Below are positions 1 to 64,000 of a stretch of DNA of 64,000 bases, in pieces. The stretch's first letter is position 1. The number at the start of each line of letters is the position of its first letter. The notes under the pieces are model-generated. The model did not search any database. It was not told the DNA's origin and saw only the letters and a program-made list of their open reading frames with translations. The position numbers were made by a program, and so were the translations under genes. Source of the DNA: a virus; the IMG/VR virus record IMGVR_UViG_2881147464_000001, positions 9,453 through 73,452 of that record; one strand, written 5' to 3'.

Positions 1-374
1 TAATCCCCGCCGTCGTCGTCCCAATAGGTTCCGATCTCTTTTTCGAGTTCGTCATTTTCTCGCTTGATGCAGTCGTCGCAGACGTCATAGACGCGCCCGG
101 CCATGCCCTCTTCATAGTCGCGCCTCGGCCGAAGGCGCGGCATGTGCTGCTTGCACCAGTCGCAGACTCCGGACCAATCTGTGTTCTTCATCTCCTCGCG
201 ATAGGCGTCGAGACACTCCTGGCACATGTCGTTCATCTCACTGCCGAAGCTATCCGTCTCGCCTTGGATGCGAGCGACCGCCGGTCTATCGGGATGATCG
301 TCGCACATAGTGCCGTCCGGGAAGTCGTGGCCTGAGCCGGGCAGCGATGAGATGGGTCCGGTGACGTCAGCCAT
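1..374 (-). CDS. Cys-rich (Zn-finger-like) hypothetical protein; 3' end at window edge
   Basis: Translated by hand: MADVTGPISSLPG...CDDH...CQEC...CDWC...CDDC; follows the 367..789 gene closely; not in ORF track. Confidence 0.65.
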   Translation of the reverse strand, partial: MADVTGPISSLPGSGHDFPDGTMCDDHPDRPAVARIQGETDSFGSEMNDMCQECLDAYREEMKNTDWSGVCDWCKQHMPRLRPRRDYEEGMAGRVYDVCDDCIKRENDELEKEIGTYWDDDGGD

Positions 375-789
375 TGGTCTCTCCGAAAACAGCAAAGGCG
401 TTTGCTATGGCCTGGGTGATTGTATCGCCAGTGAACTCGCGCTCCTGAAACTCAGTCCAGTCCGCACAGACGATGACCTTTGAGTTTGCTTGACCGTTGA
501 AATCCGGATTGTCGCAAACCAGCGTGATCGAGTTGCCTTCACCCTCACGGAAACGTTCAAGCATTGTCCAGTTGCGACCCGCCTGCTGATAGCGATTGTT
601 CGCCTCGAGCAGATCCTGAACTCGACGCTTGTTCCCTGCCTCCATGGCGGCGCTGACGGCAGCGCACATCATGCGATACTCATCGGCATTGTCGGCCTTC
701 AGTCCGGCCACGTAGTTGTCAGGGATTCGCTCGTCGATCACCTTCATGAAGGCCAGCACGCCGGCTTCCAGATATTCCATGTCGGTCAT
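367..789 (-). CDS. hypothetical phage protein
   Basis: ORF 367..987; likely start MTDMEY at 789 with ATGA overlap to upstream gene. Confidence 0.65.
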   Translation of the reverse strand: MTDMEYLEAGVLAFMKVIDERIPDNYVAGLKADNADEYRMMCAAVSAAMEAGNKRRVQDLLEANNRYQQAGRNWTMLERFREGEGNSITLVCDNPDFNGQANSKVIVCADWTEFQEREFTGDTITQAIANAFAVFGETNG

Positions 790-1469
790 GGCTTCACCCG
801 GTCGATGTTCTGCTTGATGACGTTGAACGACACGGCCACGATCCACGGGTTTGCTGCCCAGGCGTATGCGCCGCCGGCGCGATCTTTGTTGAGATGGTCC
901 CAGAGATTCGCGTAGAGCGTTTTCCCGTGGCCGGAGATATGCCTGCCACCGTCGATCTCTCCGCAATCTTGGACGCCCTCGGCCCACGCGTCGATCTCGT
1001 TGATCGCTTGGAGGCGCTGGACGCGGACATCAGTAACGATCAGAGTAAGGCGAGAGGCCCACCGCGGCATATGCATGCCGGGGACTTTGCGGCCTCGCCG
1101 TCCCGATGGGCGCTTGCCGCTATAGTTGAACAGATCGCACCATCGGTCGCCGGCTTCGCGCGTGTTTGCGATAGCAAGGAAGGCGTTGTCGGCGAGATAG
1201 CGAACACCATCTGATCCGTCCGCCAATTCTTCCGCCATGCAAACCTCACGGACATAGAGCCGGTCGCCGATGGCGAAGCGCGGGAGTGCGATTGGCCCTC
1301 CACATTGCTGCCCATATTTGCCTATCGGCCAAGTGAGACCAAAAAGCTTGGTCTCCACCACTTCGGCATCCCAGTCAGGCTGAGGTGTGATCACCCGCCG
1401 GGTCTGCGTCTTGCGAGACTCGAGCAGCGCTCGGACCATCGGACCTGAAAAGAGGATGGGCCGATCCAT
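786..1469 (-). CDS. conserved phage protein (ASCH-like)
   Basis: PILFSGPMVRALLESRKTQTRR and MHMPRWASRLTL motifs typical of a common prophage family; TGATG overlap. Confidence 0.7.
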   Translation of the reverse strand: MDRPILFSGPMVRALLESRKTQTRRVITPQPDWDAEVVETKLFGLTWPIGKYGQQCGGPIALPRFAIGDRLYVREVCMAEELADGSDGVRYLADNAFLAIANTREAGDRWCDLFNYSGKRPSGRRGRKVPGMHMPRWASRLTLIVTDVRVQRLQAINEIDAWAEGVQDCGEIDGGRHISGHGKTLYANLWDHLNKDRAGGAYAWAANPWIVAVSFNVIKQNIDRVKP

Positions 1470-1816
1470 CAGCGGTTCCACCACGGCGTCTGCGGCTCCG
1501 ACCAATTGGCTCCATAGCTGACGCTGGTCATCGGCGGCCTTTCGATGGCACCGAACGTCCTGATCGTCGGTGACGCGGGTTCCGGATCGCTCTCATTGGC
1601 CCGGGTGATGTAGCCTTCCAGCTTCGCCACCTCGAGACACTTCGCCATGAGTTCGGTCTTGAGGGATGCGATTGACGCGGATTGCTCATCCCTTTCCTTG
1701 AGGGTCAGCTTCGCATTCGCCTCGCTGCTGACCATCCTTTGCCGGAGTGCGGTGTTCTCGGCTTGCAGTTTCTCGATCGTAGATTCGAGATCGGACTTCG
1801 TCACTTTCTTGCTCAT
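1469..1816 (-). CDS. coiled-coil hypothetical protein
   Basis: Start MSKKVT at 1816 with ATGA overlap; heptad-rich. Confidence 0.6.
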   Translation of the reverse strand: MSKKVTKSDLESTIEKLQAENTALRQRMVSSEANAKLTLKERDEQSASIASLKTELMAKCLEVAKLEGYITRANESDPEPASPTIRTFGAIERPPMTSVSYGANWSEPQTPWWNR

Positions 1817-2388
1817 GCTGCCTCGCGAGGGTAGGGGAGAAGCGGCGCGCCGCCGCGGACGTAGAGCGGATGCCTGGGGGATCCATCCTTGGTGTATCCG
1901 ACGCAGTGGAGTTTGATGCCGGCGTTGCGGAGGATCACCTCGACAGCAATCGCGTGCGGCCGCAGAACTGGCGGCAGCGCGCCCCATGCTGCGATGACAA
2001 CATCGGCGCTACGCGCATAGGCCTCGATCTTGTTATAGTTCACCAGGCTGCACCGCTCGTCCGGCGTCATCGAAAGCAGCGCCTTCGGATCTGTCGACCG
2101 GTAGTCCATGACGTTGGTCTTGATGTAGCGGTTGAGGCCGAGCATCTTCTTCGTGTAGGCGACTTCTCGGCGGACGGTCGGATCATCGACATCCCATCCA
2201 GCCACGCTCGGATTCATGCCTATCCAGAGTGCGTAGTTGCCGTCGGTCGGCGTGAGAATGTCGCCCCACCAGCGACCGAGATGATGCCGAAACTGGCCAC
2301 GATCGCCGCCGAACGAAGCGTCGCCATCCATGCCTTCCGGGAGCCGGAGTTTGACTTTGCCGCCGGCGTCATGTGCGATCGTGTTCAT
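1813..2388 (-). CDS. DUF1643-family protein
   Basis: WIGMNPS...DDPTVRR and GSPRHPLY motifs. Confidence 0.8.
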   Translation of the reverse strand: MNTIAHDAGGKVKLRLPEGMDGDASFGGDRGQFRHHLGRWWGDILTPTDGNYALWIGMNPSVAGWDVDDPTVRREVAYTKKMLGLNRYIKTNVMDYRSTDPKALLSMTPDERCSLVNYNKIEAYARSADVVIAAWGALPPVLRPHAIAVEVILRNAGIKLHCVGYTKDGSPRHPLYVRGGAPLLPYPREAA

Positions 2389-2825
2389 GCAACCGCTCTC
2401 CAGTTAGGGAAGGGGATTTCTTGATCGCGTGACCACCAGGTATAGCGCCAGCCCTGAAAGCCCTTGATCGGCTCAGGGATAGTCACCGCCACGGCGTCAC
2501 CACGACGGCAGATGCACCACTGGTCGACGGCGTGATAAGGAGGCGACGCATCAAGATCGGCCACGTCCAAGTAGACACCGCCTGGCGGCTGGCAGTCGTG
2601 CTTCGGATCGAAGCTAAGCCCGCGCAGCGCCGTGACCGGCGCATAGCCTCGCAGCCGGCCATGGGCGACGACATAGAGGCGATCGCCAACAGCGATCGGC
2701 GGCCGCGCGCGCGATGTCATGTACCAGCCCCATTCGGTCCCAGACCAAGCGGCGCCGGCCGGGTCGCCTTCCGCGATCCATTCTTCCCAGGAGGCCTTGG
2801 GGCATGTGACGACGAGGTCGCTCAT
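2385..2825 (-). CDS. hypothetical phage protein
   Basis: Coupled ORF with ATGA overlaps on both sides. Confidence 0.65.
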   Translation of the reverse strand: MSDLVVTCPKASWEEWIAEGDPAGAAWSGTEWGWYMTSRARPPIAVGDRLYVVAHGRLRGYAPVTALRGLSFDPKHDCQPPGGVYLDVADLDASPPYHAVDQWCICRRGDAVAVTIPEPIKGFQGWRYTWWSRDQEIPFPNWRAVA

Positions 2826-3058
2826 TTTGCCTGCACTGGCGGCTGGGCGATATCGCCATCGGCATCCATCATCGGATTCGTCGGCCAGCCGAGAGCGCGG
2901 ATGTTCAGCGAACGCAGCCTGCGGTTATAGGCCAAATAGGCGTATCTGAACGGTGTGGTCAGAATGGCCTGCACCGTCCAGCAAACCGGCCAAATCCCCC
3001 AAGCCAAGAAGAAGGTGACCAACGGATGAGCGCCGGCGAACGTGTAGAAGTCGCTCAT
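2822..3058 (-). CDS. small membrane protein
   Basis: Hydrophobic N-terminal half; coupled ORF. Confidence 0.6.
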   Translation of the reverse strand: MSDFYTFAGAHPLVTFFLAWGIWPVCWTVQAILTTPFRYAYLAYNRRLRSLNIRALGWPTNPMMDADGDIAQPPVQAK

Positions 3059-3612
3059 GCCGCCACCTTTGCAGTGGATTGATTGATTTTGGCGGCTAAC
3101 GCAACAAGGCTGGCTCCCAGTGATGCAAGGTCGCCGTTGTTTCCCAAGCTGATGTCGTAGGGATAGTTTTCGACATTCGCGTCGGCAGCATTGGTGGAGA
3201 CCTGCTCGGCTGCCGCACGATCGACGAAGATCGTCAGGAACTCGACCGAGTCAGGGAGCAATTCCTTCGTGAGCGCGATCGCAGCCGGCTCGCGAACATG
3301 CAGAAAGATGACATCCTTGCCGGAATAGCCGATATCAAGCCTCGCCAGCGCCGACGACACGCAGGAGCGCGTCACCCAATTATCGTACCCTTCCAAGCAG
3401 GCCTTCATGTTGGCGAGGAGATCCCGCTCTGCCGTCGTCTTCTTGTCGACTGGAATGCCAAGCCCTCGCAGCACGTTGCGGATCGGGTCGATCGAACTGA
3501 TCGCTCCGGTAAGCCATCCAAACTCCTTCAAGACCTCAGAGAGGCCATTGACGACGGTGTCCTTGCCCGAGCGCGGATGCCCATTCACGACGACGACCAG
3601 TTTCCGCTGCAT
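3055..3612 (-). CDS. P-loop nucleotide (dNMP/adenylate) kinase-like protein
   Basis: N-terminal GHPRSGKDT P-loop; TAATG overlap with ssb. Confidence 0.65.
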   Translation of the reverse strand: MQRKLVVVVNGHPRSGKDTVVNGLSEVLKEFGWLTGAISSIDPIRNVLRGLGIPVDKKTTAERDLLANMKACLEGYDNWVTRSCVSSALARLDIGYSGKDVIFLHVREPAAIALTKELLPDSVEFLTIFVDRAAAEQVSTNAADANVENYPYDISLGNNGDLASLGASLVALAAKINQSTAKVAA

Positions 3613-4127
3613 TAGCGCCACTCCGGAGAGAAGGGTATCTCGTCGTCCAACCCGCCACCGCCAAAGCCGCCGCCGCCGGACGAGCCGCTGTCGCGGGAGG
3701 ACTGGTTGCTGCGCGATCCGCCACCGCGGTCGTCCTGGCGCTCACCGCGGCCACCACTGCCCCGCCGATCGTCATCGCCGCCGCCGGACAGCATGATGAG
3801 CGATCCGCCAAAGTTCTGAATCACAACCTCGGTCGAATACCGGTCATTGCCATACTGGTCTTGCCACTTGCGCGTCTGCAGTTGACCTTCGATGTAGACC
3901 TTCATTCCCTTCTTCAGATACTGCTCGGCCACCTTGGCGATGCCGCCGAAAATGACGACATTGTGCCATTCGGTCTTTTCGCGCTTTTCGCCGGTCTGTT
4001 TGTCGCGCCAAGTTTCCGACGTCGCGATGCGCATGTTGGCGATCGGATCGCCGGAGTTGTTCTTGCGGATGTCCGGATCGGCGCCGAGATGACCTATCAA
4101 TTGGACCTTGTTCAGACTGCCAGCCAT
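3612..4127 (-). CDS. ssb: single-stranded DNA-binding protein
   Basis: [18 protein letters not shown]..., [10 protein letters not shown], Gly-rich linker, DDEIPF tail. Confidence 0.95.
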
Positions 4128-4414
4128 CAGATGCCTGCTTTCCTGTTGAGGGCGGCATTGACTTCGTCAGCCGTCGCGTTTCGATCTTCAGTGAGGTACT
4201 CGTCAACGATGGAAGTACATTTGCTGCACAAACACATCTCGGCTTGAACAGACGAGAATCCACCCTCCCGCGGCGAACCAGAGCGAACGCTGTTGACGGC
4301 CATATCGTACAATGACCAGCCTTCCGGTGTTGCTTCTGCCGCATCCATGTCGAATGTCATGGGAGCCGAGCATCCATCGCATTGGAAGTGCGCTCTGATC
4401 GTCGACAGGGTCAT
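4127..4414 (-). CDS. small Cys-containing hypothetical protein
   Basis: CDGC...CSKC; coupled ORF. Confidence 0.6.
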
Positions 4415-4881
4415 TTCCACGCCCACCCGAGTTCGGACGCCGTGTTCCTCAAGATGTCGGCGAGCATCGGGGGGATTCCGTACTTCTTGACCGAATAGGA
4501 GAGGTTCATGGGCTCGCCGCCGTCACGCTCGACATTGGCGGCGCGCCAGTCACAGAACATCTCGACAAGACTCATCAGCGTCATGCCGGCCATGCCTCTG
4601 CCGATGTGCGCCTCAGGATGGTGATCGTTGTTCGCGTAGTGATGCGTGATCATGTCGCCGAGCATGGCGGTGCGCCGGCGCGCCTCGTCGGAGCCATAGG
4701 GCGCCGGACCTTCCTTCTCGATCAGAGTCAGCAGCGCATCTAGCGGCCCCTTTTCGGTCGGCGTGAACTTCGACGCGTCGTGCACCTCGGCCCGGGCATC
4801 CATCAGATCGCAAAACTGATGGATAGACGCCCGGACCAGGGCGATGTGGTTGAGGATGCTTTCCGTCGAGTCGACCATCAC
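4411..4881 (-). CDS. DUF5662-like / HD-related phage protein
   Basis: HDASKF, HHYANNDHHPE, LVEMFCDW motifs. Confidence 0.65.
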   Translation of the reverse strand: MMVDSTESILNHIALVRASIHQFCDLMDARAEVHDASKFTPTEKGPLDALLTLIEKEGPAPYGSDEARRRTAMLGDMITHHYANNDHHPEAHIGRGMAGMTLMSLVEMFCDWRAANVERDGGEPMNLSYSVKKYGIPPMLADILRNTASELGWAWK

Positions 4882-5999
4882 CCGACTCTCATCGGCATGA
4901 GGACATAGACCGACGCCGGATCCTTGTCAGTCGTGATGACTGTCGGACTACCCGGATCGATCAGGCTGATGCGGGCATCGCCGGTGCCGATCACCGTCAT
5001 GATGTCGCTCAGATACTTGGCGTTGAAGCCGATCTCGAGCGGTTCGCCGCCATACTGGACGTCGACATCCTCTTCGGCCGACCCATTGTCGGGGCTGTTG
5101 ACGGTCAAGCTCAGATGCTCGTCGGTAAAGGTCAGTTTGACCGCGCGGCCGCGCTCGGACGAAACCGTCGTGACGCGATCGGCCGCCGCCGACAGAATCT
5201 TGGAGGCGACGATAGCGATGCGATTGCCGATGGCGGGTATGACGCGTTTGTAGTCCGGAAAGGTGCCATCGATCAGTTTCGATACAAGCACCGTGGTGCC
5301 GACCGTCACACGGATCTTGTTCTCGCTCACCTCGACCTTGATCGGATCGGTGCCGGCGACCTTGGCCAGGGTGATGATCTCACTGATTGTCTTGCGCGGA
5401 ACGATGATGGGCGGAAACCCGTCGACGTCGCCATCTGGCTGTCGGTATGACGTCGCCAGGCGATGGCCGTCGGTGGCCACAAAGGTGATGGCATCCGGCT
5501 GGGCGTCATCCACGTTCCAGAAGACGCCGTTGAGATAATATCGCGTCTCCTCGGTCGAGATGGCGAATTGGACCTTGGAGAGCGCCTCGAGCAGCGCGTC
5601 GCCGGCGAACTGGATGGTGTGGGAATAGTTGCCGTCGGTCATCTGCGGATAGTCGCTATCCGGCAGCGTCTGCAGTCGGAACTTCGACCGGCCGGCACCG
5701 ACGCTGGCGACCTGGCCATCCGGCTCGCTCTCGAACATCACCTCGGAGCCGGGTGCCATCTTGCGCAGGATGTCGCTCAGCAGCTGTGCCGGCACACTCG
5801 TCGCACCCGGTCGCGCCACGGCGGCGCCGAGCGCCATCGTGATCTCGAGGTCGAGATCGGTGGCGCGCAGTTCGATACCGTCCTGCTTTGCCGAAACCAC
5901 AGCGTTCGATAGGATTGGAATGCTATTGCGGCGCTCGCATATTTTTTGGACGGCGGCCATAGCCGCGGCGAAGGCTTTTGCGTCGGCGACAAACTTCAT
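4878..5999 (-). CDS. dnaN: DNA polymerase III beta sliding clamp (copy 1)
   Basis: 373 aa; IPILSN, ATDLDLEI, AISTEETRYYLNG, VATDGHRL, LIDGTFPDY, IGFNAKY, VLMPMRV. Confidence 0.95.
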   Translation of the reverse strand: MKFVADAKAFAAAMAAVQKICERRNSIPILSNAVVSAKQDGIELRATDLDLEITMALGAAVARPGATSVPAQLLSDILRKMAPGSEVMFESEPDGQVASVGAGRSKFRLQTLPDSDYPQMTDGNYSHTIQFAGDALLEALSKVQFAISTEETRYYLNGVFWNVDDAQPDAITFVATDGHRLATSYRQPDGDVDGFPPIIVPRKTISEIITLAKVAGTDPIKVEVSENKIRVTVGTTVLVSKLIDGTFPDYKRVIPAIGNRIAIVASKILSAAADRVTTVSSERGRAVKLTFTDEHLSLTVNSPDNGSAEEDVDVQYGGEPLEIGFNAKYLSDIMTVIGTGDARISLIDPGSPTVITTDKDPASVYVLMPMRVG

Positions 6000-6883
6000 A
6001 GCGGAAAGAGCTCCTGGTTCTCATAGGCCGACACCGGCGGCAACTCCTGCGCCGGCGGTGTTTCCGGCAGGTTGTTGGCGCGGAACTGTCGGTTGAGGTC
6101 GACCCGCTCGTTCTCGAGGCGCTGGTCGATCTCGCGGCGTTCCATCTCGCGGCGGACGGTGAAAACGACGTCTTCCCCGAAATCCTTTTTCAGGATCCGG
6201 GTCAGCATCGACCATTCGACGTCTTTCCACGGCGTCCCCTTGCCGCCGTTGTAGTAGGTGTCGCCGATCTTGCAGGTCGGGATAGGGGCTGGGTTGTTGG
6301 TGAACTTCACCAATTGCTCGATCGAATGACCGGCGTTCAGCATGTCTCGGACGGTGTGCGCCGTGACGTAGGAGTCGGGCTGCGCGCGGTGCGGAGGCAT
6401 ACACAGTTCTCGCACGATGCCTTCCGGATTCAGGTAATAGCGCAGGCCGTTGTTCTTGAACGTCGGCGACTCCGGATAGAGATTGAGAGCGCAGCGGTAC
6501 GTATCGATCCACGGGGCATTGCCGGTAATCTCTTCGCTCAGCCATTTGCGCTCGAACTCGGCGCCGTGGGCGGCGTAGGCGATCACGTCGACGTTGAAGA
6601 CCAGCGGATGAACCTCGCGCCACACTGGCGAATTGATAACATCGCAGTCCATGATGTGATGAACCGCCATCGTCTCGGCCGGGATCGGCTGCATCGGATT
6701 GACCAGGAAGCCTTGGCCCGGCCGAACCTCCCACTGCGTCGGCTCGCCGAAAAGATCGGTTCGGGTCGCAACGACGTCTGTGTAGCCGATCTCGACGATG
6801 CCGTTCGGTTCGGGCTCCGGGAAGAGTGTCTCAAGGTCGACAACGCGCACGCGCGCCACCGGAGCCTCAATCATGTCGCTCAT
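5996..6883 (-). CDS. DnaQ/exonuclease X-like 3'-5' exonuclease
   Basis: DLET (Exo I), AHGAEFE (Exo II), HRAQPDSYVT (Exo III). Confidence 0.85.
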   Translation of the reverse strand: MSDMIEAPVARVRVVDLETLFPEPEPNGIVEIGYTDVVATRTDLFGEPTQWEVRPGQGFLVNPMQPIPAETMAVHHIMDCDVINSPVWREVHPLVFNVDVIAYAAHGAEFERKWLSEEITGNAPWIDTYRCALNLYPESPTFKNNGLRYYLNPEGIVRELCMPPHRAQPDSYVTAHTVRDMLNAGHSIEQLVKFTNNPAPIPTCKIGDTYYNGGKGTPWKDVEWSMLTRILKKDFGEDVVFTVRREMERREIDQRLENERVDLNRQFRANNLPETPPAQELPPVSAYENQELFPL

Positions 6884-8091
6884 AGTGCATTGTCTCCGGC
6901 AAATGATGTGTCGATTTGGGCGTTGATTTCGTCCAGCAGTCCTTCGGCGCTCAACTCGCCTTTCGCGCGGGCCATCTCCTTGTCGTAGATGGACTTCGCC
7001 AGCGCACGATCCTTGCCCTTCGGTGCGCCGCCGTTCTCCTGCCAGAACTGGGCGGAGGCTTTGTCGACATTGCCTTCGGTCTGCATGCGTGCCAGGCTGG
7101 ACGCATATTTCTTGAAGAGTTCGGCGGGAAGACGCTGGGCGGCTACCTCCGTCTTCCCGCCGGCTTCGTCATGGCCCCGTTCGGCGGAGCCCTGCGACGA
7201 ATTGGTGGAGCGGCTGTCATCTGAGCCCGATGAGTGTTCGCCGCTCCTGCCAGCATCGTCAGATGCCGGCTTTGCTGAGGCCGCTTTCGCGGACGACGTA
7301 GATTTATTAACCGTCGTTTCGCGCTGTACCCCAGTGTTCAAAATCTCTCCTGTCTTCTGGTCGACTACATCCATCGCGACCTGACCGGAGTTGGTCAGTT
7401 TCTTCACATTGTCGGGATCGAAGCCGTCGGCGGATTGCTTGCCGCCGAAGCGTGAGGCGAGTGACGGCGTGATGTCGCGTGCGAGCTGCGCGTCGCGCTC
7501 CATGCCAATCGCCAGGATCTCGTCATCACCGAGAACGCCGAGGATTGCCGACGGCTTATGAAGGCGCGCCCACTCCCGGGCGCCGCGGTAGGCGAGCATC
7601 TTGTCGAAGGTGGATGGGCGCCACGGAGACCCATCCCCGGTCGTCTTCCAGTCCTTGACCGTTCCTTCGATGATCAGTGGCCGATCCGATCCCGGTTTCA
7701 TGCCGCTGATTTTGATCTTGCGGTCTTCGCCGGATCCGGTCCACTCGTATTGAAGGTCGATTCCGTAGCGAGACTCGAGCACCGAGGAGATGACCTTGCC
7801 CTCGAAGCCGAGTTTCCCATGGACGATTGCTGCGCATGCGAGTAGCGCAAATGGTGAGATGTTCCAACGGTCAGCCTGCTCGACGACGGCGAACACGTTC
7901 GCAACCACAGCCTCGTGCGGAAGATCCTTTTTGTTGTTCTTACTGCCGGTTGTCCTTAGAGACTCAGGAACGAGTGTTGACTGAGCCATCCGCTCGGCCA
8001 GCGTCCAGAGATATTCAAGGCGCTGCGGATCGATCGCCGCCGACGGTCGGAAGGTTTCGACGGGTTCGTTTATCGTCGTGATCTCGTTCAT
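6880..8091 (-). CDS. RecT-like ssDNA annealing protein with low-complexity C-terminus
   Basis: Context next to RecE-like gene; HGKLGFEGK, KMLAYRGAREWAR...LGVLGDDE motifs. Confidence 0.7.
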   Translation of the reverse strand: MNEITTINEPVETFRPSAAIDPQRLEYLWTLAERMAQSTLVPESLRTTGSKNNKKDLPHEAVVANVFAVVEQADRWNISPFALLACAAIVHGKLGFEGKVISSVLESRYGIDLQYEWTGSGEDRKIKISGMKPGSDRPLIIEGTVKDWKTTGDGSPWRPSTFDKMLAYRGAREWARLHKPSAILGVLGDDEILAIGMERDAQLARDITPSLASRFGGKQSADGFDPDNVKKLTNSGQVAMDVVDQKTGEILNTGVQRETTVNKSTSSAKAASAKPASDDAGRSGEHSSGSDDSRSTNSSQGSAERGHDEAGGKTEVAAQRLPAELFKKYASSLARMQTEGNVDKASAQFWQENGGAPKGKDRALAKSIYDKEMARAKGELSAEGLLDEINAQIDTSFAGDNAL

Positions 8092-8621
8092 GCTGCTGCC
8101 TTCTTTTTACTGATGCGACGATTCTGCATCTGCTCTGCTGTTGTTGCCCACCGGCAGTTGCTGGGTTCATAGTTGCCGTCGTTGTCATCTCTTTCGATGG
8201 ACAGATCCGGTGACGGCCGGCGTCCAACGTCAGCGATGAAGCATTCAAAACCAGAGGCCGAACCGTCGCCAAATCGCCACCGATCGCAGACCATTATTCC
8301 CCTGGCCCCATAGTTCCTATACGATTCAGTCTTCGGCCGATGGCATCGGTTAATCATTGCTCTCCAGATGCCCCATTCAGGCCATCTCGACCCACGCTTC
8401 GTCGCTCCGTGGCGCAATCGTTTCTCGGCTGCTTGTTCCTTTTGTAGGCAGCCGCAGGATCGCGCCTTTCCTCGTCTTAATTGTTGCCCCACGATAACCG
8501 TCGTGGCACCGCAGTCACAAAGGCAATTCCACGCAGCCTTATTTCTGAGGGAACCAGATCGTGCCATAACCACAAGGCGTCCAAAGCGCTTGCCGGTCAT
8601 GGCTGTTACACGATCACTCAC
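8088..8621 (-). CDS. HNH homing endonuclease-like protein
   Basis: MTGKRFGRLVV...CLCDCG; YRNYGARGIMVCDRW; SIERDDNDGNYEPSNCRWAT; GTGA overlap. Confidence 0.8.
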   Translation of the reverse strand: MSDRVTAMTGKRFGRLVVMARSGSLRNKAAWNCLCDCGATTVIVGQQLRRGKARSCGCLQKEQAAEKRLRHGATKRGSRWPEWGIWRAMINRCHRPKTESYRNYGARGIMVCDRWRFGDGSASGFECFIADVGRRPSPDLSIERDDNDGNYEPSNCRWATTAEQMQNRRISKKKAAA

Positions 8622-9559
8622 GCCGCTAAATCCTGTTCGATCATTGCGATCCGCCGCTCTGCCTGCTCGCGTGACCATTTGGTACGGCGGATGAACCCAC
8701 CATCCCCTTGTAGATTCTTCGGTCCTGGCCAGTAGCCAGTATCCAAGGCGCGTTTGAACAAGCGCAACGCAGCATGGTTCTCGGCGTGGCCTGCCGCGAT
8801 CTCGTTCGGGTCCACTGCGTCGATGCGGACGCAATTAGGGCGTTTCTGCTCGACATAGACGAGAAAGAAATTTTCCAGCGGACGGCCGAAAACCATCTGC
8901 ATAGCTTCATTTACCAACCCTGCTTGTTGGTGATAGCCGCGCTCGCCTAAGGCTCTCGAAATGCCATCGTCCGAGACATCTGATACGCATTTTAAGTCGG
9001 CCGCATCGTTGTCGTTCGGAACGGCATCAGGTCGACTCTTCAGCCAGATCCCGGTTTCAGGATCCTGCCAGAACAACGAAAGCTCGACCATGCCATTGAG
9101 GATACCGCCGCGGATCGGCGGCTCGGCGGCAAGCGTCTTCGACATGCCCTTGATGTATTCGAGTTGTTCTGGCTTGAGGACGGTCAGACCCTCAATCTCT
9201 CTTTCGGCGAGCCACCTCTTGCACGAGAGGTTGTTGCCGTTCCATGCGCGCCCGTCCGGTGCCTCTTCCGGCCGCAGGACGAAGAACTTGTTGAAATCCG
9301 CTTCGCCGAGGAGGAGATGGTGGGCAGCGCGGCCAAGGATCATTGCCTCGCTGTCTTTGGTCTCTTCGCGGTCGGGATTGAGCGGCGATGTATCCCAATA
9401 GTGCGCCAGACTCTGGTTGAAGATCGTGCGCAGCCCGCTGGAACTGATTGATGGTCCTTCGGTCGGCTGGCCGTGATAAACCGACATCGGCATGTTTGCG
9501 TAGGCACCCGGCTCTGTGATCTTGGTGCCCGGGATATATTCGCGGATGAGGCCGGTCAT
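8618..9559 (-). CDS. RecE/exonuclease VIII-like PD-(D/E)XK nuclease
   Basis: SISSSGL, ILGRAAH, KSRPD, ADLKC, YHQQA. Confidence 0.85.
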   Translation of the reverse strand: MTGLIREYIPGTKITEPGAYANMPMSVYHGQPTEGPSISSSGLRTIFNQSLAHYWDTSPLNPDREETKDSEAMILGRAAHHLLLGEADFNKFFVLRPEEAPDGRAWNGNNLSCKRWLAEREIEGLTVLKPEQLEYIKGMSKTLAAEPPIRGGILNGMVELSLFWQDPETGIWLKSRPDAVPNDNDAADLKCVSDVSDDGISRALGERGYHQQAGLVNEAMQMVFGRPLENFFLVYVEQKRPNCVRIDAVDPNEIAAGHAENHAALRLFKRALDTGYWPGPKNLQGDGGFIRRTKWSREQAERRIAMIEQDLAA

Positions 9560-10875
9560 TCTGCCGCCCCCAATGCCTGTTCCTGGCGGATTGACCCGTC
9601 TTCGATGACGATTGCCGTTGGGCGGCTTGAGTCGACTGTCTCGACGAAGACCTGCAGATCGTGCTCGATCGCAAACTGCTCAAGTAGCGCCCATGATTTC
9701 TTATCGAGAAGGCTACCATCCTTGATGATGGCAACCTTGAGCTTTGGACTCATCGCTGCGGCGATCGCGACTGAGACGCGGATCTTCTCGGCTTGCGATG
9801 CCTGGTCGAGCGGCTGGCCGTTGAACAGCACCATGTCCTCGCCAAATTCCAACCCGTCTACGGGCATCTTGGCCTTCCGGACAGCTTCCGCCTTTTCCTT
9901 CTTGCGGGCGTCCATGGCGGCCGTGAGGGCGGCGCTGTTGGCCTCAGCAGCCTCGGCCTTCTTGATCAGGTCGGCGCGCTCGATCTTCCTGGTGACATGG
10001 GCGTTGATTGCCCGGGCGGCATTGATCTTGCCGGTGATTTCAGATTGATCGATTGGTGCCGGAAGTTCACCGGCCTTTGCCAAGCGCCCCTTCTGCTCTG
10101 ATATCCATCCTTCGTCGGCGGATATGCCCTCCTCGACGGCCGCAATCTTTTGCTTCAGTTCTTCGACCTGTGCGCGAGCGCGACCGATATCTTCACCGCG
10201 CCGGTCTATGTCCCTCTGGAGCGCCTGACGGTTGGCTCGCCGCTTTTCGATGTCGGCGTTGTGGGCGCCGGCACTTTGCAGTTCTTCCACAAGAGCGGAC
10301 TCGTCGATCGGTTCGTCCGGGGTATCCGCCGGCACTAGGATGCCGCTGATACGAGCTCGAAGATCCTTTGCCGATCGGTTGACGTCCGTCCTGGTCTCAA
10401 AATCCTCGCGATTCTTTTTGTCGATCGCATTGAAATCGAAATCAGGGACGAACCTTTTCAGTATCTCTGCCTGCTCCTTCCCTTCCATACGGGTGAAGGC
10501 GAGGGGATCGAACGTGAAGGCACTCAGCCAACCCGTCATCATGTTCTGCGGAGATGGGAACCTGGCGCCGTCGGCGCTCTCGACCGTCAAGGATTCGGCT
10601 GGCTTGCCGTTCTTGTCGGTCCAGAATTTGCGGATGACCCGGATGGTCGACGCGCCAACGCCGTCGACATGAATTTCAATGGTCGCCTCTTCGGCACCAT
10701 CCCGGATCGGCTTCCATGCAATTTCTTTCTTGCCGCCCATAGTAGCGAGTGCGCTGAGCGTGCTTGTTTTGCCTGCGCCGTTCGATCCTGTGATCTCGTT
10801 CAGACCACCCTTCGGATCAAACTCGACGTTCTCGACGCGCATGTAGTTGTTGATGCGCAGATAGGATATGGGCAT
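9556..10875 (-). CDS. SMC/Rad50-like AAA ATPase with coiled coil
   Basis: Walker A GSNGAGKT; ASQAE signature; Walker B IIKDGSLLD. Confidence 0.85.
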   Translation of the reverse strand: MPISYLRINNYMRVENVEFDPKGGLNEITGSNGAGKTSTLSALATMGGKKEIAWKPIRDGAEEATIEIHVDGVGASTIRVIRKFWTDKNGKPAESLTVESADGARFPSPQNMMTGWLSAFTFDPLAFTRMEGKEQAEILKRFVPDFDFNAIDKKNREDFETRTDVNRSAKDLRARISGILVPADTPDEPIDESALVEELQSAGAHNADIEKRRANRQALQRDIDRRGEDIGRARAQVEELKQKIAAVEEGISADEGWISEQKGRLAKAGELPAPIDQSEITGKINAARAINAHVTRKIERADLIKKAEAAEANSAALTAAMDARKKEKAEAVRKAKMPVDGLEFGEDMVLFNGQPLDQASQAEKIRVSVAIAAAMSPKLKVAIIKDGSLLDKKSWALLEQFAIEHDLQVFVETVDSSRPTAIVIEDGSIRQEQALGAAE

Positions 10876-10879
10876 GAGG

Positions 10880-11131
10880 TCAATCGCTCCGGATGTTTAA
10901 ATGATGCATGACGATGCCAGCACCGGCGTCGCTGCGCTTCGCCTCGACCTCGTCGGGATGCGGCTCGGTGAGCTCGCAGTAGCGGTGCCGCGCGCGTAGA
11001 ATGAACTCGCGGTCGGTGTCGAACTTCTCGATCGCCAGCAGAGCCTCGCGCACCTTGGCGATCGCCTCGGACTCCGGCTTGCGATTGGTTCGGTTGATGG
11101 TGGTCGCTTCGTTGGCGCAGACGTGGTTCAT
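10880..11131 (-). CDS. hypothetical protein
   Basis: ORF in coupled leftward operon. Confidence 0.55.
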   Translation of the reverse strand: MNHVCANEATTINRTNRKPESEAIAKVREALLAIEKFDTDREFILRARHRYCELTEPHPDEVEAKRSDAGAGIVMHHLNIRSD

Positions 11132-11319
11132 GCTGCTTGGTCCACGTATTCGATGCTGCCCGGGTGAACTGGGACTGCTTGCTCCGCGCCATCGAAAAGC
11201 ACAAAGACATGCGTCGCATCGCCGTCTGGCTGGACAACCACGACGCCCTCTTTGCGCGTTTCGTCGTGCACGACGCGGCGGCCGATCTGCTTGGGATAAG
11301 GACTGATCAGTTCGCGCAT
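11128..11319 (-). CDS. hypothetical protein (small beta-rich)
   Basis: ORF with ATGA coupling. Confidence 0.55.
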   Translation of the reverse strand: MRELISPYPKQIGRRVVHDETRKEGVVVVQPDGDATHVFVLFDGAEQAVPVHPGSIEYVDQAA

Positions 11320-11507
11320 GGCGCTGCCCTCATAAGTTTCCTGTACTTCAACATCACCTTGTGGGCTGCGGCGTCCTTCAGTTGGGACGCCAAGTCCATG
11401 GCGATGCGGCTATGGAAAAGGGCGGCGTAACGGTCGCCCTTGATGTGGAAATTGACGGCCTCAGCAAGGTGCGCGAGCATGTCTTCGCGGGCTAGGCACT
11501 GGATCAT
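11307..11507 (-). CDS. hypothetical protein
   Basis: ORF in coupled operon. Confidence 0.5.
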   Translation of the reverse strand: MIQCLAREDMLAHLAEAVNFHIKGDRYAALFHSRIAMDLASQLKDAAAHKVMLKYRKLMRAAPCAN

Positions 11508-11773
11508 GGCGCCACCGCATCAAGCTTGAGACCGTCGATCAGTTGTTCTTCCGTCCGGGTGAAGAAAGTGTCCGCGCCACTGTTGGCCTGGATTTCGTCA
11601 TTCACCCGATCGCAGAAGGAGTCGCAGGTGCAAAACTCGCCGCAGATCTTGTATTGCGCGACACTCTTCCGCCGCTCGATCTCCTCGACGTATTTCGCCG
11701 ACGAGATGACCTTGGCATCGGCCCAAGCGCGCAACTGGCCGAGAGGATATTGGGCGAGGGGGTTGTTGCTCAT
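11504..11773 (-). CDS. hypothetical protein
   Basis: Start MSNNPL at 11773, ATGA overlap. Confidence 0.55.
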   Translation of the reverse strand: MSNNPLAQYPLGQLRAWADAKVISSAKYVEEIERRKSVAQYKICGEFCTCDSFCDRVNDEIQANSGADTFFTRTEEQLIDGLKLDAVAP

Positions 11774-12003
11774 GCCTTCTGCCTTTCGGCAAGCATGGCG
11801 TCGGCCGCGATGTATGCGCGTTCGGCATGGCCAGACCACGTCAGGTCATAGCCGTGAGCAAGAAGTCCAAAGAGTGCCTGCCCCGCGAACCAGTCGCGAA
11901 GACTCATGCCTTCCTGCGGCTGCACCCATTCTGGAGAATTGGGCCCGGGAACTTCGCCGCCAGTGCGCGGGAACGCTTGTCCGCCGTCATTGCGCGCACT
12001 CAT
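11770..12003 (-). CDS. conserved small phage protein
   Basis: GGQAFP...GMSLRDWFAGQAL...AYIAADAMLAER, a very common prophage motif. Confidence 0.75.
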   Translation of the reverse strand: MSARNDGGQAFPRTGGEVPGPNSPEWVQPQEGMSLRDWFAGQALFGLLAHGYDLTWSGHAERAYIAADAMLAERQKA

Positions 12004-12173
12004 GGCTTCTCGGCCTCCGCAATCGCCGCGGTCAGCCTGTCAATCTGGCGCTGTGCGTTGCTCTGGCACTGGCGCATGCGCTGGTAGTTGTCGTGATAGC
12101 TGCAGTGCTCATAGGCCGCCTTCGCGTCGGCGAGTTCAGCCTTGAGCGCGTCGACGCTCTTGGGTGTGTTCAC
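12000..12173 (-). CDS. small coiled-coil hypothetical protein
   Basis: Hand translation from GTG: MNTPKSVDALKAELADAK...; GTGA/ATGA overlaps. Confidence 0.55.
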   Translation of the reverse strand: MNTPKSVDALKAELADAKAAYEHCSYHDNYQRMRQCQSNAQRQIDRLTAAIAEAEKP

Positions 12174-12553
12174 GGCCGCGCCTCCTCGCCGACGATCTGG
12201 CGACTGACATGCCGGTTGTTCACGCGCTCCAGGCGCGTAGCCTCACGAGCTCGCGCATAGGCCTCCGAGTGGGCCGAAACCACGCCGGCCGGGTTGCCAT
12301 CCAAATCAATGCGAACGGCGCCCTCGACCATGGCCTTGGCGTATTTCGGACCGGTGCAATAGTCGCTGATTGCAAGCTTGATGACCCGGCGCGGAATATC
12401 CTTGACCGCAGCGAGAACGTCCTTGTCGATGCCGATCTTGAGCGGCCTTTTCGCCGGCTCACCCTTGCGCGAAAAGGCAGATGGAAACAGCTTTGCCAGC
12501 CGCTCACGGGCGGGATTGATGTGCTCGCGATAGGTATAGAAGGGCTTCGACAA
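12170..12553 (-). CDS. ProQ/FinO-domain RNA chaperone
   Basis: FPSAF...RPLKIGIDKD...AISDYCTGPKY...RIDLDGNPAGVV; TTG start 5 nt after GGAGG. Confidence 0.85.
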   Translation of the reverse strand: MSKPFYTYREHINPARERLAKLFPSAFSRKGEPAKRPLKIGIDKDVLAAVKDIPRRVIKLAISDYCTGPKYAKAMVEGAVRIDLDGNPAGVVSAHSEAYARAREATRLERVNNRHVSRQIVGEEARP

Positions 12554-12587
12554 TTGGACCTCCGTGCGAGGGCGCCGCGGCGCGATT

Positions 12588-12800
12588 TCAATTCTTGCTT
12601 TGCGGATGGCCGTTCCCGCGCTTTGGCTCGGGTGGCCTGGTTTTCCAGAGGCGTTCCGCCTCGGCCGAACTGTCTGCGATCGGCCCGTCGGCACCACAGT
12701 TGTGGCAATTGACGTGGAACATTTGCATTTTGCCGGATCCAAACCGCTGGACGGAATTGTCGAGGGATCGGCAGAAGGGGCAGGCGTCGGATGCTGACAT
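12588..12800 (-). CDS. lar: Lar-family restriction alleviation protein
   Basis: CPFC...VNCHNCGADGP...AERLW. Confidence 0.75.
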   Translation of the reverse strand: MSASDACPFCRSLDNSVQRFGSGKMQMFHVNCHNCGADGPIADSSAEAERLWKTRPPEPKRGNGHPQSKN

Positions 12801-12957
12801 TGAGGTCTCCTTGGGACTTGGCCGGCATTCGCGCCGGCCACCAAATTTTCCATTGATGCCATTCGCCGAACCTGAGATTTCAGATGAGCTTCATCGCCAG
12901 GCGCCTCCTTGAGATCGGGAAGGTTTGAGCCGGTTTGTCGGCGTTCAATGACGCAAC

Positions 12958-12985
12958 AATATGCATATCACATAAATTCCGTCAA
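12958..12985 (-). promoter_or_regulatory. leftward sigma70-type promoter with overlapping operator (12959..12973)
   Basis: TTGACG-16-CATATT on minus strand; contains ATGTGATATGCATAT identical to the site at 14301. Confidence 0.75.
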
Positions 12986-12993
12986 CAGGAAAA

Positions 12994-13008
12994 ATGTGAA
13001 ATCCATAT
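12994..13008 (+). promoter_or_regulatory. second operator copy
   Basis: ATGTGAAATCCATAT, 2 mismatches to ATGTGATATGCATAT. Confidence 0.6.
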
Positions 13009-13015
13009 TTCTACG

Positions 13016-13044
13016 TTGACGATATGCAGAACACCCCGCATATT
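13016..13044 (+). promoter_or_regulatory. rightward promoter into the structured intergenic region
   Basis: TTGACG-17-CATATT. Confidence 0.6.
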
Positions 13045-13050
13045 CACGGA

Positions 13051-13335
13051 GTGTTGACCTTAATCACAATCTGATTTTTTTGCAGCGACCGGGTGCAATT
13101 CCTTGGTCTGGCGATCGGCTGCGGGCGCGGGAACCGAAAGTCCTACGGTGCCACCAGAAACAGAGGACGAGTACCCCGTAAGGGATCTCTGGCTTGCGTC
13201 CCATCCCAGGCTCCGGCCTTCAGGACACGCCAAAGGCTCCCCCGCCCCTTGGACTGGATCCATGGGGTAGGGGGAACCTTTGGCTGGAACCCTCCCTCAC
13301 CGACCTTCAGAACGGATGGGTGAGGAAGGGTATAT
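13051..13335 (+). ncRNA. candidate structured ncRNA
   Basis: Own promoter, T-loop-like GGTGCAATTCC, several stems, no convincing ORF. Confidence 0.45.
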
Positions 13336-13394
13336 CAGACTTGTTGCATGTTGTGGATAACGCCGAATCCCCGTTCGAATCCGGACAGCAATCT

Positions 13395-13844
13395 TTAGTG
13401 AGAGGCCTTCTTCGAGGCCTGCTTCAGTTTCTCAATGAAAGCATCCATCTCGACCGGTGAAATACGCAGGCAAAATGGAGCGTGTTCGGTGAATTGATAG
13501 ATCACCAGGCGATCGCCGGTATCCGGCTCGACGATGACTTCCGTAGTTGATGGCCTGAGCGCCGTTGCGCAGAGCTCAAGCATCTTTTCGATTCCCTTGT
13601 CCAACCTAAGCCTCTGTCGAAAGACCATCAGCTGAGTTGCGTATCGAACCTCATGATAAAGCGAGCCAATTCGCGAGAATGGCACGTAAACCACAGATTT
13701 CTGCCTATTCTCATGCTTTACATTAAACTCGCAAGCATCGCCGTCAGGCGATACTGACGCCTGACAAGCCTCGAACGTTTCAATTTTAGGGAAATCACTA
13801 CTTTCTGTTGTTGCCCATGCACTGGTGGCCAATGCTGCACCCAT
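13395..13844 (-). CDS. hypothetical protein downstream of repressor
   Basis: 149-aa ORF, same orientation as repressor. Confidence 0.6.
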   Translation of the reverse strand: MGAALATSAWATTESSDFPKIETFEACQASVSPDGDACEFNVKHENRQKSVVYVPFSRIGSLYHEVRYATQLMVFRQRLRLDKGIEKMLELCATALRPSTTEVIVEPDTGDRLVIYQFTEHAPFCLRISPVEMDAFIEKLKQASKKASH

Positions 13845-13887
13845 CGCTGCTCCGCCCTTATATTAACCCTCTCCGATCCCTCAAACA

Positions 13888-14250
13888 TTACTTTCGGCTC
13901 CTTTGCACTGCCCTGTCAACTATCCCGTCGAGATAGTCGAAGACGTCCATGAGGTCGTCCGGCTCAAGCAGTCTGAGCTTCTCTTTTGTATGTTCAGGAA
14001 TGGAAAGGTCAGGCGTGCCACCCGGCCCCCGGCCGACATTACTCCAAAGCCATGATTCATCTACCTTGAACGCTTTGGCGTAGTCGGAAAGCCAGTTCTG
14101 ATAGCCGGTTCTCCCGGTCTCATGCTGATTATAGGTCGCATTCTTCCAGCCGAATCGCTCGGCTGCGGCCTTGGCCGTCTTGAAGCCTCGTGCGAGGCGC
14201 GCCTGGACAAGGCGCTGTGCCCTTTCGGGTCTATCATCAAGATTTTTCAT
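13888..14250 (-). CDS. XRE-family HTH repressor (CI-like, no S24 peptidase domain)
   Basis: RLVQARLARGFKTAKAAAERFGWKNATYNQHETG HTH; divergent from cro. Confidence 0.85.
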   Translation of the reverse strand: MKNLDDRPERAQRLVQARLARGFKTAKAAAERFGWKNATYNQHETGRTGYQNWLSDYAKAFKVDESWLWSNVGRGPGGTPDLSIPEHTKEKLRLLEPDDLMDVFDYLDGIVDRAVQRSRK

Positions 14251-14288
14251 AAAATGCATCTTGCGCGATTCTGATATGCGTTTCGCCC

Positions 14289-14316
14289 TTGACAGAAAAT
14301 ATGTGATATGCATATT
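14289..14316 (+). promoter_or_regulatory. PR-like promoter with operator 14301..14315; probably leaderless cro mRNA
   Basis: TTGACA-16-CATATT, ATG 8 nt after the -10. Confidence 0.8.
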
Positions 14317-14323
14317 ACACGAT

Positions 14324-14554
14324 ATGACCGGAGCAAACGCACCCTTGAGCATGAAGGCGCTTCGCAAGCGCCTGAACTGGAATCAGAAGCGCCTGGCGCG
14401 TTTTCTGGGCGTCAATCAGTCAACCGTCTCCAATATGGAGAGGGCCGACAATCCGCCTAAGGGTGCGATTCTCATCTCCCTGCAGGTTCTTTCCGACGCG
14501 GCCGACGCCGGCACTGCCGATGCGTTGTGCCCCGAGCTCGAGGCCGCAGAGTGA
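14324..14554 (+). CDS. Cro-like HTH protein
   Basis: LRKRLNWNQKRLARFLGVNQSTVSNME. Confidence 0.85.
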   Translation: MTGANAPLSMKALRKRLNWNQKRLARFLGVNQSTVSNMERADNPPKGAILISLQVLSDAADAGTADALCPELEAAE

Positions 14555-14787
14555 ACCTCTTGTCCTCCAAAGACGCCTTTTGCCGCCCCGCGGGCACGGC
14601 GACGGCGTTCGTTGCGATGTGTGCTGGCTTTGAGTCACTCCATACGACGGGCGTGGACCATCGCCCCAATCTGATTTCTGGCGCGGCATGCGTTGGCTCG
14701 CGCATTCTTCGGACTATCACCTCGGGCGCCGATCTTGTGATCGTCGGCCGCAATCAACAACCAGTTAGGGCGGCGAACCGCCCATGA
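14551..14787 (+). CDS. possible small hypothetical protein
   Basis: GTGA overlap with cro stop; no recognisable motif. Confidence 0.3.
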   Translation: MNLLSSKDAFCRPAGTATAFVAMCAGFESLHTTGVDHRPNLISGAACVGSRILRTITSGADLVIVGRNQQPVRAANRP

Positions 14788-14944
14788 ACTTGTCCGCTCA
14801 TGATCTCGGCCAGTCTCGTGCTTGCCGGCCAGGAATGGTCCGAGGTTCTGGAGCATTTTCGTTTGTCCTTCTTTCCCGCGGCCCGGGGGTTGATCTGGGT
14901 GGGCCGCACTTCGATGAGGTTCAATGTATCGAAGGAGATCAGCC

Positions 14945-15367
14945 ATGTCCGACGCGAGAAGTGTCAAATCCGACACATTACGTGCCGAGGCTCCAATGAG
15001 AGCGTTGGCCGATACCAAAGGTATGGAAGCTCCCGAGCAGGCCAAGTTCTGGCTCGAGGGCATCGCCGCAAAAATGCATCGCGGGCCGCGCCGGGATACC
15101 TGGACGTCGGCGCGGGATCGTGCGGCAGAATTCGCCGGCATCGAGATTTCGATGGCCAAGCGAATTTGGCAGCGCTGGGAGGACATGAAGGATGTGTCCG
15201 GCTCGGCTCTCGTCAAACTGATGATCGCATACGAGAGAATTTGCGAAACCAACGAACGGGCTGCCGACAGCTATCGGGCTGAACGGCTGGGAACGGGGTC
15301 AAAGGATGCGACGCCTTACAAAGAGTCTCGCGCGGCGGGGCTGGGAATGGATGCTGCTCATCATTGA
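14945..15367 (+). CDS. hypothetical regulator-like protein (CII position)
   Basis: GGAG SD before MSDARS; AGIEISMAKRIW HTH-like segment. Confidence 0.6.
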   Translation: MSDARSVKSDTLRAEAPMRALADTKGMEAPEQAKFWLEGIAAKMHRGPRRDTWTSARDRAAEFAGIEISMAKRIWQRWEDMKDVSGSALVKLMIAYERICETNERAADSYRAERLGTGSKDATPYKESRAAGLGMDAAHH

Positions 15368-15388
15368 TCGGGCACTGAAAGGAAAGAA

Positions 15389-15544
15389 ATGAAACTGACG
15401 CGACCGGAACGGCGACGCGTTCTCCGAGAACAGCGAAGGCAGGAAGTCTTCGATGGAAGCGCCACTGCCGCAAAGATCCGGCATGTTCTCGCGAAGAAAG
15501 AGCGCAGGGCAAAAGCAGCCGCTGCACAACAGAATTCTGCCTGA
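15389..15544 (+). CDS. small basic protein (51 aa)
   Basis: Hand translation MKLTRPERRRVLREQRR...; AAGGA SD. Confidence 0.5.
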   Translation: MKLTRPERRRVLREQRRQEVFDGSATAAKIRHVLAKKERRAKAAAAQQNSA

Positions 15545-15595
15545 CGGCAGGATGGAAGTGCCTACCAACCTCTCAACCAACCAAAGGAATGATGA

Positions 15596-16033
15596 ATGTT
15601 CGGAAATCTCTTCAAAGGGAAAGCCAAGGAAGCCATCAACCAGTTCTCCGGCAACAAGGACTTTCTCGAGGGCATGTGCGCCGCCTGCGCGCTGACGGCC
15701 GCCGCCGAGGGCGGCATCGACGACGCCGAGTACGAGAAGACGCTCACGGTCATCCGGTCGAACTCGGCGATCTCCAAAGGCTTCGGCTCGACCGAGATCG
15801 AGTCGGTCTTCGCGCGCATGCAGGGCAAGACCACGACGCGCTCCGGCAAGGCGGAACTGAAGAACGAGATCCGCGAGGTGATCGCCAGGGACCGGACCGG
15901 CTCGCTCGGCCAGGCCATCGTGCTCGCCAGTCTGGACGTCGCCGACGAAGGCGGCATCTCAGCGGCGGAAACGGCGGTCATGCGCGACATCGCGTCGATC
16001 TGCAACGTCAACTACGACAAGCTCGCCGCCTGA
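15596..16033 (+). CDS. terB: TerB-family (tellurite resistance-like) protein
   Basis: ACALTAAAEGGIDDAE...VADEGGISAAETAVMRDIA. Confidence 0.85.
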   Translation: MFGNLFKGKAKEAINQFSGNKDFLEGMCAACALTAAAEGGIDDAEYEKTLTVIRSNSAISKGFGSTEIESVFARMQGKTTTRSGKAELKNEIREVIARDRTGSLGQAIVLASLDVADEGGISAAETAVMRDIASICNVNYDKLAA

Positions 16034-16073
16034 TCTGATCGGCGCCGATCTCAATCACCGAAGGGAGATTTGA

Positions 16074-16952
16074 GTGATCAAGAGACTTTTGATTGCCGTG
16101 GCGATCGCCACACTGCTACCCGCCGCGGCCATGGCTGACATTCGGCTATGCACCGGCTCCTCGAGCGGCAACTACTTCGCCGCAGGACAGGAGATCGCCA
16201 AGATGGCCGGCAAGAATCTGCCCGTCTCGGTGGTCGAGACCGAAGGCACCATCGACAACCTGCAGCGTCTCATCGACCAGCCGGCCGATTCGCCGACGGC
16301 GTGCGACGCGATGATCGGCCAACCTGACGGACCGGTCTATATCGGACGGCAGTCGCCGGCGAAGGTGAAGAAACTGCGCCAGGTCGGCGGTCTTCATCGC
16401 GAGTATCTTCACGTTCTGTGCTCCAAGGCGTCAGGCGTCGACGATCTCGGCGACATTGCCGATGGTGGGCACTCGCTGGCAATCGGCGAGCCCGGTTCCG
16501 GCGCCTGGCTGATATGGCAAAACATCATCGCCGAAGACGACAGCTACGCGAAGGTTCCCGTCACCAATGAAGGCGGCATCATCGCACTTTCTGCCGTGGC
16601 CTCCGATGTGACCACATGCATGCTTGTGCCGTCCGGTCTGAAGAACGGCACCGTCATGGAGGCGGACAGCAATTTCGGCGACAGTGTCGTCCTGGCTGAC
16701 GCCAATGACAAGGATTTCAACGACGCGACGGACATCACCGGCAAGCCGCTCTATACCTACGTGGACATCCCGTCTGGCACCTATCCGAATTCGCTCCAAA
16801 CCGGACTCTTCGGCAGTTCCGTCTCGACGATCTCGTGGCTGGCCGGCGTCTATGTGAACACCGATCGCTTCACGGACCAGAAGCAACTGGCGGCATTCAT
16901 TCAGGCGGTTGCCCGCGCTTCCGCCGGCATCAAGGCGGAATACGGCCAATGA
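16074..16952 (+). CDS. TAXI-family TRAP-type solute-binding protein homologue
   Basis: Signal peptide; LCTGSSSGNYFAAG, ETEGTIDNL, LHREYLHVL, IGEPGSGA. Confidence 0.8.
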   Translation: MIKRLLIAVAIATLLPAAAMADIRLCTGSSSGNYFAAGQEIAKMAGKNLPVSVVETEGTIDNLQRLIDQPADSPTACDAMIGQPDGPVYIGRQSPAKVKKLRQVGGLHREYLHVLCSKASGVDDLGDIADGGHSLAIGEPGSGAWLIWQNIIAEDDSYAKVPVTNEGGIIALSAVASDVTTCMLVPSGLKNGTVMEADSNFGDSVVLADANDKDFNDATDITGKPLYTYVDIPSGTYPNSLQTGLFGSSVSTISWLAGVYVNTDRFTDQKQLAAFIQAVARASAGIKAEYGQ

Positions 16953-17137
16953 TCGCCTGGCTCAAAGCGAAGGCGCTTGGTGCCATCCTCGTCATCCAGT
17001 TGGTGTTGATCGTGCTGCAGTTCGTCATCTTCAACACCTTCCTGGATCTCTTCTCGAGCCTCTTCGTCGCCGCCCTCATCTTTGCCTACTCGAAGATGGA
17101 GACGATCGAGGGTTGGCTTAAGGGGTCAAAGTCCTGA
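16949..17137 (+). CDS. small 2-TM membrane protein
   Basis: Hydrophobic; ATGA-coupled to TAXI gene. Confidence 0.65.
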   Translation: MIAWLKAKALGAILVIQLVLIVLQFVIFNTFLDLFSSLFVAALIFAYSKMETIEGWLKGSKS

Positions 17138-17209
17138 TCGCCGCATAGGCGGCAGCAATAACTAAATGGCCAGCCGGGGGCCTTTCCCGGCACCAATTCA
17201 AGGAGAAGC

Positions 17210-17512
17210 GTGATGATGAAGGCAGGTCTATTTTTGGCAGCGTTCCTCGCGCTGTCTCCGGCGCATGCGGAAGAGTCAAAGTGCTCGAAATGGGGCGCGC
17301 TGAAACAAGCTCTCGCGGACAAGTTCCATGAGGTGCAGATTGCGGCCGCGCTCATCAACGACCATGCGATGATGGCGGTGTTCGCGTCGCCTGGCGGTGA
17401 GACCTGGACCACGGTGGCGGTGGGCGTCGATGGAACCGCATGCGTACTGACCGTCGGAACTGGCTGGGCCGTTATCGCGCCGCCGGGCGACCACAGCGGA
17501 GCGCCGACGTGA
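17210..17512 (+). CDS. small secreted protein
   Basis: Signal peptide; two Cys; common alphaproteobacterial phage type (FASPGGETWT...ACV). Confidence 0.65.
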   Translation: MMMKAGLFLAAFLALSPAHAEESKCSKWGALKQALADKFHEVQIAAALINDHAMMAVFASPGGETWTTVAVGVDGTACVLTVGTGWAVIAPPGDHSGAPT

Positions 17513-17541
17513 GGTCTGCGCGACGCCAACCATATCAATCG

Positions 17542-17676
17542 ATGAGCGCATCCGTTGCGCTGGCTGCCTTCTTTGGCGCCGTCTTCGTCGTCCTGCTCAT
17601 CACATTGAGATCTGGCGGAAATCGTCACGCGCCGATCGAGATGGGAACTGAACTCTCAACAATAACTCAAGGCTGA
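17542..17676 (+). CDS. small single-TM protein
   Basis: MSASVALAAFFGAVFVVLLITLR. Confidence 0.5.
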   Translation: MSASVALAAFFGAVFVVLLITLRSGGNRHAPIEMGTELSTITQG

Positions 17677-17689
17677 AAAGGGGACGTGC

Positions 17690-18241
17690 ATGCTAAACAA
17701 TCTTTTGCTCTATCGGATCGCAGTGTTCAACGCATGCATCGTCGCCGGCCTGATCTGGGGTTTCATGCAGGGTCGCGTCCAGGTTCTCTTCGCGCACGAG
17801 ACTACCGGAATCGGATATGGGATGGTGGTCGTTTTCGTCATCGCGATGATTGGCTTCATCCAGCGGGTGCGGAAGACATCGGCGGCGCTGAACGATGTGA
17901 AAGCGGGCAGGTGGGTCGACATCCGCAAATTCAAGGTCAAGGGATCGTTCGTGCCTGCGGTCTCGGTATGGCTTGTCACGCTCGGTCTGATTGGTAACAT
18001 TGCGGGCTTTTCTCAGGCCGTTGAGGCGCTGAACCTATCGGGTGGCGGTGACGCCGCGCTCAATGCCATCGGGCAGATGATCGCCGGCATGAAGGTCGCG
18101 TTTTACACGACCATGATCGGAACAAGTCTCGGCCTCTGGCTTGGCGTCAACGGCCACATCCTTCGCGTCGCGACGGCGCTCTTGCAGATCGATGCCGAGG
18201 CCCTGCGGCCGCGCTCGTTCCCGCAGGTTATCGCGCCATGA
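17690..18241 (+). CDS. MotA/TolQ/ExbB proton-channel family protein
   Basis: TM signatures LGLIGNIAG and GMKVAFYTTMIG. Confidence 0.8.
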   Translation: MLNNLLLYRIAVFNACIVAGLIWGFMQGRVQVLFAHETTGIGYGMVVVFVIAMIGFIQRVRKTSAALNDVKAGRWVDIRKFKVKGSFVPAVSVWLVTLGLIGNIAGFSQAVEALNLSGGGDAALNAIGQMIAGMKVAFYTTMIGTSLGLWLGVNGHILRVATALLQIDAEALRPRSFPQVIAP

Positions 18242-18894
18242 TCGAGGCCGAGATCGACTACGACAGCGAGATCAACAGCGTCGCCTACCGTGATGTCTTG
18301 CTGAACACGATTCTTGGACTGGCGATGATCATAGGGATCGTTGCCATCCTGATCACCGTCAAGAACAAGATGGAGAAGGAGGCATCTGAACCTCCGGGCA
18401 ACATGATCGTCCATATCCTGTGGCCTCAAGGGGACACAGATGTCGATCTCTGGGTCGACGGACCCGGCGAGCCGGTTCCGGTCGGGTACAGCAACAAGGG
18501 CGGCCTTCTCTGGAACCTTCTTCGTGACGATCTCGGCGCTCAGCCGGACGCAACGGACATCAACTACGAGGACGCCTTCACCCGCGGCATAGTCGGCGGC
18601 GACTATACGGTCAACGTGATGTGCTACCGCTGCCCGCAACTGCCGCAGGACGTCAAGGTCGTCGTCGAACTCAATACCGGCGAGCCGGGCAAGACCGAGA
18701 TGAAGCCGCTCGTCAACACGACGGTCAAGCTTGTGACCGATGGGCAGGAGCGCACGGCGATCCGGTTCAAGCTGGACGAGTCGACCAAGGACATCGTTCC
18801 GGGATCCAAGAACTCGGTATTCAAGCCGCTGCGCTCGGCGACGAAGTCCGAGACGCCGCACGGAAGTTCCGTAACCCCTCCTTACGAGCACTGA
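18238..18894 (+). CDS. ExbD/MotB-like single-TM partner with YfaP/DUF2135-like periplasmic domain
   Basis: TM starts with YRDVLL (conserved Asp position); W..GDTDVDLWV.GP motif. Confidence 0.6.
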   Translation: MIEAEIDYDSEINSVAYRDVLLNTILGLAMIIGIVAILITVKNKMEKEASEPPGNMIVHILWPQGDTDVDLWVDGPGEPVPVGYSNKGGLLWNLLRDDLGAQPDATDINYEDAFTRGIVGGDYTVNVMCYRCPQLPQDVKVVVELNTGEPGKTEMKPLVNTTVKLVTDGQERTAIRFKLDESTKDIVPGSKNSVFKPLRSATKSETPHGSSVTPPYEH

Positions 18895-18901
18895 GGCTGC
18901 C

Positions 18902-19498
18902 ATGAGCTATCCTGTAACCGTCTGGCTGGTGATCACCGTCATCCTCGGCCTTGTCGCCACTTTCGCCATCTGGGCCCGCGGCTTCTCGCGCGCCCGCGGC
19001 CTAGCTGTCCTCGCCTTTTTGTTGGCGAGCCCAATCGCGGCCGCGTCACTCGGCTTCAGCCTTGGCTGGCCGGTTCCCTTGGTCGACGGCCTTACGCTAT
19101 CCGCCGGCGAGCACGCCATACTCGGCGCCAAGATCACGATCGGCGATGGCATCTATGTCCTGATCGATCGTGGAGAAGAGCAGCCGCGGTACTTCAAGAT
19201 CCCATGGGATCCGAAGATGGCCGACAAACTACAGCAGGCGCTGGATGAGAAGGGCGAGGGCGGCGAGGCTGGCATCACCGTCGATCAGTTCAGGTGGCCA
19301 TGGGAGAAGAAGGGCAAGAATGGCGGCGGCCAGGGCGGTGAGAAGCGGGCGCAGGAAGGCAATCCTTCGGTCGAGATGAATCCGTTCGAATGGTCGTGGG
19401 ATACGCATGAGAAGCGCTTCTGGGCCAAACCGCAGCCCAAGGTACTGCCCGACAAGCGATCACCGCCGCCGGCACCAACCTACGAGCAGCAGATCTGA
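18902..19498 (+). CDS. 2-TM membrane protein with Pro-rich C-terminus
   Basis: N-terminal TMs; KPQPKVLPDKRSPPPAP tail. Confidence 0.65.
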   Translation: MSYPVTVWLVITVILGLVATFAIWARGFSRARGLAVLAFLLASPIAAASLGFSLGWPVPLVDGLTLSAGEHAILGAKITIGDGIYVLIDRGEEQPRYFKIPWDPKMADKLQQALDEKGEGGEAGITVDQFRWPWEKKGKNGGGQGGEKRAQEGNPSVEMNPFEWSWDTHEKRFWAKPQPKVLPDKRSPPPAPTYEQQI

Positions 19499-19680
19499 TG
19501 TGCCAGGTCCTCATGATCCTTGCGCTGATGGACAACTCGTTCTCGCTCGAGACGCGGTGCGTCGCGACGGTCGCGAAGTGCCAGGAGACAATCAAGATGG
19601 AGACCACCGAGTTCTTCCCGGAGGCTGGTTACCTCGGCCAATGCGTCGAGGTCGCCGAACTCGTCAAACAAGGCAAGTGA
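19498..19680 (+). CDS. small Cys-containing hypothetical protein
   Basis: TGATG coupling. Confidence 0.5.
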   Translation: MCQVLMILALMDNSFSLETRCVATVAKCQETIKMETTEFFPEAGYLGQCVEVAELVKQGK

Positions 19681-19714
19681 GGATCATCTTGTTTGCCACC
19701 GCCAACCAACTGAA

Positions 19715-19875
19715 CAAACCCGGTCCGCGCCTTTCGGCAGGTGCCGGCGGCCATCTGAGCATACCAAGTTCCGAAGCTTCTGGTGCAAAAATGGGTGCTG
19801 GGTACAGCCAGCATCCAGACCGGGCCGGCGCTGCGCCGGGACGTGAAAGCGGACATTCGGAACAAGCCGCCAAGA
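19715..19875 (+). ncRNA. candidate pseudoknotted RNA element upstream of MT-A70 gene
   Basis: Multiple perfect stems and two crossing long-range pairings. Confidence 0.35.
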
Positions 19876-19897
19876 TCTCATTCTCGGTGACGCCGCC

Positions 19898-20611
19898 GTG
19901 AGCGCCATCGATTTCGCCAAGATGACAAAAGAGTTCGCCTCCATCCGCCCAGCCGGCGGCTTCAAGGCAGCGCTGATCGACTTCCCATGGGACTTCGAGC
20001 ACTTCTCGGAGAAGGGGCAGGGCAAGGGCCCGCAGCGCCATTACAACACGATGACGATCGAGGAGATCTGTCAGGTGCCGTTGACGGCATTGCTGGCGGA
20101 CGACGCTGCCGTCTTCCTCTGGATGACCTGGCCATTGGCGATGCGCTGGCGCGAGGTTGTCGACGCGCTCGGACTCACCTTCGCTGGCCTTGCTTGGGAA
20201 TGGATCAAGTTCAATCCGAAATCCGGCAAATACGCCTTCGGAGGCGGGTATGGCACGAGAAAAAATCTCGAACCATGCATACTTTGCACCCGTGGCGGCC
20301 CGCAGCTTCGCCAGCCCATCATGAGCGATATGCTCGGCGAGGCGGTGATCCCGTCCGGCGTCCGCAGCGTGCGCGACTTCATCGAGGCGATGCCGCTCGA
20401 CGCCATACGCGCGCCACGCCGCATCCACAGCCAGAAGCCGGACGAACAATACGATCGCATCGAAACGTTGTTCGATGGCCCCTATGTCGAGCTTTTCAGC
20501 AGGAGCTCGAGGAAGAACTGGACGGCCTGGGGTGACCAGGTCGGCCTGCTCGATGCCGGACTCCCGGCGCAACCGCCGCAGGACGCGGCACATCTGAAGG
20601 AAGAAGCATGA
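19898..20611 (+). CDS. MT-A70-family adenine methyltransferase
   Basis: LIDFPWDF, YNTMTIEEI, VFLWMT, HSQKPDE, VELFSR...WGDQ. Confidence 0.9.
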   Translation: MSAIDFAKMTKEFASIRPAGGFKAALIDFPWDFEHFSEKGQGKGPQRHYNTMTIEEICQVPLTALLADDAAVFLWMTWPLAMRWREVVDALGLTFAGLAWEWIKFNPKSGKYAFGGGYGTRKNLEPCILCTRGGPQLRQPIMSDMLGEAVIPSGVRSVRDFIEAMPLDAIRAPRRIHSQKPDEQYDRIETLFDGPYVELFSRSSRKNWTAWGDQVGLLDAGLPAQPPQDAAHLKEEA

Positions 20612-20880
20612 CGACCAAGACAGAACTGGCCGCTCGAGTCGCAGCCGCGACAGGCCTAACGAAAGCGGACTCCGCCGCAGCGGTGAACTCCCTGATCGAC
20701 GCGATCGCCGACACTCTGATTTCCGGCGAAAAGGTGCAACTCGCCGGCCTTGGCATCTTCAACGTGAAGGCGACTGCGGCGCGTCAGGGGCGCAATCCCC
20801 ACACCGGCGCCACTGTGGCAATCGCCGCCGGGCGAAAGGTCACGTTCAAGATGGCCGCTGATCTGAAGGGGAGGATGTGA
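20608..20880 (+). CDS. hup: HU-family DNA-binding protein
   Basis: KTELAARVA...GEKVQLAGLGIF...ARQGRNPHTG...FK. Confidence 0.92.
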   Translation: MTTKTELAARVAAATGLTKADSAAAVNSLIDAIADTLISGEKVQLAGLGIFNVKATAARQGRNPHTGATVAIAAGRKVTFKMAADLKGRM

Positions 20881-21509
20881 CTTTGGGACGTCCAGCCGGA
20901 TCCAAGAATAAACCCAAACTATCCGTCGTCGGCGGCGTCGCCGGACCGGGCCACAATCGCTCGCAGGAGCAACTCACGGATGACCAACTCCAAGGGTTGA
21001 CCAGACAGCATGCGCAGAAGCGCAAGTCGCTGGTCGACGCCGAGAAGAAGGCCAAGGCCGCCAGGATGAACTTCGACAAGGTCATCAAGTCGGATCTTGG
21101 CGCCACCGGCCTTGCCAATATCAAGCTGCTCGAGGAACTGGAAACGCCGGAAGGCGAGGCCAGGATCAAGGCCGACATGGAGCGCCAGGCGATGGTCGCG
21201 CGCTGGGCCGGCCTCGCGATCGGTACGCAAGGCTCGCTGTTCGACGCCGACCGACGGCCGATCGAGGATCGCGCCTTCGATGACGGCAAGCGCGACGGCA
21301 TGTCGGGCAAGACGCTGCAACCGCCGCATGCGCCGGACACGGTTGCCTACGGGCGCTATGTCGAGGGGTGGCACGCTGGTCAGGCAATCAACGCGACCGG
21401 CATCAAGCAGAAGCCGCCAGAAGCAGAACTGCTGCGCAAGGAAGGGGCCGAGGTCTCCGGCAAGCCGGATGAGTTCGACGAGGCGGCGGGCGGCGCCGCG
21501 GCGGAGTGA
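20877..21509 (+). CDS. AT-hook + GapR-like + Rmf-like domain protein
   Basis: GRPAGSKNK; GHN motif; RAFDDGKRDGMSGK...YVEGWHAGQ. Confidence 0.55.
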   Translation: MTLGRPAGSKNKPKLSVVGGVAGPGHNRSQEQLTDDQLQGLTRQHAQKRKSLVDAEKKAKAARMNFDKVIKSDLGATGLANIKLLEELETPEGEARIKADMERQAMVARWAGLAIGTQGSLFDADRRPIEDRAFDDGKRDGMSGKTLQPPHAPDTVAYGRYVEGWHAGQAINATGIKQKPPEAELLRKEGAEVSGKPDEFDEAAGGAAAE

Positions 21510-21562
21510 GATCATAGGGGGCAGGCAACTGCCCGCTTTCCCAAGATGAAGAGCATTGCGAC

Positions 21563-22252
21563 ATGATTCTCGGTGGGCTCGATATAGCCACAACGACAGG
21601 CGCTGCCGTCCTCAAGGACGGCATCTTCACCGCCGAGACATTCGTCTTCAGCGGCGCGAAGAAGAAAAAGAGCATCCTTGATGATCTTGAGGAAAAGAAG
21701 GCACTGGACGCGGTCGAACTGGGGAAAGTGTTCGACTGGTTCGAGCGCGTTGTGCGCGTCTGGATCCTCACCCATGGCATCCAAAAGGTTGCGATCGAGG
21801 AACCGCTGCGCACCGACTTCAGCGGCCGGAAGAAGGCGGTTGTCGATGCCGGATCCAACTGGGCCGGCAAGTCGGTCACCTACGAGAAGAAGGGCGGTAT
21901 CAGCCTCAAGACGATCTTTAAGCTTCATGGCCTCGAGGCGGTTGCCTGCCGGGTGTGCGCCCAACTGAACATCCCGGCAGTCTTCGTCAATCAGGCGACA
22001 TGGAGGGCGGCCTTTCTGGGGCATGGGCGGCCGCCGGATGCCAAGTCGGAAGCGGTGAAGATGTGCCGCAAGCTGGGCATTGAAATCTCCAGCGTGGATT
22101 CGGCGGAGGCGGTTGGCGTGTGCTGGTGGCTCGATCGGACGCTCAATCCGTACAGCCATCGCCGGGCCAACGATCTCTTTGCCGATAAGCCGCCGACCAA
22201 TGCGCAGCGTCAGATCCAGGAGGCCGAGAAACTGTTCAAGGCTGCCACCTGA
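21563..22252 (+). CDS. RuvC-like Holliday junction resolvase
   Basis: GLDIATTTGAA, VAIEEP, ATWRAAFLG, DSAEAVGV. Confidence 0.75.
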   Translation: MILGGLDIATTTGAAVLKDGIFTAETFVFSGAKKKKSILDDLEEKKALDAVELGKVFDWFERVVRVWILTHGIQKVAIEEPLRTDFSGRKKAVVDAGSNWAGKSVTYEKKGGISLKTIFKLHGLEAVACRVCAQLNIPAVFVNQATWRAAFLGHGRPPDAKSEAVKMCRKLGIEISSVDSAEAVGVCWWLDRTLNPYSHRRANDLFADKPPTNAQRQIQEAEKLFKAAT

Positions 22253-22806
22253 TGTGGAATCGGATGACAAGAGAGGAGCGGATAGAGGCGATCCGCGACG
22301 GCGTCGGCTGCAACATGAGCAGCACGGAGATTGCGGCTGAAATAGGAGGGTGCACAAGGAACGCCGTCATCGGACTGGCTTACCGGGCCCATGTGGCATT
22401 GGCATCTCCACGACCGAAGGTGGAAAAGAAACAGGCGTCGGCGAGGCCAAAGTCGTCAAAGACCGGGTCGATGAAGAGGGTGGTAAAACCGACGAAGACA
22501 TCGCCTCCGGTGCCGTTGAAAAAGAAACAAGAGCCAGCCTTCGTCGATGCCGAGCCCATCTACGAATTCCCGGACAGCCATTACGAAGTGCATCTGGAAG
22601 AGGTCAAGAGCGGGCAATGCCGGCGGCCGCTGTGGAATGACGACAAGCGGCCGGGACTGGAAGCATACTTCTACTGCGGCAAGCCGGTGAAGGCCGGATC
22701 ATCGTATTGCTGGCATTGCCACAAGAAGATGTATGACGGCCTGCCGGTGCCGCGGGAGAGGAAAAGGTCAAGCGCGAGACTGTCCTGGCGCGGTGAGTTT
22801 GCTTGA
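22252..22806 (+). CDS. gcrA: GcrA-family cell-cycle regulator
   Basis: SSTEIAAEIGGCTRNAVIG; C-terminal CRRPLW...YCG...YCWHC. Confidence 0.88.
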   Translation: MWNRMTREERIEAIRDGVGCNMSSTEIAAEIGGCTRNAVIGLAYRAHVALASPRPKVEKKQASARPKSSKTGSMKRVVKPTKTSPPVPLKKKQEPAFVDAEPIYEFPDSHYEVHLEEVKSGQCRRPLWNDDKRPGLEAYFYCGKPVKAGSSYCWHCHKKMYDGLPVPRERKRSSARLSWRGEFA

Positions 22807-23201
22807 AGGCATCGGATATCAGGCCGGAGGACGCGCGTGACTTTCTGCGAGGCATCATCTGGCGAAACGGAGAACGGGACGACGGACGATCATTCAAGGT
22901 GATCGTTCACATGACGAGGGAAGAAGCGGCCAAGATCTTCGCCGCACTGCGGTGGCTGGACGTCTATCGCCAGTGGGGCGTCGGGGTCGAGGAGACGGAC
23001 TTCACGATCGACTATGTGCGCAGATTTCTTGGAGAACAGGTCGAAGTGCTGAAGGGGCAGAAGGGCGAGGAAGTGATGAAACTGACGCTGAACAGGAGAG
23101 GTTTGACCATCCTTGAGACGGCGGAACTGCACCTCGACCGTTACTGCATGGCGCTGGCGTTCCCGGAGAAGGGTTCGAAGAATTGGAAGGGCAAGAAGTG
23201 A
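22803..23201 (+). CDS. hypothetical protein
   Basis: TTG start, coupled. Confidence 0.55.
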   Translation: MKASDIRPEDARDFLRGIIWRNGERDDGRSFKVIVHMTREEAAKIFAALRWLDVYRQWGVGVEETDFTIDYVRRFLGEQVEVLKGQKGEEVMKLTLNRRGLTILETAELHLDRYCMALAFPEKGSKNWKGKK

Positions 23202-25132
23202 CTTTGAGATACGGTTCAGTCTGTAGCGGGATCGAGGCCGCAACCATGGCCTGGCATTCGCTTGGTTGGACGCCAGCTTTCTTTTCGGAAATTGAGAAGT
23301 TTCCGTCTGCGGTGCTTGCTCATCACTATGGATCGAATATGCCGGGCGAGCCGCTTGCAACCAACGGAGTGCCAAACCATGGCGATTTCACAAAAATCTC
23401 AGCCGATGCCGGACCTATTGACCTTCTTGTCGGAGGAACGCCATGCCAGTCCTTCTCGGTCGCCGGAAAACGTCTCGGACTGGATGATCCGCGCGGCAAC
23501 CTCGCCCTCGAATTTCTCAGCTTGGCTCGCCGGCTTGGCGCCCGCTGGATCGTTTGGGAAAATGTCCCCGGCGTGCTTTCCTCTTTCTCCGGAGGCGAAC
23601 AGGCAAACCGTGAGGTTCAGGAAGGTCCAGTCGGAGGAGAGGGAGAGGGTATCGAGGAGCGTGATCTCGCCATGTTCCTCTCCTTCGTTCGCGAATGCGG
23701 GTATGGGTTCGCCTACCGAGTTCTGGACTCTCAATTTGTCCGAGTGGACGGATATAGCAGGGCTGTCCCTCAAAGACGAAGGCGTTTGTTCGTTGTCGGA
23801 TATCTTGGAGACTGGCGACGTGCCGCAGCGGTTCTATTTGAGTCCGAAAGCATGCGCAGGGATTCTCCGCCGCGCCGTCAATCGGGGCAAAGAGTTGCCC
23901 CGACAATTGCTTCACGCTCTACAGGCGGTGGCGGGCTTGGAACGGACTTCGATATAGACGGCGGTCAGACCGCCGTCTGCTCGCAGGCCGCTTTCGGCGG
24001 AGGCAATACGAGCGACCAGCCACGCGGCGGCGACGCCGCGTTGGCTGCTCATAACCATAGGATTGATTTTGAAGTAGAGACGTTCGTGGTATCTGACCAC
24101 GCCGGTTACCGGCGTGCCGGCGCGCCTTCGTTAAGGGCTGCTAGTGGGGATGTCGGTCATGGTAGTGAGGCGCTGGTCACCGAGCCAGTGTATGCGATCC
24201 AAGAGAGAGCGGTCAGCGAGAACCCGGATGCTGGGCCACAGGGGAAGGGCTATCAGGAAGATATAGCCTACACTCTGGAGGCGAGGAATAAGGTACAGGG
24301 CGTGGACCACGCCCTGCCGGCCGCGCTTGAGCAGCGAGTGGTCCACTCGCTGCGAGGCGAGGGATTTGATGCCAGCGAGGACGGGACTGGTCGGGGAACG
24401 CCAATCATAGCAGTGTCGGTAGCACCGACACTGCGCGCCGGAGGAAATAAGACGGGGGGTGATCGCCCCTATCGGACCGACGTCGATACCTGTGAAAGCC
24501 TTGTGCCGATTGCCTTCTCCATGCGCGGCCGTGATGGTGGGGCCACTCCGGAGGTAGAGCACGGGGGCGTCGCCCCCGTGGTGCGAACGCCAGGTGGAGG
24601 ATCGTCGCAGACCTTCGTTGCCTTCGCTCAAAATCAAAGGGAAGAGGTTCGGCTGCTTGAGGCAGCAGGCAGACTGCCTGCGACGCGCCGCGGCGATGCG
24701 AAGAACGAGACGATTATTGCTGAGAGCCCGAGCGTGATTTCATTTAACGCTCGCCAAGACCCAATCAATGAACAAGACCTCTCGCTTCCAATCGACGCAG
24801 ATGGCACCACCATCGGTGTCACCGATGGTGGTTGGCGCGTTCGGCGATTGACGCCATTGGAGTGCGAGAGACTTCAGGGTTTCCCTGATCGCTTCACGCA
24901 AATCCCCAATTGGGATGGCTGGCGCGATGTCGGCGAGGACGAAGATATCGGGGAACTGAAAGCCGCCGACCTGACCGTCCGCAAGACGAAGAAAGGGTAT
25001 CGGGTCAACGATCCGGATGGCGTTCGCTACAAGGCGCTGGGGAACTCCATGGCCTGTAATGTCATGCGATGGATAGGCCAACGCATTGATCGCTTCGAAC
25101 GGTTGGTGGCGGAAGGAAAGATCAGCAGATGA
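23198..25132 (+). CDS. C5-cytosine DNA methyltransferase with very long variable region
   Basis: SVCSGIEA (I), GGTPCQSFS (IV), ENVPG (VI), QRRRR (VIII), RRLTPLECERLQGFP (IX), KALGNSM (X). Confidence 0.92.
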   Translation: MTLRYGSVCSGIEAATMAWHSLGWTPAFFSEIEKFPSAVLAHHYGSNMPGEPLATNGVPNHGDFTKISADAGPIDLLVGGTPCQSFSVAGKRLGLDDPRGNLALEFLSLARRLGARWIVWENVPGVLSSFSGGEQANREVQEGPVGGEGEGIEERDLAMFLSFVRECGYGFAYRVLDSQFVRVDGYSRAVPQRRRRLFVVGYLGDWRRAAAVLFESESMRRDSPPRRQSGQRVAPTIASRSTGGGGLGTDFDIDGGQTAVCSQAAFGGGNTSDQPRGGDAALAAHNHRIDFEVETFVVSDHAGYRRAGAPSLRAASGDVGHGSEALVTEPVYAIQERAVSENPDAGPQGKGYQEDIAYTLEARNKVQGVDHALPAALEQRVVHSLRGEGFDASEDGTGRGTPIIAVSVAPTLRAGGNKTGGDRPYRTDVDTCESLVPIAFSMRGRDGGATPEVEHGGVAPVVRTPGGGSSQTFVAFAQNQREEVRLLEAAGRLPATRRGDAKNETIIAESPSVISFNARQDPINEQDLSLPIDADGTTIGVTDGGWRVRRLTPLECERLQGFPDRFTQIPNWDGWRDVGEDEDIGELKAADLTVRKTKKGYRVNDPDGVRYKALGNSMACNVMRWIGQRIDRFERLVAEGKISR

Positions 25133-25665
25133 GGCCCGACGGCATGATCGGCAAATTTGTCAAATCGGTCGCCGTCGGCGACAAGCCGGCGTTTAGCGGC
25201 GTCATCCTCTCCGTTCATCCTGGCAGCATACCGGCATGGATCGTTGAGGATTTGCAGGACGGCTCGAAATGGCACCGTGAGCGGTCTGAACTAACGATTA
25301 TGAAGGCAAAGCCGCCAGCGACGGCGCAGGAAATCATGGGCTTTCTGTCAAGACTGCGCTTGCCACTCTCGACCGAAGTGAAACTGCAACTGGCGATCGC
25401 CGAGGAATTCAATGCCGCCGGCGTGAACTATGAGCGGGAAGTCCAACTCAGCCCGGAAGACCGGCCTGACTTCATGATCGGCGATGTGGCGATCGAGGTG
25501 AAGATCAAGGGCAGCAAGAGGGCAATCTTCCACCAGGTGGAGCGTTACGCGCAGCACGCCAAGGTGAGGGAACTGATCCTGATCAGCAACGTCGCCATGG
25601 GCTTCCCGCCGGAGATCAACGGCAAGCCGGTCTATTTCCACAATCTTGCGAAGGCGTGGCTTTGA
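25129..25665 (+). CDS. PD-(D/E)XK nuclease-domain protein
   Basis: RPDFMIGDVAIEVK; QVERY. Confidence 0.65.
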   Translation: MRPDGMIGKFVKSVAVGDKPAFSGVILSVHPGSIPAWIVEDLQDGSKWHRERSELTIMKAKPPATAQEIMGFLSRLRLPLSTEVKLQLAIAEEFNAAGVNYEREVQLSPEDRPDFMIGDVAIEVKIKGSKRAIFHQVERYAQHAKVRELILISNVAMGFPPEINGKPVYFHNLAKAWL

Positions 25666-26354
25666 GTGAACTCCTTACCAAGGAGCAGGAGTACGCGCTG
25701 GCGGTCAGCTGGCGCGACCACAAGGATGTGAAGGCCATGAAGAAGATCATCGCCTCGCATCTGCCCTTGGTGCATGGCATGGCCAAGAAATTCGCCAAGT
25801 TCGATCTCGAGCATGACGACTTGGTTCAGGAAGGGGCGATGGGGTTGAAGTGCGCTCTTGATCGGTTCGACCCCGACATGGGCAACCGCTTCTCGACCTT
25901 TGCCAGGTGGTGGGTGATCTCCCACATGCAGACCTTCATCCTCAACAACTACTGCATCGTGAGAGGCCCCAAGGGGCACGATGCCAAGCGGAGATTCTAC
26001 AGGGGCGATCGTACCCGCCACGCGTCCTTGGACATGCCGGTCGGGGAAGACGGCAATCAGACATGGGTCGACATACTGGAGGGCGATGATCCGAACCCGG
26101 AGCAGATGGCGGAGCGCACGATCGACGGGGAGAGGGCAAAGGAAATCATGGATCTCGCGCTGGCGAAATTGTCCCCGCGTTCGCAGGACATCATCCGGCG
26201 CCGCGTCATGAGCGACGATCCCGTGACGCTCGAAGCGCTCGGCGAAGAGTACGGAGTCAGCCGGGAGCGCATCAGGCAGATCGAGGTGAAGGCGCTCGAG
26301 GATCTCAGGGCTGTTCTTGCGGTGAAGCGTCGGCGTGGGCTGGTGGCGGCATGA
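25662..26354 (+). CDS. sigma70-family factor, RpoH/RpoD-like
   Basis: HLPLVHGMAKK, DLVQEGAMGL, RFDPDMGNRFSTFARWW, TLEALGEEYGVSRERIRQIE; TTGA overlap. Confidence 0.9.
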   Translation: MSELLTKEQEYALAVSWRDHKDVKAMKKIIASHLPLVHGMAKKFAKFDLEHDDLVQEGAMGLKCALDRFDPDMGNRFSTFARWWVISHMQTFILNNYCIVRGPKGHDAKRRFYRGDRTRHASLDMPVGEDGNQTWVDILEGDDPNPEQMAERTIDGERAKEIMDLALAKLSPRSQDIIRRRVMSDDPVTLEALGEEYGVSRERIRQIEVKALEDLRAVLAVKRRRGLVAA

Positions 26355-27043
26355 CAATTCACTCTTTACAGTTCTACGCTACCCAGCTTGACTTGTTCGA
26401 GATTCGAGTCGCGACACGCGACGAGCGTGTGCTTTGCAACTACATCCCGGGGATCACGACCATTCGCGAGGTGGCGCGTCTGTCCGGTGTGAGCAATCAC
26501 TTGGTGAAGAGAATATTGATCAAAGCGGGGGTCACAATTGTCCCAGGGAAGTTGCCGCCATTTACGATTGAGCACCGTAGAAAAATCTCCAAGCGGACGA
26601 AGGGCCGAAAATGCTGGTCTACCGGGCTCAAGATGCCAAGACAGACTGTCATCAAAAACATGGCGGCGCATCTGCGGGTAGATATCGACTGGAAATGGCT
26701 GAACCAATTCCAGGACATAGAGAAGTTGAAATCGCTGAATCGATGTGTGTCTAGAACTCGGGAATTCCCGAACATAACCGTGCAATTTTATATGGAGTTC
26801 ATCTCTAAATTCTACGACGACGAGCAGTTCAATCGCGTCTACGAGAGATGGTGCGACGCCGGTAAAAGCGATCGCTACCTACGCCCATCAGCCGATCACA
26901 TTGTGCCTATCAGCAGGGGAGGAGAGATAAATTCGGTCGCAAACCTTCAAATACTCACATGGTTTGAGAACCGTTGCAAAAACGCGATGACCCAAAAAGA
27001 ATGGGACCGCATCAAGGCCAGCATCTATGACTACATCTCCTAA
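26351..27043 (+). CDS. HTH + HNH endonuclease-like protein
   Basis: TIREVARLSGVS; PSADHIVPISRGG...NLQILTWFEN; visibly more AT-rich than flanks. Confidence 0.75.
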   Translation: MTIHSLQFYATQLDLFEIRVATRDERVLCNYIPGITTIREVARLSGVSNHLVKRILIKAGVTIVPGKLPPFTIEHRRKISKRTKGRKCWSTGLKMPRQTVIKNMAAHLRVDIDWKWLNQFQDIEKLKSLNRCVSRTREFPNITVQFYMEFISKFYDDEQFNRVYERWCDAGKSDRYLRPSADHIVPISRGGEINSVANLQILTWFENRCKNAMTQKEWDRIKASIYDYIS

Positions 27044-27782
27044 CTTCACACTTCATTGCGGGGAGGCAGTCGAGATCATGGCGACATTGCCAGATCGCTC
27101 GATCGATATGATCGCGGTCGACCCGCCTTACAATTCCACGCAGAACTCTTGGGATGTGATCATCCCTTTCGAGCCGATGTGGAAGGAGATCTGGCGGCTC
27201 TGCCGCGGCGCTGTCGTTTTCACGGCCATGCAGCCATTTTCGTCGGCGCTGGTGATGAGTCAGGTCAAGCATTTCCGCCATGAATGGGTTTGGGAGAAGA
27301 ACAAGGCGACCGGTCACCTGAATGCGAAAAAAGCGCCGATGAGGGCGCATGAGCTCGTGCTTGTCTTTTCCAAGGAGACCCCGCCGTACTTTCCGCAGAT
27401 GACCGACGGCCACACGCCGGGGAACTTCGCCGTCCGGCGGACCAACACGTCGAACTACGGAGCGCAGAAGCCGACCGAGTATGGTGGATCGACAGAGCGC
27501 TATCCGCGGTCAGTCCAACAGTTCCCAATCATCAACAACGATGATCCTGAGAAGGTGCATCCAACCCAGAAGCCGGTCGACCTTTTCGAATGCCTGATCA
27601 AGACCTATAGCCGAGAGGGTGACACGATACTGGATTTCTCTATGGGATCCGGAACGACCGGGGTCGCATGCCGCCGGACCAATAGAAACTTTATCGGCAT
27701 TGAACTCGATCCGGACTACGTGATGATCGCGCGCGGCCGGATTGAGAACGATGCTGGCCCGTTGTTTGCGGGTGTCGCATGA
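27027..27782 (+). CDS. beta-class N6-adenine/N4-cytosine DNA methyltransferase
   Basis: DPPY, HPTQKP, LDFSMGSGTT, FIGIELD. Confidence 0.92.
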   Translation: MTTSPNFTLHCGEAVEIMATLPDRSIDMIAVDPPYNSTQNSWDVIIPFEPMWKEIWRLCRGAVVFTAMQPFSSALVMSQVKHFRHEWVWEKNKATGHLNAKKAPMRAHELVLVFSKETPPYFPQMTDGHTPGNFAVRRTNTSNYGAQKPTEYGGSTERYPRSVQQFPIINNDDPEKVHPTQKPVDLFECLIKTYSREGDTILDFSMGSGTTGVACRRTNRNFIGIELDPDYVMIARGRIENDAGPLFAGVA

Positions 27783-29461
27783 CTCCAATCTACGGCAAAC
27801 TGGCGCTGCAAGGGAATCGCTGGGTGCTCAGCGATATCCCGCCGCATGTCGCCATCCGCATGAAGGACATCTTCAGGCGCATCCCAAAGACACAGACGAA
27901 AGTGTTCGATCTTCCGGCCACCGATGAAATGTCGGCCGACCTGTCGTGGTTCATGAAGCGCTATCCGCTGGCGATGTCGGATACGGACAGAGATCTGCTC
28001 GAGGGCCGGCGCGCCAAATTCGATCAAGACCGTGCGAATGTCGAAGCCATTCTGTCGCCGGAATGGAAGTCCCAACAAGTCAGGCATGGTTTCCGGCCTG
28101 GCTATGCTCCTTACGAGATGCAGCAACAGGCAGTCGAACTCCTGCATCTGACTCGGCGCCTCTTGCTCGGCGATGACGTTGGGTTCGGCAAGACCATCGT
28201 GGCCATGGCGGCACTCGCCGGCTCGCAATACCTGCCAGCGGCGATCGTAGTGCAGGCCCATCTGCCACAACAGTGGGTCGACGAGTTCATCAAGCCGTTC
28301 ACCTACATGACCGCGCATGTCATCAAGGGCACCGAGCCCTATCGGCTGCCCCCGGCCAATCTCTACATCTTCCGCTACACCAACATCCACGGCTGGGCCG
28401 ATCTCGCCGCGACTGGCATGTTCAAGGCTGTCGTGTTCGACGAGATCCAAGACCTGCGTGCCGGCTTCGAAATGGAAGGCAGGCCGGGAGAGGGGACGCG
28501 CAAGGGCGCCGCGGCGAAAGTGTTTGCCGACAATGCCGAGTTGAGGCTCGGGCTCTCAGCGACCCCGGTGTTCAACTACGGCTCGGAAATCTGGAACATC
28601 ATGCAGTTCATCGACCCCGACGTGCTCGGCGATTGGTGGGAGTTCGTCCGCGAATGGTGCCACAGCAAGAACGGCAAATGGTTGGTCACCGATCCTGATG
28701 CACTTGGAACCTACCTGCGTGAGGCGAAGGTGTTCCTGCGCCGCATCAGACAGGGTAGGCCGATCAACCGCATTCCGATCGAGGTCGATTTCGACGAGGA
28801 CGTTGCGGCCGACGCCGAGAAACTGGCGCGCTCGCTGGCGATGAAGGTGATCGGCGGAAAGTTCCACGAGGCAGGCCAGGCCGCGCGCGAGCTCGATGCC
28901 TTCGCCCGCCTGCAAACCGGGCTGGCCAAGGCCAAGAGTGTGGCGACCTATGTGCGGATGCTCATCGAGGAAGGTGGCGAACAGATCATCCTCGGTGGCT
29001 GGCACCGCGAAGTCTACAAGATCTGGCTGGAGGAACTCGCCGACTTCAAGCCAATCCTCTACACAGGAACCGAATCGCCGCAGCAGAAGGATCGAGCGAA
29101 GAAGGCCTTCATCAATCGAGAGGCTAACCCGCTCATCATCTCGCTCCGGTCTGGCGCTGGTCTGGATGGCCTTCAGCGCGTCTGCAGCACTGTTGTCGTC
29201 GGCGAATTCGACTGGTCGCCCCAAGTGGTCGAGCAGCTGCTCGGTCGCGTTGATCGACCTGGGCAGACCAAAGACGAGGTCACTGCGATATTCCCCTATG
29301 TGAACTTCGGATCCGATCCGACCATCATGGCCGTCAACGCCATAAAGAAGGATCAGGCCCGCGGCATCAACGATCCCGGGATGGCGCTGCCGAAGGTCTA
29401 TACGGACGAGTCGCGCATCAAGCTTCTGGCGCAGCAGTTCTTGGAAAAGAGATCCGCATGA
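27779..29461 (+). CDS. SNF2-like helicase
   Basis: LLGDDVGFGKT, VVFDEIQ, LSATP, GAGLDGLQ, QLLGRVDRPGQ. Confidence 0.88.
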   Translation: MTPIYGKLALQGNRWVLSDIPPHVAIRMKDIFRRIPKTQTKVFDLPATDEMSADLSWFMKRYPLAMSDTDRDLLEGRRAKFDQDRANVEAILSPEWKSQQVRHGFRPGYAPYEMQQQAVELLHLTRRLLLGDDVGFGKTIVAMAALAGSQYLPAAIVVQAHLPQQWVDEFIKPFTYMTAHVIKGTEPYRLPPANLYIFRYTNIHGWADLAATGMFKAVVFDEIQDLRAGFEMEGRPGEGTRKGAAAKVFADNAELRLGLSATPVFNYGSEIWNIMQFIDPDVLGDWWEFVREWCHSKNGKWLVTDPDALGTYLREAKVFLRRIRQGRPINRIPIEVDFDEDVAADAEKLARSLAMKVIGGKFHEAGQAARELDAFARLQTGLAKAKSVATYVRMLIEEGGEQIILGGWHREVYKIWLEELADFKPILYTGTESPQQKDRAKKAFINREANPLIISLRSGAGLDGLQRVCSTVVVGEFDWSPQVVEQLLGRVDRPGQTKDEVTAIFPYVNFGSDPTIMAVNAIKKDQARGINDPGMALPKVYTDESRIKLLAQQFLEKRSA

Positions 29462-29844
29462 AAAGGATCCCCAAGCAAGACATGCTGGCGGTGCGTCATG
29501 TGCCGCTGTGGGCCCGGGAGATCATCAACGAGGTCGCCTCGAAGCACGGCGTCGCCGCCAATGTCATCGTCATGGACTTCAGGGACGACAAGACCTGCCG
29601 CGCACGTCGGGAAGCCATGTATCAGATCAAGGTGAAGAAGCCGACGCTGTCATCGCCGCAGATCGCCAAATGGTTCGACAAGAACTGGACGACGGTCCTC
29701 TATTCGCTGGCGCGCCATTCCCATGAGACCGGCGATCCGCCGATATCGAACTACAGCCTTGAGAAGAGATTGCAGCGGCCGTCGACCGGCAGGCCTGTTG
29801 GCAGGCCAAGGAAGGAAAAGGAGGCGCCGCATGCGGCTCGTTGA
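29458..29844 (+). CDS. DnaA C-terminal-like HTH protein with AT-hook tail
   Basis: ARREAMY...LSSPQIAKWFDKNWTTVLY; GRPVGRPRK. Confidence 0.75.
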   Translation: MKRIPKQDMLAVRHVPLWAREIINEVASKHGVAANVIVMDFRDDKTCRARREAMYQIKVKKPTLSSPQIAKWFDKNWTTVLYSLARHSHETGDPPISNYSLEKRLQRPSTGRPVGRPRKEKEAPHAAR

Positions 29845-30661
29845 TTCAAGACCGTTTGCGTCATTCGTCGGTGAGATCGTTTCCGAAAAACTCGGCACTA
29901 CGCCCCAGTTGATGTGGCTGCCGATCGCGAATCTCCGTATCGACGAGACCTATCAGCGGGAAGTGCTGCGCAATGGCGCGCGGAACATTGGCCGGATCGC
30001 CAGGTACTTCGACTGGTCGTTGTTCGGGGTCGTCGTCGTCGCGTCTTTGGGAGATGGCTTTTACGCCATTGTCGACGGGCAGCATCGCACCATCGCAGCC
30101 GACATCCGCGGCGTCATAAAGGTGCCGTGCGTCGTCATCGCAGCTGACCCCGGAAAGCAGGCGAAGGCTTTCGCCGCGATCAACGGATCCGTGACTGCCA
30201 TCCACCCCCTTGCGATCTTCGCGGCCGATGTCGCGGCCGGCGACGATGCGGCGGTTCGTCTGCGCGATGTCTGCCTCGCCGGCGGCGTCACGATCTGCCG
30301 CAATCCGGTGCCATCAAATCTCATGAAGCCTGGCCAGACGATCGCCGTCGGCACGTTGAAGGAATGCCTGAAGAGTTACGGTGCCGATCACCTGGCTTTG
30401 GCGCTGCGCTGCATAACCGTCCACGGGGGCCGAGGGACGGGTCTGGTGAAGTCACCGGCAATCAAGGCCATTTGCCACGTCCTCGACGCCGAGCGCTCGT
30501 GGATGGTGCCGGAAGGCCGCCTAATAAAGGCGATGTCGAGGTTCGATCTACGCAATGAGTTGAACGATGCTGATGTTGAAGCGCGGCAGAAGCATATGCG
30601 GCACCACTCGGCGTTGGCGCTCCGACTCTTCGATTACCTCGACGCGGAGATCGGTGCCTGA
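29831..30661 (+). CDS. ParB/Srx-like domain protein
   Basis: LRIDETYQR, IVDGQHRTIAA, AFAAIN. Confidence 0.75.
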   Translation: MRLVDSRPFASFVGEIVSEKLGTTPQLMWLPIANLRIDETYQREVLRNGARNIGRIARYFDWSLFGVVVVASLGDGFYAIVDGQHRTIAADIRGVIKVPCVVIAADPGKQAKAFAAINGSVTAIHPLAIFAADVAAGDDAAVRLRDVCLAGGVTICRNPVPSNLMKPGQTIAVGTLKECLKSYGADHLALALRCITVHGGRGTGLVKSPAIKAICHVLDAERSWMVPEGRLIKAMSRFDLRNELNDADVEARQKHMRHHSALALRLFDYLDAEIGA

Positions 30662-30663
30662 CC

Positions 30664-31308
30664 ATGGTCCGCCCGAAGGCATTCGATGACGATCTGATCA
30701 AGAGTGGCCCCAAGCTGATGGCATTTGCTGTCAGCCTCGCCGGCGATCGTGATCGGGCCCTGGATCTCGTGCAATCGACGATGCTGCGTGCGCTTGAGAA
30801 GTTCGAGCAGTTCCAATCAGGGACAAACCTCCATGCATGGCTGTTCACGATCATGCGCAATGATTGGATTTCGACATGCCGCAAGCGCGGGCGCGAGGTT
30901 GAGGACGTCGACGATGCTTTCGCGAAAGCGGTTCCGATCGGCGAGGGGCAAAGTTCCGCCGTTGACCTGAAAGTCATACGCCGGCGCATGCGGATGATGA
31001 ACTCGGACATGCGCAAGGTGGTCGAACTCGCCACACTTGGTCATGAGTATCATGAGATAGCCGTGCGCTTCGGCATTGCCGAAGGGACGGTTAAAAGCCG
31101 TGTCAGCCGTGCGCGCGATTTCCTCGAATCCGGAGATGAGGCGACACTCGCCGAACCGGCGGCCGAAGTGCAGCCCGTTCCACGCAAGGCGACGATCACC
31201 AAATTGTATGAGCGTGGCGCTTCGACGACCGAGATCGCCGAGGCAACAAGCCTGACGCGCTCGGAAGTGATGCGCGCCATCGGCGAACTGAAGTTGAAGC
31301 GCAAATGA
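30664..31308 (+). CDS. ECF-type sigma factor
   Basis: DLVQSTMLRA, TNLHAWLFTIMRN, YHEIA...GTVKSRVSRAR. Confidence 0.88.
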   Translation: MVRPKAFDDDLIKSGPKLMAFAVSLAGDRDRALDLVQSTMLRALEKFEQFQSGTNLHAWLFTIMRNDWISTCRKRGREVEDVDDAFAKAVPIGEGQSSAVDLKVIRRRMRMMNSDMRKVVELATLGHEYHEIAVRFGIAEGTVKSRVSRARDFLESGDEATLAEPAAEVQPVPRKATITKLYERGASTTEIAEATSLTRSEVMRAIGELKLKRK

Positions 31309-32456
31309 GCCGGCAGGACGACGCACAGGAAATCCGCCGGCGACTCGAGGATGACATCGAGGGCGTGCTCGACGCGACCTATCCAGGCTGGATGCAGCGC
31401 GGGAAAATTGCCTATCTGACGCCGAAGAACAACAAGGAACTCGGGTCATTCACGGTCTCGCTCGATGACAGCAACAAGATGCCGCGGGGATCTTGGTATC
31501 GCTTCAGCCAGTCGATTGGTGGCGGCAGCATCGAACTCATCTCCTATTGGAAGACCGGCCGCAAGGATGATTACCGCGAGGCGTTCAAGTGGGCTCGAGA
31601 TTTTCTTGGCATCCAGCAGCACGAAGAATCTCCGCAAGAGAAGGCTGAACGTGAAGCGCGCCAAGCGAAGGAGCGCCAGCAACGTGAAGCCAAAGCCAAG
31701 GCTGATGCCGAACGGACGGCGAAGAAGAATCAGGAGCGCACGCTCAGCGCCAAGGAAGTTTGGGACGAAAGCAAGCCGCTCGAGGGCACTCTCGGCGAGC
31801 AATATCTGATCGCCCGCGGCATCCCTCCAATCGCACAGTGGCCATGGAAGCCGGATGACACGCTGCGCTTTCATCCGGCGCTGGATTTCGAACCCGACCG
31901 CGACGCTGGCCGCTTTCCGGCCGTTGTCTGCAAGGTCGTCGACGCCTTCGGTGATCTTATAGCGGTGTGGCAAATCTACCTGCAGCGCGACAAGCCGGCC
32001 AAGGCCGATCTGTCGCCGAGCCCGAAGATCGGCCGCGGTCCGGCCACCGGCGGCGCCATCCGGATCGGCGGTGACGCGGCCGAGATCGACGGGGCCGAAG
32101 GCGCCGAGACGGCGCTCGGTGCCTGGTTTCTGGATGGCCACCGAAGGCCTGTTTGGTCGTTTATGTCGACCAGCGGCATGAAGAATTTCGAGCCGCCGAC
32201 TTTCGTGGAGCGGCTCGGGATATGGAAGGACGGCGACAAGGCCGTCATGGGGCCGCAGGGGCGCGTGTTGCCGCCGCCCGGTCAGCATGCGGCCGAGGAA
32301 CTGCAGAAGCGCATGAAATCCGTCGGGATCAAATGCCCGATCCATGACGTCTGCCGTGATGGCGATGCGCTCGATCTCTGGAACTCGCGGCAGAAATTCG
32401 AAAAACGCATGGTGAAGGAAGGCGGGAATGGCGAAGCAGCAAACACAGCATCTTGA
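31305..32456 (+). CDS. TOPRIM primase (P4/Toprim_3-like)
   Basis: YLIARGI, LRFHP, AEGAETAL, KDGDKA. Confidence 0.8.
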   Translation: MSRQDDAQEIRRRLEDDIEGVLDATYPGWMQRGKIAYLTPKNNKELGSFTVSLDDSNKMPRGSWYRFSQSIGGGSIELISYWKTGRKDDYREAFKWARDFLGIQQHEESPQEKAEREARQAKERQQREAKAKADAERTAKKNQERTLSAKEVWDESKPLEGTLGEQYLIARGIPPIAQWPWKPDDTLRFHPALDFEPDRDAGRFPAVVCKVVDAFGDLIAVWQIYLQRDKPAKADLSPSPKIGRGPATGGAIRIGGDAAEIDGAEGAETALGAWFLDGHRRPVWSFMSTSGMKNFEPPTFVERLGIWKDGDKAVMGPQGRVLPPPGQHAAEELQKRMKSVGIKCPIHDVCRDGDALDLWNSRQKFEKRMVKEGGNGEAANTAS

Positions 32457-33798
32457 AAACCTCGCTGCCGAGCGCATGGTGCTCGGCAAGGTTCTTCAGT
32501 CCGAGGCATCCTTTTGGGCAGTTGCCGACGCCCTGCATGCCTTCCACTTCTCGCGCGAGATCCATCAGCGCATCTACCAGGCAATCCGCGACATCCTGAC
32601 CGAAGGCAAGCGGATGTCGATCGCCATCATCGAAAGCCGGCTCGGGCCTGAATACGATGACGACGGAAAATCCACCGTGTCACTCCTCACCGCACTGCTG
32701 CGCGACGCCGAGAACAATGAATCGGCGTTGGACGAAGTGGAACAGATTGTCGATCTCTGGCGCCACCGCAAGCTGATCGAGACGCTCGAGCATGGGCTGA
32801 AGGAGGCGAAGAAGCCGAACGTCATGCCAGCCGACCTGCTTTCCGACATGGAAGTGAAGATCAAGGACATCAACGTCAATAGCCAGGCTGAACCGCTGAA
32901 GTGGATCGGCGACATTGCCGGTAAGGTGCTGACCCGATCTGCGAAGACGAAGGACACCGGCATTATCCCGGGCTTCGACACAGGCCTGCCGACGCTCGAT
33001 CAACTGATCGGCCGAATCCATGCCGGCGATCTGGGGTTCATCGGAGCGCGCGCGGGGGACGCCAAGACGCTGCTTTCCTTCCAATTGGCCTTGCGCGCGC
33101 AACTCTACATGCCCGGCATCTTCTTCGAGCTCGAGATGAAGGACGAGGATCTTACGGCTCGCGCCATGGCAGGCGAGACCAATGTGTCGGTCGCCGAGAT
33201 CGAGGCAGGCTCCTATGACGCTTTCGCGCTGGAGGATCTGAAATCTGCCAGAGACAAGCTGAAGGGTGCCAGAATCGTCATCGATGATCGACCAAAGCTT
33301 GCGGTCGAACAAATGCGGGATAGATGTGTGGCCATGAAGCGCCGGCACGGTCTCGGCTTTGCGGTTGTCGACCATGTTCGCCTGGTCAGGACATTCAACA
33401 AGTCGACGAACAAGTTTGACCGGATCGAGCATGTGACAGGCGAGTTCAAGGCGCTGGCAAAGGATCTCGGTATCGCTTTTATCGTGCTTTCGCAGGTGAC
33501 CAGATCATCGCAGAGACGAGATGATCCATTCCCGAATCTGACGGACCTCGATGGCGGCGGCAGTATTGAACAAGACGCGGATTGGTGCGTCTCACTGTTC
33601 AGGCGAGATCGGTGGCTGAAGGGTCAACGGCCGCAGGAGATGGACAGCAAGGAGGGCAGGGAGTGGGCCGAACAGATGCAGCGCTGGAAGAACAGGATCG
33701 AGGTGCGATGCCTCAAGAGGCGGCGCGGTGAAGACGGCGAGACGGCCGAATTCGAGTTCGACGGTCGCCGCGGGCAACTCCGGGAAGTGGAGCGTTGA
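32428..33798 (+). CDS. dnaB: replicative DnaB-like helicase
   Basis: TGLPTLD, GARAGDAKT, VVDHVRL, VLSQVTR, GSIEQDAD, KRRRGE. Confidence 0.92.
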   Translation: MAKQQTQHLENLAAERMVLGKVLQSEASFWAVADALHAFHFSREIHQRIYQAIRDILTEGKRMSIAIIESRLGPEYDDDGKSTVSLLTALLRDAENNESALDEVEQIVDLWRHRKLIETLEHGLKEAKKPNVMPADLLSDMEVKIKDINVNSQAEPLKWIGDIAGKVLTRSAKTKDTGIIPGFDTGLPTLDQLIGRIHAGDLGFIGARAGDAKTLLSFQLALRAQLYMPGIFFELEMKDEDLTARAMAGETNVSVAEIEAGSYDAFALEDLKSARDKLKGARIVIDDRPKLAVEQMRDRCVAMKRRHGLGFAVVDHVRLVRTFNKSTNKFDRIEHVTGEFKALAKDLGIAFIVLSQVTRSSQRRDDPFPNLTDLDGGGSIEQDADWCVSLFRRDRWLKGQRPQEMDSKEGREWAEQMQRWKNRIEVRCLKRRRGEDGETAEFEFDGRRGQLREVER

Positions 33799-33799
33799 C

Positions 33800-34846
33800 A
33801 TGAAGCCGGAAAAGCAGGCCAAGCAGCAAAAGAAGAAGGAACTGGGTATCGTAACCTTCACGATCTCGGTCTTGTGGCTAAGCGGTAGGTCGATCAAGGC
33901 GATCGCCATGTTGAGCCAGAGGTCGACCGGCAGCATTCGTGGAATCGTCCACCGCGCTTTCCCGACGCCGCGCGAGCAGATGTCGATCGCAGACAGGCAA
34001 GAAAAGCTGGACGAGATGAAGAGGCACCGCGTCGACGAGGGGAGACTTCCGGACAAGTATTTCATCGCCGCCGAATTGGCGCCGGCGCAGGCAGCTCCGG
34101 CCAAATCCGAGCCATCCGTCCTTGGTCCGCTGTCCTGGTACATGAAGCCTAAGCCGCAGGCACCAGCACCTCTTCCGGTTCCGGATTCGCGAACCAGAGA
34201 AGGGCGCAAGGAAATCCAACGCCGGAAGCAGCAAGCCAGGCGCGAGGAAAAGCTTGCCGCCGAGGAGCAGGCAGCCCGTGAAATGGGGGGTGCCGAGAAT
34301 CGCGGCCTGAAGGGCTCGGCGCTCGAATATCTGCATGACATCGGGACATTGGCCGATCCCGCCGAGAAGCGCGTCGATGCACCGAAGATCAGTGGGATCT
34401 CAAGCAAGGAACGCCGCAAGGAAGCTGGAAGGATACTGCGCGGCTACATGGATGGCTGCCGCATCGGCGGCATGAGTAGCATCGACTTCGACCGCGTCGG
34501 TCGGGGTTCGAACAGCCGCCTCGCCATTTCAGCCTACCGACTTCAGGCGATCCATGCCATCGGCGCCATCCGGCAGATGATGACCGACCGCGATTTTGCG
34601 CTGCTTGAGGCGGTCGTCGACCGGGACGAGTGCGTCTGGGAAAGCATTCCCAGCACGCAGGCGCGCAGTCTGGTCTATGAGGCAATCCGGCAGGCGCTCG
34701 ACGTCGTCGCTGTGTTCGAGGAATTGATGGGTCGTACCGCATTCGCCTCGAGGTGGGGACGCGAGTTGCCGATTGTGAAAGGCATGGAGAGGGACGAGGC
34801 GCGGCGCGTCTCCAATGCGGCGGAACAGATATTGAGGCAAGCCTGA
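33800..34846 (+). CDS. hypothetical protein (possible late/antitermination regulator position)
   Basis: ORF immediately after dnaB; no firm motif. Confidence 0.65.
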   Translation: MKPEKQAKQQKKKELGIVTFTISVLWLSGRSIKAIAMLSQRSTGSIRGIVHRAFPTPREQMSIADRQEKLDEMKRHRVDEGRLPDKYFIAAELAPAQAAPAKSEPSVLGPLSWYMKPKPQAPAPLPVPDSRTREGRKEIQRRKQQARREEKLAAEEQAAREMGGAENRGLKGSALEYLHDIGTLADPAEKRVDAPKISGISSKERRKEAGRILRGYMDGCRIGGMSSIDFDRVGRGSNSRLAISAYRLQAIHAIGAIRQMMTDRDFALLEAVVDRDECVWESIPSTQARSLVYEAIRQALDVVAVFEELMGRTAFASRWGRELPIVKGMERDEARRVSNAAEQILRQA

Positions 34847-35190
34847 TGTGTGAACGTCTACCTGGCCGCAGGGCCTCGGAGGTTCTGGAATTCCACCATA
34901 TCGAAGCCAACGGCAACAAGTCTCCGTTCACATCGACAATCGGCTTCTATGCGGATGGCCGGATCGGCGAAATGTTCATCTATGCGCAGAAGGCCGATTC
35001 AGCCATCGGCCTGATCTGCCATGATGCCGCCGTGCTAATCTCGATCGCCCTGCAGTGCGGCGCTACCATCGAGGAGTTGCGCAGCTCAGTCGCGCGCACC
35101 AGCATCGAAGGCGGGCGACCGCAAAGCATCATCGGGACGGCCCTTGATGTCCTGGCGGCGCGGGAGGCTGAAGGTGGTAAAGGCCCTTGA
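34846..35190 (+). CDS. TSCPD-domain protein (NrdJ C-terminal-like)
   Basis: RERLP-like CERLPGRR, FYADGRIGEMF, ISIALQCG. Confidence 0.75.
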   Translation: MCERLPGRRASEVLEFHHIEANGNKSPFTSTIGFYADGRIGEMFIYAQKADSAIGLICHDAAVLISIALQCGATIEELRSSVARTSIEGGRPQSIIGTALDVLAAREAEGGKGP

Positions 35191-35395
35191 TGTCCCGCAC
35201 GCCGCCGCAGTCGAGGCCAGCATTGACGATGACGGCAACGTTCACATTGTCTTGAAGGATGAGAAGGGTAACCCGTTTGCCGGCGTCGTCTTCACGCTCA
35301 ATGGTGCGATCAGCACGGTCGAAGATCTTAGCGATCTCATCGACGATTACATCGACAAGCACGACACCATTGGACCGTGCATTGGCAGCGCCTAG
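35174..35395 (+). CDS. hypothetical protein
   Basis: GTG start; last gene of rightward operon. Confidence 0.55.
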   Translation: MVKALDVPHAAAVEASIDDDGNVHIVLKDEKGNPFAGVVFTLNGAISTVEDLSDLIDDYIDKHDTIGPCIGSA

Positions 35396-35886
35396 CCGGT
35401 CTCCAGCCGGCGCGGCTTGCGCTCGGATGTGACTTTGTCCGTCACGTTCTCGGCTATATCGATGTTGGTAGCGTCCGCCCGGAACAAGGCAAGCAGGACG
35501 CGGATCGGATGCGGCACATCCTCGGCGCCGTCGATCCAAGTCAGCACGCGATGCTGACTGGTGGCGTAGAGATAGGCGAGGAAGGACGGCGTGATGCCGG
35601 CGGCGCGCAGTTGCTCGGCCAGTTCCGGGCCCGACAGGCGCACATAGCGCTCCGGCTTGCCCTGCTGCTTATTGGCCCTGATCCTCGGACCGTTCAGCAC
35701 CTCGGCCATGCGCCTCCAGCCGGCGAGCTCGGCCTCGAACTCGGTGCTATAGACGGCCGGCGTCTTGCCATCGGGGCGAACGATGTCGGCAACAAGGCCT
35801 GGCGCAATCCACACGGCAACATAGCCCGCGCCGCGGTTGTTGGGCTCGGCCCACGCCCTGTAGATCGGATTGCTCTTGTTCGCCAT
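35392..35886 (-). CDS. hypothetical protein with C-terminal HTH-like segment
   Basis: GGAG SD before MANKSN. Confidence 0.6.
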   Translation of the reverse strand: MANKSNPIYRAWAEPNNRGAGYVAVWIAPGLVADIVRPDGKTPAVYSTEFEAELAGWRRMAEVLNGPRIRANKQQGKPERYVRLSGPELAEQLRAAGITPSFLAYLYATSQHRVLTWIDGAEDVPHPIRVLLALFRADATNIDIAENVTDKVTSERKPRRLETG

Positions 35887-36079
35887 TCCATCTCCGTATG
35901 CGCCACGATCGGCTTTCGAATCGGCAACGATCAAATCCATAGGTCAAAACTCCTTTTTTGTCACGATTGATGAGCGGGGACGGGGCAAGCCCGCCAGCGC
36001 GCGTTTTGCTTGGCCGGTAGTTTGCTGCGTCCGAAGGCCTTCGCGTGCGCTGGCGGCCAAATCTGGCGGCAAAGCGCGC

Positions 36080-36556
36080 CTAATGCTTCATGATCCGGAA
36101 TGCGTGCTTGTGATCGTCGTGGAACTTCGGTTCCTTCGGAGGATAAAGGCCGCGCTGGCGAAGCTCCGTGACAGCATGGCGGTGGCGCGCCGCCCTGGCG
36201 TCGTCGTAGAGGATCTCCTCGTCCGGACAGTCGTCGATCCAGGCAATGAATTTCTTCGCCGCCTCATGGCCATGGGCTGCGGCCAAGCCGAGCGCCATGC
36301 GGCTGGCGATCTCGTTGATCTCGTCGCGTCCGATCCGTCCAGCTTGGGACACGCATTGATCCGATGCCAGCCGTCGCAGACGCACGAATGCCATTCGGGT
36401 GGCGATCGCCGCTTCGGTCTCGGCGAATGACATACCCTCGGCGCGGCAATGATTCCGGAACCGGCGCATCGGCGCGTCATGCGCTTCGGGAAGCAGGCCG
36501 ACGGCCACGCCGGCGACGACCAGGATCAGGATGACGATGGGTCCATATTCAAGCAT
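36080..36556 (-). CDS. hypothetical protein with N-terminal TM
   Basis: ORF coupled to 36549..36686. Confidence 0.6.
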   Translation of the reverse strand: MLEYGPIVILILVVAGVAVGLLPEAHDAPMRRFRNHCRAEGMSFAETEAAIATRMAFVRLRRLASDQCVSQAGRIGRDEINEIASRMALGLAAAHGHEAAKKFIAWIDDCPDEEILYDDARAARHRHAVTELRQRGLYPPKEPKFHDDHKHAFRIMKH

Positions 36557-36686
36557 CGGTGTTGCGCCTTTTGCGGGCCGCCGTCTCCTGCTCGATCTCG
36601 TTTGCCCATTCGGCCAAATAATCCTTGACCGGATCGGCGAAGATGATGCGGCGCACGGCCGCGAATATGGTGCGAAGCGTTTTCAT
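36549..36686 (-). CDS. small hypothetical protein (45 aa)
   Basis: MKTLRTIFAAVRR...; AGGAG SD and upstream hairpin. Confidence 0.6.
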   Translation of the reverse strand: MKTLRTIFAAVRRIIFADPVKDYLAEWANEIEQETAARKRRNTDA

Positions 36687-36947
36687 GCCGGTCTCCTTTC
36701 TTTGCCACAGTTGGCAGTTGGTTTTAGAAAGCGGCGCCGAACAGCATTGCGCCGATATTGTCGATTACGATGTGGCGCATAGGCTGCGGATGATTGCTAC
36801 AGCAACAAGCGCCAAGAACAAGCCGGTGCCAACCCGCCACAGCGGCAGGAGGTAACACCCCGCAATGACTGCATGAACGTGCTTTCGATGGTGAATTTCG
36901 GCATGTGTCGATCTCCTCTTGCTGGCGCGCGCGGCGGGCGGGTTGGA

Positions 36948-37406
36948 TTAGGCGATGGCGTCGATCTCGGCGATGATGGCGCGACCAGCTTCGATGGCGT
37001 TCATGAGGCTCCCGCTGTCATTGGCGTCGCTGGACGTGATGATGTCGCGCAACGCTGTTTCCAGTTCCGCCGCCTTCCAGATGGCGCCGACATGAGCCTC
37101 GATCAGGCGGCCGCCGAAAACGATGTTGCCGTAAAGATCGGTGTGCTCATACTCGGCGCATGATTCAGCGATTTCATCTTCGTCGGCATCGGCATCGCAA
37201 TGGTTGGAGATATGGTTTTCGCGCATGTCGGCGCGACCTTTGGCTTCCGCGTCGTCATAGCTCTCGGCCCGCACGACCGTTCCGTACTCGCCTTGCTCCT
37301 TGTCATTGTCGGACCAGGCGAAAAGAAGGGAAAAGGTCTTCAGCGGCTTGGCCGGCTCAATCGGCAAACCTCCGTGTTTGTCGGCGATCTCTTCGATGGT
37401 GGGCAT
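36948..37406 (-). CDS. acidic hypothetical protein
   Basis: AGGAG SD plus hairpin. Confidence 0.7.
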   Translation of the reverse strand: MPTIEEIADKHGGLPIEPAKPLKTFSLLFAWSDNDKEQGEYGTVVRAESYDDAEAKGRADMRENHISNHCDADADEDEIAESCAEYEHTDLYGNIVFGGRLIEAHVGAIWKAAELETALRDIITSSDANDSGSLMNAIEAGRAIIAEIDAIA

Positions 37407-37448
37407 GTTCTATCTCCTGTGTTTTGCCACGGTTGGCGTTTCTGTGTT

Positions 37449-37814
37449 TCAGGCGTCGCGGCGGTAGGCCCGATATGGCGCCCAATAGGCCCACTCAAGC
37501 GGACCAAAGCGTTTGTACTCCATCTGCCCGGAACTCTTGCCGAACGTGGTGATGATGTAGATCAGCCCGAGGTAGACGTTGCCGGCACCATAACCGAACC
37601 GGAGCGGCCACCATCCCCAACGGGCGCGGCCGTCCTTGTAGAGCCTGCCAGGCTGGCGTAGGAGCGGTGACCGCAAGCCGATGGTGATGTGTCGCCAACT
37701 CGCCATGCGTCTCGTGTCTTTCCCCCATGCGCGATGGATGGATGCTGTCAGGTCCAGATAGCCGATCACGCCATAAAACTCTTTCGGCCCTTTGAACTTC
37801 AAATGGATCTTCAC
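37449..37814 (-). CDS. basic Trp-rich hypothetical protein
   Basis: GTG start with GGAGAG SD. Confidence 0.55.
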   Translation of the reverse strand: MKIHLKFKGPKEFYGVIGYLDLTASIHRAWGKDTRRMASWRHITIGLRSPLLRQPGRLYKDGRARWGWWPLRFGYGAGNVYLGLIYIITTFGKSSGQMEYKRFGPLEWAYWAPYRAYRRDA

Positions 37815-37826
37815 GGCAAATCTCTC

Positions 37827-38057
37827 CTATTCGTGGATGACCGGCTCGCCCTTCGAGACGCGAAACCGCACGATTTCCACATCGGTTTCGTCAACTCGAA
37901 AGACGGTGAAATTCGTATAGCCGGCGTCCACCAGGGCGGTGCCTATGGTGCCAGCTTCCTTTATGGCGGACATGCCGTCATCATGATCGAGCATGATGTC
38001 GAGGCGCGGGCGCGTCATGCCGCCATCGGCGACGACAACAAAATTGGGCAGCTTCAT
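37827..38057 (-). CDS. hypothetical protein
   Basis: AAGGA SD. Confidence 0.6.
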   Translation of the reverse strand: MKLPNFVVVADGGMTRPRLDIMLDHDDGMSAIKEAGTIGTALVDAGYTNFTVFRVDETDVEIVRFRVSKGEPVIHE

Positions 38058-38099
38058 AAGCGAAATCCTTGTCGGTTAGGGCAAGAGCCCGGTTGATTT

Positions 38100-38765
38100 T
38101 CAGGAAGATGAGATCGAAAAGCTTCTAGTCCCATCGACAGCGTGAAAGGCGGACGATACCGACCAGAGGCAAGGGCCGAGATGACCGACGGGGAGCATGA
38201 AAGTTCCCTTTTCGTTGGCGACAGATCGGAACGCGAATTCCGAGCGCTGGACGTTCGGGTGATGCCGCCGCAAGATAGCCTCGATCCTGCGAAGCTCGGC
38301 GTGGTTTGTCTTCGTTGTCGCCCATGCGACCGGGCGGCGATTGATCGATCCGTTTCCGTATGAAGTGAAATGCCAGGCGCCGCGCAATGCGTCTTTCAGC
38401 GCGTCGTGTTCGGGGTTGGAGACGTGAAAATCCCAGCTCTCAACCGGGGTCCAAAAGATCGTCCAAACGATGTCACCAAAGCCGGAGATATTTGGAATGT
38501 TCCGCCGGGAATAACTGTTGCCGGTGAATTCCCCGGTGAATTTCAAGCCGATGCCGTAGTTGATGAGCTCGATATCGCGCGCATCGAAGCGCTCAAGATC
38601 AAAGCGGCGACGGGCAATCTTTGCGGAAGTGAAATCCTGAAGCCTCAAGCTGCCGGCCCAGAAGCGACGGTGGTTCCAGTGGCCATCGGACCGCATGCCG
38701 CGCTCGTCAATCTGCACCGCAATCGGGTAGCCGTAAGATGGCTGGTGCGGATCGCGAACGATCAT
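38100..38765 (-). CDS. hypothetical protein
   Basis: 221-aa ORF in leftward block. Confidence 0.65.
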   Translation of the reverse strand: MIVRDPHQPSYGYPIAVQIDERGMRSDGHWNHRRFWAGSLRLQDFTSAKIARRRFDLERFDARDIELINYGIGLKFTGEFTGNSYSRRNIPNISGFGDIVWTIFWTPVESWDFHVSNPEHDALKDALRGAWHFTSYGNGSINRRPVAWATTKTNHAELRRIEAILRRHHPNVQRSEFAFRSVANEKGTFMLPVGHLGPCLWSVSSAFHAVDGTRSFSISSS

Positions 38766-38778
38766 GACGCAGATCGGA

Positions 38779-38856
38779 TCATTGGCCGCCGTGGCGAGCC
38801 TTCAGCTCGAACGCGCGACCGACTGCCAATTGGTCTTTCCAGCTTTGCCGCTTCAT
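38779..38856 (-). CDS. possible 25-aa peptide
   Basis: MKRQSWKDQLAVGRAFELKARHGGQ with AAGGA SD. Confidence 0.35.
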   Translation of the reverse strand: MKRQSWKDQLAVGRAFELKARHGGQ

Positions 38857-38899
38857 TCCGAAGTTCCTTTTCGGTTAGGGCGAGTGCCCGAGGAGGAAA

Positions 38900-38923
38900 G
38901 CGGGTGGCGGTTTCGCCGCCCGC
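38900..38923 (-). terminator. possible intrinsic terminator after dnaN-2
   Basis: GCGGGCGGC-GAAA-CCGCCACCCGC followed by TTTCCTCCT on minus strand. Confidence 0.5.
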
Positions 38924-38949
38924 GATGTTCTTGCATTGCTAGTGCAATG

Positions 38950-40296
38950 TCAGACGCGCATCGGCATGAGAACGCCAAGCCAGCCCTTGCGGTCCGGGGT
39001 GGTGATGACCGTCGGCGAGCCGGCATCGGCCATGGTGAGCGTGATGTCCTCGCCGCCGGCCGTGGCGATGAAATCCTGTATGTACTTCGCGTTGAATCCG
39101 ATCTCGATCATGTCGCCGGCATAGTCGGTTGCGACATCGGCATTCGCTGAGCCTTGATCCGGATTGTTGACAGCGAGGCGGCAATTGCCCCTATCGAAGG
39201 TGCATTTGACCGCGCGGCCCCTGTCGCTGGAAATGAGTTCGACGGCGCGCACGGCTTCCGCCAGGTCGGCGGACTTGAAGGATGCCGGCTTGTCGTTCTG
39301 TGTCGGGATGACGCGCTGATAGTCGGGGAATGTGCCGTCCACCAGCTTCGTCGTGACGGTGACATCATCGAACATGAGGCGAAGCATCTTGTCGGACAGT
39401 TCGATGCGAACGCTTGCCGGGCACGCCTTGCCCTTGAGCAGCTTCTGCAGGAGCGCGACAGTCTTCCGGGGTATGATGACGCCGGGCATCCCTGCCATGC
39501 CCTCCGTTGCCGCCAAATCCTGCCGGCAGAGCCTATGCCCATCGGTCGCGACCATGCGCAATGCGCCGTGATCGCCATGATAGGCGTCGATGGCGCGCGG
39601 CTCGACATGGTGCAGATAGACGCCGTTGAGATAGTAGCGGGTTTCCTCCGTCGAAATGGCCATGGCCACGCCGCCGAAGGATTCGACCAGATCGGCGCCG
39701 GGGACCGTGAAGGAATGCGACGGGTTGCCGCCCGACAGGTTCGGATAGTCAGCGACCGGCAAATCCTGAAGTCGATAGTTGACCTTTTCGAAATCGACCG
39801 TGACCGCGTTGCTGTCGCCGTGCGCAGCGGTGAAGCCGACGAATTCGGAAGCCGTCGCCTTCTTCACCAGGTCTTTCATCGTATGCGCCGGCAGCGTGAC
39901 GGCAAAGTGCGCATCGGCGGCGGCTGGAATCTTGACCGCGATTTCGATATCCAGATCGGTGCCGGTGACAGTCAGGTTGCTGCCGTCGCCCACCAGGCAG
40001 ACATTGGACAGGATCGGAATCGAGTTCCGCTTTTCGATCACGTTGGCGACGATTTCGAGCGCGCGGGTGAGCGCAGCTCGGTCGGCGAGTGCGGTTGCTG
40101 GCCCGACTGGCGCTTCCGGTTCGGCCTTGACCAGTTCATCGCGGCCGCTGGCGGCCTCATTGGCGGCGATCACTTCCGGCTCATGCGATGGCTCGACATT
40201 GAGCGCCTTGGCGGCCGCATAGTCGCTGAAGGACACGACCGCGCCAAGCGCAATCGCCGAAACACTGGAATTCGCAAAATTGGTATGAGCGTTCAT
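38950..40296 (-). CDS. dnaN: DNA polymerase III beta sliding clamp (copy 2) with about 70-aa N-terminal extension
   Basis: IPILSN, TGTDLDIEI, AISTEETRYYLNG, ATDGHRL, LVDGTFPDY, IGFNAKY, VLMPMRV. Confidence 0.93.
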   Translation of the reverse strand: MNAHTNFANSSVSAIALGAVVSFSDYAAAKALNVEPSHEPEVIAANEAASGRDELVKAEPEAPVGPATALADRAALTRALEIVANVIEKRNSIPILSNVCLVGDGSNLTVTGTDLDIEIAVKIPAAADAHFAVTLPAHTMKDLVKKATASEFVGFTAAHGDSNAVTVDFEKVNYRLQDLPVADYPNLSGGNPSHSFTVPGADLVESFGGVAMAISTEETRYYLNGVYLHHVEPRAIDAYHGDHGALRMVATDGHRLCRQDLAATEGMAGMPGVIIPRKTVALLQKLLKGKACPASVRIELSDKMLRLMFDDVTVTTKLVDGTFPDYQRVIPTQNDKPASFKSADLAEAVRAVELISSDRGRAVKCTFDRGNCRLAVNNPDQGSANADVATDYAGDMIEIGFNAKYIQDFIATAGGEDITLTMADAGSPTVITTPDRKGWLGVLMPMRV

Positions 40297-40367
40297 GCTG
40301 TTCTGTCTCCTTTGTTCGCCACAATCGGCAATTCAGTTCATGGCATAAATCTATGCCGAAAGCAAGA

Positions 40368-40727
40368 TCAGTCTTCCGGCAGTGTGACAGTCAGTTCATC
40401 GATGATCTCGGTTCGCACGATGGCCTCGGCTGTTTCGCCGTCGGTCTGGATGACTTCCGACAGTTCGCTTTCGTCGGCGCCGTCGGTGTCATAGTCGATG
40501 ATGTGGACGGTGCGGCCGATCATTGAGCCGGTGCCGCTCACGCTTTGGACCATGCCGCCCTCGATCACGATGACGACACGTTCCGGCACTGGCGATTCAG
40601 CCTCGGCAATTGCGACGCGGACAATCCCGGCGATGTCGCTTTCCAAGTCGCCCGTCGGATCAAACCATTCGCCTTTTATGCGGGACTCGACTCGGCGAAG
40701 CGCCGACAGCATGTCGGGCCGCAGCAT
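40368..40727 (-). CDS. hypothetical protein
   Basis: VIVIEGGMVQ...IIDYDTDG common phage motif. Confidence 0.65.
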   Translation of the reverse strand: MLRPDMLSALRRVESRIKGEWFDPTGDLESDIAGIVRVAIAEAESPVPERVVIVIEGGMVQSVSGTGSMIGRTVHIIDYDTDGADESELSEVIQTDGETAEAIVRTEIIDELTVTLPED

Positions 40728-41151
40728 GATCGGGCAGGGCCGGCGTTTGTTCGATGCCGCCGCTTTCCGCTTTGGCGATAGCCTTGTCCATCATGTCGCA
40801 AGCTTCCTGTTCGAATGGCGAGGCGCCACAATTGCCGCGAGCTCGCTTGATCGCCTTCAAGGCGGCGAGCATGTCAGGCGCCGCCAGTTCGAGCGGCGAC
40901 GGCTTGGGATCATACGGACTCGGCAGAGAATGCCCGCCATAGTCCGCCAGTAGTTCCCCGGTCTCGGCGTTGGTAACGTCGATGATGGCCAAATCCTGCC
41001 CGCTATCGGTTGTCGTTTCATGGATGCTGATATTGTCGCCGATGTAGTCGGCAGTCAGAAGCGGAAAGGCCGCCTCGACGCTTTCGGCCTCGATCTCAAC
41101 GTTGCCGTAACAGCGAAGGGTAACACCCATGTGAAAAATCATCTTGGGCAT
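40660..41151 (-). CDS. hypothetical protein
   Basis: AAPDMLAAL motif; AGGAG SD plus hairpin. Confidence 0.65.
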   Translation of the reverse strand: MPKMIFHMGVTLRCYGNVEIEAESVEAAFPLLTADYIGDNISIHETTTDSGQDLAIIDVTNAETGELLADYGGHSLPSPYDPKPSPLELAAPDMLAALKAIKRARGNCGASPFEQEACDMMDKAIAKAESGGIEQTPALPDHAAARHAVGASPSRVPHKRRMV

Positions 41152-41192
41152 GGTCTCAATCTCCTATTTTGTTCGCTCACAATCGAGCGGGG

Positions 41193-41618
41193 TTAATGCG
41201 GAAGCGGCAAGTCGAAGATGACGACCAGCGCCAGGACGCCAGCCATAAGAGCGACGAGCGCGAGGAAGCCAAGGAATTCCCGTGCGCGGCTCATGTGATG
41301 AGGTGGCCGAAGTCCACCGCTATCTCCAGTCGGCTGGTATGGCTCGCCCTTGACCTCAACTGGCTGTCTCTCGATAGGGGTGGGCATCCAACGCGCGCTG
41401 CGTTCACGTTCCGCCTCAACCTGCCGCATCAGGCTGACAACCTCGCGCTGTCGTTCTTCTGCCAGATCGTGTTGCCTCTCGGCCAGAGCCAACAACAGTT
41501 TTATTTCCTTGATGGCCAACAAAGCCGTATTTGCGCGCACATACATGCCCTCGTCCTCCAGTTTTTTGTGGAGGATTTCGAGCCGCTTCAATACCTCGTC
41601 GGTAGAGGGGGCGCTCAT
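41193..41618 (-). CDS. coiled-coil protein with C-terminal TM
   Basis: ATGA overlap; C-terminal hydrophobic stretch. Confidence 0.6.
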   Translation of the reverse strand: MSAPSTDEVLKRLEILHKKLEDEGMYVRANTALLAIKEIKLLLALAERQHDLAEERQREVVSLMRQVEAERERSARWMPTPIERQPVEVKGEPYQPTGDSGGLRPPHHMSRAREFLGFLALVALMAGVLALVVIFDLPLPH

Positions 41619-43876
41619 GACTTGCGCTCGATGAAATAGCGGCCTTCTTCGCGATTCAGCGTCACGGTTTCGTCCGGCTCGCATGTTGACGGCGGGCCGA
41701 TGTGAATTTCGCCCTCGGCTACCTTGTCGGCCGCCGTCGAGCCGCGCGGGTCGCCATAGTAGCGTCCAGCAGCCTCGAGGCTTTCGAAATGGCTTGTGCC
41801 GATGCGGTAGCCGCCGGCGGGCGCAGTCGATACCGGTGTGGCTTCCTTTGCCAGTTCATCGCCGACAAGCACGACCAGGACAGTTGCGGTTCCGGTGCCG
41901 CTTTGCTTGAACGATCCGGGCGGCAGATCGTACTTTTCGCCGCCGCAGTCATCGAACCAGGTGCGGAACTCCGTCGCCTTTCGATCCTGCCTGAAGAATG
42001 GACCGGGCGACATGACAGCGACCAGCCGGCCGCCATCGCGAAGCATCTTGAAGGCGTGGCGCACATGGTCGATATCCTGCCCGTTCTCAAAGGGCGGGTT
42101 CATCAGCACGCGGTCGAAGCGCGGCGCGGTTTCGGCTTCCATGAAATCGGATCCGGCGAGCGCATAACCCTTGGCTGTCAAGATCTCGCGCAAGCTGAAA
42201 TGCCGCTCATAGGTGGTGAGCTTTGCGCCGGGTGCCGTATCCTTCACCACATCGAGGATTGCGCCGCTGCCGCCTTCCGGCTCCAGCATGTCGAATTCAC
42301 CGGCTGGCAGATCGGCAAGATCAATCATTTGATCGATCACGGCGCGCGGCGTCGGGAAGTAGCCGGGGATATTGGCGAATTGCAGCGCCTGGACCTTGCG
42401 GCGCAAAGCCTCGGCTTGCTTGTCTGCCTCGCTCTGGCCGGCGATCATCGCCCAAAGCGCGCGCGTTGCCGGCGTGTCGGTCGCCGGCTTGCCGGTGTCG
42501 TAACCGGCGTCATAATAGCCGCCGTTGCGCACGATTTCGGACCGCGCCAGATCGTGCGCGGCTTTCTTCGATGTGACGCCGCGCAGCTCGGGCGGCACGG
42601 TGCCGGCGTTATGGTGCGCCGCCAGGGCGCGCAGCGCCTGTTGCGTGCGCTGTAGCCAATAGCCGTCAAGGCGCGCGCTATCGGCTTCACGCTGGCGCTT
42701 AGGCGTGTTTGTCAGCCGGTCGCGGAATTTATGGTCGATCTCGCCTTGCATAGCGTCGGCCATGGCGCGCAGCTTGTCGCCGGTTGCGACACTGGCACGC
42801 GCCGGCGCCTCGGCGCGCGGTGCGGCTTCCGGCGCGCGTCCATCCTTCGGCCCGTCATCGTTCGGCGACGGCTCCGGATTGGCGAACGTCTCGGCGGCAT
42901 CGCGTTTCTTGAAGGCGAAGCCGCCCGGCGTCTTTCCCCATGGCTTGGAGTACCAGCCGCCGAGAGTCTCGGCCAGTTCGCGAAGCCGGTTGAATTCGTC
43001 GCGCTCGACGCGCTCGGGCATGATGCAGATGAACATCTGAAAGCCCTTTTTCGTGTGGGTGTGTTCCTCGATCCGAATCCCGGCCGGCGTCACAACGCCA
43101 GGCGCGGCCGCTGGCGCGGTTTCCGCCTTCGGTGCGGCCAAGTGCCAATCGGCAGGGAAAGGCAGGCTCTTGACCGGCTCACGGTTGCCATAGAACGATT
43201 GTTTCGAGACTTTCCAGCCGTTCGAGTAGCGGCCGCCGACCTTCAGGAAGTAGCCGCCGCCCATGCTCCATTTCTGCCGATTCTCGGCAGTTTCCGGCGC
43301 GTCGGCCAATGCGGCAGTCTCGGCGAAGTTGCGCGCCGCCTGCCGAAGCTCGGGGAACAGATCGCGGGTATGCTTGGAAAAGCCGAGAATGACGGTTCTA
43401 ACCGTCTTGCCGCCGTAATAGTCAGTCATCGAGTCCGATTGATCCTCGATCAACTCGGCGACGATGACAGCTTTCGCCCATGCCGGAATCTTGCTGGCCG
43501 CGTCGGCTTCAAAGGCAGCGCGCGCAATCCGGCCTTGCTCATAGGCTTCGTTCATCTGGCGTGCGGCGTCGGCTTTCTTCGCCTTCGCCGCCGCCAGCAA
43601 TGCCGCCGCCTGTTCGGCTGAAATCGGCTCGATACGGTAGCGCGCCGCAAGGTCCAGCCATGACCGCGCGGCGGATTCGGGAACCTCCGTTATCTGAAGG
43701 CTTTCGCCCCAAACGATGGTTAGCTGCGACCGGTCGCGCACCATGCCGCTGGCACCAATGGTAAAGCCGTTGCAGGCCTCGACCTGGACGACATGGCCGG
43801 AACTTGAATAGGCGGGATGATAGGCCGGCGCGCCAATGGCGACGGAATCCGGGCGGATAGCGGTTTCAATGTTCAT
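41615..43876 (-). CDS. large multidomain protein with C-terminal class I SAM (N6-adenine-type) DNA methyltransferase
   Basis: YFPTP, LEPEGGSGAI, VLMNPPF; start MNIETA after GGAG SD and hairpin. Confidence 0.85.
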   Translation of the reverse strand: MNIETAIRPDSVAIGAPAYHPAYSSSGHVVQVEACNGFTIGASGMVRDRSQLTIVWGESLQITEVPESAARSWLDLAARYRIEPISAEQAAALLAAAKAKKADAARQMNEAYEQGRIARAAFEADAASKIPAWAKAVIVAELIEDQSDSMTDYYGGKTVRTVILGFSKHTRDLFPELRQAARNFAETAALADAPETAENRQKWSMGGGYFLKVGGRYSNGWKVSKQSFYGNREPVKSLPFPADWHLAAPKAETAPAAAPGVVTPAGIRIEEHTHTKKGFQMFICIMPERVERDEFNRLRELAETLGGWYSKPWGKTPGGFAFKKRDAAETFANPEPSPNDDGPKDGRAPEAAPRAEAPARASVATGDKLRAMADAMQGEIDHKFRDRLTNTPKRQREADSARLDGYWLQRTQQALRALAAHHNAGTVPPELRGVTSKKAAHDLARSEIVRNGGYYDAGYDTGKPATDTPATRALWAMIAGQSEADKQAEALRRKVQALQFANIPGYFPTPRAVIDQMIDLADLPAGEFDMLEPEGGSGAILDVVKDTAPGAKLTTYERHFSLREILTAKGYALAGSDFMEAETAPRFDRVLMNPPFENGQDIDHVRHAFKMLRDGGRLVAVMSPGPFFRQDRKATEFRTWFDDCGGEKYDLPPGSFKQSGTGTATVLVVLVGDELAKEATPVSTAPAGGYRIGTSHFESLEAAGRYYGDPRGSTAADKVAEGEIHIGPPSTCEPDETVTLNREEGRYFIERKS

Positions 43877-43934
43877 TGTCTTTCGATCTCCAGTTGTTGC
43901 CACGATTGGCAAGGGTTTGAACGTTTTGCGGTCT

Positions 43935-44177
43935 TTAGTCGCGCCGGGCGCTTGTGCGCCATTCGTCGCCGTCTTCGATATAGACGGAGCCGAAATGTGA
44001 ATCTGTGAATTTTTCAGTCTTGACCGAACGCGCGCATTTGTTGAGCGCGCGGGCAATTTGGCTTGCAGCTTTCGGGCTTAGATAGACCGTCGGGCCGTCG
44101 CCGACACAAAGCGCGATGAAATCCCGGAAGCGGTGGACGCTGGCGACGATATTCGTTCTTTTGGCCTTGCCGCTCAT
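43935..44177 (-). CDS. hypothetical protein
   Basis: ATGA overlap. Confidence 0.6.
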   Translation of the reverse strand: MSGKAKRTNIVASVHRFRDFIALCVGDGPTVYLSPKAASQIARALNKCARSVKTEKFTDSHFGSVYIEDGDEWRTSARRD

Positions 44178-44392
44178 TGGCCCGACTCCAAATCTTCCAG
44201 ATCGGCGAACCAAGTTCCAACGCGATTGCCGTTCACGTCGCGAATCGGCGTTCCAGTTGCTTCGCCGATGGTGAAGCCGTCACCGCGCGTCACCTTGTCC
44301 GCGATATCGCGAAGAATGCGCGCGACTTCGCCGCCTGGATCGTCGGCAAAGGCGGCATTATCCATTTTGATTTCAAGCGAGAATTCGGCCAT
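44174..44392 (-). CDS. conserved small phage protein
   Basis: IKMDNAAF...EVARILR...IRDVNGNRVG. Confidence 0.7.
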   Translation of the reverse strand: MAEFSLEIKMDNAAFADDPGGEVARILRDIADKVTRGDGFTIGEATGTPIRDVNGNRVGTWFADLEDLESGQ

Positions 44393-44461
44393 TGTTCAAA
44401 CTCCAGTTGCGCCACAATCGGCGGTTCAGTTGTATTTCACAGTTCGGGCAAAAAAGCAAGA

Positions 44462-44776
44462 TCAGTTGAGCGCGCCGGTTGCCCAAAATCCGGCGATGAC
44501 GCCTTGCCAGTATTCCAGATTTGCCGAGTAGCGCGGCGCCAGGGTGTCGCGGCGCCATTCCATGTCGCATGTGCGCACGGCGCTGAAGCCGCCAGCATGG
44601 TCACAAGTCAAGCCGCTATGCGGCAATTCGGTTGCGTGTAGCAGGTCGGCGGCGCTGCAGCTAGTGAGGCGCGCCAGCTCGGCAACGGCCTTGCCGTCAA
44701 GGTGCATTCCTTCCAAGCCGAAATAATAGAGCAAGGCACGCGCTCGATTGTTCGGCGATATCCCGTCAATCTTCAT
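44462..44776 (-). CDS. hypothetical protein
   Basis: SD plus hairpin. Confidence 0.6.
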   Translation of the reverse strand: MKIDGISPNNRARALLYYFGLEGMHLDGKAVAELARLTSCSAADLLHATELPHSGLTCDHAGGFSAVRTCDMEWRRDTLAPRYSANLEYWQGVIAGFWATGALN

Positions 44777-44890
44777 TCCGGTTCCCTTTCAGATAGGCCA
44801 CTATCGGCCATGAAAGACCGCACAAGGCGCGCGGGTTTTCAAAGCGGATAGGGAAGCCGGCGCGGCCATGAGACCGCGCCAGCGGTCGCG

Positions 44891-45118
44891 CTAGGCGCGG
44901 ATAACGCCACAATCCATGCCGCCGACAAATCGGCCGCCTGGGAAGATTCGCCAATTGGGCGCCAGGTGAAAGACGCGCGGCCGATCTAACGCGATAGCGC
45001 AGCGAATGGCGCGGGCTTCCTTCGGCCCAATGGTGGCGGAAGATAGCCAAACGGCGTCGAATGCGTCGCGCATTGCTTCGCGCGCGGCGTCGAGCTCTTT
45101 TCGGTTGCCAATCTGCAT
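44891..45118 (-). CDS. hypothetical protein
   Basis: TAATG overlap at 45116-45120. Confidence 0.55.
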   Translation of the reverse strand: MQIGNRKELDAAREAMRDAFDAVWLSSATIGPKEARAIRCAIALDRPRVFHLAPNWRIFPGGRFVGGMDCGVIRA

Positions 45119-45288
45119 TAGAGTCCGCTCCTCCCATATTCGCGCGGCGTCGGCTCTTTCTCCCATGAGGCGCGCGCATAGTCGGGCAATTCGCGCCAAT
45201 CCTTGCGCGGGCTTTGATCGGCATAGCGCGGGCAACGCCGGCAATCCTCCTCATAGGCCAATTGTCCGGCCGTCGGCGGCCGTTCCAT
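45118..45288 (-). CDS. small conserved phage protein
   Basis: AGQLAYEEDCRRCPRY...W.EL...RASWE. Confidence 0.6.
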   Translation of the reverse strand: MERPPTAGQLAYEEDCRRCPRYADQSPRKDWRELPDYARASWEKEPTPREYGRSGL

Positions 45289-45343
45289 TGCCGATCCGCC
45301 ATGGTCCTTTGTGTCATGTTCGAAAATCATCGTCGCGATTCCT

Positions 45344-45538
45344 TCAAATGCGGTTTGCGGTAACGCCATATTGAGCGGCCAAGCGCTCGGCGGCCTTTTT
45401 GGCGGCCGCTTCCGTTCGCTTGAATTCTTCGGACAAGATGCGGCCGAAGTCCCGGCCGGCCGGCGGCGCCTGCCAGGCGCGAACTCGCCAAGCGCGTTTG
45501 TGTCCCCAATAGGAATAGGAAACGTCAATCTTGCTCAT
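45344..45538 (-). CDS. hypothetical protein
   Basis: AAGGA SD before MSKIDV. Confidence 0.55.
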   Translation of the reverse strand: MSKIDVSYSYWGHKRAWRVRAWQAPPAGRDFGRILSEEFKRTEAAAKKAAERLAAQYGVTANRI

Positions 45539-45551
45539 GTTCTGTTTTCCT

Positions 45552-45776
45552 TTAGCGGTCGTTTGGTTCATTGGGATAGATTGCGGCGAAGCGGTCGCGA
45601 TCCATTCGGCAGAGTTTCGTCTTGAGCGCTTCGCGCGTGTCAAAAGCCCGGTCCCATTCGCATTTGATGACGGGACGGAAGAAACGCGGATTGTCTAGCT
45701 TTGCGTCCCATGCTTTCAACCGGCGCTCGGCAAGCGCGCATTGCCTTGCCAGTGTATCGAATGCGGCCGCGCTCAT
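45552..45776 (-). CDS. hypothetical protein
   Basis: ATGA overlap. Confidence 0.55.
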   Translation of the reverse strand: MSAAAFDTLARQCALAERRLKAWDAKLDNPRFFRPVIKCEWDRAFDTREALKTKLCRMDRDRFAAIYPNEPNDR

Positions 45777-45970
45777 GTGTTGAACCAATCATAACGGCGC
45801 GCCTCTTTCGCCTTGCGCTCGGCGCGCCGGTCGCGGCCGTCCTGGCGCTTTGCGAATGGCTTGCCGTGCCGAACCTTGCGCGCCTCATGTTGCGCGAAAA
45901 ATGCGTCCAGATCGGCGGCAGTGATCGTTTCCAGATCGGCGCGCGCGGCGGCGTCAAGCGGCTTATTCAT
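45773..45970 (-). CDS. small basic protein
   Basis: GGGAG SD plus hairpin. Confidence 0.65.
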   Translation of the reverse strand: MNKPLDAAARADLETITAADLDAFFAQHEARKVRHGKPFAKRQDGRDRRAERKAKEARRYDWFNT

Positions 45971-46018
45971 TTTCAGACTCCCATGATTGCCACAATTGGC
46001 GGTTTGCAGTTTCCGGAT

Positions 46019-46339
46019 TTAGAGTAGCCAGCCATTGCCGCTTGTGGCGGCATGGCGAAAGATAGAGCTTGGCGTGTAGAATTCAGCGTCGAACCATAGA
46101 ACGGCCGTTTCGCCTTCCTTGACGAAAATCCATCCTCCGAAAACTCCAGTTTTGCGCGGCTTTCAATATGCCGCCATGTTTCCGAGATTGGCCAGTTTGG
46201 CGCGATAGTCGCGGCGCGCCAGGTCGGCGCATAGGTCACGCAATCGAGACTGAAGCGCGCGCTTGCGCGCCGAATCTGTTTCGGCCTTGATTGCTTTCTG
46301 CAGCCGCTTGACGCGCGCGGCGGAATCCTGGTTTGGCAT
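46019..46339 (-). pseudogene. ORF interrupted by in-frame TGA at 46163-46165 (nonsense allele or readthrough)
   Basis: 58 codons, TGA, then 47 more sense codons in frame to TAA 46019-46021. Confidence 0.45.
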
Positions 46340-46370
46340 GGTCGTTTTCCTTTTTGTTTCTGCCGATTTG

Positions 46371-46568
46371 CTAGCCGACGAAAATCGAAGTCGCGGCGCA
46401 TTTGCGGGCAAGTCTGCTTGCCTCTGTTTTGGCGCCGTCAAATGTGCGAAAGAACTGGACGTAGCAATCGTCGCTTGAATTCCAAACCGCATAAGCGCTA
46501 TCGCTTGGGATTGAGTCCGATTGAAAATGCGGCATGGCTTTTTCGGTTTTGCCGTAAAAGATTATCAT
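46371..46568 (-). CDS. hypothetical protein
   Basis: AAGGA SD plus hairpin. Confidence 0.6.
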   Translation of the reverse strand: MIIFYGKTEKAMPHFQSDSIPSDSAYAVWNSSDDCYVQFFRTFDGAKTEASRLARKCAATSIFVG

Positions 46569-46650
46569 GGTTCGTTTCCTTTTCTTCGCCACCATTGGCT
46601 TAGGCTAGTCGCCATCCTATCGGCGCAACGGCGCGCCGATATGAAAGCGA

Positions 46651-46857
46651 TTAGTCACGCTCAAAGAATCCATCAACGCAAACGTAATTGCGCCATGCGG
46701 CCGCACCGCGCCGAACCGAAATCGCCGACTCTTCCGGATAACTCCAGCCGGTTCGGTTTTCATGCTCGACTAGATAGCGATCCAGCGCCGCGCCATGCGT
46801 TGCGGCTTGAACGGTAGCGCTCGGCGCGAAAGTCGATTGGACTTGATATTGTGCCAT
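46651..46857 (-). CDS. hypothetical protein
   Basis: GAGGAG SD. Confidence 0.6.
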   Translation of the reverse strand: MAQYQVQSTFAPSATVQAATHGAALDRYLVEHENRTGWSYPEESAISVRRGAAAWRNYVCVDGFFERD

Positions 46858-46869
46858 GGTAGCCGCTCC

Positions 46870-47082
46870 TCAAATCAGCCGATAGCGGCGCGCAAGGCGA
46901 TGGCAATGGCGCGCATGACGGATTGCCTTCGAGGCGCCGCCGACATAGCAAATCGCTTCAGCTGCCGCGAAATCGTCGCCGATCATTCGGGCATTGATTG
47001 CCGATACCGCTTCGCCGACGGAAAAGCCCGCAAGCCGCAATGCTGCCATGAGGCGCGGGAATCTGGACGCAATCTCAAACAT
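46870..47082 (-). CDS. hypothetical protein
   Basis: AGGAG SD plus hairpin. Confidence 0.6.
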   Translation of the reverse strand: MFEIASRFPRLMAALRLAGFSVGEAVSAINARMIGDDFAAAEAICYVGGASKAIRHARHCHRLARRYRLI

Positions 47083-47126
47083 GGTTCAATCTCCTATTGT
47101 CGCGCACAATCGCGCTCGGGTTCGGG

Positions 47127-47678
47127 TTAGGCGAAGAAATCGGCCGCTTTGGCAATCGCCCATGCATCATTCCAAAGCTCTAGATCGGCGGCATGATCCG
47201 GATTTTCCATGAAAGCCGGTTCGCGGCCGAATGTGGCTTTGAAGGCTTCAAGCATGATCATGTTCGCGTCGAAATAGTCGTGGGAGTGGCACACTCCGGA
47301 GTTTTCCGGTTCGGCCTTGTTTGCATCGCACATTTCGCGGAATTGGAACGGCCGAAGCTCGGCTTGCACCAATTCGCCGAAGGCGCGCGCAAGCTTGATT
47401 TTGTCGCCGATTGTCGCGACCGATATTGGCAACGGCGCTGCAGCGTTGACTGCTCTATAGAAATCGAACATTTCACGCTCGAGCGGCGCAAGCTCGGCAT
47501 TCTCGAATTGCTGATTTTCGATGACGAGATAGAAGCCCGTTGCGGTGCGTTCTATCACGAATCCATCCAGATAGACGAAACCGGCCCGTTTGCCGTCGGT
47601 CGGATAATCGCCATTGGTAGCGGCTTCCACGTCGTCAACCTCGCGCCGCGAAGCTTGGAATTGCTCAAACGTCGTCAT
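47127..47678 (-). CDS. hypothetical protein
   Basis: CHSHDYFDANM...W..AW motif seen in phage proteins. Confidence 0.65.
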   Translation of the reverse strand: MTTFEQFQASRREVDDVEAATNGDYPTDGKRAGFVYLDGFVIERTATGFYLVIENQQFENAELAPLEREMFDFYRAVNAAAPLPISVATIGDKIKLARAFGELVQAELRPFQFREMCDANKAEPENSGVCHSHDYFDANMIMLEAFKATFGREPAFMENPDHAADLELWNDAWAIAKAADFFA

Positions 47679-47704
47679 GGTCCTATTCCCTTCAGATCGG
47701 CCGC

Positions 47705-47974
47705 TTAGGCGGCAAGCTTCAGATTGCCGAAGGCGGCAACGCCATTGCAAGAGACTTCGTGCAAGCGGCCGTCAAATCCGCCCATGAGGAGGGTTTCGGC
47801 GCAATGCGCCGACACTTCGCGCGCCTCGACATGGCAGAGCTTGGCCGCGCCAATGGAACGGCGCATAGCTTCGGCGCTGGCGAAAGCATACACTGCCGGC
47901 TTGCCGCCCCATGCGATGACTGCAAATGCCGAAGGCGAAACGGTTTCGTTTTTCCAGTTGAGGAGCGTTCTCAT
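47705..47974 (-). CDS. hypothetical protein
   Basis: ATGA overlap. Confidence 0.55.
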   Translation of the reverse strand: MRTLLNWKNETVSPSAFAVIAWGGKPAVYAFASAEAMRRSIGAAKLCHVEAREVSAHCAETLLMGGFDGRLHEVSCNGVAAFGNLKLAA

Positions 47975-48159
47975 TTGCTCGACTCCAATTCACAAACGCG
48001 CGGCGCTTTGGCAAGCGCGGCGGCAAGGTCGTTAGGAATGTCAGACGGCAGATCGGCGGCAATGGCCGCGACGCAATCGTCTGCAGTCAATCCCTTGTCG
48101 ACGACAAAGGAATGAGACTGCCCGTGCATCATGAGATAGACGACTAGAGCGTATTTCAT
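47971..48159 (-). CDS. small hypothetical protein
   Basis: GAGGAG SD. Confidence 0.6.
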   Translation of the reverse strand: MKYALVVYLMMHGQSHSFVVDKGLTADDCVAAIAADLPSDIPNDLAAALAKAPRVCELESSK

Positions 48160-48171
48160 GGCGCTTGCTCC

Positions 48172-48498
48172 TCAAACCGGCTTGCGAGTCAGACAGAACG
48201 AAACGCAAAGCCGACCTAGCCGGATGAACGTCAGGCCGCCGACCTTGCGCATGGAAACGTTGAAGAGCGGCGCGCGCTTGCCGTGCAACGTGCCAACATG
48301 GTTGCGCGTGCCATTGGTGCGCACCGCATAGATTTCAATGCGGCGAATGTCGGCACGCTTGGCAATGATATTCCGAAGCAGGACGACGGGCGCTACATAA
48401 CCCGCGCGCCGAAGCGTTGCGGTGCGGCCATTAACATGGGTCACAACCAAATCATGCGCATACGTTGCGGTTAGGGCAGGGTAGGTATGAGCGTTCAT
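48172..48498 (-). CDS. first gene of leftward block, hypothetical
   Basis: GGAG SD plus hairpin. Confidence 0.6.
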   Translation of the reverse strand: MNAHTYPALTATYAHDLVVTHVNGRTATLRRAGYVAPVVLLRNIIAKRADIRRIEIYAVRTNGTRNHVGTLHGKRAPLFNVSMRKVGGLTFIRLGRLCVSFCLTRKPV

Positions 48499-48540
48499 TT
48501 CGTTTCAAGCTCCAATGTCAGTCACAATCGACTAAGCGTC

Positions 48541-48590
48541 ACCTTGCCTATGCGCGCGCCCATTGTCAATAGAATAAATGCATATCGCAT
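48541..48590 (-). promoter_or_regulatory. leftward promoter with operator just upstream of -35
   Basis: TTGACA (48569-48564)-17-CAAGGT; operator ATGCGATATGCATTT at 48576..48590. Confidence 0.7.
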
Positions 48591-48599
48591 ATCTATTCC

Positions 48600-48950
48600 C
48601 TATGCCGCACCGCTTGCCTTGCTCGGCTAGGCCGGCGGCACAGTGCGCCAGGTAGCACGTCCAGCGCACAAGCTCGGCGCCGTCGTCGCGCCTAACGCTT
48701 TTCGCTCCTCCTCCTCGATCAATCGTTGCACCGCGCACCGCACCGCATGGCGCGCCGTCGTCGCGCTCGGCTTGGCCGTGCTTGTCGCCGCGCCGTCGGC
48801 GCTTGAGCCTCGACCTGGCCGGCCGCCGGCGTCTCGAGGGGTAGGGGGGTCCGCTTAAACCCTCGCGCGCGCGGAGGGCGGACCGAGCTGGCAGCCAAAT
48901 TCGCGAGACTCCACCGAAAGAATTTTTGCCCGAGCGAACAAAATTCTTGG
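48600..48950. other. candidate packaging (cos/pac) region
   Basis: Non-coding, GC-rich direct repeats CGCCGTCGTCGCGC, G-tract GGGGTAGGGGGGT, inverted repeat 48848-48884, adjacent HNH gene. Confidence 0.4.
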
Positions 48951-49003
48951 CGGCCGGGGGCGCTGAGGCCCATATCTGCCAAGGCGTAGAGGGATTTTTG
49001 ACT

Positions 49004-49414
49004 GTGAATAAAAACAGCCGGCCACCGCGGTTCAAGCTCTTCCAGGCGCCGGCGGCGATCGCCATCCAGAAGATGAACAAGACCGGGAATTACCGCGGCT
49101 CGCCTCGAGATCGAGGATATGACGCCAAGTGGGATCGGCTCTCGATCGCGTTCCGCAAGCGCCATCCATGCTGCCTTTGGTGTGAGCAGATCGATCGGGA
49201 TACGCTGACAGATCTCGTCGACCATATCATCCCGGTCGTTGATCGGCCGGATCTCAAACATACCTGGTCGAATCTCATGGCGCTGTGCCGGCATCACCAT
49301 GCGCAAAAGGGCGTGATGGAGGTCTATGCGCGGGAAAATGGACTGCTCGGCATGCTGCCGGAGTGGTGTCGAGATCCGGAAAAGCGGCCTTTTCAGTTTC
49401 GGCCAGTCGCGTAA
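49004..49414 (+). CDS. HNH endonuclease of packaging-associated type
   Basis: RGYDAKW...CLWC...VDHIIP...NLMALCRHHH. Confidence 0.85.
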   Translation: MNKNSRPPRFKLFQAPAAIAIQKMNKTGNYRGSPRDRGYDAKWDRLSIAFRKRHPCCLWCEQIDRDTLTDLVDHIIPVVDRPDLKHTWSNLMALCRHHHAQKGVMEVYARENGLLGMLPEWCRDPEKRPFQFRPVA

Positions 49415-49420
49415 AATAAA

Positions 49421-49463
49421 ATGTGAAATGCATATTGCATATATTCTTTGATCGGCGTATTAG
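49421..49463 (+). promoter_or_regulatory. operator plus rightward promoter
   Basis: ATGTGAAATGCATAT 49421..49435; TTGCAT-17-TATTAG. Confidence 0.6.
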
Positions 49464-49494
49464 TGTCCGCCTGTGAACACTAATGCCCTAGCGG

Positions 49495-49752
49495 TTGGAT
49501 ATTCATTCATTGAACAAAACCCGGTCTAACGCCGCTGTCGAGCCAGTTTCGATGTCTGCGGCCGAGTTCAAGCGATGGCTTTCGGCCATGAACTACACCG
49601 GGCGCGCAGCCGCGAAGGCTTTGGGTGTGAGTGTCGGGTCGGTGGTGAACTATCAGCGCGAAGGAGCTCCGCCATCGATCCGGGCGATGTGCCGGGCGCT
49701 GTATCCGAACCAGATGGAAGCGGTATTCCCTTGGGAGAGCAGGGCAGTGTGA
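49495..49752 (+). CDS. small HTH protein (start may be 49552)
   Basis: TGRAAAKALGVSVGSVVNY. Confidence 0.7.
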   Translation: MDIHSLNKTRSNAAVEPVSMSAAEFKRWLSAMNYTGRAAAKALGVSVGSVVNYQREGAPPSIRAMCRALYPNQMEAVFPWESRAV

Positions 49753-49904
49753 TGACCCATCCCCGCTACTACCGCACGACCGTCGGCCAGGATCACATCC
49801 CCGACCATTGGCGCTGGCTCGACAAGGCCATTCTGTGGGCGCTGATCGCCCTTGGTGTGGGCATTGATGTAGCCACGCTGATCTCGCTCGGCGTGTTCGC
49901 TTAG
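49752..49904 (+). CDS. small TM protein
   Basis: C-terminal hydrophobic helix; TGATG coupling. Confidence 0.5.
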   Translation: MTHPRYYRTTVGQDHIPDHWRWLDKAILWALIALGVGIDVATLISLGVFA

Positions 49905-49915
49905 AGGAGAACGCA

Positions 49916-50170
49916 ATGCAGACCGAAGCCGAAAAGCTGAAGACCGAGCTCGAGCGTCGCGCGATCCGCGAGCGCATCGCTCGAGACAATCCTGATGTGC
50001 CATTGTGGTGGATCAACGAGGAATCCGCGCTCGGCAAGACATTCGCCATGCGCGAGAGCGTCAGCGATATCGTCGAATACGTCCAGCGGACGCCGATGCT
50101 AATCACTGACGATCCCGTCGATGAATACGACGTCGAATGCGGCCTGCATTGTGCTTTGGAGGTGGAGTGA
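49916..50170 (+). CDS. hypothetical protein
   Basis: GAGGAG SD. Confidence 0.6.
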   Translation: MQTEAEKLKTELERRAIRERIARDNPDVPLWWINEESALGKTFAMRESVSDIVEYVQRTPMLITDDPVDEYDVECGLHCALEVE

Positions 50171-50301
50171 TGACGGAAGAGGCGGCAAGCGCGCTCCTTT
50201 TCGATGCGGCGATATACGCCGCATGCATCGGAATTGTGATGGCCGGGGTGGCGGTCGGTATCGCGCTGATCAGAGCGGCATGGAAGGGGGGGATCAAGTG
50301 A
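50170..50301 (+). CDS. small TM protein
   Basis: Hand translation MTEEAASALLFDAAIYAACIGIVMAGVAVGIALIRAAWKGGIK. Confidence 0.5.
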   Translation: MTEEAASALLFDAAIYAACIGIVMAGVAVGIALIRAAWKGGIK

Positions 50302-50459
50302 AGAGATCGGCACGATACACTATCATTTCCACAATCACCACAGCTGTCGCCATCATCTCCATCTTGGCAGGTGGGTCCGAATTAAGGGCTGGGGTGCTGT
50401 TGGTGATCGGCGTCATATGCATCGCGGCTGCGGAAATTCTGGAGGTTCTCGGCCAATGA
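50298..50459 (+). CDS. small 2-TM protein
   Basis: GTGA overlap; hydrophobic. Confidence 0.5.
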   Translation: MKRSARYTIISTITTAVAIISILAGGSELRAGVLLVIGVICIAAAEILEVLGQ

Positions 50460-50944
50460 CCTGCGTGGTCGGACTGATCGACAATGGCAAGGTCTACATC
50501 GGCGCCGACAGTGCGGCCAGCGCCGGCGAGAACATTGAAATCCGAACCAATCGGAAGGTGTTCAGGAATGGTGTCTATGTCATCGGCTTCACCGGATCCT
50601 ACCGAGTCGGCCAGCTGATGCAATATACGGCGCTGGCCAAGCCGACTGGAAAGGATGTGTTGCAGCATCTCGTCCTGAATGTCGTCGACAAATTGAAGGA
50701 ACTCTCGGGCAAGGATATCGACGAACTGCTCATCGGGCACGGCGGCCGTCTGTTCAAGATCAGTTCCGACTATTCGGTCGCCGAGTTCGCCTCCCACGCT
50801 GCGGTGGGCTCAGGGGCGCGATATGCGCTTGGCCGGCTGCACGGGGCCTTGGGGAACCCAGATGGCCGCATCCTGGCCGCTCTCGAGGCTGCCGAGGCGA
50901 ATTGCACCGGCGTGCGACCTCCCTTCCATATTGAGATGGCATAA
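50456..50944 (+). CDS. HslV/proteasome-beta-like Ntn hydrolase
   Basis: M-T-CVVG...GADS; RKVF; AVGSGARYALG; ALEAA. Confidence 0.7.
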   Translation: MTCVVGLIDNGKVYIGADSAASAGENIEIRTNRKVFRNGVYVIGFTGSYRVGQLMQYTALAKPTGKDVLQHLVLNVVDKLKELSGKDIDELLIGHGGRLFKISSDYSVAEFASHAAVGSGARYALGRLHGALGNPDGRILAALEAAEANCTGVRPPFHIEMA

Positions 50945-51301
50945 ATGAGCGAACATCAGCACACTCCTGCACCATGGACCGAAACCACGGCCGTCTTTAT
51001 CCCTGCCGGCGATGATCGGCTGATGGCGGGTGGTAGACCATTCTCTGTCGACTGCCGTGTCCTATCAGAACCGAACTACCAATTGGCGATGAGGGCGGTC
51101 AATGCGCATGACTCAATGGTCGAGGCTCTGAAACTGGCTAGAGAGCACCTCGTCAATCTCGGTGCCGCGGTGGAAAATCCGATCATGTGGCAGATCAATG
51201 CTGCCATTGATTCCGCCGAACCAAAGAGGGGTGACAAAGAGGTCATCGTTTGGACTAAGAAAAAGAGGCACCTTGTGCGACCAGAAAGGAAGGCTGGTTA
51301 A
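50945..51301 (+). CDS. hypothetical protein
   Basis: HTPAPW...AVNAHDSMVEAL motif. Confidence 0.6.
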   Translation: MSEHQHTPAPWTETTAVFIPAGDDRLMAGGRPFSVDCRVLSEPNYQLAMRAVNAHDSMVEALKLAREHLVNLGAAVENPIMWQINAAIDSAEPKRGDKEVIVWTKKKRHLVRPERKAG

Positions 51302-52014
51302 TGCTGACCATCGAACAAGCCAAGGCCGCCGGCTATGCGGTCGACACGACCTGCTATCCGCATGTCGCCTACAAAGGACCGCGGTTCCGGCCGGAGACGA
51401 CGGAGGATTGTCTGTCGACCATGGAGGCAACCATGGCCGAGGCGCTGAGGACCGCCAAGAGGCATATCGAATATCTTGTCGCCGTCTACGATGTTGGCGG
51501 GGCGAAAGATGAACTAGCTGAGATTGACGCCGCGCTTGCGCTTGCCGGTCCGTCCTTCGAGAGGATGACGGAGGACGAACTGATCGACGCCATTGAGGAT
51601 CTTATCGAATCGCATCTGACCAAGCCGCCAGAGCGCATGATCTCGGATCAGCGCTTGGCGCCACTGAATGCCGAGCTGGTGCCGCCTCTTGCCGAGATTG
51701 AGGCGGCCGAAAACGAAGTCCATGACCGGCTCGAGCGCGCGTTCGGCGGCTTGCTGAAGTTGCCCTATGTGGCGATCGATGAGCCGGGCTGGCTCGACGC
51801 CGGCTACAAGACTGACCGCGATATGCAGCGGAAACTGGAACTGGCCGGTCTTGACCGGATCACCCAGGCAGGCCGGATCCGATTCCATGAGCAACTGAGG
51901 GAAGGGCAGGGGTACAACGACGCCACCGGTTTCAAACTGAGGTGCTGGATGGCGGCGCTCAGGTATCCTTTTCTGCCGGCTTGGTCGTCGAGAAGCGCGG
52001 TGTTGGCAAAATGA
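51301..52014 (+). CDS. hypothetical protein
   Basis: Coupled ORF. Confidence 0.6.
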   Translation: MLTIEQAKAAGYAVDTTCYPHVAYKGPRFRPETTEDCLSTMEATMAEALRTAKRHIEYLVAVYDVGGAKDELAEIDAALALAGPSFERMTEDELIDAIEDLIESHLTKPPERMISDQRLAPLNAELVPPLAEIEAAENEVHDRLERAFGGLLKLPYVAIDEPGWLDAGYKTDRDMQRKLELAGLDRITQAGRIRFHEQLREGQGYNDATGFKLRCWMAALRYPFLPAWSSRSAVLAK

Positions 52015-52247
52015 AGAAATGGCTCTGGCGGTCGGTCGCGCTCATTGTCGGGTTTATCCTCAGCGCTGTGTTCATTCACTACGACCGGGCTGCGATTGAG
52101 GCGCAGTTGCCTGACTGCTCGTTCCTAGTCCTCGATGAGACGATCGGAAAAGAAATCTGCGTGTCGCCGGAAGATTATGAAGCCTATTGGCGCGGCGAAT
52201 GCCCTGATGCGCGAGCGGAGAACGGAGTGTTTGAATGTCAGAAGTGA
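52011..52247 (+). CDS. small membrane-anchored Cys-containing protein
   Basis: N-terminal TM. Confidence 0.55.
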   Translation: MKKWLWRSVALIVGFILSAVFIHYDRAAIEAQLPDCSFLVLDETIGKEICVSPEDYEAYWRGECPDARAENGVFECQK

Positions 52248-52585
52248 AGACCCATTTCGGGCCCGATTTCAACGGCGTCGTTCGCGCCATCCCCGAACAA
52301 GGCTCAAGCGAGCCGGTACGGCCCACACGCGATCTGGCGGACCAGAGCACCATCGACTTCGCTTTATGGGCTTTGCGGAAGCACGGCTATCTTGAGTGCG
52401 CCGACAAGCTTAACGCCGCCCTCGCCTCCTCCTCACCATCAGGAGCGGCGGAGCCGGTGGCTTGGCGCTACCGCTGGAAACTGGATGGCGAGTGGACGAA
52501 TTGGCGCGTTGCGGACCACAGCCAGAAAGCGGCCGGCCTTCGCGATCTTCAAGAGATCCCCCTCTATGCGGGGAAATCGCTATGA
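52235..52585 (+). CDS. hypothetical phage protein (PVAW...PLY type)
   Basis: EPVAWRYR...PLYA. Confidence 0.6.
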   Translation: MSEVKTHFGPDFNGVVRAIPEQGSSEPVRPTRDLADQSTIDFALWALRKHGYLECADKLNAALASSSPSGAAEPVAWRYRWKLDGEWTNWRVADHSQKAAGLRDLQEIPLYAGKSL

Positions 52586-53127
52586 CCAAAAGCAAACCTG
52601 TGGCTTGGGCTGATCTTGAAGCTCCGGCCATCACGACAGAACAGGACACAGCCAACGCTTGGGCGAAAGCGGGTAGGCCGATAACTCCCCTCTACGCCAC
52701 CCCCGCACAGGCGGTGGCACCGACAGAGGGACTGCCGCGACTGCTTGAGGCGCTGGCAGTGGACTGCGAAAATACCGATGGCTGGGAAGGCGCGGCGCCC
52801 GATCTGCGCGAAGCTGCCACCGCCATCATGCTCCTCTCTGCACGGCTGGTGGAGGTGGAACTTGACTTAGCAGACTACAAGGCCGGTTACGAGGAAGCCG
52901 CCAAGAGCGACATGGCAAATGCAGCCCGCGCCACCACCTCCGAGGCCGAAGCCTCAGACCTCCGCCGCAAGCTGGAGGAGGCGAGGAAGGCGCTGGAGCC
53001 CTTCGCCGCACTCTCCGAGGAACTAGACGCGCTTCGGCACGAAGACGGTTCGACATGCGTATGGCGGCTTAAGGCAAGCGATATCCGCCGCGCCCGCGCC
53101 CTCACCTCAGGAGGCCTGGATGACTGA
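52582..53127 (+). CDS. hypothetical phage protein (PVAW...PLY type, coiled coil)
   Basis: KPVAW...TPLYA; ARKALEPFA. Confidence 0.6.
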   Translation: MTKSKPVAWADLEAPAITTEQDTANAWAKAGRPITPLYATPAQAVAPTEGLPRLLEALAVDCENTDGWEGAAPDLREAATAIMLLSARLVEVELDLADYKAGYEEAAKSDMANAARATTSEAEASDLRRKLEEARKALEPFAALSEELDALRHEDGSTCVWRLKASDIRRARALTSGGLDD

Positions 53128-53422
53128 CCGCATCACCGAGGCGCTACAGGAAGCGCTCAAACTTTGTGACCTTGCCGAGACAATGACGGCGTGCCGCGCC
53201 GATGATGACTACGTTGCCGGCGTCAAAGCCAAGATCGCCGCAGCCCTATCCCAAGAGCCAGGAGTGGCGGAGATGGTGCTAGTGCCGCGCGAGCCGACAC
53301 CGGAAATGATTGAGGCTGGTCTATCTGAGGTGCCCCTGGACGGTTCGGAGGCAGACGATATTGCTGACGCCTATCGCGCCATGATCGCCGCCGCGCCTCT
53401 CTCTTCCGAGGAGAAGCGGTGA
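53120..53422 (+). CDS. hypothetical phage protein
   Basis: VLVPREPTPEMIEAG...AYRAMIAAAP. Confidence 0.65.
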   Translation: MTDRITEALQEALKLCDLAETMTACRADDDYVAGVKAKIAAALSQEPGVAEMVLVPREPTPEMIEAGLSEVPLDGSEADDIADAYRAMIAAAPLSSEEKR

Positions 53423-53703
53423 TGGACATAGAGCGCATTGAGGAAAATCTTGGGGAGGCAATCGCCGCCTTCCGGAAATATCCAGTCACCGATGACCGCT
53501 GCCATGAAGCGCTCATGGAGTTTCGCGCCGCATGCACCACCAACAATATCGACGCCCTCCTAGACGAACTCTCCCGCCTCAGAGAGGCAGAGAAGCGGTA
53601 CAGGGAGGCGCTGGAGACGATCCGCGACGGCTATGGCCCCGATCATCTCAGCCGCTTTGCGCGCAATGTGGCGGGCCATGCATTGCAGGAGGGCGGGGAA
53701 TGA
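53419..53703 (+). CDS. Ead/Ea22-like hypothetical protein
   Basis: NIDALLDELSRL. Confidence 0.55.
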   Translation: MMDIERIEENLGEAIAAFRKYPVTDDRCHEALMEFRAACTTNNIDALLDELSRLREAEKRYREALETIRDGYGPDHLSRFARNVAGHALQEGGE

Positions 53704-53891
53704 GGCTGACGAAGGCTCAGAAGCAGCTGCTAGTCGAGATTGCCAACGGTGACGACCGGTGCAGCGAAGCCTACAACCCAGCGCGGCGACTTGTCGATCT
53801 CGGATTAGTCGTGTGGGTTTCCGAATATCGCTTGGCATTGACCGAATCCGGCCGTGCCGCGCTCTCGGGGTATGGAGGACAAGATGAGTGA
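53700..53891 (+). CDS. small winged-helix-like protein
   Basis: LTKAQKQLL...LVDLGLV...LTESGRAAL. Confidence 0.55.
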   Translation: MRLTKAQKQLLVEIANGDDRCSEAYNPARRLVDLGLVVWVSEYRLALTESGRAALSGYGGQDE

Positions 53892-54441
53892 GACTGAGCC
53901 GTGTCCAGTTTGCCGAGGGCAGCGCACCATCAGGGTTCCGCTGTACAGATCTTTACAAGCATATCGCGCCGACGCACCGCCGGCGGTCGCCGAAGAAATA
54001 AGCCGGCAATATCCGTGCCCTGAATGCGCTCCAACGACATCGGAGGACAGGGTGGCCGTCATGAAGGTGAGCGGCCAGGCGGTCGTTCGCTCCTATGAAC
54101 TGGAATATGAAGAGTATGTGCGCAAATCGCTGGCTCACGATCTTGTCGATCTCATCTTTAGAAGTGGCCACATCACTTTCACCAAGGACAAGCCAGACGA
54201 AGGCACCATGACCGAGACGATCCGCGCCACGATTGGCATCGTATCTGCCGCGACTGTCGCCTCAATGGAGGAGCGAATCGCGGAGCGGCAAATGGAACTC
54301 GCATCTAAGCTGGTAGGTGCTGCAGCCGAGGAGATCCGCGTCTGGGACAGCTATTATACCGGCGACGGCGGCAATATCAGCAAGGGGCAGGCCGTGGATG
54401 CCGTCTCGCGTGCTTTCAAGAAGCTTTCGGGGGCAGCATGA
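53884..54441 (+). CDS. hypothetical Zn-finger-like protein
   Basis: CPVC...CPEC. Confidence 0.6.
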   Translation: MSETEPCPVCRGQRTIRVPLYRSLQAYRADAPPAVAEEISRQYPCPECAPTTSEDRVAVMKVSGQAVVRSYELEYEEYVRKSLAHDLVDLIFRSGHITFTKDKPDEGTMTETIRATIGIVSAATVASMEERIAERQMELASKLVGAAAEEIRVWDSYYTGDGGNISKGQAVDAVSRAFKKLSGAA

Positions 54442-54875
54442 TCGAAGATCTGATTGCACGACTCGAGCAGCTTGAAGCGCCTGACCGGGATATCGATCGC
54501 GAACTCGGCGCTCTTTGGCCCGAGCCGCGACCGTTCAATATTTCATTGGCGGCCATGCGGAACGGGATGCCAATCTGTCCAGCCTTCACCAGCGACCTCA
54601 ACGCCGCGGTGAAGTTGCTCGAGCGAATCCTGCCGGGCTTTGCCTGGAAGATCGGGACGTGCTGCGTCTCCGATGATGCGTGGGTTGTTCCGGATTTCAA
54701 CTGCCCGACGCATGGCGAGCGGCTGTTGAAAGAATACGGCAAGCCGGCGCCGCGCAGCATCTGGGATGTCGGCATCGACATTGACCGCCGGCCGCCGGGG
54801 AATGTGGCGATCGCGCTCTGTCTCGCCGTGGTGACAGCCTATGCTGAGACGTTGAGGATGATGGAGGCAACATGA
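54438..54875 (+). CDS. hypothetical phage protein
   Basis: DLIARLE...DRDID...FTSDLNAAVKL motif. Confidence 0.65.
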   Translation: MIEDLIARLEQLEAPDRDIDRELGALWPEPRPFNISLAAMRNGMPICPAFTSDLNAAVKLLERILPGFAWKIGTCCVSDDAWVVPDFNCPTHGERLLKEYGKPAPRSIWDVGIDIDRRPPGNVAIALCLAVVTAYAETLRMMEAT

Positions 54876-55051
54876 TCGAGACCTACTACCTCGCTTGCGA
54901 GTATCACCGCCCGTATAAAGTTTTCCTCGATCTCAAGTCTGCAAAGGATGAGGTGCAGCCATTCATCGATCAGGGACTCAACTTTCAGGTGGCGGAAGTG
55001 GAAGTAAAGGCCTTCCACGAAGGGCAGGCATGGAAGCGTGACGTTGCATGA
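54872..55051 (+). CDS. small hypothetical protein
   Basis: Hand translation MIETYYLACEY...; ATGA overlaps both ends. Confidence 0.55.
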   Translation: MIETYYLACEYHRPYKVFLDLKSAKDEVQPFIDQGLNFQVAEVEVKAFHEGQAWKRDVA

Positions 55052-56019
55052 GGCAGATCGTCCGCATCAAATTCGGCTCGCATCTCTATGGGACGTCGAC
55101 TCCACAATCGGATCTCGACTTCAAGAGCGTGTTCATCCCGGACGGCAGATCTATCCTGCTTCAGCGGGCAAAGAATACGATCAACGACCAGCGCCCAAAG
55201 GCGGAGCGTGAGAAGAACTACGCCGGCGAGGTCGAGGAGGAGAGGTTCAGCCTCCAGCGCTTCCTTGGACTACTTGCCGAAGGGCAGACGGTGGCGCTGG
55301 ACGTCCTGTTCGCACCAGAATGGGCGATGACGGACGATCCGTCCTGGCACTGGCAAGAGATTCTCGACAACCGCGATCGGTTGCTGACGAGGAAGTCCGC
55401 GGCGTTCATCGGCTATGCCAAGCAGCAGGCAGCCAAATATGGGATACGCGGCTCGCGTGTCGCCGCGGCCCGGGCGGCATTGGCATTGTTGAAGGCGGCT
55501 CTTTCGGCGACGGACAAACTCGGCGGACTGGATCCCGACATCAGATCGTTGATGGTCAAGCACGACCACATGAGTCTTGTCGAGGATACGACGCCTCACG
55601 GGCAGAGAGTCCTGCTCTGGGAAGTATGCAACCGGAAAATGCCGTACACGGCGTCGATCAGGAATGCGCACGACATCATGCAACGCGTGGTCGACGAGTA
55701 CGGCAAGCGCGCGCTGATGGCTGAGAGCAACCAAGGAGTCGACTGGAAGGCGCTCTCACATGCCGTGCGCGTCGGAAACCAAGCAATCGAGCTCCTCCTG
55801 ACCGGTTTCGTGACCTTTCCATTGCCGAATGCTGCCCATGTGCTCGAGATCAAGCGGGGACTCCTGCCGTACCAGGTTGTGGCGGCAGAGATCGAGTACC
55901 TTCTCGAGCGCGTTGAGGCTGCGGCGGCAGCTTCAACGTTGCCAGCAGAGCCGGATCTGGCCTGGATCGACGACTTCGTGGCAAGTTCATATCGGGATGA
56001 AGTGTTAGGTGCGAGATGA
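55048..56019 (+). CDS. DNA pol beta-superfamily nucleotidyltransferase (RNA-repair-associated / NrdC.11-like)
   Basis: FGSHLYGTSTPQSDLDFKSVF; DWKALSHAVR. Confidence 0.85.
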   Translation: MRQIVRIKFGSHLYGTSTPQSDLDFKSVFIPDGRSILLQRAKNTINDQRPKAEREKNYAGEVEEERFSLQRFLGLLAEGQTVALDVLFAPEWAMTDDPSWHWQEILDNRDRLLTRKSAAFIGYAKQQAAKYGIRGSRVAAARAALALLKAALSATDKLGGLDPDIRSLMVKHDHMSLVEDTTPHGQRVLLWEVCNRKMPYTASIRNAHDIMQRVVDEYGKRALMAESNQGVDWKALSHAVRVGNQAIELLLTGFVTFPLPNAAHVLEIKRGLLPYQVVAAEIEYLLERVEAAAAASTLPAEPDLAWIDDFVASSYRDEVLGAR

Positions 56020-56375
56020 CCAGTTCAACCGATGAATTGCGGATCGCCGTCATTTTCCGCGCCGACATCGACATTCCGCGCGGCAAGGGGGAGGTCCAGT
56101 TCGGCCATGCGGTGGCATTGCTGGTTCACGGCGGCGGCGAGGTGGCCACTTCCTATATGGCCGGTCTCCAGATGAAGTTGAGCATGGAAGTCGATGATCT
56201 GGATGCGATAGCGCTCATTATGGCGAAGGCAAAGGCGAGGGGCGTTCCATTTGCGGTTGTCGAGGACGCCGGCCGGACCGTCTTCGGCGAGCCGACGATT
56301 ACCTGCATCGGACTCGGTCCGATGAACAAGACTGACTGCAACGCGCTGACGCGGAATGCGAGGATGCGGAAATGA
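56016..56375 (+). CDS. Pth2-type peptidyl-tRNA hydrolase
   Basis: [10 protein letters not shown]; [20 protein letters not shown]. Confidence 0.82.
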
Positions 56376-56917
56376 TCGAATGGCAAGCCAACTATCCATG
56401 CCGATATGGCGAGGCGCTAGAGGAGAGGGCGCTCGCCTTCGCGACCGCAGCGCACGCCTCGATCGACCAGCGCAGAAAATATACAAATCAACCGTACATC
56501 GAGCATCCAATAGCGGTCGCTGAGATCGTCCGGTCGGTTCCGCATACGCCGGAAATGATCGCCGCGGCATACCTGCACGACGTCGTGGAAGACACTCCAA
56601 TCACCTTGAACAAAATCCTCCAAGAATTCGGGCGCGAGGTAGTGACTCTTGTGTCCTGGTTGACTGACGTCTCTTTGCCGCTGGACGGCAACCGCGCCGC
56701 TCGGAAGGCTATCGACCTGGCGCATACCGCCAAGGCGCCGTCGGCCGCGAAGACGATCAAGCTGGCCGATCTGATCGACAACACGCTTACCATCAAACAG
56801 CGCGATCCGGATTTCTGGCGCGTCTACCGGCATGAGAAACTGCGGCTGCTCGATGTGCTGAAGGAAGGTGACGCAACGCTCTGGGCGCGCGCGGCCGCGC
56901 AGTGTGATGTCCCGTGA
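56372..56917 (+). CDS. HD-domain RelA/SpoT-type small alarmone hydrolase (SAH/Mesh1-like)
   Basis: FATAAH..QRRKY..PYIEHP; [11 protein letters not shown]; LTD; IKLADLIDN. Confidence 0.88.
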
Positions 56918-57075
56918 ACGACCTATTCGATTTCAGAATTGGAAGACTTTCGATCCTCGGTTTCTGGGGACGTCCGTTCATTCGTATTGGATGGAACCCT
57001 AATCCCTATCTGCTGAAAAGCTTCGGGTATTATTGGTGGTGGATCCGTGGCGTTGGCCACAAGAAGGTGAAATGA
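56914..57075 (+). CDS. small aromatic-rich protein (53 aa)
   Basis: Hand translation from GTG; GTGA overlap. Confidence 0.45.
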
Positions 57076-57356
57076 TGAGCGACTGCTGCGACCCTGGGAT
57101 TTGTGGGCAATATAGGGTCGTGCCCTGTGTAGACGGCAAATTTCAGGTGGAGATCTATGGTTGGCATGACGATGACGCAGATTTCCCATATTGGGGCCAG
57201 TTCGTCAAACCGTTTGGCTCTCAAGTCAAAGCGGAGAGTTATATCCTGAAGGAGGTCGCCAAGAAGGAAAAGCTGAAGCGCGACCGCGAAGAGGCGATGG
57301 CGCAAAAGGCGAGGTTCGAGGCAGAGAATCCGCCATATGTGTTTCCGGCACCATGA
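57075..57356 (+). CDS. hypothetical protein
   Basis: Coupled ORF. Confidence 0.55.
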   Translation: MSDCCDPGICGQYRVVPCVDGKFQVEIYGWHDDDADFPYWGQFVKPFGSQVKAESYILKEVAKKEKLKRDREEAMAQKARFEAENPPYVFPAP

Positions 57357-58237
57357 CCATTGAGGAGATCATCCTGCCCGACGGGACGCCAGCCAAGCGG
57401 TTGACTTCCACTTTCGACGGTGAGGCCAAGGTGAGCATCATCACACCGATGCTCAAGGTTCGCTTCCTGCCGAACGTCGACCATGAAGGCGGCGATCACG
57501 AGACGTGGTCGCGTTGGGATGAGGACCGCCAACGGGTGGTTCCGCATGGATTGGGGGCCAGCATCGAGCGCGGCGAGGATGCAGGCAAACCGCAGTATTG
57601 GTGGAATGCCGACGTCGGAATGTGGTGCGGTCGCTTGAATGCCGTCGATCACAAAAGCATCTTGGAAACATACGTCAAGGATGCGAGGCGCAACCTGGCC
57701 AACGAATCTCTGCACCCGATTCTGCAATGGGTGACTGCGGCAGAGGTCTTTCTCCGTGAGACGACATCCGATTTCTTCGTTGATGACGAGAGGCTGAGGG
57801 CGAAGGAGATTTCGGCGCATCTGCGGAAATACAACGACCAGCAATGGCAGGCGCAGATGGCAAGCTCTGTCCGGCGGCAAAAGGAAGAGCTTGCCGAGGC
57901 GATGAACGGAAAGTTCATCGAGAAGCCGCGCGCCGTCGAGATCATGAATCAAGCCGAATTCAAGATGGAAAAGCGTCTCGACCCATGGTCGGGGACGGTA
58001 ATCCCGAACTCGGGCGGGAAGAAGCGCGGTATCAGCTACTTTCACGACTTGATGATCAACTATGAAGGCAAGTGGCGCCGGATTTGCCGCGTCGACCTGG
58101 CGAACCAGTGCCCAACTGGCTCATACAACATCGACGGGTCGAACCATCCGAAAGACTGGTGGATCGGGTCCGTTCTGTATGGTGTCGTCGTCACGGATGA
58201 GGAATGGTACGTCGTTGATGCGACGACGGACGGATAA
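57353..58237 (+). CDS. hypothetical protein
   Basis: 294-aa coupled ORF. Confidence 0.65.
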   Translation: MTIEEIILPDGTPAKRLTSTFDGEAKVSIITPMLKVRFLPNVDHEGGDHETWSRWDEDRQRVVPHGLGASIERGEDAGKPQYWWNADVGMWCGRLNAVDHKSILETYVKDARRNLANESLHPILQWVTAAEVFLRETTSDFFVDDERLRAKEISAHLRKYNDQQWQAQMASSVRRQKEELAEAMNGKFIEKPRAVEIMNQAEFKMEKRLDPWSGTVIPNSGGKKRGISYFHDLMINYEGKWRRICRVDLANQCPTGSYNIDGSNHPKDWWIGSVLYGVVVTDEEWYVVDATTDG

Positions 58238-58249
58238 GGAGACGGCAGA

Positions 58250-58459
58250 GTGAAACATACGATCACCATTACCTTCGACGATGAGGCCAAGATCGTGGAG
58301 GTTGTTGAAACTGGAGGGAAAGCCACCAGACTGAGGAGCGCAATTATGACGGTCGAGCGCAAGCCGGTCGAGGATACGGATGGTGAACCCAGCCTTTACC
58401 GCAAACTCAAGCGAGGCCCGGAAATGGAGATCCATATTGTAGGGCTCGTCCATGACTGA
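58250..58459 (+). CDS. small hypothetical protein
   Basis: AGGAG SD, GTG start. Confidence 0.55.
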   Translation: MKHTITITFDDEAKIVEVVETGGKATRLRSAIMTVERKPVEDTDGEPSLYRKLKRGPEMEIHIVGLVHD

Positions 58460-58973
58460 CCTATCCCGCCGCAACTTCCTCAAAGGCCTCATGGCGGCCG
58501 CCGGCGTCGCCGCGGTCGGCATGCCAGTGATTGCCGCAGTCGAGGCGGTGGCTGTACCGGCATTGCCCTTTCCGGATCATGATGTCGGCGACGTCTTCAT
58601 GAAGGTCAACGACGTCTGGCGTCTTCTCGGCAAGTCGACCAGCTTGACGGTGAATATGGCGAGGAGCGTCTCGTTCGCATCCCTTGAGCAAATAGATCGG
58701 CTAGATCATCGATATTACTGTCTGCCGGATCCGATGGAATTGAGCGTTGAGGCTCTTCTCGACAATGAGGGCCGAGGATTGCTCATGGGTGAGTTCTCAT
58801 CCGGCCGACACATTGATTTTGCCATGTCGCAGGGTGAAAACGGCCTCTACATGATCAAGAAATCATTCATCCGAGAGGTCTGTGCGACCTGCCGCCATGA
58901 GTTGGTAATTGACAGTTTCGAACTCAATCCGAGTGAGATTGAAGTGACGATTCCGGCGGCAGAGGCAGTCTGA
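58452..58973 (+). CDS. Tat-signal-bearing hypothetical protein
   Basis: MTDLSRRNFLKGLMAAAGVAA. Confidence 0.65.
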   Translation: MTDLSRRNFLKGLMAAAGVAAVGMPVIAAVEAVAVPALPFPDHDVGDVFMKVNDVWRLLGKSTSLTVNMARSVSFASLEQIDRLDHRYYCLPDPMELSVEALLDNEGRGLLMGEFSSGRHIDFAMSQGENGLYMIKKSFIREVCATCRHELVIDSFELNPSEIEVTIPAAEAV

Positions 58974-59212
58974 TGGCAACCTTTATGGGCAAAGGCAAGA
59001 TGTTCATCGGCAATGGCGACGACTTCACGCCGATAGCCGACGTATCGCAATTCTCGACCGAGACTCAATCAGAGCAATCGGCGAAATGGCCGACCGACGG
59101 GGATCTGTCGATCAGCCTTCAAATGACCATGACACCAAAGGAGCGACGCAACTTTCTGGTCTGGTGGATCATATTCAGCGCGCTCGCGACGGCGAGACGC
59201 ATTCTGGACTAG
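58973..59212 (+). CDS. small hypothetical protein
   Basis: TGATG coupling. Confidence 0.55.
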   Translation: MATFMGKGKMFIGNGDDFTPIADVSQFSTETQSEQSAKWPTDGDLSISLQMTMTPKERRNFLVWWIIFSALATARRILD

Positions 59213-59246
59213 AGGCCATCTATTGGCCAATGATGGAGGTGACGGG

Positions 59247-59564
59247 ATGACGAGATGGCAAGCAAGTCGATATGTGCATCAGCCGAAATTCGACACCATG
59301 AGCAACGACTGGCGATCCGAACGTGAAGCAGAAGAATCGCTGATCGTTCGCAACGGCAACGGCCCCGTCGGCTCGCCACAATGCAACATCGTTGCAAAGT
59401 TCATGCGCACCGAAGATCGCGATGAGGCTGTCCGCATCGTCAACGCTCATGATGCGCTCGTGGCAGCGCTGGAGCGTGTCATCTTTGACATTGATGAGGT
59501 GCACGATGTGCGACCATCAACGGTCAAAGTTGTTGAAGACGCTCTGGCGGCGGCGCGAGGCTAG
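59247..59564 (+). CDS. hypothetical protein
   Basis: GGAGG SD; IVNAHDALVAAL motif. Confidence 0.6.
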   Translation: MTRWQASRYVHQPKFDTMSNDWRSEREAEESLIVRNGNGPVGSPQCNIVAKFMRTEDRDEAVRIVNAHDALVAALERVIFDIDEVHDVRPSTVKVVEDALAAARG

Positions 59565-59860
59565 AGCCCGGCGATCGCCTTGATCGCCTTGTCCTTGGCA
59601 TTCTTCACCTGGGTTTCGGAGAGGCCATATTTCCGAGCCGTCGTTGCCTCTTTCGGCATGGCCTGCGGAGCGATCGGGCCCAGCACTTCACCGAGGATGC
59701 TCTCGTCGATCTCTCGGATTCCCTTGATGGCTTCCTTCAAACTGGTGATTAGAGAAATGGCGCGGATACCGGTTGGGACGAGTTTCGCTGCCTCGGCCTG
59801 CCTGATCACCTCGTCGATCTCGGCGATGCTCATGATTGAAAAGTTGACTGATGTAGCCAT
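59561..59860 (-). CDS. lone antisense hypothetical protein
   Basis: GGAAGG SD before MATSVN; helical. Confidence 0.55.
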   Translation of the reverse strand: MATSVNFSIMSIAEIDEVIRQAEAAKLVPTGIRAISLITSLKEAIKGIREIDESILGEVLGPIAPQAMPKEATTARKYGLSETQVKNAKDKAIKAIAGL

Positions 59861-60149
59861 GGAACTGCCTTCCTGTTGAAAAACGTCGATTTCAAAGCAC
59901 GGAAAGGCGCATAACGTCAACAGTGCCAAGGGTTTTTGATGATTCTGGCGGTCAATTTCGAAAGAACTGAGCGCCAGGCAGCGTGAAAAAACTTCGAATT
60001 TCGTAAGAACGCTTGGCGCTGTTTGGGTTTCGCCATATACCAGAAATTGTGTTCACAAAAATCTGAAAGACTACCTGTTGTGTCTTTTGCAGAATGCGAG
60101 TCATAAGAGCCGCGAAAGATGGATTCATGTCCAAGACGGAATCAAACCC

Positions 60150-60182
60150 ATGAACGCTCTCCAGCAACAGCGGCGCCGGTAA
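60150..60182 (+). CDS. candidate leader peptide MNALQQQRRR
   Basis: ATG AAC GCT CTC CAG CAA CAG CGG CGC CGG TAA, ends 7 nt before tRNA-Arg. Confidence 0.35.
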   Translation: MNALQQQRRR

Positions 60183-60189
60183 CCATCAC

Positions 60190-60266
60190 CGCCGCGTGGC
60201 TCAACTGGATAGAGCATCAGATTTCGACTCTGAGGGTTGTGGGTTCGAATCCTACCGCGGCGACCA
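60190..60266 (+). tRNA. tRNA-Arg (anticodon UCG)
   Basis: Acceptor CGCCGCG/CGCGGCG, anticodon arm TCAGA-TTTCGAC-TCTGA, T-loop GGTTCGAATCC, encoded CCA. Confidence 0.93.
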
Positions 60267-60267
60267 T

Positions 60268-60341
60268 TCCCGCTTCGTCTAATGGTAGGACACCGCCCTT
60301 TGAAGGCGTGAATCGTGGTTCGAGCCCATGAGCGGGAACCA
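60268..60341 (+). tRNA. tRNA-Gln (anticodon UUG)
   Basis: Acceptor TCCCGCT/AGCGGGA, loop CTTTGAA, T-loop GGTTCGAGCC, encoded CCA. Confidence 0.92.
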
Positions 60342-60354
60342 AAAGATCTTGGCC

Positions 60355-60486
60355 ATGAGATATCTCCTCATCCTTCTCATGCTCGCCGCATGCGCCGCGC
60401 CCCATGGTGATGGCATTTCCGATCGCGAGGCGCGCGGAATAACCGACGTCTTGAAGCAAGCCTTGAGCAAATCCGACCACCAATAG
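60355..60486 (+). CDS. small lipoprotein (43 aa)
   Basis: MRYLLILLMLAAC lipobox. Confidence 0.55.
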   Translation: MRYLLILLMLAACAAPHGDGISDREARGITDVLKQALSKSDHQ

Positions 60487-60489
60487 CAG

Positions 60490-60790
60490 ATTGCGCGACT
60501 GACCAGCGCGCTACAGTGCAACCGCGCCTCTGGCCGGTTCACGCGGGATGATTCCCGCATTTGGTCCGCGAGATTGAGCCTGCGGCGAGCGAAACGCCGA
60601 ACGTATCCGGAGAGGCTCGCCGGCAAACACAGCACCGGCTCTCGCGGCCATCAATTCCCAGCCGGGTCTGGCCTCTGTTGGTCGCCAAGCGCCCTTCAAG
60701 CTCCCCGGCTTAGTTCTTCAAGACCGTAGTAGACATCAGAACGCCACTGGCGGGACGATGGGCTACGGCACCATTTCCAACAAGGGAGAG
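60490..60790 (+). ncRNA. candidate multibranch structured RNA / long 5' leader
   Basis: Nested perfect stems 60543-60647; no credible ORF. Confidence 0.4.
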
Positions 60791-60795
60791 ACAGC

Positions 60796-60900
60796 ATGCT
60801 CGCAGATCTTATCGTTCTCGCAGCCGTCGGTGCGGTCGCCTGGTACTTCCGCGCGCCGATCATCGCGTTCATCAAGAAGACCTTCGGCACCGCCGAGTAA
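60796..60900 (+). CDS. 34-aa single-TM peptide
   Basis: MLADLIVLAAVGAVAWYFRAPIIAFIKKTFGTAE; AAGGGAG SD. Confidence 0.6.
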   Translation: MLADLIVLAAVGAVAWYFRAPIIAFIKKTFGTAE

Positions 60901-60951
60901 GCAATCTTTCGGCGGTCCATTGGGCCGCCGTTTTCCTTTTTCGGAGAACGC

Positions 60952-61230
60952 ATGGCTCACCGGCTCGTCAAGATGGTCACTCCGGATACCGGCATCGGTG
61001 TCGGCACCAAGGTGTTCGATGTTGAGTCCGGTCGCGAGATCCCGGGGATCACATCAGTCGAAGTTCCGCGATTCGGACCAGAGGATCCAATCCGTCTGAA
61101 TCTCGAGTTGTTCGCCGATCATCTGAATATCACCGGCGCGCCACGTTTCTTCATCGCAGACCCTAAGACCGGCAATCGTCGCGAGGTGAAGTCGATCACG
61201 TTCGCCGACGGCGAGACGGTCGAATTCTGA
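60952..61230 (+). CDS. hypothetical phage protein
   Basis: GGAG SD. Confidence 0.65.
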   Translation: MAHRLVKMVTPDTGIGVGTKVFDVESGREIPGITSVEVPRFGPEDPIRLNLELFADHLNITGAPRFFIADPKTGNRREVKSITFADGETVEF

Positions 61231-61233
61231 TCC

Positions 61234-61854
61234 GTGCAATCTCCCTGCCTTCCGATCGCGCCCTTTGACGATCGGCCGGTCGTTATCGTCGCCGGTGGTC
61301 CATCCCTGACGCTCAGCCAGGTCCGCAGGATCGGCATGGCGCGCGCCGCGGACAAGATCCGCGTCATCGCCATCAACGATGCGATCTATCCATGCTGGTT
61401 CGCCGATATCCTCCATGCGTCCGACAAGCGCTGGTGGAACCTGCATAAGGGCGTGCCTGCCTTCCGCGGCTTGAAGACGTCGCTCGAGATCACCGGCTAT
61501 CACGACGTCCGGACGCTGAAGAATACCGGCCTTTCCGGGTACGATGAGACCCCTGGCTGTATTCGCAGCGGTAGCAATGGCGGCTTTCAGGGCGTGCACC
61601 TGGCCGCAAAACTCGGCGCTCGCCGGATTGTGGTCGTCGCCTTCGACTATTCGGATGACGGGGCCCGGTCGCACTGGTTCGGTCCCCATGGACCGGGCAT
61701 GGACCTGCATTCGAACACCGAGAACTGGCGCAAGTATCTGCGCGGCCTGACGGACGAGTTCGCGCGCCGCAAGATCGCAGTCGTCAATGCCACGATCAAG
61801 AGCACGATCGACTGGCTACCGCGCGTCGACCTGGAGACGGAATGGCCGGCATAG
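61234..61854 (+). CDS. DUF115/Maf/sialyltransferase-like (GT-associated) protein
   Basis: IVAGGPSL, IAINDA, D..WW, SGSNGGFQGVHLA...GARRI...FDY...HWFG.H. Confidence 0.7.
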   Translation: MQSPCLPIAPFDDRPVVIVAGGPSLTLSQVRRIGMARAADKIRVIAINDAIYPCWFADILHASDKRWWNLHKGVPAFRGLKTSLEITGYHDVRTLKNTGLSGYDETPGCIRSGSNGGFQGVHLAAKLGARRIVVVAFDYSDDGARSHWFGPHGPGMDLHSNTENWRKYLRGLTDEFARRKIAVVNATIKSTIDWLPRVDLETEWPA

Positions 61855-62621
61855 CGGGCGTTGCTTCCGACACGTTCAGTGACTCGCCGTATTATCACCG
61901 GGATGCATTCCGGAGGGGACTGGCGCGGCTCGGATATGTTGTCGGGCGGCCGCCGAAGGAAAGGCCCGAGCCGAACGACGTTCTGCTCATCTGGAATCGG
62001 ACAAGAGGAAATCACGACTTCGCCAGCCGATATGAAAAGGCTGGCGCGAGGGTGCTGGTGGCTGAGAACGGCTACATCGGCAAGGATAGGGACGGGCACC
62101 TGCTCTATGCGCTTGCGCTGGGGCACCATCTGGGCGCCGGCGCGTGGGTTGAGGGCGCCGGCGACCGATGGGCCTCTCTCGGCATCGAACCGCTCCCGTG
62201 GCGCTCCAATGGCGACGAGATCGTCATCCTGCCACAGAGAGGTATAGGCGAGCCGGGCATTGCGATGCCATCGACGTGGGTCGCCGACGTCGTGCGTCGC
62301 CTGAAAGAGGTGACGGATCGACCGATCAGGGTCCGGCCGCACCCCGGCAAAGACAAGACCGATCCGGGGCCAGATTTGCAGAACGCGTGGGCCGCGGTGA
62401 CATGGGCGAGCGGTGCCGGCATCAAATCGATCGTCGCCGGAGTCCCGGTCTTTCATGACATGCCGACATGGATCGGCGGACCGGCCGCCAAGCGCGGCGT
62501 CGACGACATCGAAAATCCATTTCTCGGCGACCGCCTGCCGATGCTCCGCAGTCTTGCGTGGGCTCAGTGGGAAACTGCCGAGCTCGAGGAAGGAACGCCA
62601 TTCAAGTGGCTTCTCGGGTAA
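61842..62621 (+). CDS. KpsS/KpsC-like (Capsule_synth) glycosyltransferase-like protein 1
   Basis: AENGY, VRPHP, VTWASGAGIKSIVAGVPV, AWAQW. Confidence 0.7.
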   Translation: MAGIAGVASDTFSDSPYYHRDAFRRGLARLGYVVGRPPKERPEPNDVLLIWNRTRGNHDFASRYEKAGARVLVAENGYIGKDRDGHLLYALALGHHLGAGAWVEGAGDRWASLGIEPLPWRSNGDEIVILPQRGIGEPGIAMPSTWVADVVRRLKEVTDRPIRVRPHPGKDKTDPGPDLQNAWAAVTWASGAGIKSIVAGVPVFHDMPTWIGGPAAKRGVDDIENPFLGDRLPMLRSLAWAQWETAELEEGTPFKWLLG

Positions 62622-63454
62622 CCGTCTATCAGATCCCTGCACACAAGCGCTCAATGCTCGTCGGCGCGGCGATGGCGCAAGGCATTCACCGAGTCGGCGA
62701 CATGGTGAGCGTTATGCCATCGACGGCCTATCGTTCGCCCGATGCCGACATTGCCGTCTTTTACGGCTTCGATGAGACTCTGCAAGCCGTGTTTAAGGGC
62801 TATCGGGCAGCAGGACTGCCGGTGGTCTATGTGGATCTCGGCTATTGGGGCCGCAAGGATCTTGGTCGCTGGACCGGCTTCCACAAGGTGTCGGTGAACA
62901 ATCGGCATCCGACGGCCTATTTCCAGTCCAAGCGGCATGATGGAAGCCGTCTCGCCCAGTTCGGGCTCGAGTTCAAGGAATGGACGGCCGGTCGCCACAT
63001 CTTGGTCGCTGGCACGAGTGACAAGGGGGCAATCGTCGACGGGTTCGCCCCGGAAGAGTGGGAGCGCTGGGCTGTCGCGGAACTGCGCCGGTATACCGAT
63101 CGCCGGATCATCTACAGGGCAAAGCCGAGTTGGCTTGGCGCGCGGCCGATAGCCGGTGCCGAGTTTCAGCAGACAAGGGAAGACGTCCGCAAGATGCTGG
63201 TCGACTGCCATGCGGTGGTCACGCATCACTCCAACGTCTCGATCGACGGGTTGATCGCCGGCGTGCCAGCCTTCTGCATCGAAGGCGTCGCTTCGCCGCT
63301 CGCGCTGTACGACCTCTCGAGGATCGAGGAGCCGCGTCGTCACGGTGATCGCGAGCAACTCATGAGAGATATCTCGTGGTGCCAGTTCAACGTGCAGGAA
63401 ATGACAGACGGCGTCGCTTGGCGTCACCTTAAGGAAGAAGGACTCCTGAATTGA
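62606..63454 (+). CDS. KpsS/KpsC-like protein 2
   Basis: VDLGY, YRAKP, VVTHHSNVSIDGLIAGVP, SWCQF; GTG start after GAGGAAGG. Confidence 0.7.
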   Translation: MASRVTVYQIPAHKRSMLVGAAMAQGIHRVGDMVSVMPSTAYRSPDADIAVFYGFDETLQAVFKGYRAAGLPVVYVDLGYWGRKDLGRWTGFHKVSVNNRHPTAYFQSKRHDGSRLAQFGLEFKEWTAGRHILVAGTSDKGAIVDGFAPEEWERWAVAELRRYTDRRIIYRAKPSWLGARPIAGAEFQQTREDVRKMLVDCHAVVTHHSNVSIDGLIAGVPAFCIEGVASPLALYDLSRIEEPRRHGDREQLMRDISWCQFNVQEMTDGVAWRHLKEEGLLN

Positions 63455-64000
63455 AGGTCTGCTTCTTCAGATCATCGAAGCCTCGCGAGGGCCTGCTTGC
63501 TGATGCTTTCGCGCGCGGCGTGATCGAGCACGGCGATGAAGCGGTGGTCCGGCTTCTCACCGATGAGGTGCAAGTCGCTTCGGATTGCGAAGTGGCCGTC
63601 ATGGTCGGGGTCAAGAGCAAGGAACTATTCCAGGCGAACTGGCATGCCGGCATCCACACCGTGATGCTTGATAAAGGCTATGTCCGCGGCAGCGCTGGCG
63701 GTCCGATCAAGATCTGGGAATACTGGCGCGTCGCTGTCGACGGCCATCACCCGACCCGATACCTGATGAAGGTGCCGCGGCCGTCGGATCGCCTGCAGAG
63801 GCTTCGCCTGACCGTCAATCCGTGGCGGACCATTGGCGGTCATATCGTCATCGCCGGATCGTCGGCCAAGTACAATGCCTTCTATGGGCTGCCGGACCCG
63901 ACGACATACGCCGAAAGCCTTGTGAGGCACATTCGTGAGGTCAGCGACAGGCCAATCGTCTACAGGCCGAAGCCCAGTTGGAAAGAGGCTGTTGCGATCA
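63451..64000 (+). CDS. KpsS/KpsC-like protein 3 (truncated by window end)
   Basis: Hand translation from TTG: LDKGY, HIVIAGSS, YRPKP; TTGA overlap. Confidence 0.7.
   Translation, partial: MKVCFFRSSKPREGLLADAFARGVIEHGDEAVVRLLTDEVQVASDCEVAVMVGVKSKELFQANWHAGIHTVMLDKGYVRGSAGGPIKIWEYWRVAVDGHHPTRYLMKVPRPSDRLQRLRLTVNPWRTIGGHIVIAGSSAKYNAFYGLPDPTTYAESLVRHIREVSDRPIVYRPKPSWKEAVAI

Follow-up and report, generated by a model that had tools for sequence, protein, structure and literature searches.

A three-gene membrane cassette of rhizobial phages and Alphaproteobacteria, most likely a minimal branch of the Mot/Tol/Ton/Zorya family of proton-driven motors

Ion-driven motors of the 5:2 type power flagella, Ton uptake, Tol-Pal, gliding, type IX secretion and Zorya defence, and each new branch of these motors has revealed another way to send energy across the envelope. 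TonB and TolA, the membrane-anchored periplasmic proteins of the Ton and Tol systems, are recognized by a single transmembrane (TM) helix, a His motif, a long linker spanning the periplasm and a C-terminal domain of the TonB_C or TolA type. In the GldL-GldM motor, GldL has two TM helices, and GldM is long and periplasm-spanning, its periplasmic part consisting of beta-sandwich domains. Here, we report a trio of genes (A, B and C) that most likely forms a previously undescribed, much reduced member of the proton-driven motor family to which Mot, Tol, Ton and Zorya belong. No relevant work came up when we searched the literature for DUF2135, YfaP and ExbB/TolQ-like trios carried by phages.

The trio was found in a stretch of 64,000 nucleotides (hereafter the window), which lies within an IMG/VR provirus of 108.7 kb (CheckV, 93%) whose host is Mesorhizobium. 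This provirus carries terminase, portal and capsid genes as well as phage replication genes, and the trio is thus prophage-borne. It occupies positions 17690-19498 on the plus strand as three tightly spaced, coupled membrane ORFs (Table 1), and an initial sequence-only reading was accurate as to these ORFs, their motifs and their location in phage DNA. Genes A and B overlap in an ATGA at 18238-18241; a GGGGA lies 6 nt 5' of the ATG of A and a GAGG 6 nt 5' of that of C. The surroundings include TerB, methyltransferase, HU and replication genes. On the 3' side, Pfam identified MT-A70 and GcrA-like genes, and a further gene was considered HU-like based on its similarity to HU-sized neighbours.

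Table 1. Positions in the window of the cassette genes, the candidate ion-accepting residue and an upstream neighbour.
Feature	Position	Strand	Basis
Gene A, 183 aa, 4 TM, MotA/ExbB/TolQ/ZorA-type minimal channel subunit	17690..18241	+	ORF, profiles, fold
Gene B, 218-aa bitopic protein	18238..18894	+	ATGA overlap with A; single TM
Codon of B Asp19, candidate ion-accepting residue, cytoplasmic end of TM helix	18292..18294	+	ORF position; conservation
Gene C, 198 aa, 2-TM hairpin plus periplasmic domain	18902..19498	+	TM prediction, alignment
Possible accessory gene, 100-aa secreted protein	17210..17512	+	signal-peptide-like N-terminus; just upstream of the trio

By both profile and fold, A is a member of the MotA/ExbB/TolQ/ZorA superfamily, in agreement with the MotA/TolQ/ExbB likeness proposed earlier. 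The A protein of the window scored 15.2 bits (E 0.018) against Pfam MotA_ExbB (PF01618), for which the gathering cut-off is 22.9 bits, and 13 of 19 close relatives matched this family at E <= 0.01 (best 3.1e-8). The PADLOC ZorA model gave E 3e-6, with the match restricted to the TM core of ZorA profiles of 461-699 positions, and NCBIfam ZorA_2 gave 0.0011. When a profile of the A family was searched against PDB, only ZorA, MotA, TolQ and ExbB were matched, the best being a type I ZorA structure (8vvn, 3.7e-5). A PHROG annotation of A as holin (E 0.047) was judged to be noise. The Foldseek top list for the AF2 model of A (pLDDT 87) consisted almost wholly of ZorA, ExbB, PomA, TolQ and MotA, with TMq of 0.58 for TolQ and 0.53 for ZorA. 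In a VIA re-examination of these matches, the top 15 were all ExbB/ZorA/TolQ/MotA with Z 10.0-10.8 over 146-162 residues, values near 10 being reachable by chance among helical bundles, and MotA structures aligned across residues 2-183, including all four helices.

The TM segments of A lie at about residues 4-28, 37-61, 83-108 and 133-158, and its basic cytoplasmic loop comprises only ~27 aa (59-85). The motifs LGLIGNIAG (residues 98-106) and GMKVAFYTTMIG (residues 133-144) fall in the last two TM helices, which keep the ion-path Gly/Thr motifs, including GxxG(T/N), among 146 relatives: G99, G102 and G106 are conserved in 142-145 of them, T141 in 141 and G144 in 140. Position 103 is Thr in 123 and Asn in 20 of these 146 sequences; the protein of the window has Asn103, where known motors and most relatives carry Thr.

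Gene B encodes a protein with a short cytoplasmic N-terminus, a sole TM segment (17-45) and a periplasmic beta-jelly-roll (~52-200). The TM segment begins with YRDVLL (17-22), and the Asp that had been singled out in this motif from the sequence proved to be conserved in 148 of 150 relatives, its neighbour R18 being present in ~120 of the 150. We take Asp19, on established knowledge, to be the equivalent of MotB D32, ExbD D25 and TolR D23. The start of this TM segment, (F/Y)-R-D-hydrophobic, presumably also resembles the Y-A-D-hydrophobic motif of MotB, a likeness that we use as a lead only. The periplasmic part contains W..GDTDVDLWVDGP at residues 62-76 and an invariant acidic/aromatic cluster, with W62, D68, D70, D97, E111 and G121 kept in all 152 sequences compared. 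An invariant NLLRDDLG loop (residues 86-105, pLDDT below 50) is the leading candidate for a site that may bind Ca2+, peptidoglycan or periplasmic glucan.

The periplasmic jelly-roll of B gives DUF2135/PPC-type signals that are weak but point in one direction. The B protein of the window had no match in Pfam, NCBIfam or PADLOC at E <= 0.1, and no sequence match was found in B for ExbD/TolR (PF02472), MotB_plug or OmpA. A profile of its close homologues had no match in PDB, and a diverse B profile matched only protease jelly-rolls there, with Tk-SP (3afg) at the top (E 0.03); Tk-SP was also the top hit for B by structure (Z 5.7, 79 residues). Foldseek searches of B (AF2 model, pLDDT 77) against PDB and viral models gave only weak, generic beta-sandwich matches. 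With respect to DUF2135, hhalign of the diverse B profile with Escherichia coli YfaP covered 77 columns at E 5.3e-4 and a probability of only 31%, and PF09906 (DUF2135) was matched by 2 of 28 diverse B relatives (best E 2.6e-4), the protein of the window not being one of them. PF09906 was found in none of 61 alphaproteobacterial genomes, one of which carries B, and a pairwise alignment of B and YfaP was not above shuffles (z 0.85). On the other hand, the atlas leads for B agree with the DUF2135/PPC-type direction, and B shares with DUF2135/PPC domains the strand pattern W..D.(T)D(L/V)DL.V..P.G...Y.N ... E ... G.Y.V.V..Y. The previous description of this domain as YfaP/DUF2135-like and not OmpA-like is in line with these results. 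To our knowledge, no DUF2135 protein pairs with a motor. A likeness of B to TerD (Z 5.6) was considered on account of the TerB gene upstream and then dropped, since unrelated rows scored equally and TerB is not conserved among the neighbours of the trio.

Gene C had been described as a 2-TM protein with a Pro-rich tail. The two TM segments stand (~1-29 and 31-55; the cytoplasmic turn joining them is rich in Arg), but the defining features of C are a conserved periplasmic domain and the motif PQPKVLPDK, not a generic Pro-rich tail. The other motifs conserved in the C-family alignment are LGWPVP, PRY..PW and PFEWSW, and 7 of the final 24 residues are Pro. The C protein of the window also bears a Gly-rich insert of ~35 aa. 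Its periplasmic domain, though conserved, is of no known family: C has no relative in Pfam, NCBIfam, PADLOC, PHROG or PDB, its only PDB profile matches being TM-composition matches to reaction-centre M chains, and Pfam searches with 22 C-family members gave nothing beyond chance. The C-family alignment contains no invariant His.

Among 166 loci, an A-like gene is located 5' of B in 155 and a C-like gene 3' of it in 141, all three being present in 133. Each ORF represents its own family, and in most of these loci the three are next to one another, co-oriented and identically ordered; the trio is therefore more than a chance arrangement. No other conserved neighbours were found across the 166 loci, and A-B-C is a self-contained cassette. 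The secreted-protein gene upstream (Table 1), which matches phrog_25396 (E 3.5e-10), lies outside this core; homologues occur near the trio in about ten loci, nine of them viral, and mostly just 5' of A. Antisense shadow ORFs (clusters 3-6), resulting from greedy ORF calling in G+C-rich loci, were discarded. Synteny, coupling and one natural fusion protein (P0217), in which the cytoplasmic C-terminus of A is joined to the cytoplasmic N-terminus of B, suggest at the sequence level that A and B may contact each other. The 1:1 ratio of this fusion is at odds with a 5:2 assembly, and P0217 may be an assembly artefact.

Taken together, A-B-C is probably (roughly two chances in three) an inner-membrane machine of the MotA/ExbB-MotB/ExbD type, predicted to be PMF-driven, of the 5:2 type and with a periplasmic output. 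The superfamily membership of A, the conserved Asp, the conserved trio and its distribution are observed; the stoichiometry and rotation, any docking of C and the role of the machine are what we infer. A would assemble as a ring, presumably a pentamer, round the TM helices of a B dimer, and protons or another ion, passing between Asp19 of B and the conserved residues in the last two helices of A (Thr/Asn and Thr), would drive relative rotation. Since a cytoplasmic domain is all but absent from A, the output must be located in the membrane or the periplasm. One route would be the jelly-roll of B, a possible binder of Ca2+ and/or glycan; another would be the hairpin of C, which could dock outside the A ring, its periplasmic domain and Pro-containing tail possibly reaching into the envelope in the manner of TonB and TolA.

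The trio had originally been regarded as a phage-borne machine, a description that proved too narrow. In Geminicoccaceae it is an almost universal operon of the chromosome, B being present in 52 of 61 genomes, and B was also detected in 29 of 201 sampled Alphaproteobacteria (~14%), including genomes of 0.8-1.6 Mb. Azospirillum brasilense and Skermanella are among the chromosomal carriers. The chromosomal copies examined have housekeeping genes on their flanks. Among viruses, the trio also occurs in the temperate phage 16-3, RHph phages and virulent T4-like rhizobiophages. The trio may serve many Alphaproteobacteria as a resident envelope system encoded on the chromosome, and rhizobial phages may bring their own copies into hosts that lack it, most likely altering or maintaining some property of the envelope during infection.

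This distribution bears on the possibility of a Zorya-like anti-phage defence or superinfection exclusion, in which A-B would sense the envelope perturbation caused by an incoming phage and block that phage, benefiting either the lysogen or the infecting phage. Among the named relatives of A, the best scores indeed belong to ZorA models and the type I ZorA structure, and the trio is situated amid envelope-directed accessory genes of the prophage. However, the long cytoplasmic tail that ZorA carries is missing from A, and PADLOC searches of five flanking proteins gave no match and no ZorC, D, E, F or G, which agrees with the earlier remark that no ZorC/D/E-type effector is visible. Moreover, a near-universal presence in Geminicoccaceae with short branches in the B tree and housekeeping flanks is unlike patchy defence islands, and virulent T4-like phages carry the trio too. 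A defence function thus appears unlikely and is poorly supported, and none of the roles suggested by the sequence-only reading (superinfection exclusion, Ton/Tol interference and Zorya-like sensing) received direct support.

It is slightly less probable that the trio is not a rotary device, with A serving as a static scaffold or simple ion channel, B as an anchored Ca2+/glycan-binding or protease-associated jelly-roll, and the Asp as a structural residue. Both by sequence and by structure, the jelly-roll of B is most similar to the Ca2+-binding C-terminal domains of subtilisin-like proteases, and a trypsin-like peptidase gene is found close to the trio in ~12 viral loci. This peptidase link, however, occurs only in the 16-3-like and RHph phages, which are related to one another; neither the window nor the chromosomal loci show it. 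In addition, the signature of ion-driven motors is an invariant charged residue in a lone TM helix combined with a MotA/ExbB-type partner in which the channel Thr residues are conserved, a combination present here.

A lysis-linked device, whose channel would dissipate or sense the PMF to time holin triggering or whose three proteins would aid envelope disruption at lysis, is an improbable and likewise poorly supported explanation. An endolysin-like gene lies directly 3' of C in two loci (L008 and L009) and 3-5 kb upstream in 16-3-like phages, but this endolysin family is near only 7 of the 166 loci. In the provirus studied here, the sole Phage_lysozyme gene is ~76 kb from the trio, which sits among the neighbours listed above, and PF00182 and PF01510 had no match. 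In P10VF and RHph_N3_13, the trio is found among DNA-metabolism genes, and chromosomal copies in small genomes argue against lethality.

The phylogenetic tree of B comprised a large chromosomal clade (74 genome rows), many deep and long viral branches, and a well-supported phage/prophage clade of 43 rows. The tree did not include the row of the window itself, which dropped out on removal of duplicates and was placed via its closest relative in that clade (L088, 83% identical). The phage copies are old and diverse, and do not represent a recent capture. All 29 isolate phages carrying the gene infect Rhizobium or Sinorhizobium, yet just 1 of 81 genomes of the rhizobial host family has B, and these hosts cannot be recent donors. 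Very improbable, therefore, is the explanation that a host housekeeping operon was recently captured with no phage-specific role: in spite of the large chromosomal clade with its housekeeping flanks, it is largely refuted by the depth of the viral branches and the rarity of B in the host family.

Returning to the motor reading, a more specific version is still tentative: the trio would be a minimal 5:2 motor whose A subunit has no cytoplasmic domain left, its entire output passing into the periplasm via a Ca2+/glycan-binding jelly-roll in B and a new transducer, anchored by its hairpin, in C, and it would have been imported by temperate and virulent rhizobiophages into hosts without it, so that the PMF of the host powers a phage-directed envelope function. 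If true, these would be viral auxiliary genes of a new class, devoted to energy transduction. In this branch, the smallest A subunit seen here (~175 aa) is joined by an Asp-bearing partner with a new periplasmic domain and by a third protein that fits no known family. The branch is common in Alphaproteobacteria, streamlined genomes included, and many rhizobial phages unrelated to one another carry it as well. Its compactness suits it to structural studies of the coupling of motors to periplasmic outputs, and it raises the question of why phages bring their own motor into hosts without one.

Several known systems resemble the trio in part. The likeness of B to DUF2135 (YfaP) and to the PPC domains of subtilisin-like proteases is in strand pattern, with all scores weak. 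The GldL-GldM and PorL-PorM motors share with it a small A-type subunit, a single-TM partner with beta-sandwich domains in the periplasm and an Arg beside the key TM position (R18 in B), and no sequence or fold match to them was found. With ZorA-ZorB, it has in common the best sequence scores of A and a mobile-element context, but it lacks ZorB-type domains as well as the ZorA tail and ZorC-G effectors, and it is core chromosomal in some families. The four-TM topology of A is that of MotA/PomA; unlike MotA-MotB and PomA-PomB, the trio has no cytoplasmic torque-generating domain, OmpA-like peptidoglycan-binding domain or MotB_plug match, and it has an attached third gene and is found in phages. 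With respect to TolQ-TolR-TolA and ExbB-ExbD-TonB, A has four TM segments and its short loop in place of three TM segments and a helical cytoplasmic domain, B carries a beta-jelly-roll different from the ExbD/TolR fold, and C is a 2-TM hairpin without the conserved His motif or a TonB_C or TolA domain. However, the trio shares with these two systems the TolQ/ExbB fold of its channel subunit, an Asp at the cytoplasmic end of a single TM helix in the TolR/ExbD-like partner, an expected periplasmic output and the gene order of channel, Asp-bearing TM partner and membrane-anchored periplasmic protein.

The sequence-only reading had described a phage-borne membrane motor module of three co-oriented genes, here A, B and C (the trio), with the first two coupled by ATGA. 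The ORF listing agreed with this arrangement, and all sequence motifs quoted in that reading were found in the ORFs. GGGGA sits before gene A, the ATGA overlap joins genes A and B, and gene C, which has a GAGG site, follows B after a gap of 7 nt. Hydropathy analysis gave A three strong transmembrane (TM) segments and a fourth, amphipathic one at 133-158, B a single segment (17-45) and C two (about 1-29 and 31-55), the last as had been claimed.

Coordinates of the trio and of other features in the window
Feature	Position	Strand	Details
Sliding-clamp-like gene	4878-5999	-	phrog_947, E 4.5e-82
TerB-like gene, then secreted TAXI-type TRAP solute-binding-protein-like gene	15596-16952		phrog_632, E 5.5e-19; phrog_6856, E 5.6e-74
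Possible 44-aa single-TM ORF	17542-17676		ends 13 nt before gene A
Gene A	17690-18241	+	183 aa; ORF listing
Gene B	18238-18894	+	218 aa; ORF listing
Gene C	18902-19498	+	198 aa; ORF listing
MT-A70 methyltransferase, HU-like protein, GcrA-like regulator	19898-22806		directly 3' of the trio
Sliding-clamp-like gene	38950-40296	-	phrog_947, E 1.3e-79
Gene for 813-aa protein	41615-44056	-	residues 531-739 match methyltransferase-like modules that occur in very large phage proteins (phrog_15406, E 2.6e-82)
Adjacent tRNA-Arg(TCG) and tRNA-Gln(TTG) genes	60190-60341		within the provirus

The window A scores under the Pfam cut-off for MotA_ExbB; this family is matched by 13 of 19 A relatives (best 3.1e-8), and PADLOC ZorA models gave scores down to 3e-6 against A. 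A search of PDB with the A family profile retrieved only ZorA, MotA, TolQ and ExbB chains (best 3.7e-5). For the AF2 model (pLDDT 87), the Foldseek top list consisted almost throughout of A-subunits of 5:2 motors (TolQ, TMq 0.58), and in a second look at Foldseek's own structural matches the first 15 chains were ExbB, ZorA, TolQ or MotA (Z 10.0-10.8). The assignment of A to the MotA/TolQ/ExbB type is supported. In the same second look, the alignment with ExbB/TolQ starts at about residue 27 and all four helices are aligned with MotA. Among 146 non-identical relatives, G99, G102, G106, T141 and G144 are near-invariant, and residue 103 is a Thr in 123 of them and an Asn in 20, the window's lineage being among the latter. 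A is a subunit of MotA topology and, because its only cytoplasmic loop comprises about 27 residues and is basic, it essentially lacks a cytoplasmic domain.

The B family comprises 2473 clusters at 90% identity; clustered at 50% identity it has 1689 representatives, with lengths of 180-230 aa in almost every case. The TM Asp singled out in that reading is conserved: D19, located at the cytoplasmic end of B's single TM helix, is kept in 148/150 sequences; W62, D68, D70, D97, E111 and G121 are kept in 152/152, and the CxxC of the window B is specific to its lineage. The model consists of the TM helix and a beta-sandwich (pLDDT 77). Residues 86-105, including NLLRDDLG, are the best-conserved stretch and yet are modelled at pLDDT below 50, which would fit a loop that is ordered only when a ligand or partner is present. 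The periplasmic domain had been read as YfaP/DUF2135-like rather than OmpA-like. The second half of this claim stood, as no similarity to ExbD, TolR, MotB or OmpA was found in Pfam or by profile search of PDB. For the first half, several weak lines, obtained with a more diverse alignment of B relatives, converge: the C-terminal jelly-roll of Tk-SP subtilisin is both the top PDB sequence match (E 0.03) and the top structural match (Z 5.7), an hhalign comparison with E. coli YfaP spans 77 columns at E 5e-4 and 31% probability, PF09906 is matched by 2 of 28 B relatives, and Atlas leads point in the same direction. A DUF2135/PPC-type jelly-roll is probable but unproven.

No relative of C was found in Pfam, NCBIfam, PADLOC, PHROG or PDB. 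It has a conserved family of its own, marked by a hairpin whose turn is rich in Arg, LGWPVP immediately past TM2, a PRY..PW core, PFEWSW and, at the end, the motif PQPKVLPDK. The positive-inside rule would place its soluble part in the periplasm.

We gathered loci in equal number from species genomes and viral contigs (80 each) and pooled in 8 more, among them the window itself and three loci of isolate phages. Among the 166 loci with B, an A-like gene lies upstream on the same strand in 155, a C-like gene downstream on the same strand in 141, and all three are present in 133; homing-endonuclease insertions often account for gaps in phage trios. Clustering of all neighbours in the pooled loci revealed no further conserved partner. 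One library protein of 342 aa (P0217) joins an A-like N-terminal half (hhalign E 4e-20 to A) to a full B, and is either a true natural fusion or a frameshifted assembly. Another, of 228 aa (P0252), is chimeric, its first ~123 residues matching the TAXI-type protein encoded upstream of the trio and the remainder the C-terminal half of B; apparently it is a deletion variant of the trio region in a related element, from which A and B's TM part would have been deleted.

B is present in 52 of 61 genomes of the Geminicoccaceae family (1-6 matches each), in 29 of 201 evenly drawn alphaproteobacterial species, including genomes of 0.8-1.6 Mb, and in 1 of 81 genomes of the rhizobial family of Allomesorhizobium. 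Ordinary genes flank the trio at two chromosomal loci: one has genes for a sigma factor, MatE and ketopantoate reductase, the other for prolyl oligopeptidase and enoyl-CoA hydratase. At loci of several Geminicoccaceae genomes (e.g. L031, L034, L068 and L077), the strand opposite to A carries an HU-like gene some 1.3 kb upstream of it; its recurrence 3' of the window trio is probably a coincidence. The 29 isolate phages carrying B all have Rhizobium or Sinorhizobium hosts and include temperate 16-3, in whose annotation the trio region genes p038, p040 and p042 have no function assigned, RHph genomes of podophage size and T4-like phages of 155 kb; in one of the latter, P10VF, B stands between weakly A-like and C-like genes. 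The unrooted FastTree of B contains a short-branched chromosomal clade with 74 rows from genomes and 4 from viruses, a clade of phages and prophages (43 rows, including L088, the locus of the window's closest relative) and many deep viral branches. Being unrooted, this tree gives no direction of transfer. Recent capture from the host is largely excluded.

The 108.7-kb IMG/VR provirus of which the window is a part (93% complete by CheckV) lies inside a 7.78-Mb contig with closest homologues in Mesorhizobium. Phage replication and recombination genes surround the trio, and terminase, portal and capsid genes lie downstream. Its placement in a + strand block of early or accessory genes, as proposed from sequence, appears reasonable. 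A small secreted protein is also encoded on the upstream side. The TAXI-type gene there, for a periplasmic binding protein carried by phage, shares 68% identity at the DNA level with genes from Agrobacterium phage Atu_ph08 and Sinorhizobium phage PBC5. The genes directly 3' of the trio are phage versions of alphaproteobacterial cell-cycle and nucleoid factors. The two separate sliding-clamp-like genes may reflect two tandem elements or a duplicated replication module.

Because of the family of A, the Asp of B, the missing cytoplasmic domain and two periplasmic partners, we favour the trio as a putative PMF-driven 5:2-type motor, whose output would be periplasmic, via the B jelly-roll and/or C. 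A role in lysis has local support only: an endolysin-like gene (phrog_181, E 2.6e-40) lies directly 3' of C in two prophage-like MAG loci, L008 (7081-7767) and L009 (7081-7779), and in 16-3-like phages a gene of the same family precedes the trio by 3-5 kb. Such a role does not fit the window's provirus, whose lysozyme gene is ~76 kb away from the trio. A trypsin-like peptidase near the trio is restricted to related phages. Zorya-like defence is unlikely, since A has no tail, PADLOC found no effectors among the five flanking proteins, in line with the sequence-only reading, and the distribution is core chromosomal. Two recent surveys, one of MotAB homologues (PMC12505986) and one of periplasmic force transducers (PMC12204202), report numerous generic ion transporters that are uncharacterised, as well as new transducer families; the trio goes unmentioned in the passages searched.

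Follow-up and report, generated by a model that had tools for sequence, protein, structure and literature searches.

Linkage of an RlaP-type nucleotidyltransferase, a Pth2-family peptidyl-tRNA hydrolase and a small alarmone hydrolase in an alphaproteobacterial prophage: a candidate counter-defense cassette acting on tRNA ends

Do an RNA-end nucleotidyltransferase (NTase), a peptidyl-tRNA hydrolase and an alarmone hydrolase that lie side by side in a temperate alphaproteobacterial phage of roughly 100 kb serve a common purpose? Many anti-phage systems disable tRNA, among them toxSAS/CapRel, PrrC/RloC, PARIS, retrons and GNAT toxins, and the original prediction was that the three genes could jointly restore the tRNA pool after host defense. 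The locus is compact and open to experiment, and nature supplies variants in which RtcB, Ro60 or nothing takes a gene's place; it could show whether the three enzymes work together at the 3' ends of tRNA. Should they turn out to act independently, it is an ordinary accessory-gene cluster of known parts. The window analyzed here, a stretch of 64,000 nucleotides, belongs to a 108.7-kb provirus record, and the element is integrated in the 7.78-Mb chromosome (record CP034448.1) of a Mesorhizobium-type host.

Three intact open reading frames (ORFs) encode the NTase, the Pth2 protein and the small alarmone hydrolase (SAH), exactly where they had been placed from the letters (Table 1), and the motifs described for them are all present: GSHLYG...SDLD in the NTase (residues 10 to 24), EDAGRT...TCIGLGP in Pth2 and LHDVVED in the SAH. 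The proposed translational coupling also holds, as start and stop codons overlap in ATGA at 55048, 56016 and 56372, read directly from the sequence. According to the gene calls, a six-gene chain with 4-base overlaps (about 54052 to 56917) ends with the trio and is directly followed by a 155-base gap; a Pfam search matched no family to the 145-aa gene of this chain. Downstream of replication genes, a long block of small, early-type genes runs on the same strand, and the trio lies inside it. A promoter and terminator scan from 50.5 to 60.5 kb gave counts not above those of shuffled sequence.

Table 1. Position of the three cassette genes and of neighboring features in the window
Feature	Position	Strand	Evidence
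145-aa gene, upstream chain member	54438..54875	+	ORF; also gene call in chromosome record and Logan contig L052
59-aa gene, ATGA overlap with NTase start	54872..55051	+	ORF and gene calls
RlaP/T4 NrdC.11-type Pol-beta nucleotidyltransferase (predicted), 323 aa	55048..56019	+	PF10127, phrog_388, conserved motifs, AlphaFold model
Pth2-family peptidyl-tRNA hydrolase, divergent clade, 119 aa	56016..56375	+	PF01981, solved-structure matches, conserved residues
Stand-alone SpoT-type SAH, PaSpo-like, 181 aa	56372..56917	+	PF13328, RelA/SpoT model, structure matches, motifs
tRNA-Arg(UCG) and tRNA-Gln(UUG), CCA encoded	60190..60342	+	ARAGORN, Rfam, sequence; neighborhood context only, not assigned to cassette

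By family, the NTase is a predicted RNA 3'-end nucleotidyltransferase of the RlaP/NrdC.11 type. It matches PF10127 (RlaP) at 44 bits (curated cut-off, 23; E value, 2.9e-11) with an aligned part limited to residues 6 to 139, and PHROG 388 (phrog_388, the NrdC.11 group) over its full length (E value, 1.7e-79); a precomputed PF10127 tag is attached to the same protein. Identity is 37 to 45% to NTases of T4-like, Erythrobacter and Caulobacter phages and 17 to 20% to canonical RlaPs. The Pol-beta catalytic set (hG[GS] and three acidic residues) is intact: G10-S11, D22 and D24 are invariant in 11 diverse relatives, D85 at the third acidic position pairs with D or E across the same relatives, and the catalytic residues are invariant in 24 close relatives too. 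The AlphaFold model (pLDDT, 83) comprises an NTase domain and a helical domain. A PDB sequence search with the NTase found no solved structure, and a Foldseek search with the model gave weak matches only (E value of at least 0.008), the best being HalB and aminoglycoside NTases; the PfRlaP structure was apparently not among the targets. RlaP adds 1 or 2 NMPs to RNA 3'-OH ends, with damaged tRNA mimics preferred, and T4 NrdC.11 is a family member, although NMP addition is known only for PfRlaP and PaRlaP (PMC12776372). The window protein shares the Pol-beta core, the GS motif and the D-x-D plus third acidic residue with T4 NrdC.11, phiKZ gp237 and the PfRlaP and PaRlaP proteins of Pseudomonas rtcB-rlaP-rtcA operons. 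Compared with canonical RlaP, it has a longer helical C-terminal half, and its activity is a prediction.

The second gene encodes a divergent member of the Pth2 family, which scores 57.8 bits against PF01981 (PTH2; curated cut-off, 23; E value, 1.5e-15) and matches seven solved Pth2 sequences, including 1XTY, 1RLK, 2ZV3 and 1Q7S, down to an E value of 4.5e-12. Scores below the NCBIfam equivalog cut-offs (64.2 bits versus 126 for NF003314 and 54.3 versus 82 for TIGR00283) make it a family member and not an equivalog. Residues K24, D84 and T88 do not vary among 20 clade members and in the alignment to 1XTY fall on K18, D86 and T90, the catalytic residues of the Sulfolobus solfataricus enzyme. 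Fold family and aligned Lys/Asp/Thr are those of archaeal and eukaryotic Pth2 (S. solfataricus 1XTY; human PTRH2/Bit1 1Q7S). The gene is phage-borne in a bacterial setting, as is jumbo-phage PTH2 (Iyer et al. 2021, PMC7824862). Unlike these, the window Pth2 is divergent, with a clade-specific basic C-terminal tail, and its carrier is a temperate phage of roughly 100 kb rather than a jumbo phage. Identity to other phage Pth2 proteins is 25 to 35%, and the clade is small: 39 clusters were found, and a search of IMG/VR returned just one other contig. Genes of about 117 to 123 aa that overlap the starts of NrdC.11-type NTases in T4-like phages, XM05 and Cr30 were considered as cryptic Pth2 and rejected (hhalign probability, 0.2 to 2%; Pfam, nothing).

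The third protein scores 60.7 bits against PF13328 (HD_4; curated cut-off, 27.2; E value, 1.8e-16), matches MESH1, SpoT and Rel structures and covers only positions 2 to 125, the hydrolase part, of the 687-position RelA/SpoT model TIGR00691, so that it is a single domain without a synthetase. The H...HD...ED...D...N motifs are kept, with H45, H69-D70, E73-D74, D133 and N137 invariant in 14 relatives. Identity to the SAH of Salmonella phage SSU5 (PaSpo) is 45% over 149 aa (E value, 2e-40), and "PaSpo-like" denotes this pairwise similarity only. SSU5 PaSpo neutralizes all five toxSAS enzymes tested, CapRel, PhRel2, FaRel2, PhRel and FaRel (PMC7229694, Table 1), and strips the tRNA modification put on by FaRel2; similarity to an experimentally tested enzyme thus lends support to the suggested link between the hydrolase and tRNA pyrophosphorylation of the toxSAS/CapRel type. 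The window SAH resembles PaSpo, ATfaRel and MESH1 as a single-domain SpoT-type hydrolase with all metal and catalytic motifs kept. The RelA_SpoT synthetase domain of toxSAS (PF04607) was not found in the whole provirus record, and the neighbors of the SAH are RlaP and Pth2. The SAH is therefore not a local antitoxin: a toxSAS-SAH toxin-antitoxin module needs an adjacent toxic synthetase gene, whereas both the window SAH and SSU5 PaSpo are stand-alone phage genes without a partner toxSAS. Linkage of the SAH to RlaP, RtcB, Pth2 or Ro60 genes occurs here and in one prophage clade but not in SSU5 or most phages.

We favor, at a probability of roughly 55%, a prophage accessory cassette for counter-defense or translation maintenance, in which each enzyme works on tRNA ends alongside the others rather than as one stage of a fixed three-step pathway. 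Each enzyme would reverse a different lesion inflicted on tRNA or translation by host or competitor systems. RlaP would put back nucleotides trimmed from cleaved or truncated tRNAs. Pth2 would cleave the ester bond in peptidyl-tRNA, plausibly also that in N-acylated aminoacyl-tRNA, and so set free tRNA trapped by ribosome stalling or toxin action. The PaSpo-like hydrolase would degrade (p)ppGpp and (pp)pApp and may also take off the 3'-pyrophosphate that CapRel, FaRel2 and PhRel2 put on the tRNA CCA end. Family membership, intact catalytic motifs, translational coupling and recurrent linkage in related prophages are observed; the activities are predicted by homology to characterized relatives, and a common purpose, like joint action on one tRNA pool, is inferred. 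A point against the cassette reading comes from the phage record, in which partners for such repair were sought: RtcB and an Rnl2-type ligase were not found in its 108.7 kb, nor was a T4 Rnl1-type ligase in a search without a positive control, and neither an AAA_33 (PNK-like) kinase, a kinase/phosphatase and a CCA-adding enzyme nor YAcAr and TROVE/Ro60 were detected. With no ligase found in the record, any joining of ends once RlaP has acted would fall to a host enzyme.

Alternatively, the three genes may be passengers with no functional relation that shared ancestry and an insertion hot spot have brought together in a variable accessory region. The SAH would then damp the host stringent response, Pth2 would generally speed the recycling of peptidyl-tRNA while phage translation is heavy, and RlaP would have another RNA role. 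We consider this possible, though clearly less probable than a shared function, and the spread of the linkage bears on both. As the original prediction implied, the genes are co-located in other phages: all three occur together in two further, separate contexts (the L002/L008/L009 contig family and L014), and pairs of them in more. Related Rhizobiales-type prophages carry Pth2-SAH, RlaP-SAH or all three in shuffled order; against RlaP-Pth2-SAH in the window, the Pth2 clade has Pth2-RlaP-x-SAH (L008 and L009), Pth2-RlaP-SAH-YAcAr (L014), Pth2-RtcB-x-SAH (L015) and Pth2-SAH(-YAcAr) (L006, L012 and L013), and a Shinella prophage has RtcB-RlaP-SAH. SAH adjoins RlaP in 11 of 80 related IMG/VR RlaP loci, in both gene orders. 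Adjacency outlasts changes in gene order and is seen from both the Pth2 and the RlaP sides, which argues against mere passengers, as does the independent recurrence of Pth2-RlaP adjacency in a distant jumbo phage, Brevundimonas phage Gurke, where a Pth2 (32% identity) is directly followed by an RlaP of a different, canonical-type subtype (E value, 1.7e-72).

The linkage is nevertheless confined to one phage lineage, and elsewhere each gene is mostly alone, as expected of passengers. RlaP, RtcB, Pth2, YAcAr and Ro60 are missing within 4 kb in 78 of the best 80 viral SAH loci, the proposed partners are missing within 4 kb of RlaP in 62 of 80 related IMG/VR loci, and Pth2 homologs below about 60% identity stand alone. 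No Pth2 was detectable near RlaP in the closest isolated-phage homologs (XM05, L02, Cr30, T4-like phages, CcrColossus, Psa21 and BcepSauron) or near the SAH in its closest ones (phiKM1, D6, TPWB-08, V1VFA-S and SSU5). SAH-linked RlaPs fall nearly all in one clade, making up 13 of the 18 rows of a group with 99% support in a quick IQ-TREE version of the RlaP tree, and the linkage, being lineage limited, could largely reflect common descent. The trio is also just the end of a longer series of genes that overlap and lack assigned functions, and the slot between cassette genes accepts an HNH endonuclease and small unassigned ORFs, much like a plain insertion hot spot. The HNH endonuclease aside, however, all sizeable recognizable inserts act on RNA (RlaP, RtcB, Ro60 and a Pnkp-like phosphoesterase 1 kb off). 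RtcB ligase, Ro60, phosphoesterase or HNH endonuclease genes lie in or beside the cassette among relatives, and neighbors within the RlaP clade include RtcB, Ro60/TROVE and a calcineurin-type phosphoesterase. RtcB is adjacent in L059, L064 and L015 and at most 4 kb away in L063, L070, L079 and L117; the RtcB, YAcAr and Ro60 models were built from 2 to 4 sequences, and distant members may escape them.

A more specific reading, which we regard as doubtful, is that in this prophage clade the SAH, instead of or besides degrading alarmones, would be an RNA 3'-end "healing" part of phage RtcB/RlaP/Ro60 RNA repair. The SAH would strip a 3'-pyrophosphate, 3'-phosphate or cyclic phosphate from damaged tRNA so that RlaP could extend the end, while Pth2 would free that terminal ribose of its acyl or peptidyl group; together they would make up a pathway dedicated to repair of the tRNA acceptor end. 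Whatever the reading, the locus can be compared with bacterial RNA-repair operons of the rsr(Ro60)-Y RNA-rtcBA type: Ro60/TROVE and RtcB lie beside RlaP-SAH in cassette relatives, but the window itself lacks Ro60 and RtcB, and no Y RNA passed the Rfam gathering thresholds. Similarly, RtcB adjoins RlaP in relatives of this prophage as it does in Pseudomonas rtcB-rlaP-rtcA operons, but the window RlaP is coupled to Pth2 and SAH in a phage record where no RNA ligase was found.

It is still less probable that the genes serve the lysogen rather than lytic growth, shielding the Mesorhizobium-type host from superinfecting phages or from toxins that competitors deliver by T6SS, CDI or bacteriocins and that act as (p)ppApp synthetases or tRNases. 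In favor of this, the provirus is integrated and has no toxSAS of its own, and SAH enzymes are known resistance factors against alarmone-synthetase toxins; the genes nevertheless lie in the early-type block, and homologs of RlaP, Pth2 and SAH are common in strictly lytic phages (T4-like and jumbo phages). Very unlikely, and the least likely of all, is a toxin-antitoxin or abortive-infection module in which the NTase would modify tRNA as a toxin, as MenT/AbiEii enzymes do, with Pth2 and/or the HD hydrolase as antidotes: Pol-beta NTases can be tRNA-acceptor-stem toxins (PMC10435456) and the trio is tightly coupled, but the protein falls in PF10127/phrog_388 and not in AbiEii, its homologs are single genes in >1,500 phage genomes, including T4-like ones, candidate antidotes are missing in the 62 loci counted above, and no MenT-like structure is on the Foldseek list. 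Searches of Pfam, NCBIfam and PADLOC gave no match to AbiEii/MenT or other toxin or defense families, the nearest being a subthreshold 19-residue MntA-antitoxin-like match in NCBIfam (13 bits). Membership in the RlaP/NrdC.11 family leaves the toxin option of the original prediction without support, whereas its three family assignments, the connection of SAH to toxSAS and the co-location stand.

The general idea of tRNA-mending counter-defense has already been published for jumbo phages, and each enzyme family is already known in phages; the side-by-side arrangement of the three is specific to this lineage. Iyer, Anantharaman, Krishnan, Burroughs and Aravind (2021, PMC7824862) count RlaP, PTH2 and an "HD-alarmone PDEase" among the counter-defense parts of phages; they treat them separately and place the SAH under counter-nucleotide-signaling with no link to RNA repair. 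Their jumbo-phage toolkit for RNA repair and ribosome rescue, T4 Pnk-Rnl1 repair against PrrC and the cassette proposed here share the logic of phage enzymes that mend or recycle ribotoxin-hit tRNA. Here, by comparison, translational coupling joins the three genes, and their carrier is a temperate phage of alphaproteobacteria in whose record neither ligase nor kinase was found. Within the searchable part of the literature, no report of RlaP-SAH(-RtcB/Ro60) linkage was found. The RlaP/NrdC.11 family, which is present in T4 and still poorly understood, gains a new genetic context from this locus.

The two tRNA genes noted at the outset were confirmed by ARAGORN and Rfam 3.3 kb downstream of the trio, and the sequence has an encoded A-CCA after both. 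At Rfam gathering thresholds, no Y RNA or other RNA family was found besides tRNAs and one tmRNA. Among cassette relatives, tRNA genes lie 0.3 to 1.5 kb from the cassette in L059, L064 and L083, and the tmRNA, which is permuted, is present in L015.

The IMG/VR record, in which the window spans bases 9453 to 73452, is 108,657 bases long and classed as a provirus (estimated completeness, 93%), and chromosome CP034448.1 (7.78 Mb) carries the same DNA at ~4.0 Mb. Phage genes for replication, recombination, and methylation account for the window's large ORFs. The trio at 55048 to 56917 consists of plus-strand ORFs joined by ATGA overlaps, the final three in a chain of six genes with 4-base overlaps that is closed by a 155-base gap 3' of the last. 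The three genes are real and intact and in all likelihood cotranscribed. Matches to Pfam PF10127, PF01981, and HD_4 confirm that they encode members of the nucleotidyltransferase (NTase), Pth2 peptidyl-tRNA hydrolase, and alarmone hydrolase families, as originally predicted. For each family, a role against host interference with translation has already been proposed or, in the case of the small alarmone hydrolase (SAH), shown. RlaP, PTH2, and an “HD-alarmone PDEase” are all catalogued in jumbo phages, in a scheme that assigns RlaP and PTH2 to RNA repair/ribosome rescue but places the HD enzyme under a separate heading, counter-signaling (Iyer et al. 2021, PMC7824862). The trio comprises known parts, and its interpretation as a tRNA rescue module is partly supported.

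The SAH adjoins the NTase, in either gene order, in 11 of 80 IMG/VR loci that carry this type of NTase; the RNA ligase RtcB lies within 4 kb of the NTase in five and Pth2 in only one (L065, identical to contig L002). In a quick maximum-likelihood tree of RlaP, SAH-linked NTases belong to one clade with 99% support (18 rows, with the SAH downstream in nine, upstream in four, and absent in five) plus a separate locus, L083, and the three Pth2-bearing NTases are not united as a single group inside the 99%-supported clade. Gene order in a Shinella prophage is RtcB-RlaP-SAH. In a Mesorhizobium plurifarium prophage, RlaP precedes an ORF that joins an HNH-endonuclease domain to the SAH in one reading frame, which may represent a fusion or a miscalled start. 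Other neighbors in the RlaP clade with SAH-linked members are Ro60/TROVE (L068 and L083, neither with a Y RNA above Rfam thresholds), RtcB (L063 and L070), and a calcineurin-type phosphoesterase (L073), and tRNA genes are frequently close by.

Among Pth2 homologs at 62 to 73% identity, gene orders were Pth2-RlaP-x-SAH (L008/L009, the L002 contig family), Pth2-RlaP-SAH-YAcAr (L014), Pth2-RtcB-x-SAH (L015), and Pth2-SAH followed, directly or after one further gene, by YAcAr (L006/7, L012, and L013); in L010, Pth2 lacks partners. More divergent homologs stand alone, including those in prophage-like loci of a Sphingomonas genome and a gammaproteobacterial MAG. YAcAr (SLOG superfamily, PF10686) is recurrently near the SAH, right after it or one gene on in L006, L012, L013, and L014 and just before it in L062, and was not found in this provirus.

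The arrangement is a lineage-specific mosaic, with a core of SAH and RlaP in one clade of Rhizobiales-type prophages and Pth2, RtcB, Ro60, YAcAr, or selfish elements gained at different times. Co-location in other phages holds but is lineage limited: the trio or pairs of its genes recur in related prophages, and canonical RlaP directly follows Pth2 in Brevundimonas jumbo phage Gurke, one independent recurrence of the pair, but in 78 of the 80 viral SAH loci nearest in sequence, no RlaP, RtcB, Pth2, YAcAr, or Ro60 occurs within 4 kb. Pth2 was not detectable near the closest SAH homologs of isolated phages (phiKM1, D6, TPWB-08, V1VFA-S, and SSU5) or the closest isolated-phage RlaPs (XM05, L02, Cr30, a T4-like phage, CcrColossus, Psa21, and BcepSauron), two of which have an annotated RNA ligase within 1.5 kb. 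Inserts with recognizable function are overwhelmingly RNA repair enzymes, which, together with adjacency despite reordering and the Pth2-RlaP pair in a distant phage, argues for a common theme, the rescue of damaged tRNA. The mostly solitary occurrence of these genes elsewhere and the HNH endonuclease in the same slot argue against an obligate pathway. The favored reading is therefore that the trio is a cassette in which RlaP, Pth2, and SAH would act as parallel tools for tRNA and translation rescue (probability of roughly 0.55). Mere co-location, to which the solitary genes would also conform and against which the persistent adjacency speaks, is a less likely but credible alternative, and a role of the trio in lysogen protection is improbable.

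The third protein has a single domain, an SpoT-type hydrolase (HD_4), in which every catalytic motif is invariant among relatives. Its 45% identity (E = 2e-40) to PaSpo, the SAH of Salmonella phage SSU5, which neutralizes the toxic small alarmone synthetases (toxSAS) CapRel, PhRel2, FaRel2, PhRel, and FaRel (PMC7229694, Table 1), supports the predicted tie of this stand-alone SAH to toxSAS neutralization at the level of sequence. No synthetase-domain gene was found in the whole provirus, and the SAH is therefore not a local antitoxin. Prophage SAHs are numerous, with bypass of toxSAS defense as their proposed role (Jimmy et al. 2020). It is doubtful that the HD hydrolase here is an RNA 3'-end healing enzyme within an RtcB/RlaP repair system. 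No report joining RtcB with an alarmone hydrolase was found in the literature searched.

The second protein is a divergent Pth2 (PF01981, E = 1.5e-15) that matches seven solved Pth2 sequences, scores below NCBIfam equivalog cutoffs, and belongs to a small clade (39 clusters). K24, D84, and T88 are invariant across this clade and align with the catalytic residues of Sulfolobus solfataricus Pth2.

The NTase exceeds the Pfam threshold for PF10127 (RlaP), and its PHROG 388 match is full length. The closest homolog (96% identity) is labeled Mesorhizobium sp., and further close homologs are from Mesorhizobium, Rhizobium, Shinella, and Bradyrhizobium; NrdC.11-type “nucleotidyltransferases” with 37 to 45% identity occur in >1,500 phage records (T4-like phages, Erythrobacter phages XM05 and L02, and Caulobacter phage Cr30). 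All compared relatives keep the GS motif and D22/D24, and the D85 position is D or E even in canonical jumbo phage RlaPs. T4 NrdC.11 has been assigned to the RlaP family, and two Pseudomonas RlaPs attach one or two NMPs at RNA 3'-OH ends, with cleaved-tRNA mimics as the preferred substrate (preprint, PMC12776372). The alternative that the NTase is a MenT/AbiEii-type toxin is highly improbable, as Pfam, NCBIfam, and PADLOC gave no toxin or defense family match and a fold search with the predicted structure (pLDDT, 83) returned only weak neighbors, HalB and aminoglycoside NTases, with MenT absent.

Coordinates of the trio and of features noted in the window and in comparison loci
Element	Coordinates	Feature
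Window	55048-56019	RlaP NTase, 323 aa
Window	56016-56375	Pth2, 119 aa
Window	56372-56917	SAH, 181 aa
Window	4878-5999; 38950-40296	Two sliding-clamp-like genes in separate prophage blocks (phrog_947, E about 1e-80 each)
Window	58452-58973	173-aa protein with twin-arginine (TAT) signal, downstream of trio
M. plurifarium prophage (L058)		171-aa TAT-signal protein at equivalent position
L058	4465-5373	Called 302-aa “HD_4” protein; N-terminal HNH-endonuclease-like region (CxxC...DH...CxxCH) fills the window's Pth2 slot
L068; L083	5846-7498; 210-1850	Phage-encoded Ro60/TROVE+vWA proteins adjoining SAH-RlaP pair; L083 has four tRNA genes between Ro60 and SAH
L015	5068-5259	Permuted (two-piece) tmRNA gene ~1.6 kb downstream of Pth2-RtcB-SAH cassette, truncated by contig end; could be phage borne or a host ssrA attachment site
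Caulobacter phage Cr30 (L005)	4997-5797	Match to CBASS inhibitor Acb3 (PF25187, E = 1.8e-68), directly 3' of NrdC.11-type NTase; annotated only as hypothetical
Caulobacter phage CcrBL9 (L023)	2380-3111	Pth2 domain as C-terminal half of 243-aa “hydrolase”
Sinorhizobium phage Phosso (L020)	2914-3702	Pth2, then ATP-grasp protein of R2K clade
Sinorhizobium phage phiM12 (L021)	696-1448	Annotated RelA/SpoT-family gene 0.9 kb upstream of Pth2; synthetase-like, with weak PF04607 match below cutoff (E = 2.5e-4)
Window	60150-60182	Mini-ORF MNALQQQRRR ending 7 to 8 bases 5' of tRNA-Arg, directly followed by tRNA-Gln; the ORF's runs of Gln and Arg codons correspond to these tRNAs

Follow-up and report, generated by a model that had tools for sequence, protein, structure and literature searches.

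Among the leader-peptide transcription attenuators are trpL and hisL, the multivalent thrL and ilvL, and pheM-pheST, and leader-peptide sensors often act on termination. In translational attenuation of the ermC/cat type, a stalled ribosome blocks the duplex that sequesters the ribosome-binding site of a protein gene. Leaderless sensors are known in mycobacteria in the form of leaderless polycysteine sORF attenuators (10.1101/834739). For tRNA processing, RNase P is blocked in vivo when the 5' leader is paired, and a synthetic RNase P riboswitch has been engineered; direct riboswitch control of the RNase P cleavage site had, according to that study, not been demonstrated before (PMC7897497). 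Phage tRNAs can also offset tRNA-cutting defences (PMC11555353). In our literature search, with most subscription journals lying outside it, no account of leader ORFs that gate tRNA genes was found. Here we describe a phage locus at which, on the reading we consider probable, a ribosome stalling on a short leader ORF acts as a switch that controls tRNA folding and maturation by RNase P.

The DNA analysed (the window) comprises 64,000 nt of the virus record IMGVR_UViG_2881147464_000001 (108,657 bp in total), record positions 9,453-73,452, and all coordinates below are window positions unless a related locus is named. The window appears to be part of a Mesorhizobium prophage, because a host-like gene at the start of the record matches two genomes from a single rhizobial genus at 86% identity and one window protein, present on a 7.78-Mb contig, has its named homologues in Mesorhizobium. 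No cultured relative was found; phage records match only in tRNAs, plasmid matches are essentially confined to tRNA, and database matches of the terminase are only about 31% identical. The prophage contains two tRNA genes only, Arg(UCG) and Gln(UUG), flanked by a divergent 99-aa gene (59561-59860, minus strand) and a sialyltransferase-like gene that precedes the terminase gene. Both have the canonical cloverleaf, anticodon and 3' CCA, and the acceptor stem forms with P=1.00 when folded alone. The tRNA-Gln is a single base apart from a host-genus chromosomal copy, with C for G at 60292 at the top of the anticodon stem, so that a former G-U pair becomes a mismatch. Compensation for codon bias was considered as an explanation for the pair and rejected: CGA and CAA make up 10% and 23% of their codon families in the late genes, which is not above a rough host sample (14% and 22%). 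By Rfam, nothing but the two tRNAs in the window, and nothing but tRNAs in 17 family loci, reached the gathering score, with no riboswitch aptamer or T-box before the tRNA genes in either. The possibility that a tRNA or an Rfam RNA lies hidden upstream of tRNA-Arg was also considered, but none was found.

Table 1. Positions of the leader, the tRNA genes and the neighbouring elements in the window
Feature	Position	Strand	Basis or remark
Promoter-like block	60078..60144	+	TTG element; GAGTCA 60098-60103; GAATCA 60139-60144; extra GANTC 60122
Second mini-ORF, MSKTESNP and stop, 8 codons	60127..60153	+	Overlaps leader start by ATGA
Leader mini-ORF, MNALQQQRRR and stop	60150..60182	+	Sequence; same DNA in L138/L139 and L140
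Anti-tRNA strand	60156..60180	+	20 predicted pairs with 60188-60215 (spacer end, 5' strand of the acceptor stem, D arm)
Sensing codons CAG CAA CAG (Gln), then CGG CGC CGG (Arg)	60162..60179	+	Mask model and family tracking
7-nt spacer	60183..60189	+	Same in L138/L139/L140; 5' leader of pre-tRNA-Arg and loop of OFF hairpin
tRNA-Arg(UCG)	60190..60266	+	CCA encoded; ARAGORN, Rfam tRNA 66.4 bits
tRNA-Gln(UUG)	60268..60341	+	1 nt after tRNA-Arg; ARAGORN, Rfam 55.5 bits
Intrinsic-terminator-like site	60910..60940	+	9-bp stem and T run; consensus match only

The layout described by the first-pass annotation, a mini-ORF ending 7 nt before tRNA-Arg with tRNA-Gln following directly, agrees with the coordinates, ARAGORN and Rfam (Table 1), and the sequence confirms that its tandem Gln and Arg codons match the two downstream tRNAs. 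Longer in-frame versions starting from TTG at 60078 or 60087 were rejected; these starts fall within the promoter-like block, and the copies with an SD in related loci lack them. A public contig, possibly the source sample itself, matches 59625-60800 with zero differences. Exact-pattern scans of viral contigs for the leader and for the leader-tRNA junction gave no match, and the leader was not found in 202 representative genomes of the host genus by a search run without a positive control. The terminator-like site likely marks the end of a short tRNA transcription unit. Between the tRNAs and this site lies a GC-rich, non-coding candidate RNA with a strong fold (60486-60790, -125.5 kcal/mol); two diverged contigs share its 60531-60654 part with one difference. 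Genes for an RlaP nucleotidyltransferase, a Pth2 peptidyl-tRNA hydrolase and an HD hydrolase lie consecutively at 55048-56917, 3-5 kb upstream of the tRNAs, and the related locus L146 has RtcB nearby; the row of three looks like an RNA/translation repair kit, which fits translation repair without proving it.

Upstream of the leader, GAGTCA/GANTC and GAATCA stand at a fixed 41-nt spacing in 16 family loci, with two occurrences of this arrangement in the whole record, and the block that contains them is a putative promoter. Its 60098-60144 part holds three GANTC (CcrM-type) sites, two of them at the fixed spacing. The window also encodes a GcrA-family protein (22252-22806, Pfam E 2e-16) and two sigma factors (25737-26354 and 30664-31308), and the putative phage promoter is possibly methylation- or GcrA-dependent. 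A conserved, apparently structured non-coding segment of approximately 90 nt follows the promoter block in L001 (2080-2170) and in L133, L136, L137, L138, L140 and L142; it has no Rfam match.

Whether the codon runs of such leaders track tRNA identity was analysed in related prophages, gathered via the two flanking proteins, in which 21 family tRNA heads were scored. The 33-nt ORF and its spacer recur without change before Arg(CCG)+Gln in L138/L139 and before Arg(UCG)+Gln in L140, in differing upstream contexts and each with an AAGGA SD, and the diverged contig X3 has the same direct leader layout as the window. Other heads carry other codons. In L005 (Rhizobium lusitanum), nine of the 15 codons in the leader before Ser(CGA)+Ser(GCU) are Ser codons (TCG/AGC/AGT), and a second leader of 14 codons, with one Lys and three Gln, stands before Lys+Gln tRNAs. 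L136 has a different Ser/Tyr leader before the same Ser+Ser pair, and L140/L142 have AGA, TGG, CGA and AGG before Arg(UCU)+Trp+Met. L001 has an HNH-like ORF, with an SD and ATG inside it, whose final TTTTA and stop lie 5 nt before Thr(CGU), and in another cassette of L139 a strong-SD ORF runs through tRNA-Pro and ends in TTTTA and stop before Thr(UGU). The latter ORF (L139 minus strand, approximately 1035-1250) has 43 codons, starts before tRNA-Pro(CGG) and stays in frame across the whole tRNA-Pro gene; it may gate two tRNAs. The L136 leader has two Tyr codons, and a Tyr(GUA)-like tRNA-shaped sequence lies behind Ser(GCU) on the minus strand of that locus; this sequence was rejected as a tRNA, being below the ARAGORN and Rfam thresholds, and the Tyr match is therefore soft.

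With one automatic score over the 21 heads, the family reached 33.9, whereas permuted tRNA labels averaged 8.4 (0/5000 permutations); when the window cassette and duplicates were left out, the values were 17.8 and 4.9 (again 0/5000). Only 1 of the 148 control heads (43 host tRNAs from one genome, 28 host-genus Gln genes and 77 other viral or Arg-UCG loci) reached p<0.01 for codon match; among the controls were the mostly unrelated contigs returned by a scan for the promoter pattern. A leader was absent at 10 of the 21 family heads, all of them Met-, Gly- or Leu-first. The Arg(UCG) tRNAs outside the family had no leader, so the leader is no general property of tRNA-Arg(UCG). Thus a short ORF with cognate codons that co-vary with the regulated function, as in attenuators, is found in six cassette types, and the expectation that related phages keep mini-ORFs whose codons follow their tRNAs was borne out.

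Several further elements were seen around the family tRNAs. HNH-like ORFs are inserted in the tRNA region of L001 (2192-2902, the frame fused to the Thr leader), of L005 (1396-1863, a tRNA 3'-half remnant following the gene) and of L138/L139 (upstream of the leader). A conserved hairpin of approximately 55 nt without an Rfam match occurs in L042 (2385-2440), L146, L147, L148, L150 and L151, often directly before Gly or Met tRNAs that lack a leader. On the minus strand of L279, from a tRNA-rich, unrelated phage, tRNA-Lys(UUU) is entered by a mini-ORF with many Lys residues (MKRKHKPRKP...); this is possibly another sensor, and no anti-tRNA fold was predicted for that head.

The window leader is complementary to nt 1-26 of tRNA-Arg. 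In equilibrium models, which leave out tRNA tertiary contacts and modifications, the leader:tRNA hairpin had an MFE of -40.2 kcal/mol compared with -31.1 kcal/mol when the cloverleaf was enforced, so that the hairpin is predicted to replace the tRNA-Arg cloverleaf in the naked transcript. Addition of 60 upstream nt abolished the predicted acceptor stem in all 11 leader-bearing heads (P<=0.09); the same happened in 2 of the 9 family heads that lack a leader and in 20 of 146 controls (14%). None of these 146 controls combined the misfold with a codon match, at a cut-off (p<0.06) that was chosen after the data were seen. Among 400 synonymous variants, the native codons ranked high for pairing in the window (3), L139 (5), L140 (5), L142 (15), L005-Ser (2) and L136 (4), with L001 at 23; no synonymous bias towards pairing was seen in three other leaders (ranks 109, 176 and 55), and a duplex-energy shuffle test was significant in only 4 of 11 heads.

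We then modelled a translating ribosome as a mask from -13 to +15 relative to the P site, set at each codon in turn, and read out the probability of the acceptor stem. For tRNA-Arg of the window this was 0.00 in the free transcript, at most 0.25 at codons 2-4, 1.00 at codons 5-10 and 0.01 at the stop codon; with a 3' edge at P+15, the modelled cloverleaf forms only when the A site is on Gln5-Arg10. The result shifts with the edge of the footprint, the stop codon still being ON at P+12 and Arg10 being OFF at P+18. Comparable ON windows across the cognate codons were predicted for L140 and L142, in which the leader ORF extends into the tRNA, and for L005, in which the Lys head was barely OFF folded alone (0.86). 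L139-Thr was ON only on the four final Thr codons; L139 was ON already from codon 2, L136 retained 0.67 at the stop codon, and L001-Thr showed no ON state at any mask position. When both tRNAs were included in the fold, the naked window transcript misfolded both and masking restored only 0.31, compared with at least 0.9 in L139; control of tRNA-Gln in the window is thus less certain.

From these results we infer the following course of events. In the naked transcript the leader would pair with the 5' strand and D arm of tRNA-Arg, a hairpin taking the place of the cloverleaf, and the leader would be translated by a ribosome. With ample charged Gln and Arg tRNA, the ribosome would clear the six codons fast, overlap the tRNA 5' end at the stop codon and depart; the hairpin would then re-form, RNase P would have no substrate, and the precursor would decay or stay uncut. 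With these tRNAs scarce or cut, the ribosome would dwell on Gln5-Arg10 and mask the anti-tRNA strand, which would allow the cloverleaf to form and be processed, with tRNA-Gln probably released too. The fresh tRNAs would end the pause, giving negative feedback. The phage would thus probably mature its Arg and Gln tRNAs only when the cell is short of them, the likely purpose being to make up, in lytic growth, for tRNAs removed by the host's tRNA-cutting defences or by starvation.

How far do other explanations account for the same data? The first-pass annotation had allowed for coincidence, and the leader is indeed short and GC-rich with a weak SD. We give a chance mini-ORF next to no credence and count it as refuted by the conservation and codon tracking described above, since copies identical to the leader recur in other contexts; the 108.7-kb record, moreover, contains 577 mini-ORFs of 7-15 codons that start with ATG, and only this one has its last six codons all Gln or Arg. 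A codon match that is merely a by-product of complementarity, the leader being a relic of an inverted duplication or a pre-tRNA folding element independent of translation, seems very improbable to us. The acceptor strand is rich in C and G and complementary to the Arg codons, and part of the match therefore follows from pairing; yet the leader is no plain inverted copy, since it departs at its Gln codons from a perfect reverse complement of the tRNA 5' end, and that complement, when read from the leader's Ala codon, runs into a stop at the fifth codon. The runs also match the unpaired second tRNA (Gln, Trp, Ser-GCU), and 7 of 9 leaders have an in-frame SD and ATG. Unlikely, in our judgement, is a third explanation, in which the same codon sensor acts on transcription and the OFF fold brings about Rho-dependent termination or a polymerase pause while the tRNAs are still incomplete. 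That output would be in keeping with the frequent action of leader-peptide sensors on termination, and it would simply explain how one leader apparently gates two or three tRNAs. However, no intrinsic terminator was found on the sense strand from leader to tRNAs in the window, L005, L142, L139 or L136, the strand that the family leaders pair with belongs to the tRNA itself, which is only 5-22 nt off or overlaps, and termination when tRNA is sufficient would also shut off the downstream genes and the later cassettes in L139/L140. The first-pass annotation had proposed a stalling sensor acting on either transcription or processing; the sensor is supported by the codon tracking, and of the two outputs folding/processing is favoured because of the missing terminator and the pairing with the tRNA.

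A further alternative, which we regard as quite unlikely, concerns the window copy alone: the switch would be real in relatives and silent here, with the SD lost, the leader untranslated and the tRNAs locked. The SD noted earlier as weak proved to be so (-3.5 kcal/mol, compared with -5.4 in L140 and -5.7 in L139), the SD-bearing spacer is missing, and the two leaders without an SD site are those of the window and L136. Against a silent copy, the leader ATG lies exactly 5 nt behind GAATCA in the window and, independently, in L136, which suggests a leaderless start for both and resembles the mycobacterial polycysteine sORF attenuators (10.1101/834739). X3 retains the direct layout, neither leader nor spacer is damaged, the predicted OFF fold leaves the ATG unpaired, and the ATGA overlap with the second mini-ORF permits re-initiation. 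This overlap, as first described, is present; a supporting role for the second mini-ORF has fared less well, as an ATG or GTG at its position occurs in only 7 of 16 loci, all in the closest subgroup, and in L138 it lies 634 nt away from the leader. Re-initiation is thus a doubtful alternative route to leader translation.

The ribosome-stalling switch on tRNA folding that we prefer resembles the trpL, hisL, thrL, ilvL and pheM attenuators in that a short ORF carries codons of the sensed tRNA, the codon strand is predicted to pair downstream and, in the model of the window and most cassettes, the position of the ribosome would select the fold; like the multivalent ones, it would sense two amino acids in tandem. 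Unlike in trpL-type attenuators, what is regulated would be the tRNA itself, with its acceptor and D arm as the pairing partner, and a terminator/antiterminator was not found in the five loci scanned. With the mycobacterial polycysteine sORF (10.1101/834739) and ermC/cat it would share a stalled ribosome that blocks a sequestering duplex without a terminator; however, those systems sequester a protein gene's ribosome-binding site, whereas here the duplex partner is the 5' strand of a tRNA. The locus would work like a leader-peptide attenuator, but neither the terminator nor the sequestered ribosome-binding site of the known classes was found. In the synthetic RNase P riboswitch, too, a hairpin masks or exposes the 5' end of a pre-tRNA and so gates RNase P (PMC7897497). 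That design is engineered, driven by theophylline and masks the 5' leader only, with the tRNA fold intact, whereas the proposed switch is natural, driven by the ribosome and invades the tRNA. The supply of phage tRNAs against tRNA-cutting defences recalls T5/SP15 tRNA-Tyr and retron Eco7, where rescue depends on a strong promoter and the portion of the account available gives no codon sensor (PMC11555353). Extra tRNA genes that are silent by default and induced by translational stress are found in the Anabaena trn operon under TrcR, which in the accessible part of the report is a matter of a protein repressor and transcriptional control (PMC10272220).

Why phages carry tRNAs is a long-standing question, the answers being codon bias or the replacement of destroyed host tRNAs. 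We lean, if only slightly, towards a general reading of the family as a natural, modular control of tRNA maturation, in which the test ORF of each cluster carries its codons and an antisense to its first tRNA and the stalled ribosome serves as a folding chaperone; the phage would thereby detect when a specific host tRNA is lost and provide it anew without a protein regulator or terminator. If this is true, a tRNA gene that is OFF by default would be turned ON by slow decoding of its own codons, giving supply on demand, and maturation of a natural tRNA would be gated by a translating ribosome, for which the only precedent found is engineered. The Arg+Gln leader cassette, of approximately 200 nt, could serve as a portable reporter for depletion of specific tRNAs, and the leader codons of these phages would reveal which tRNAs are attacked.
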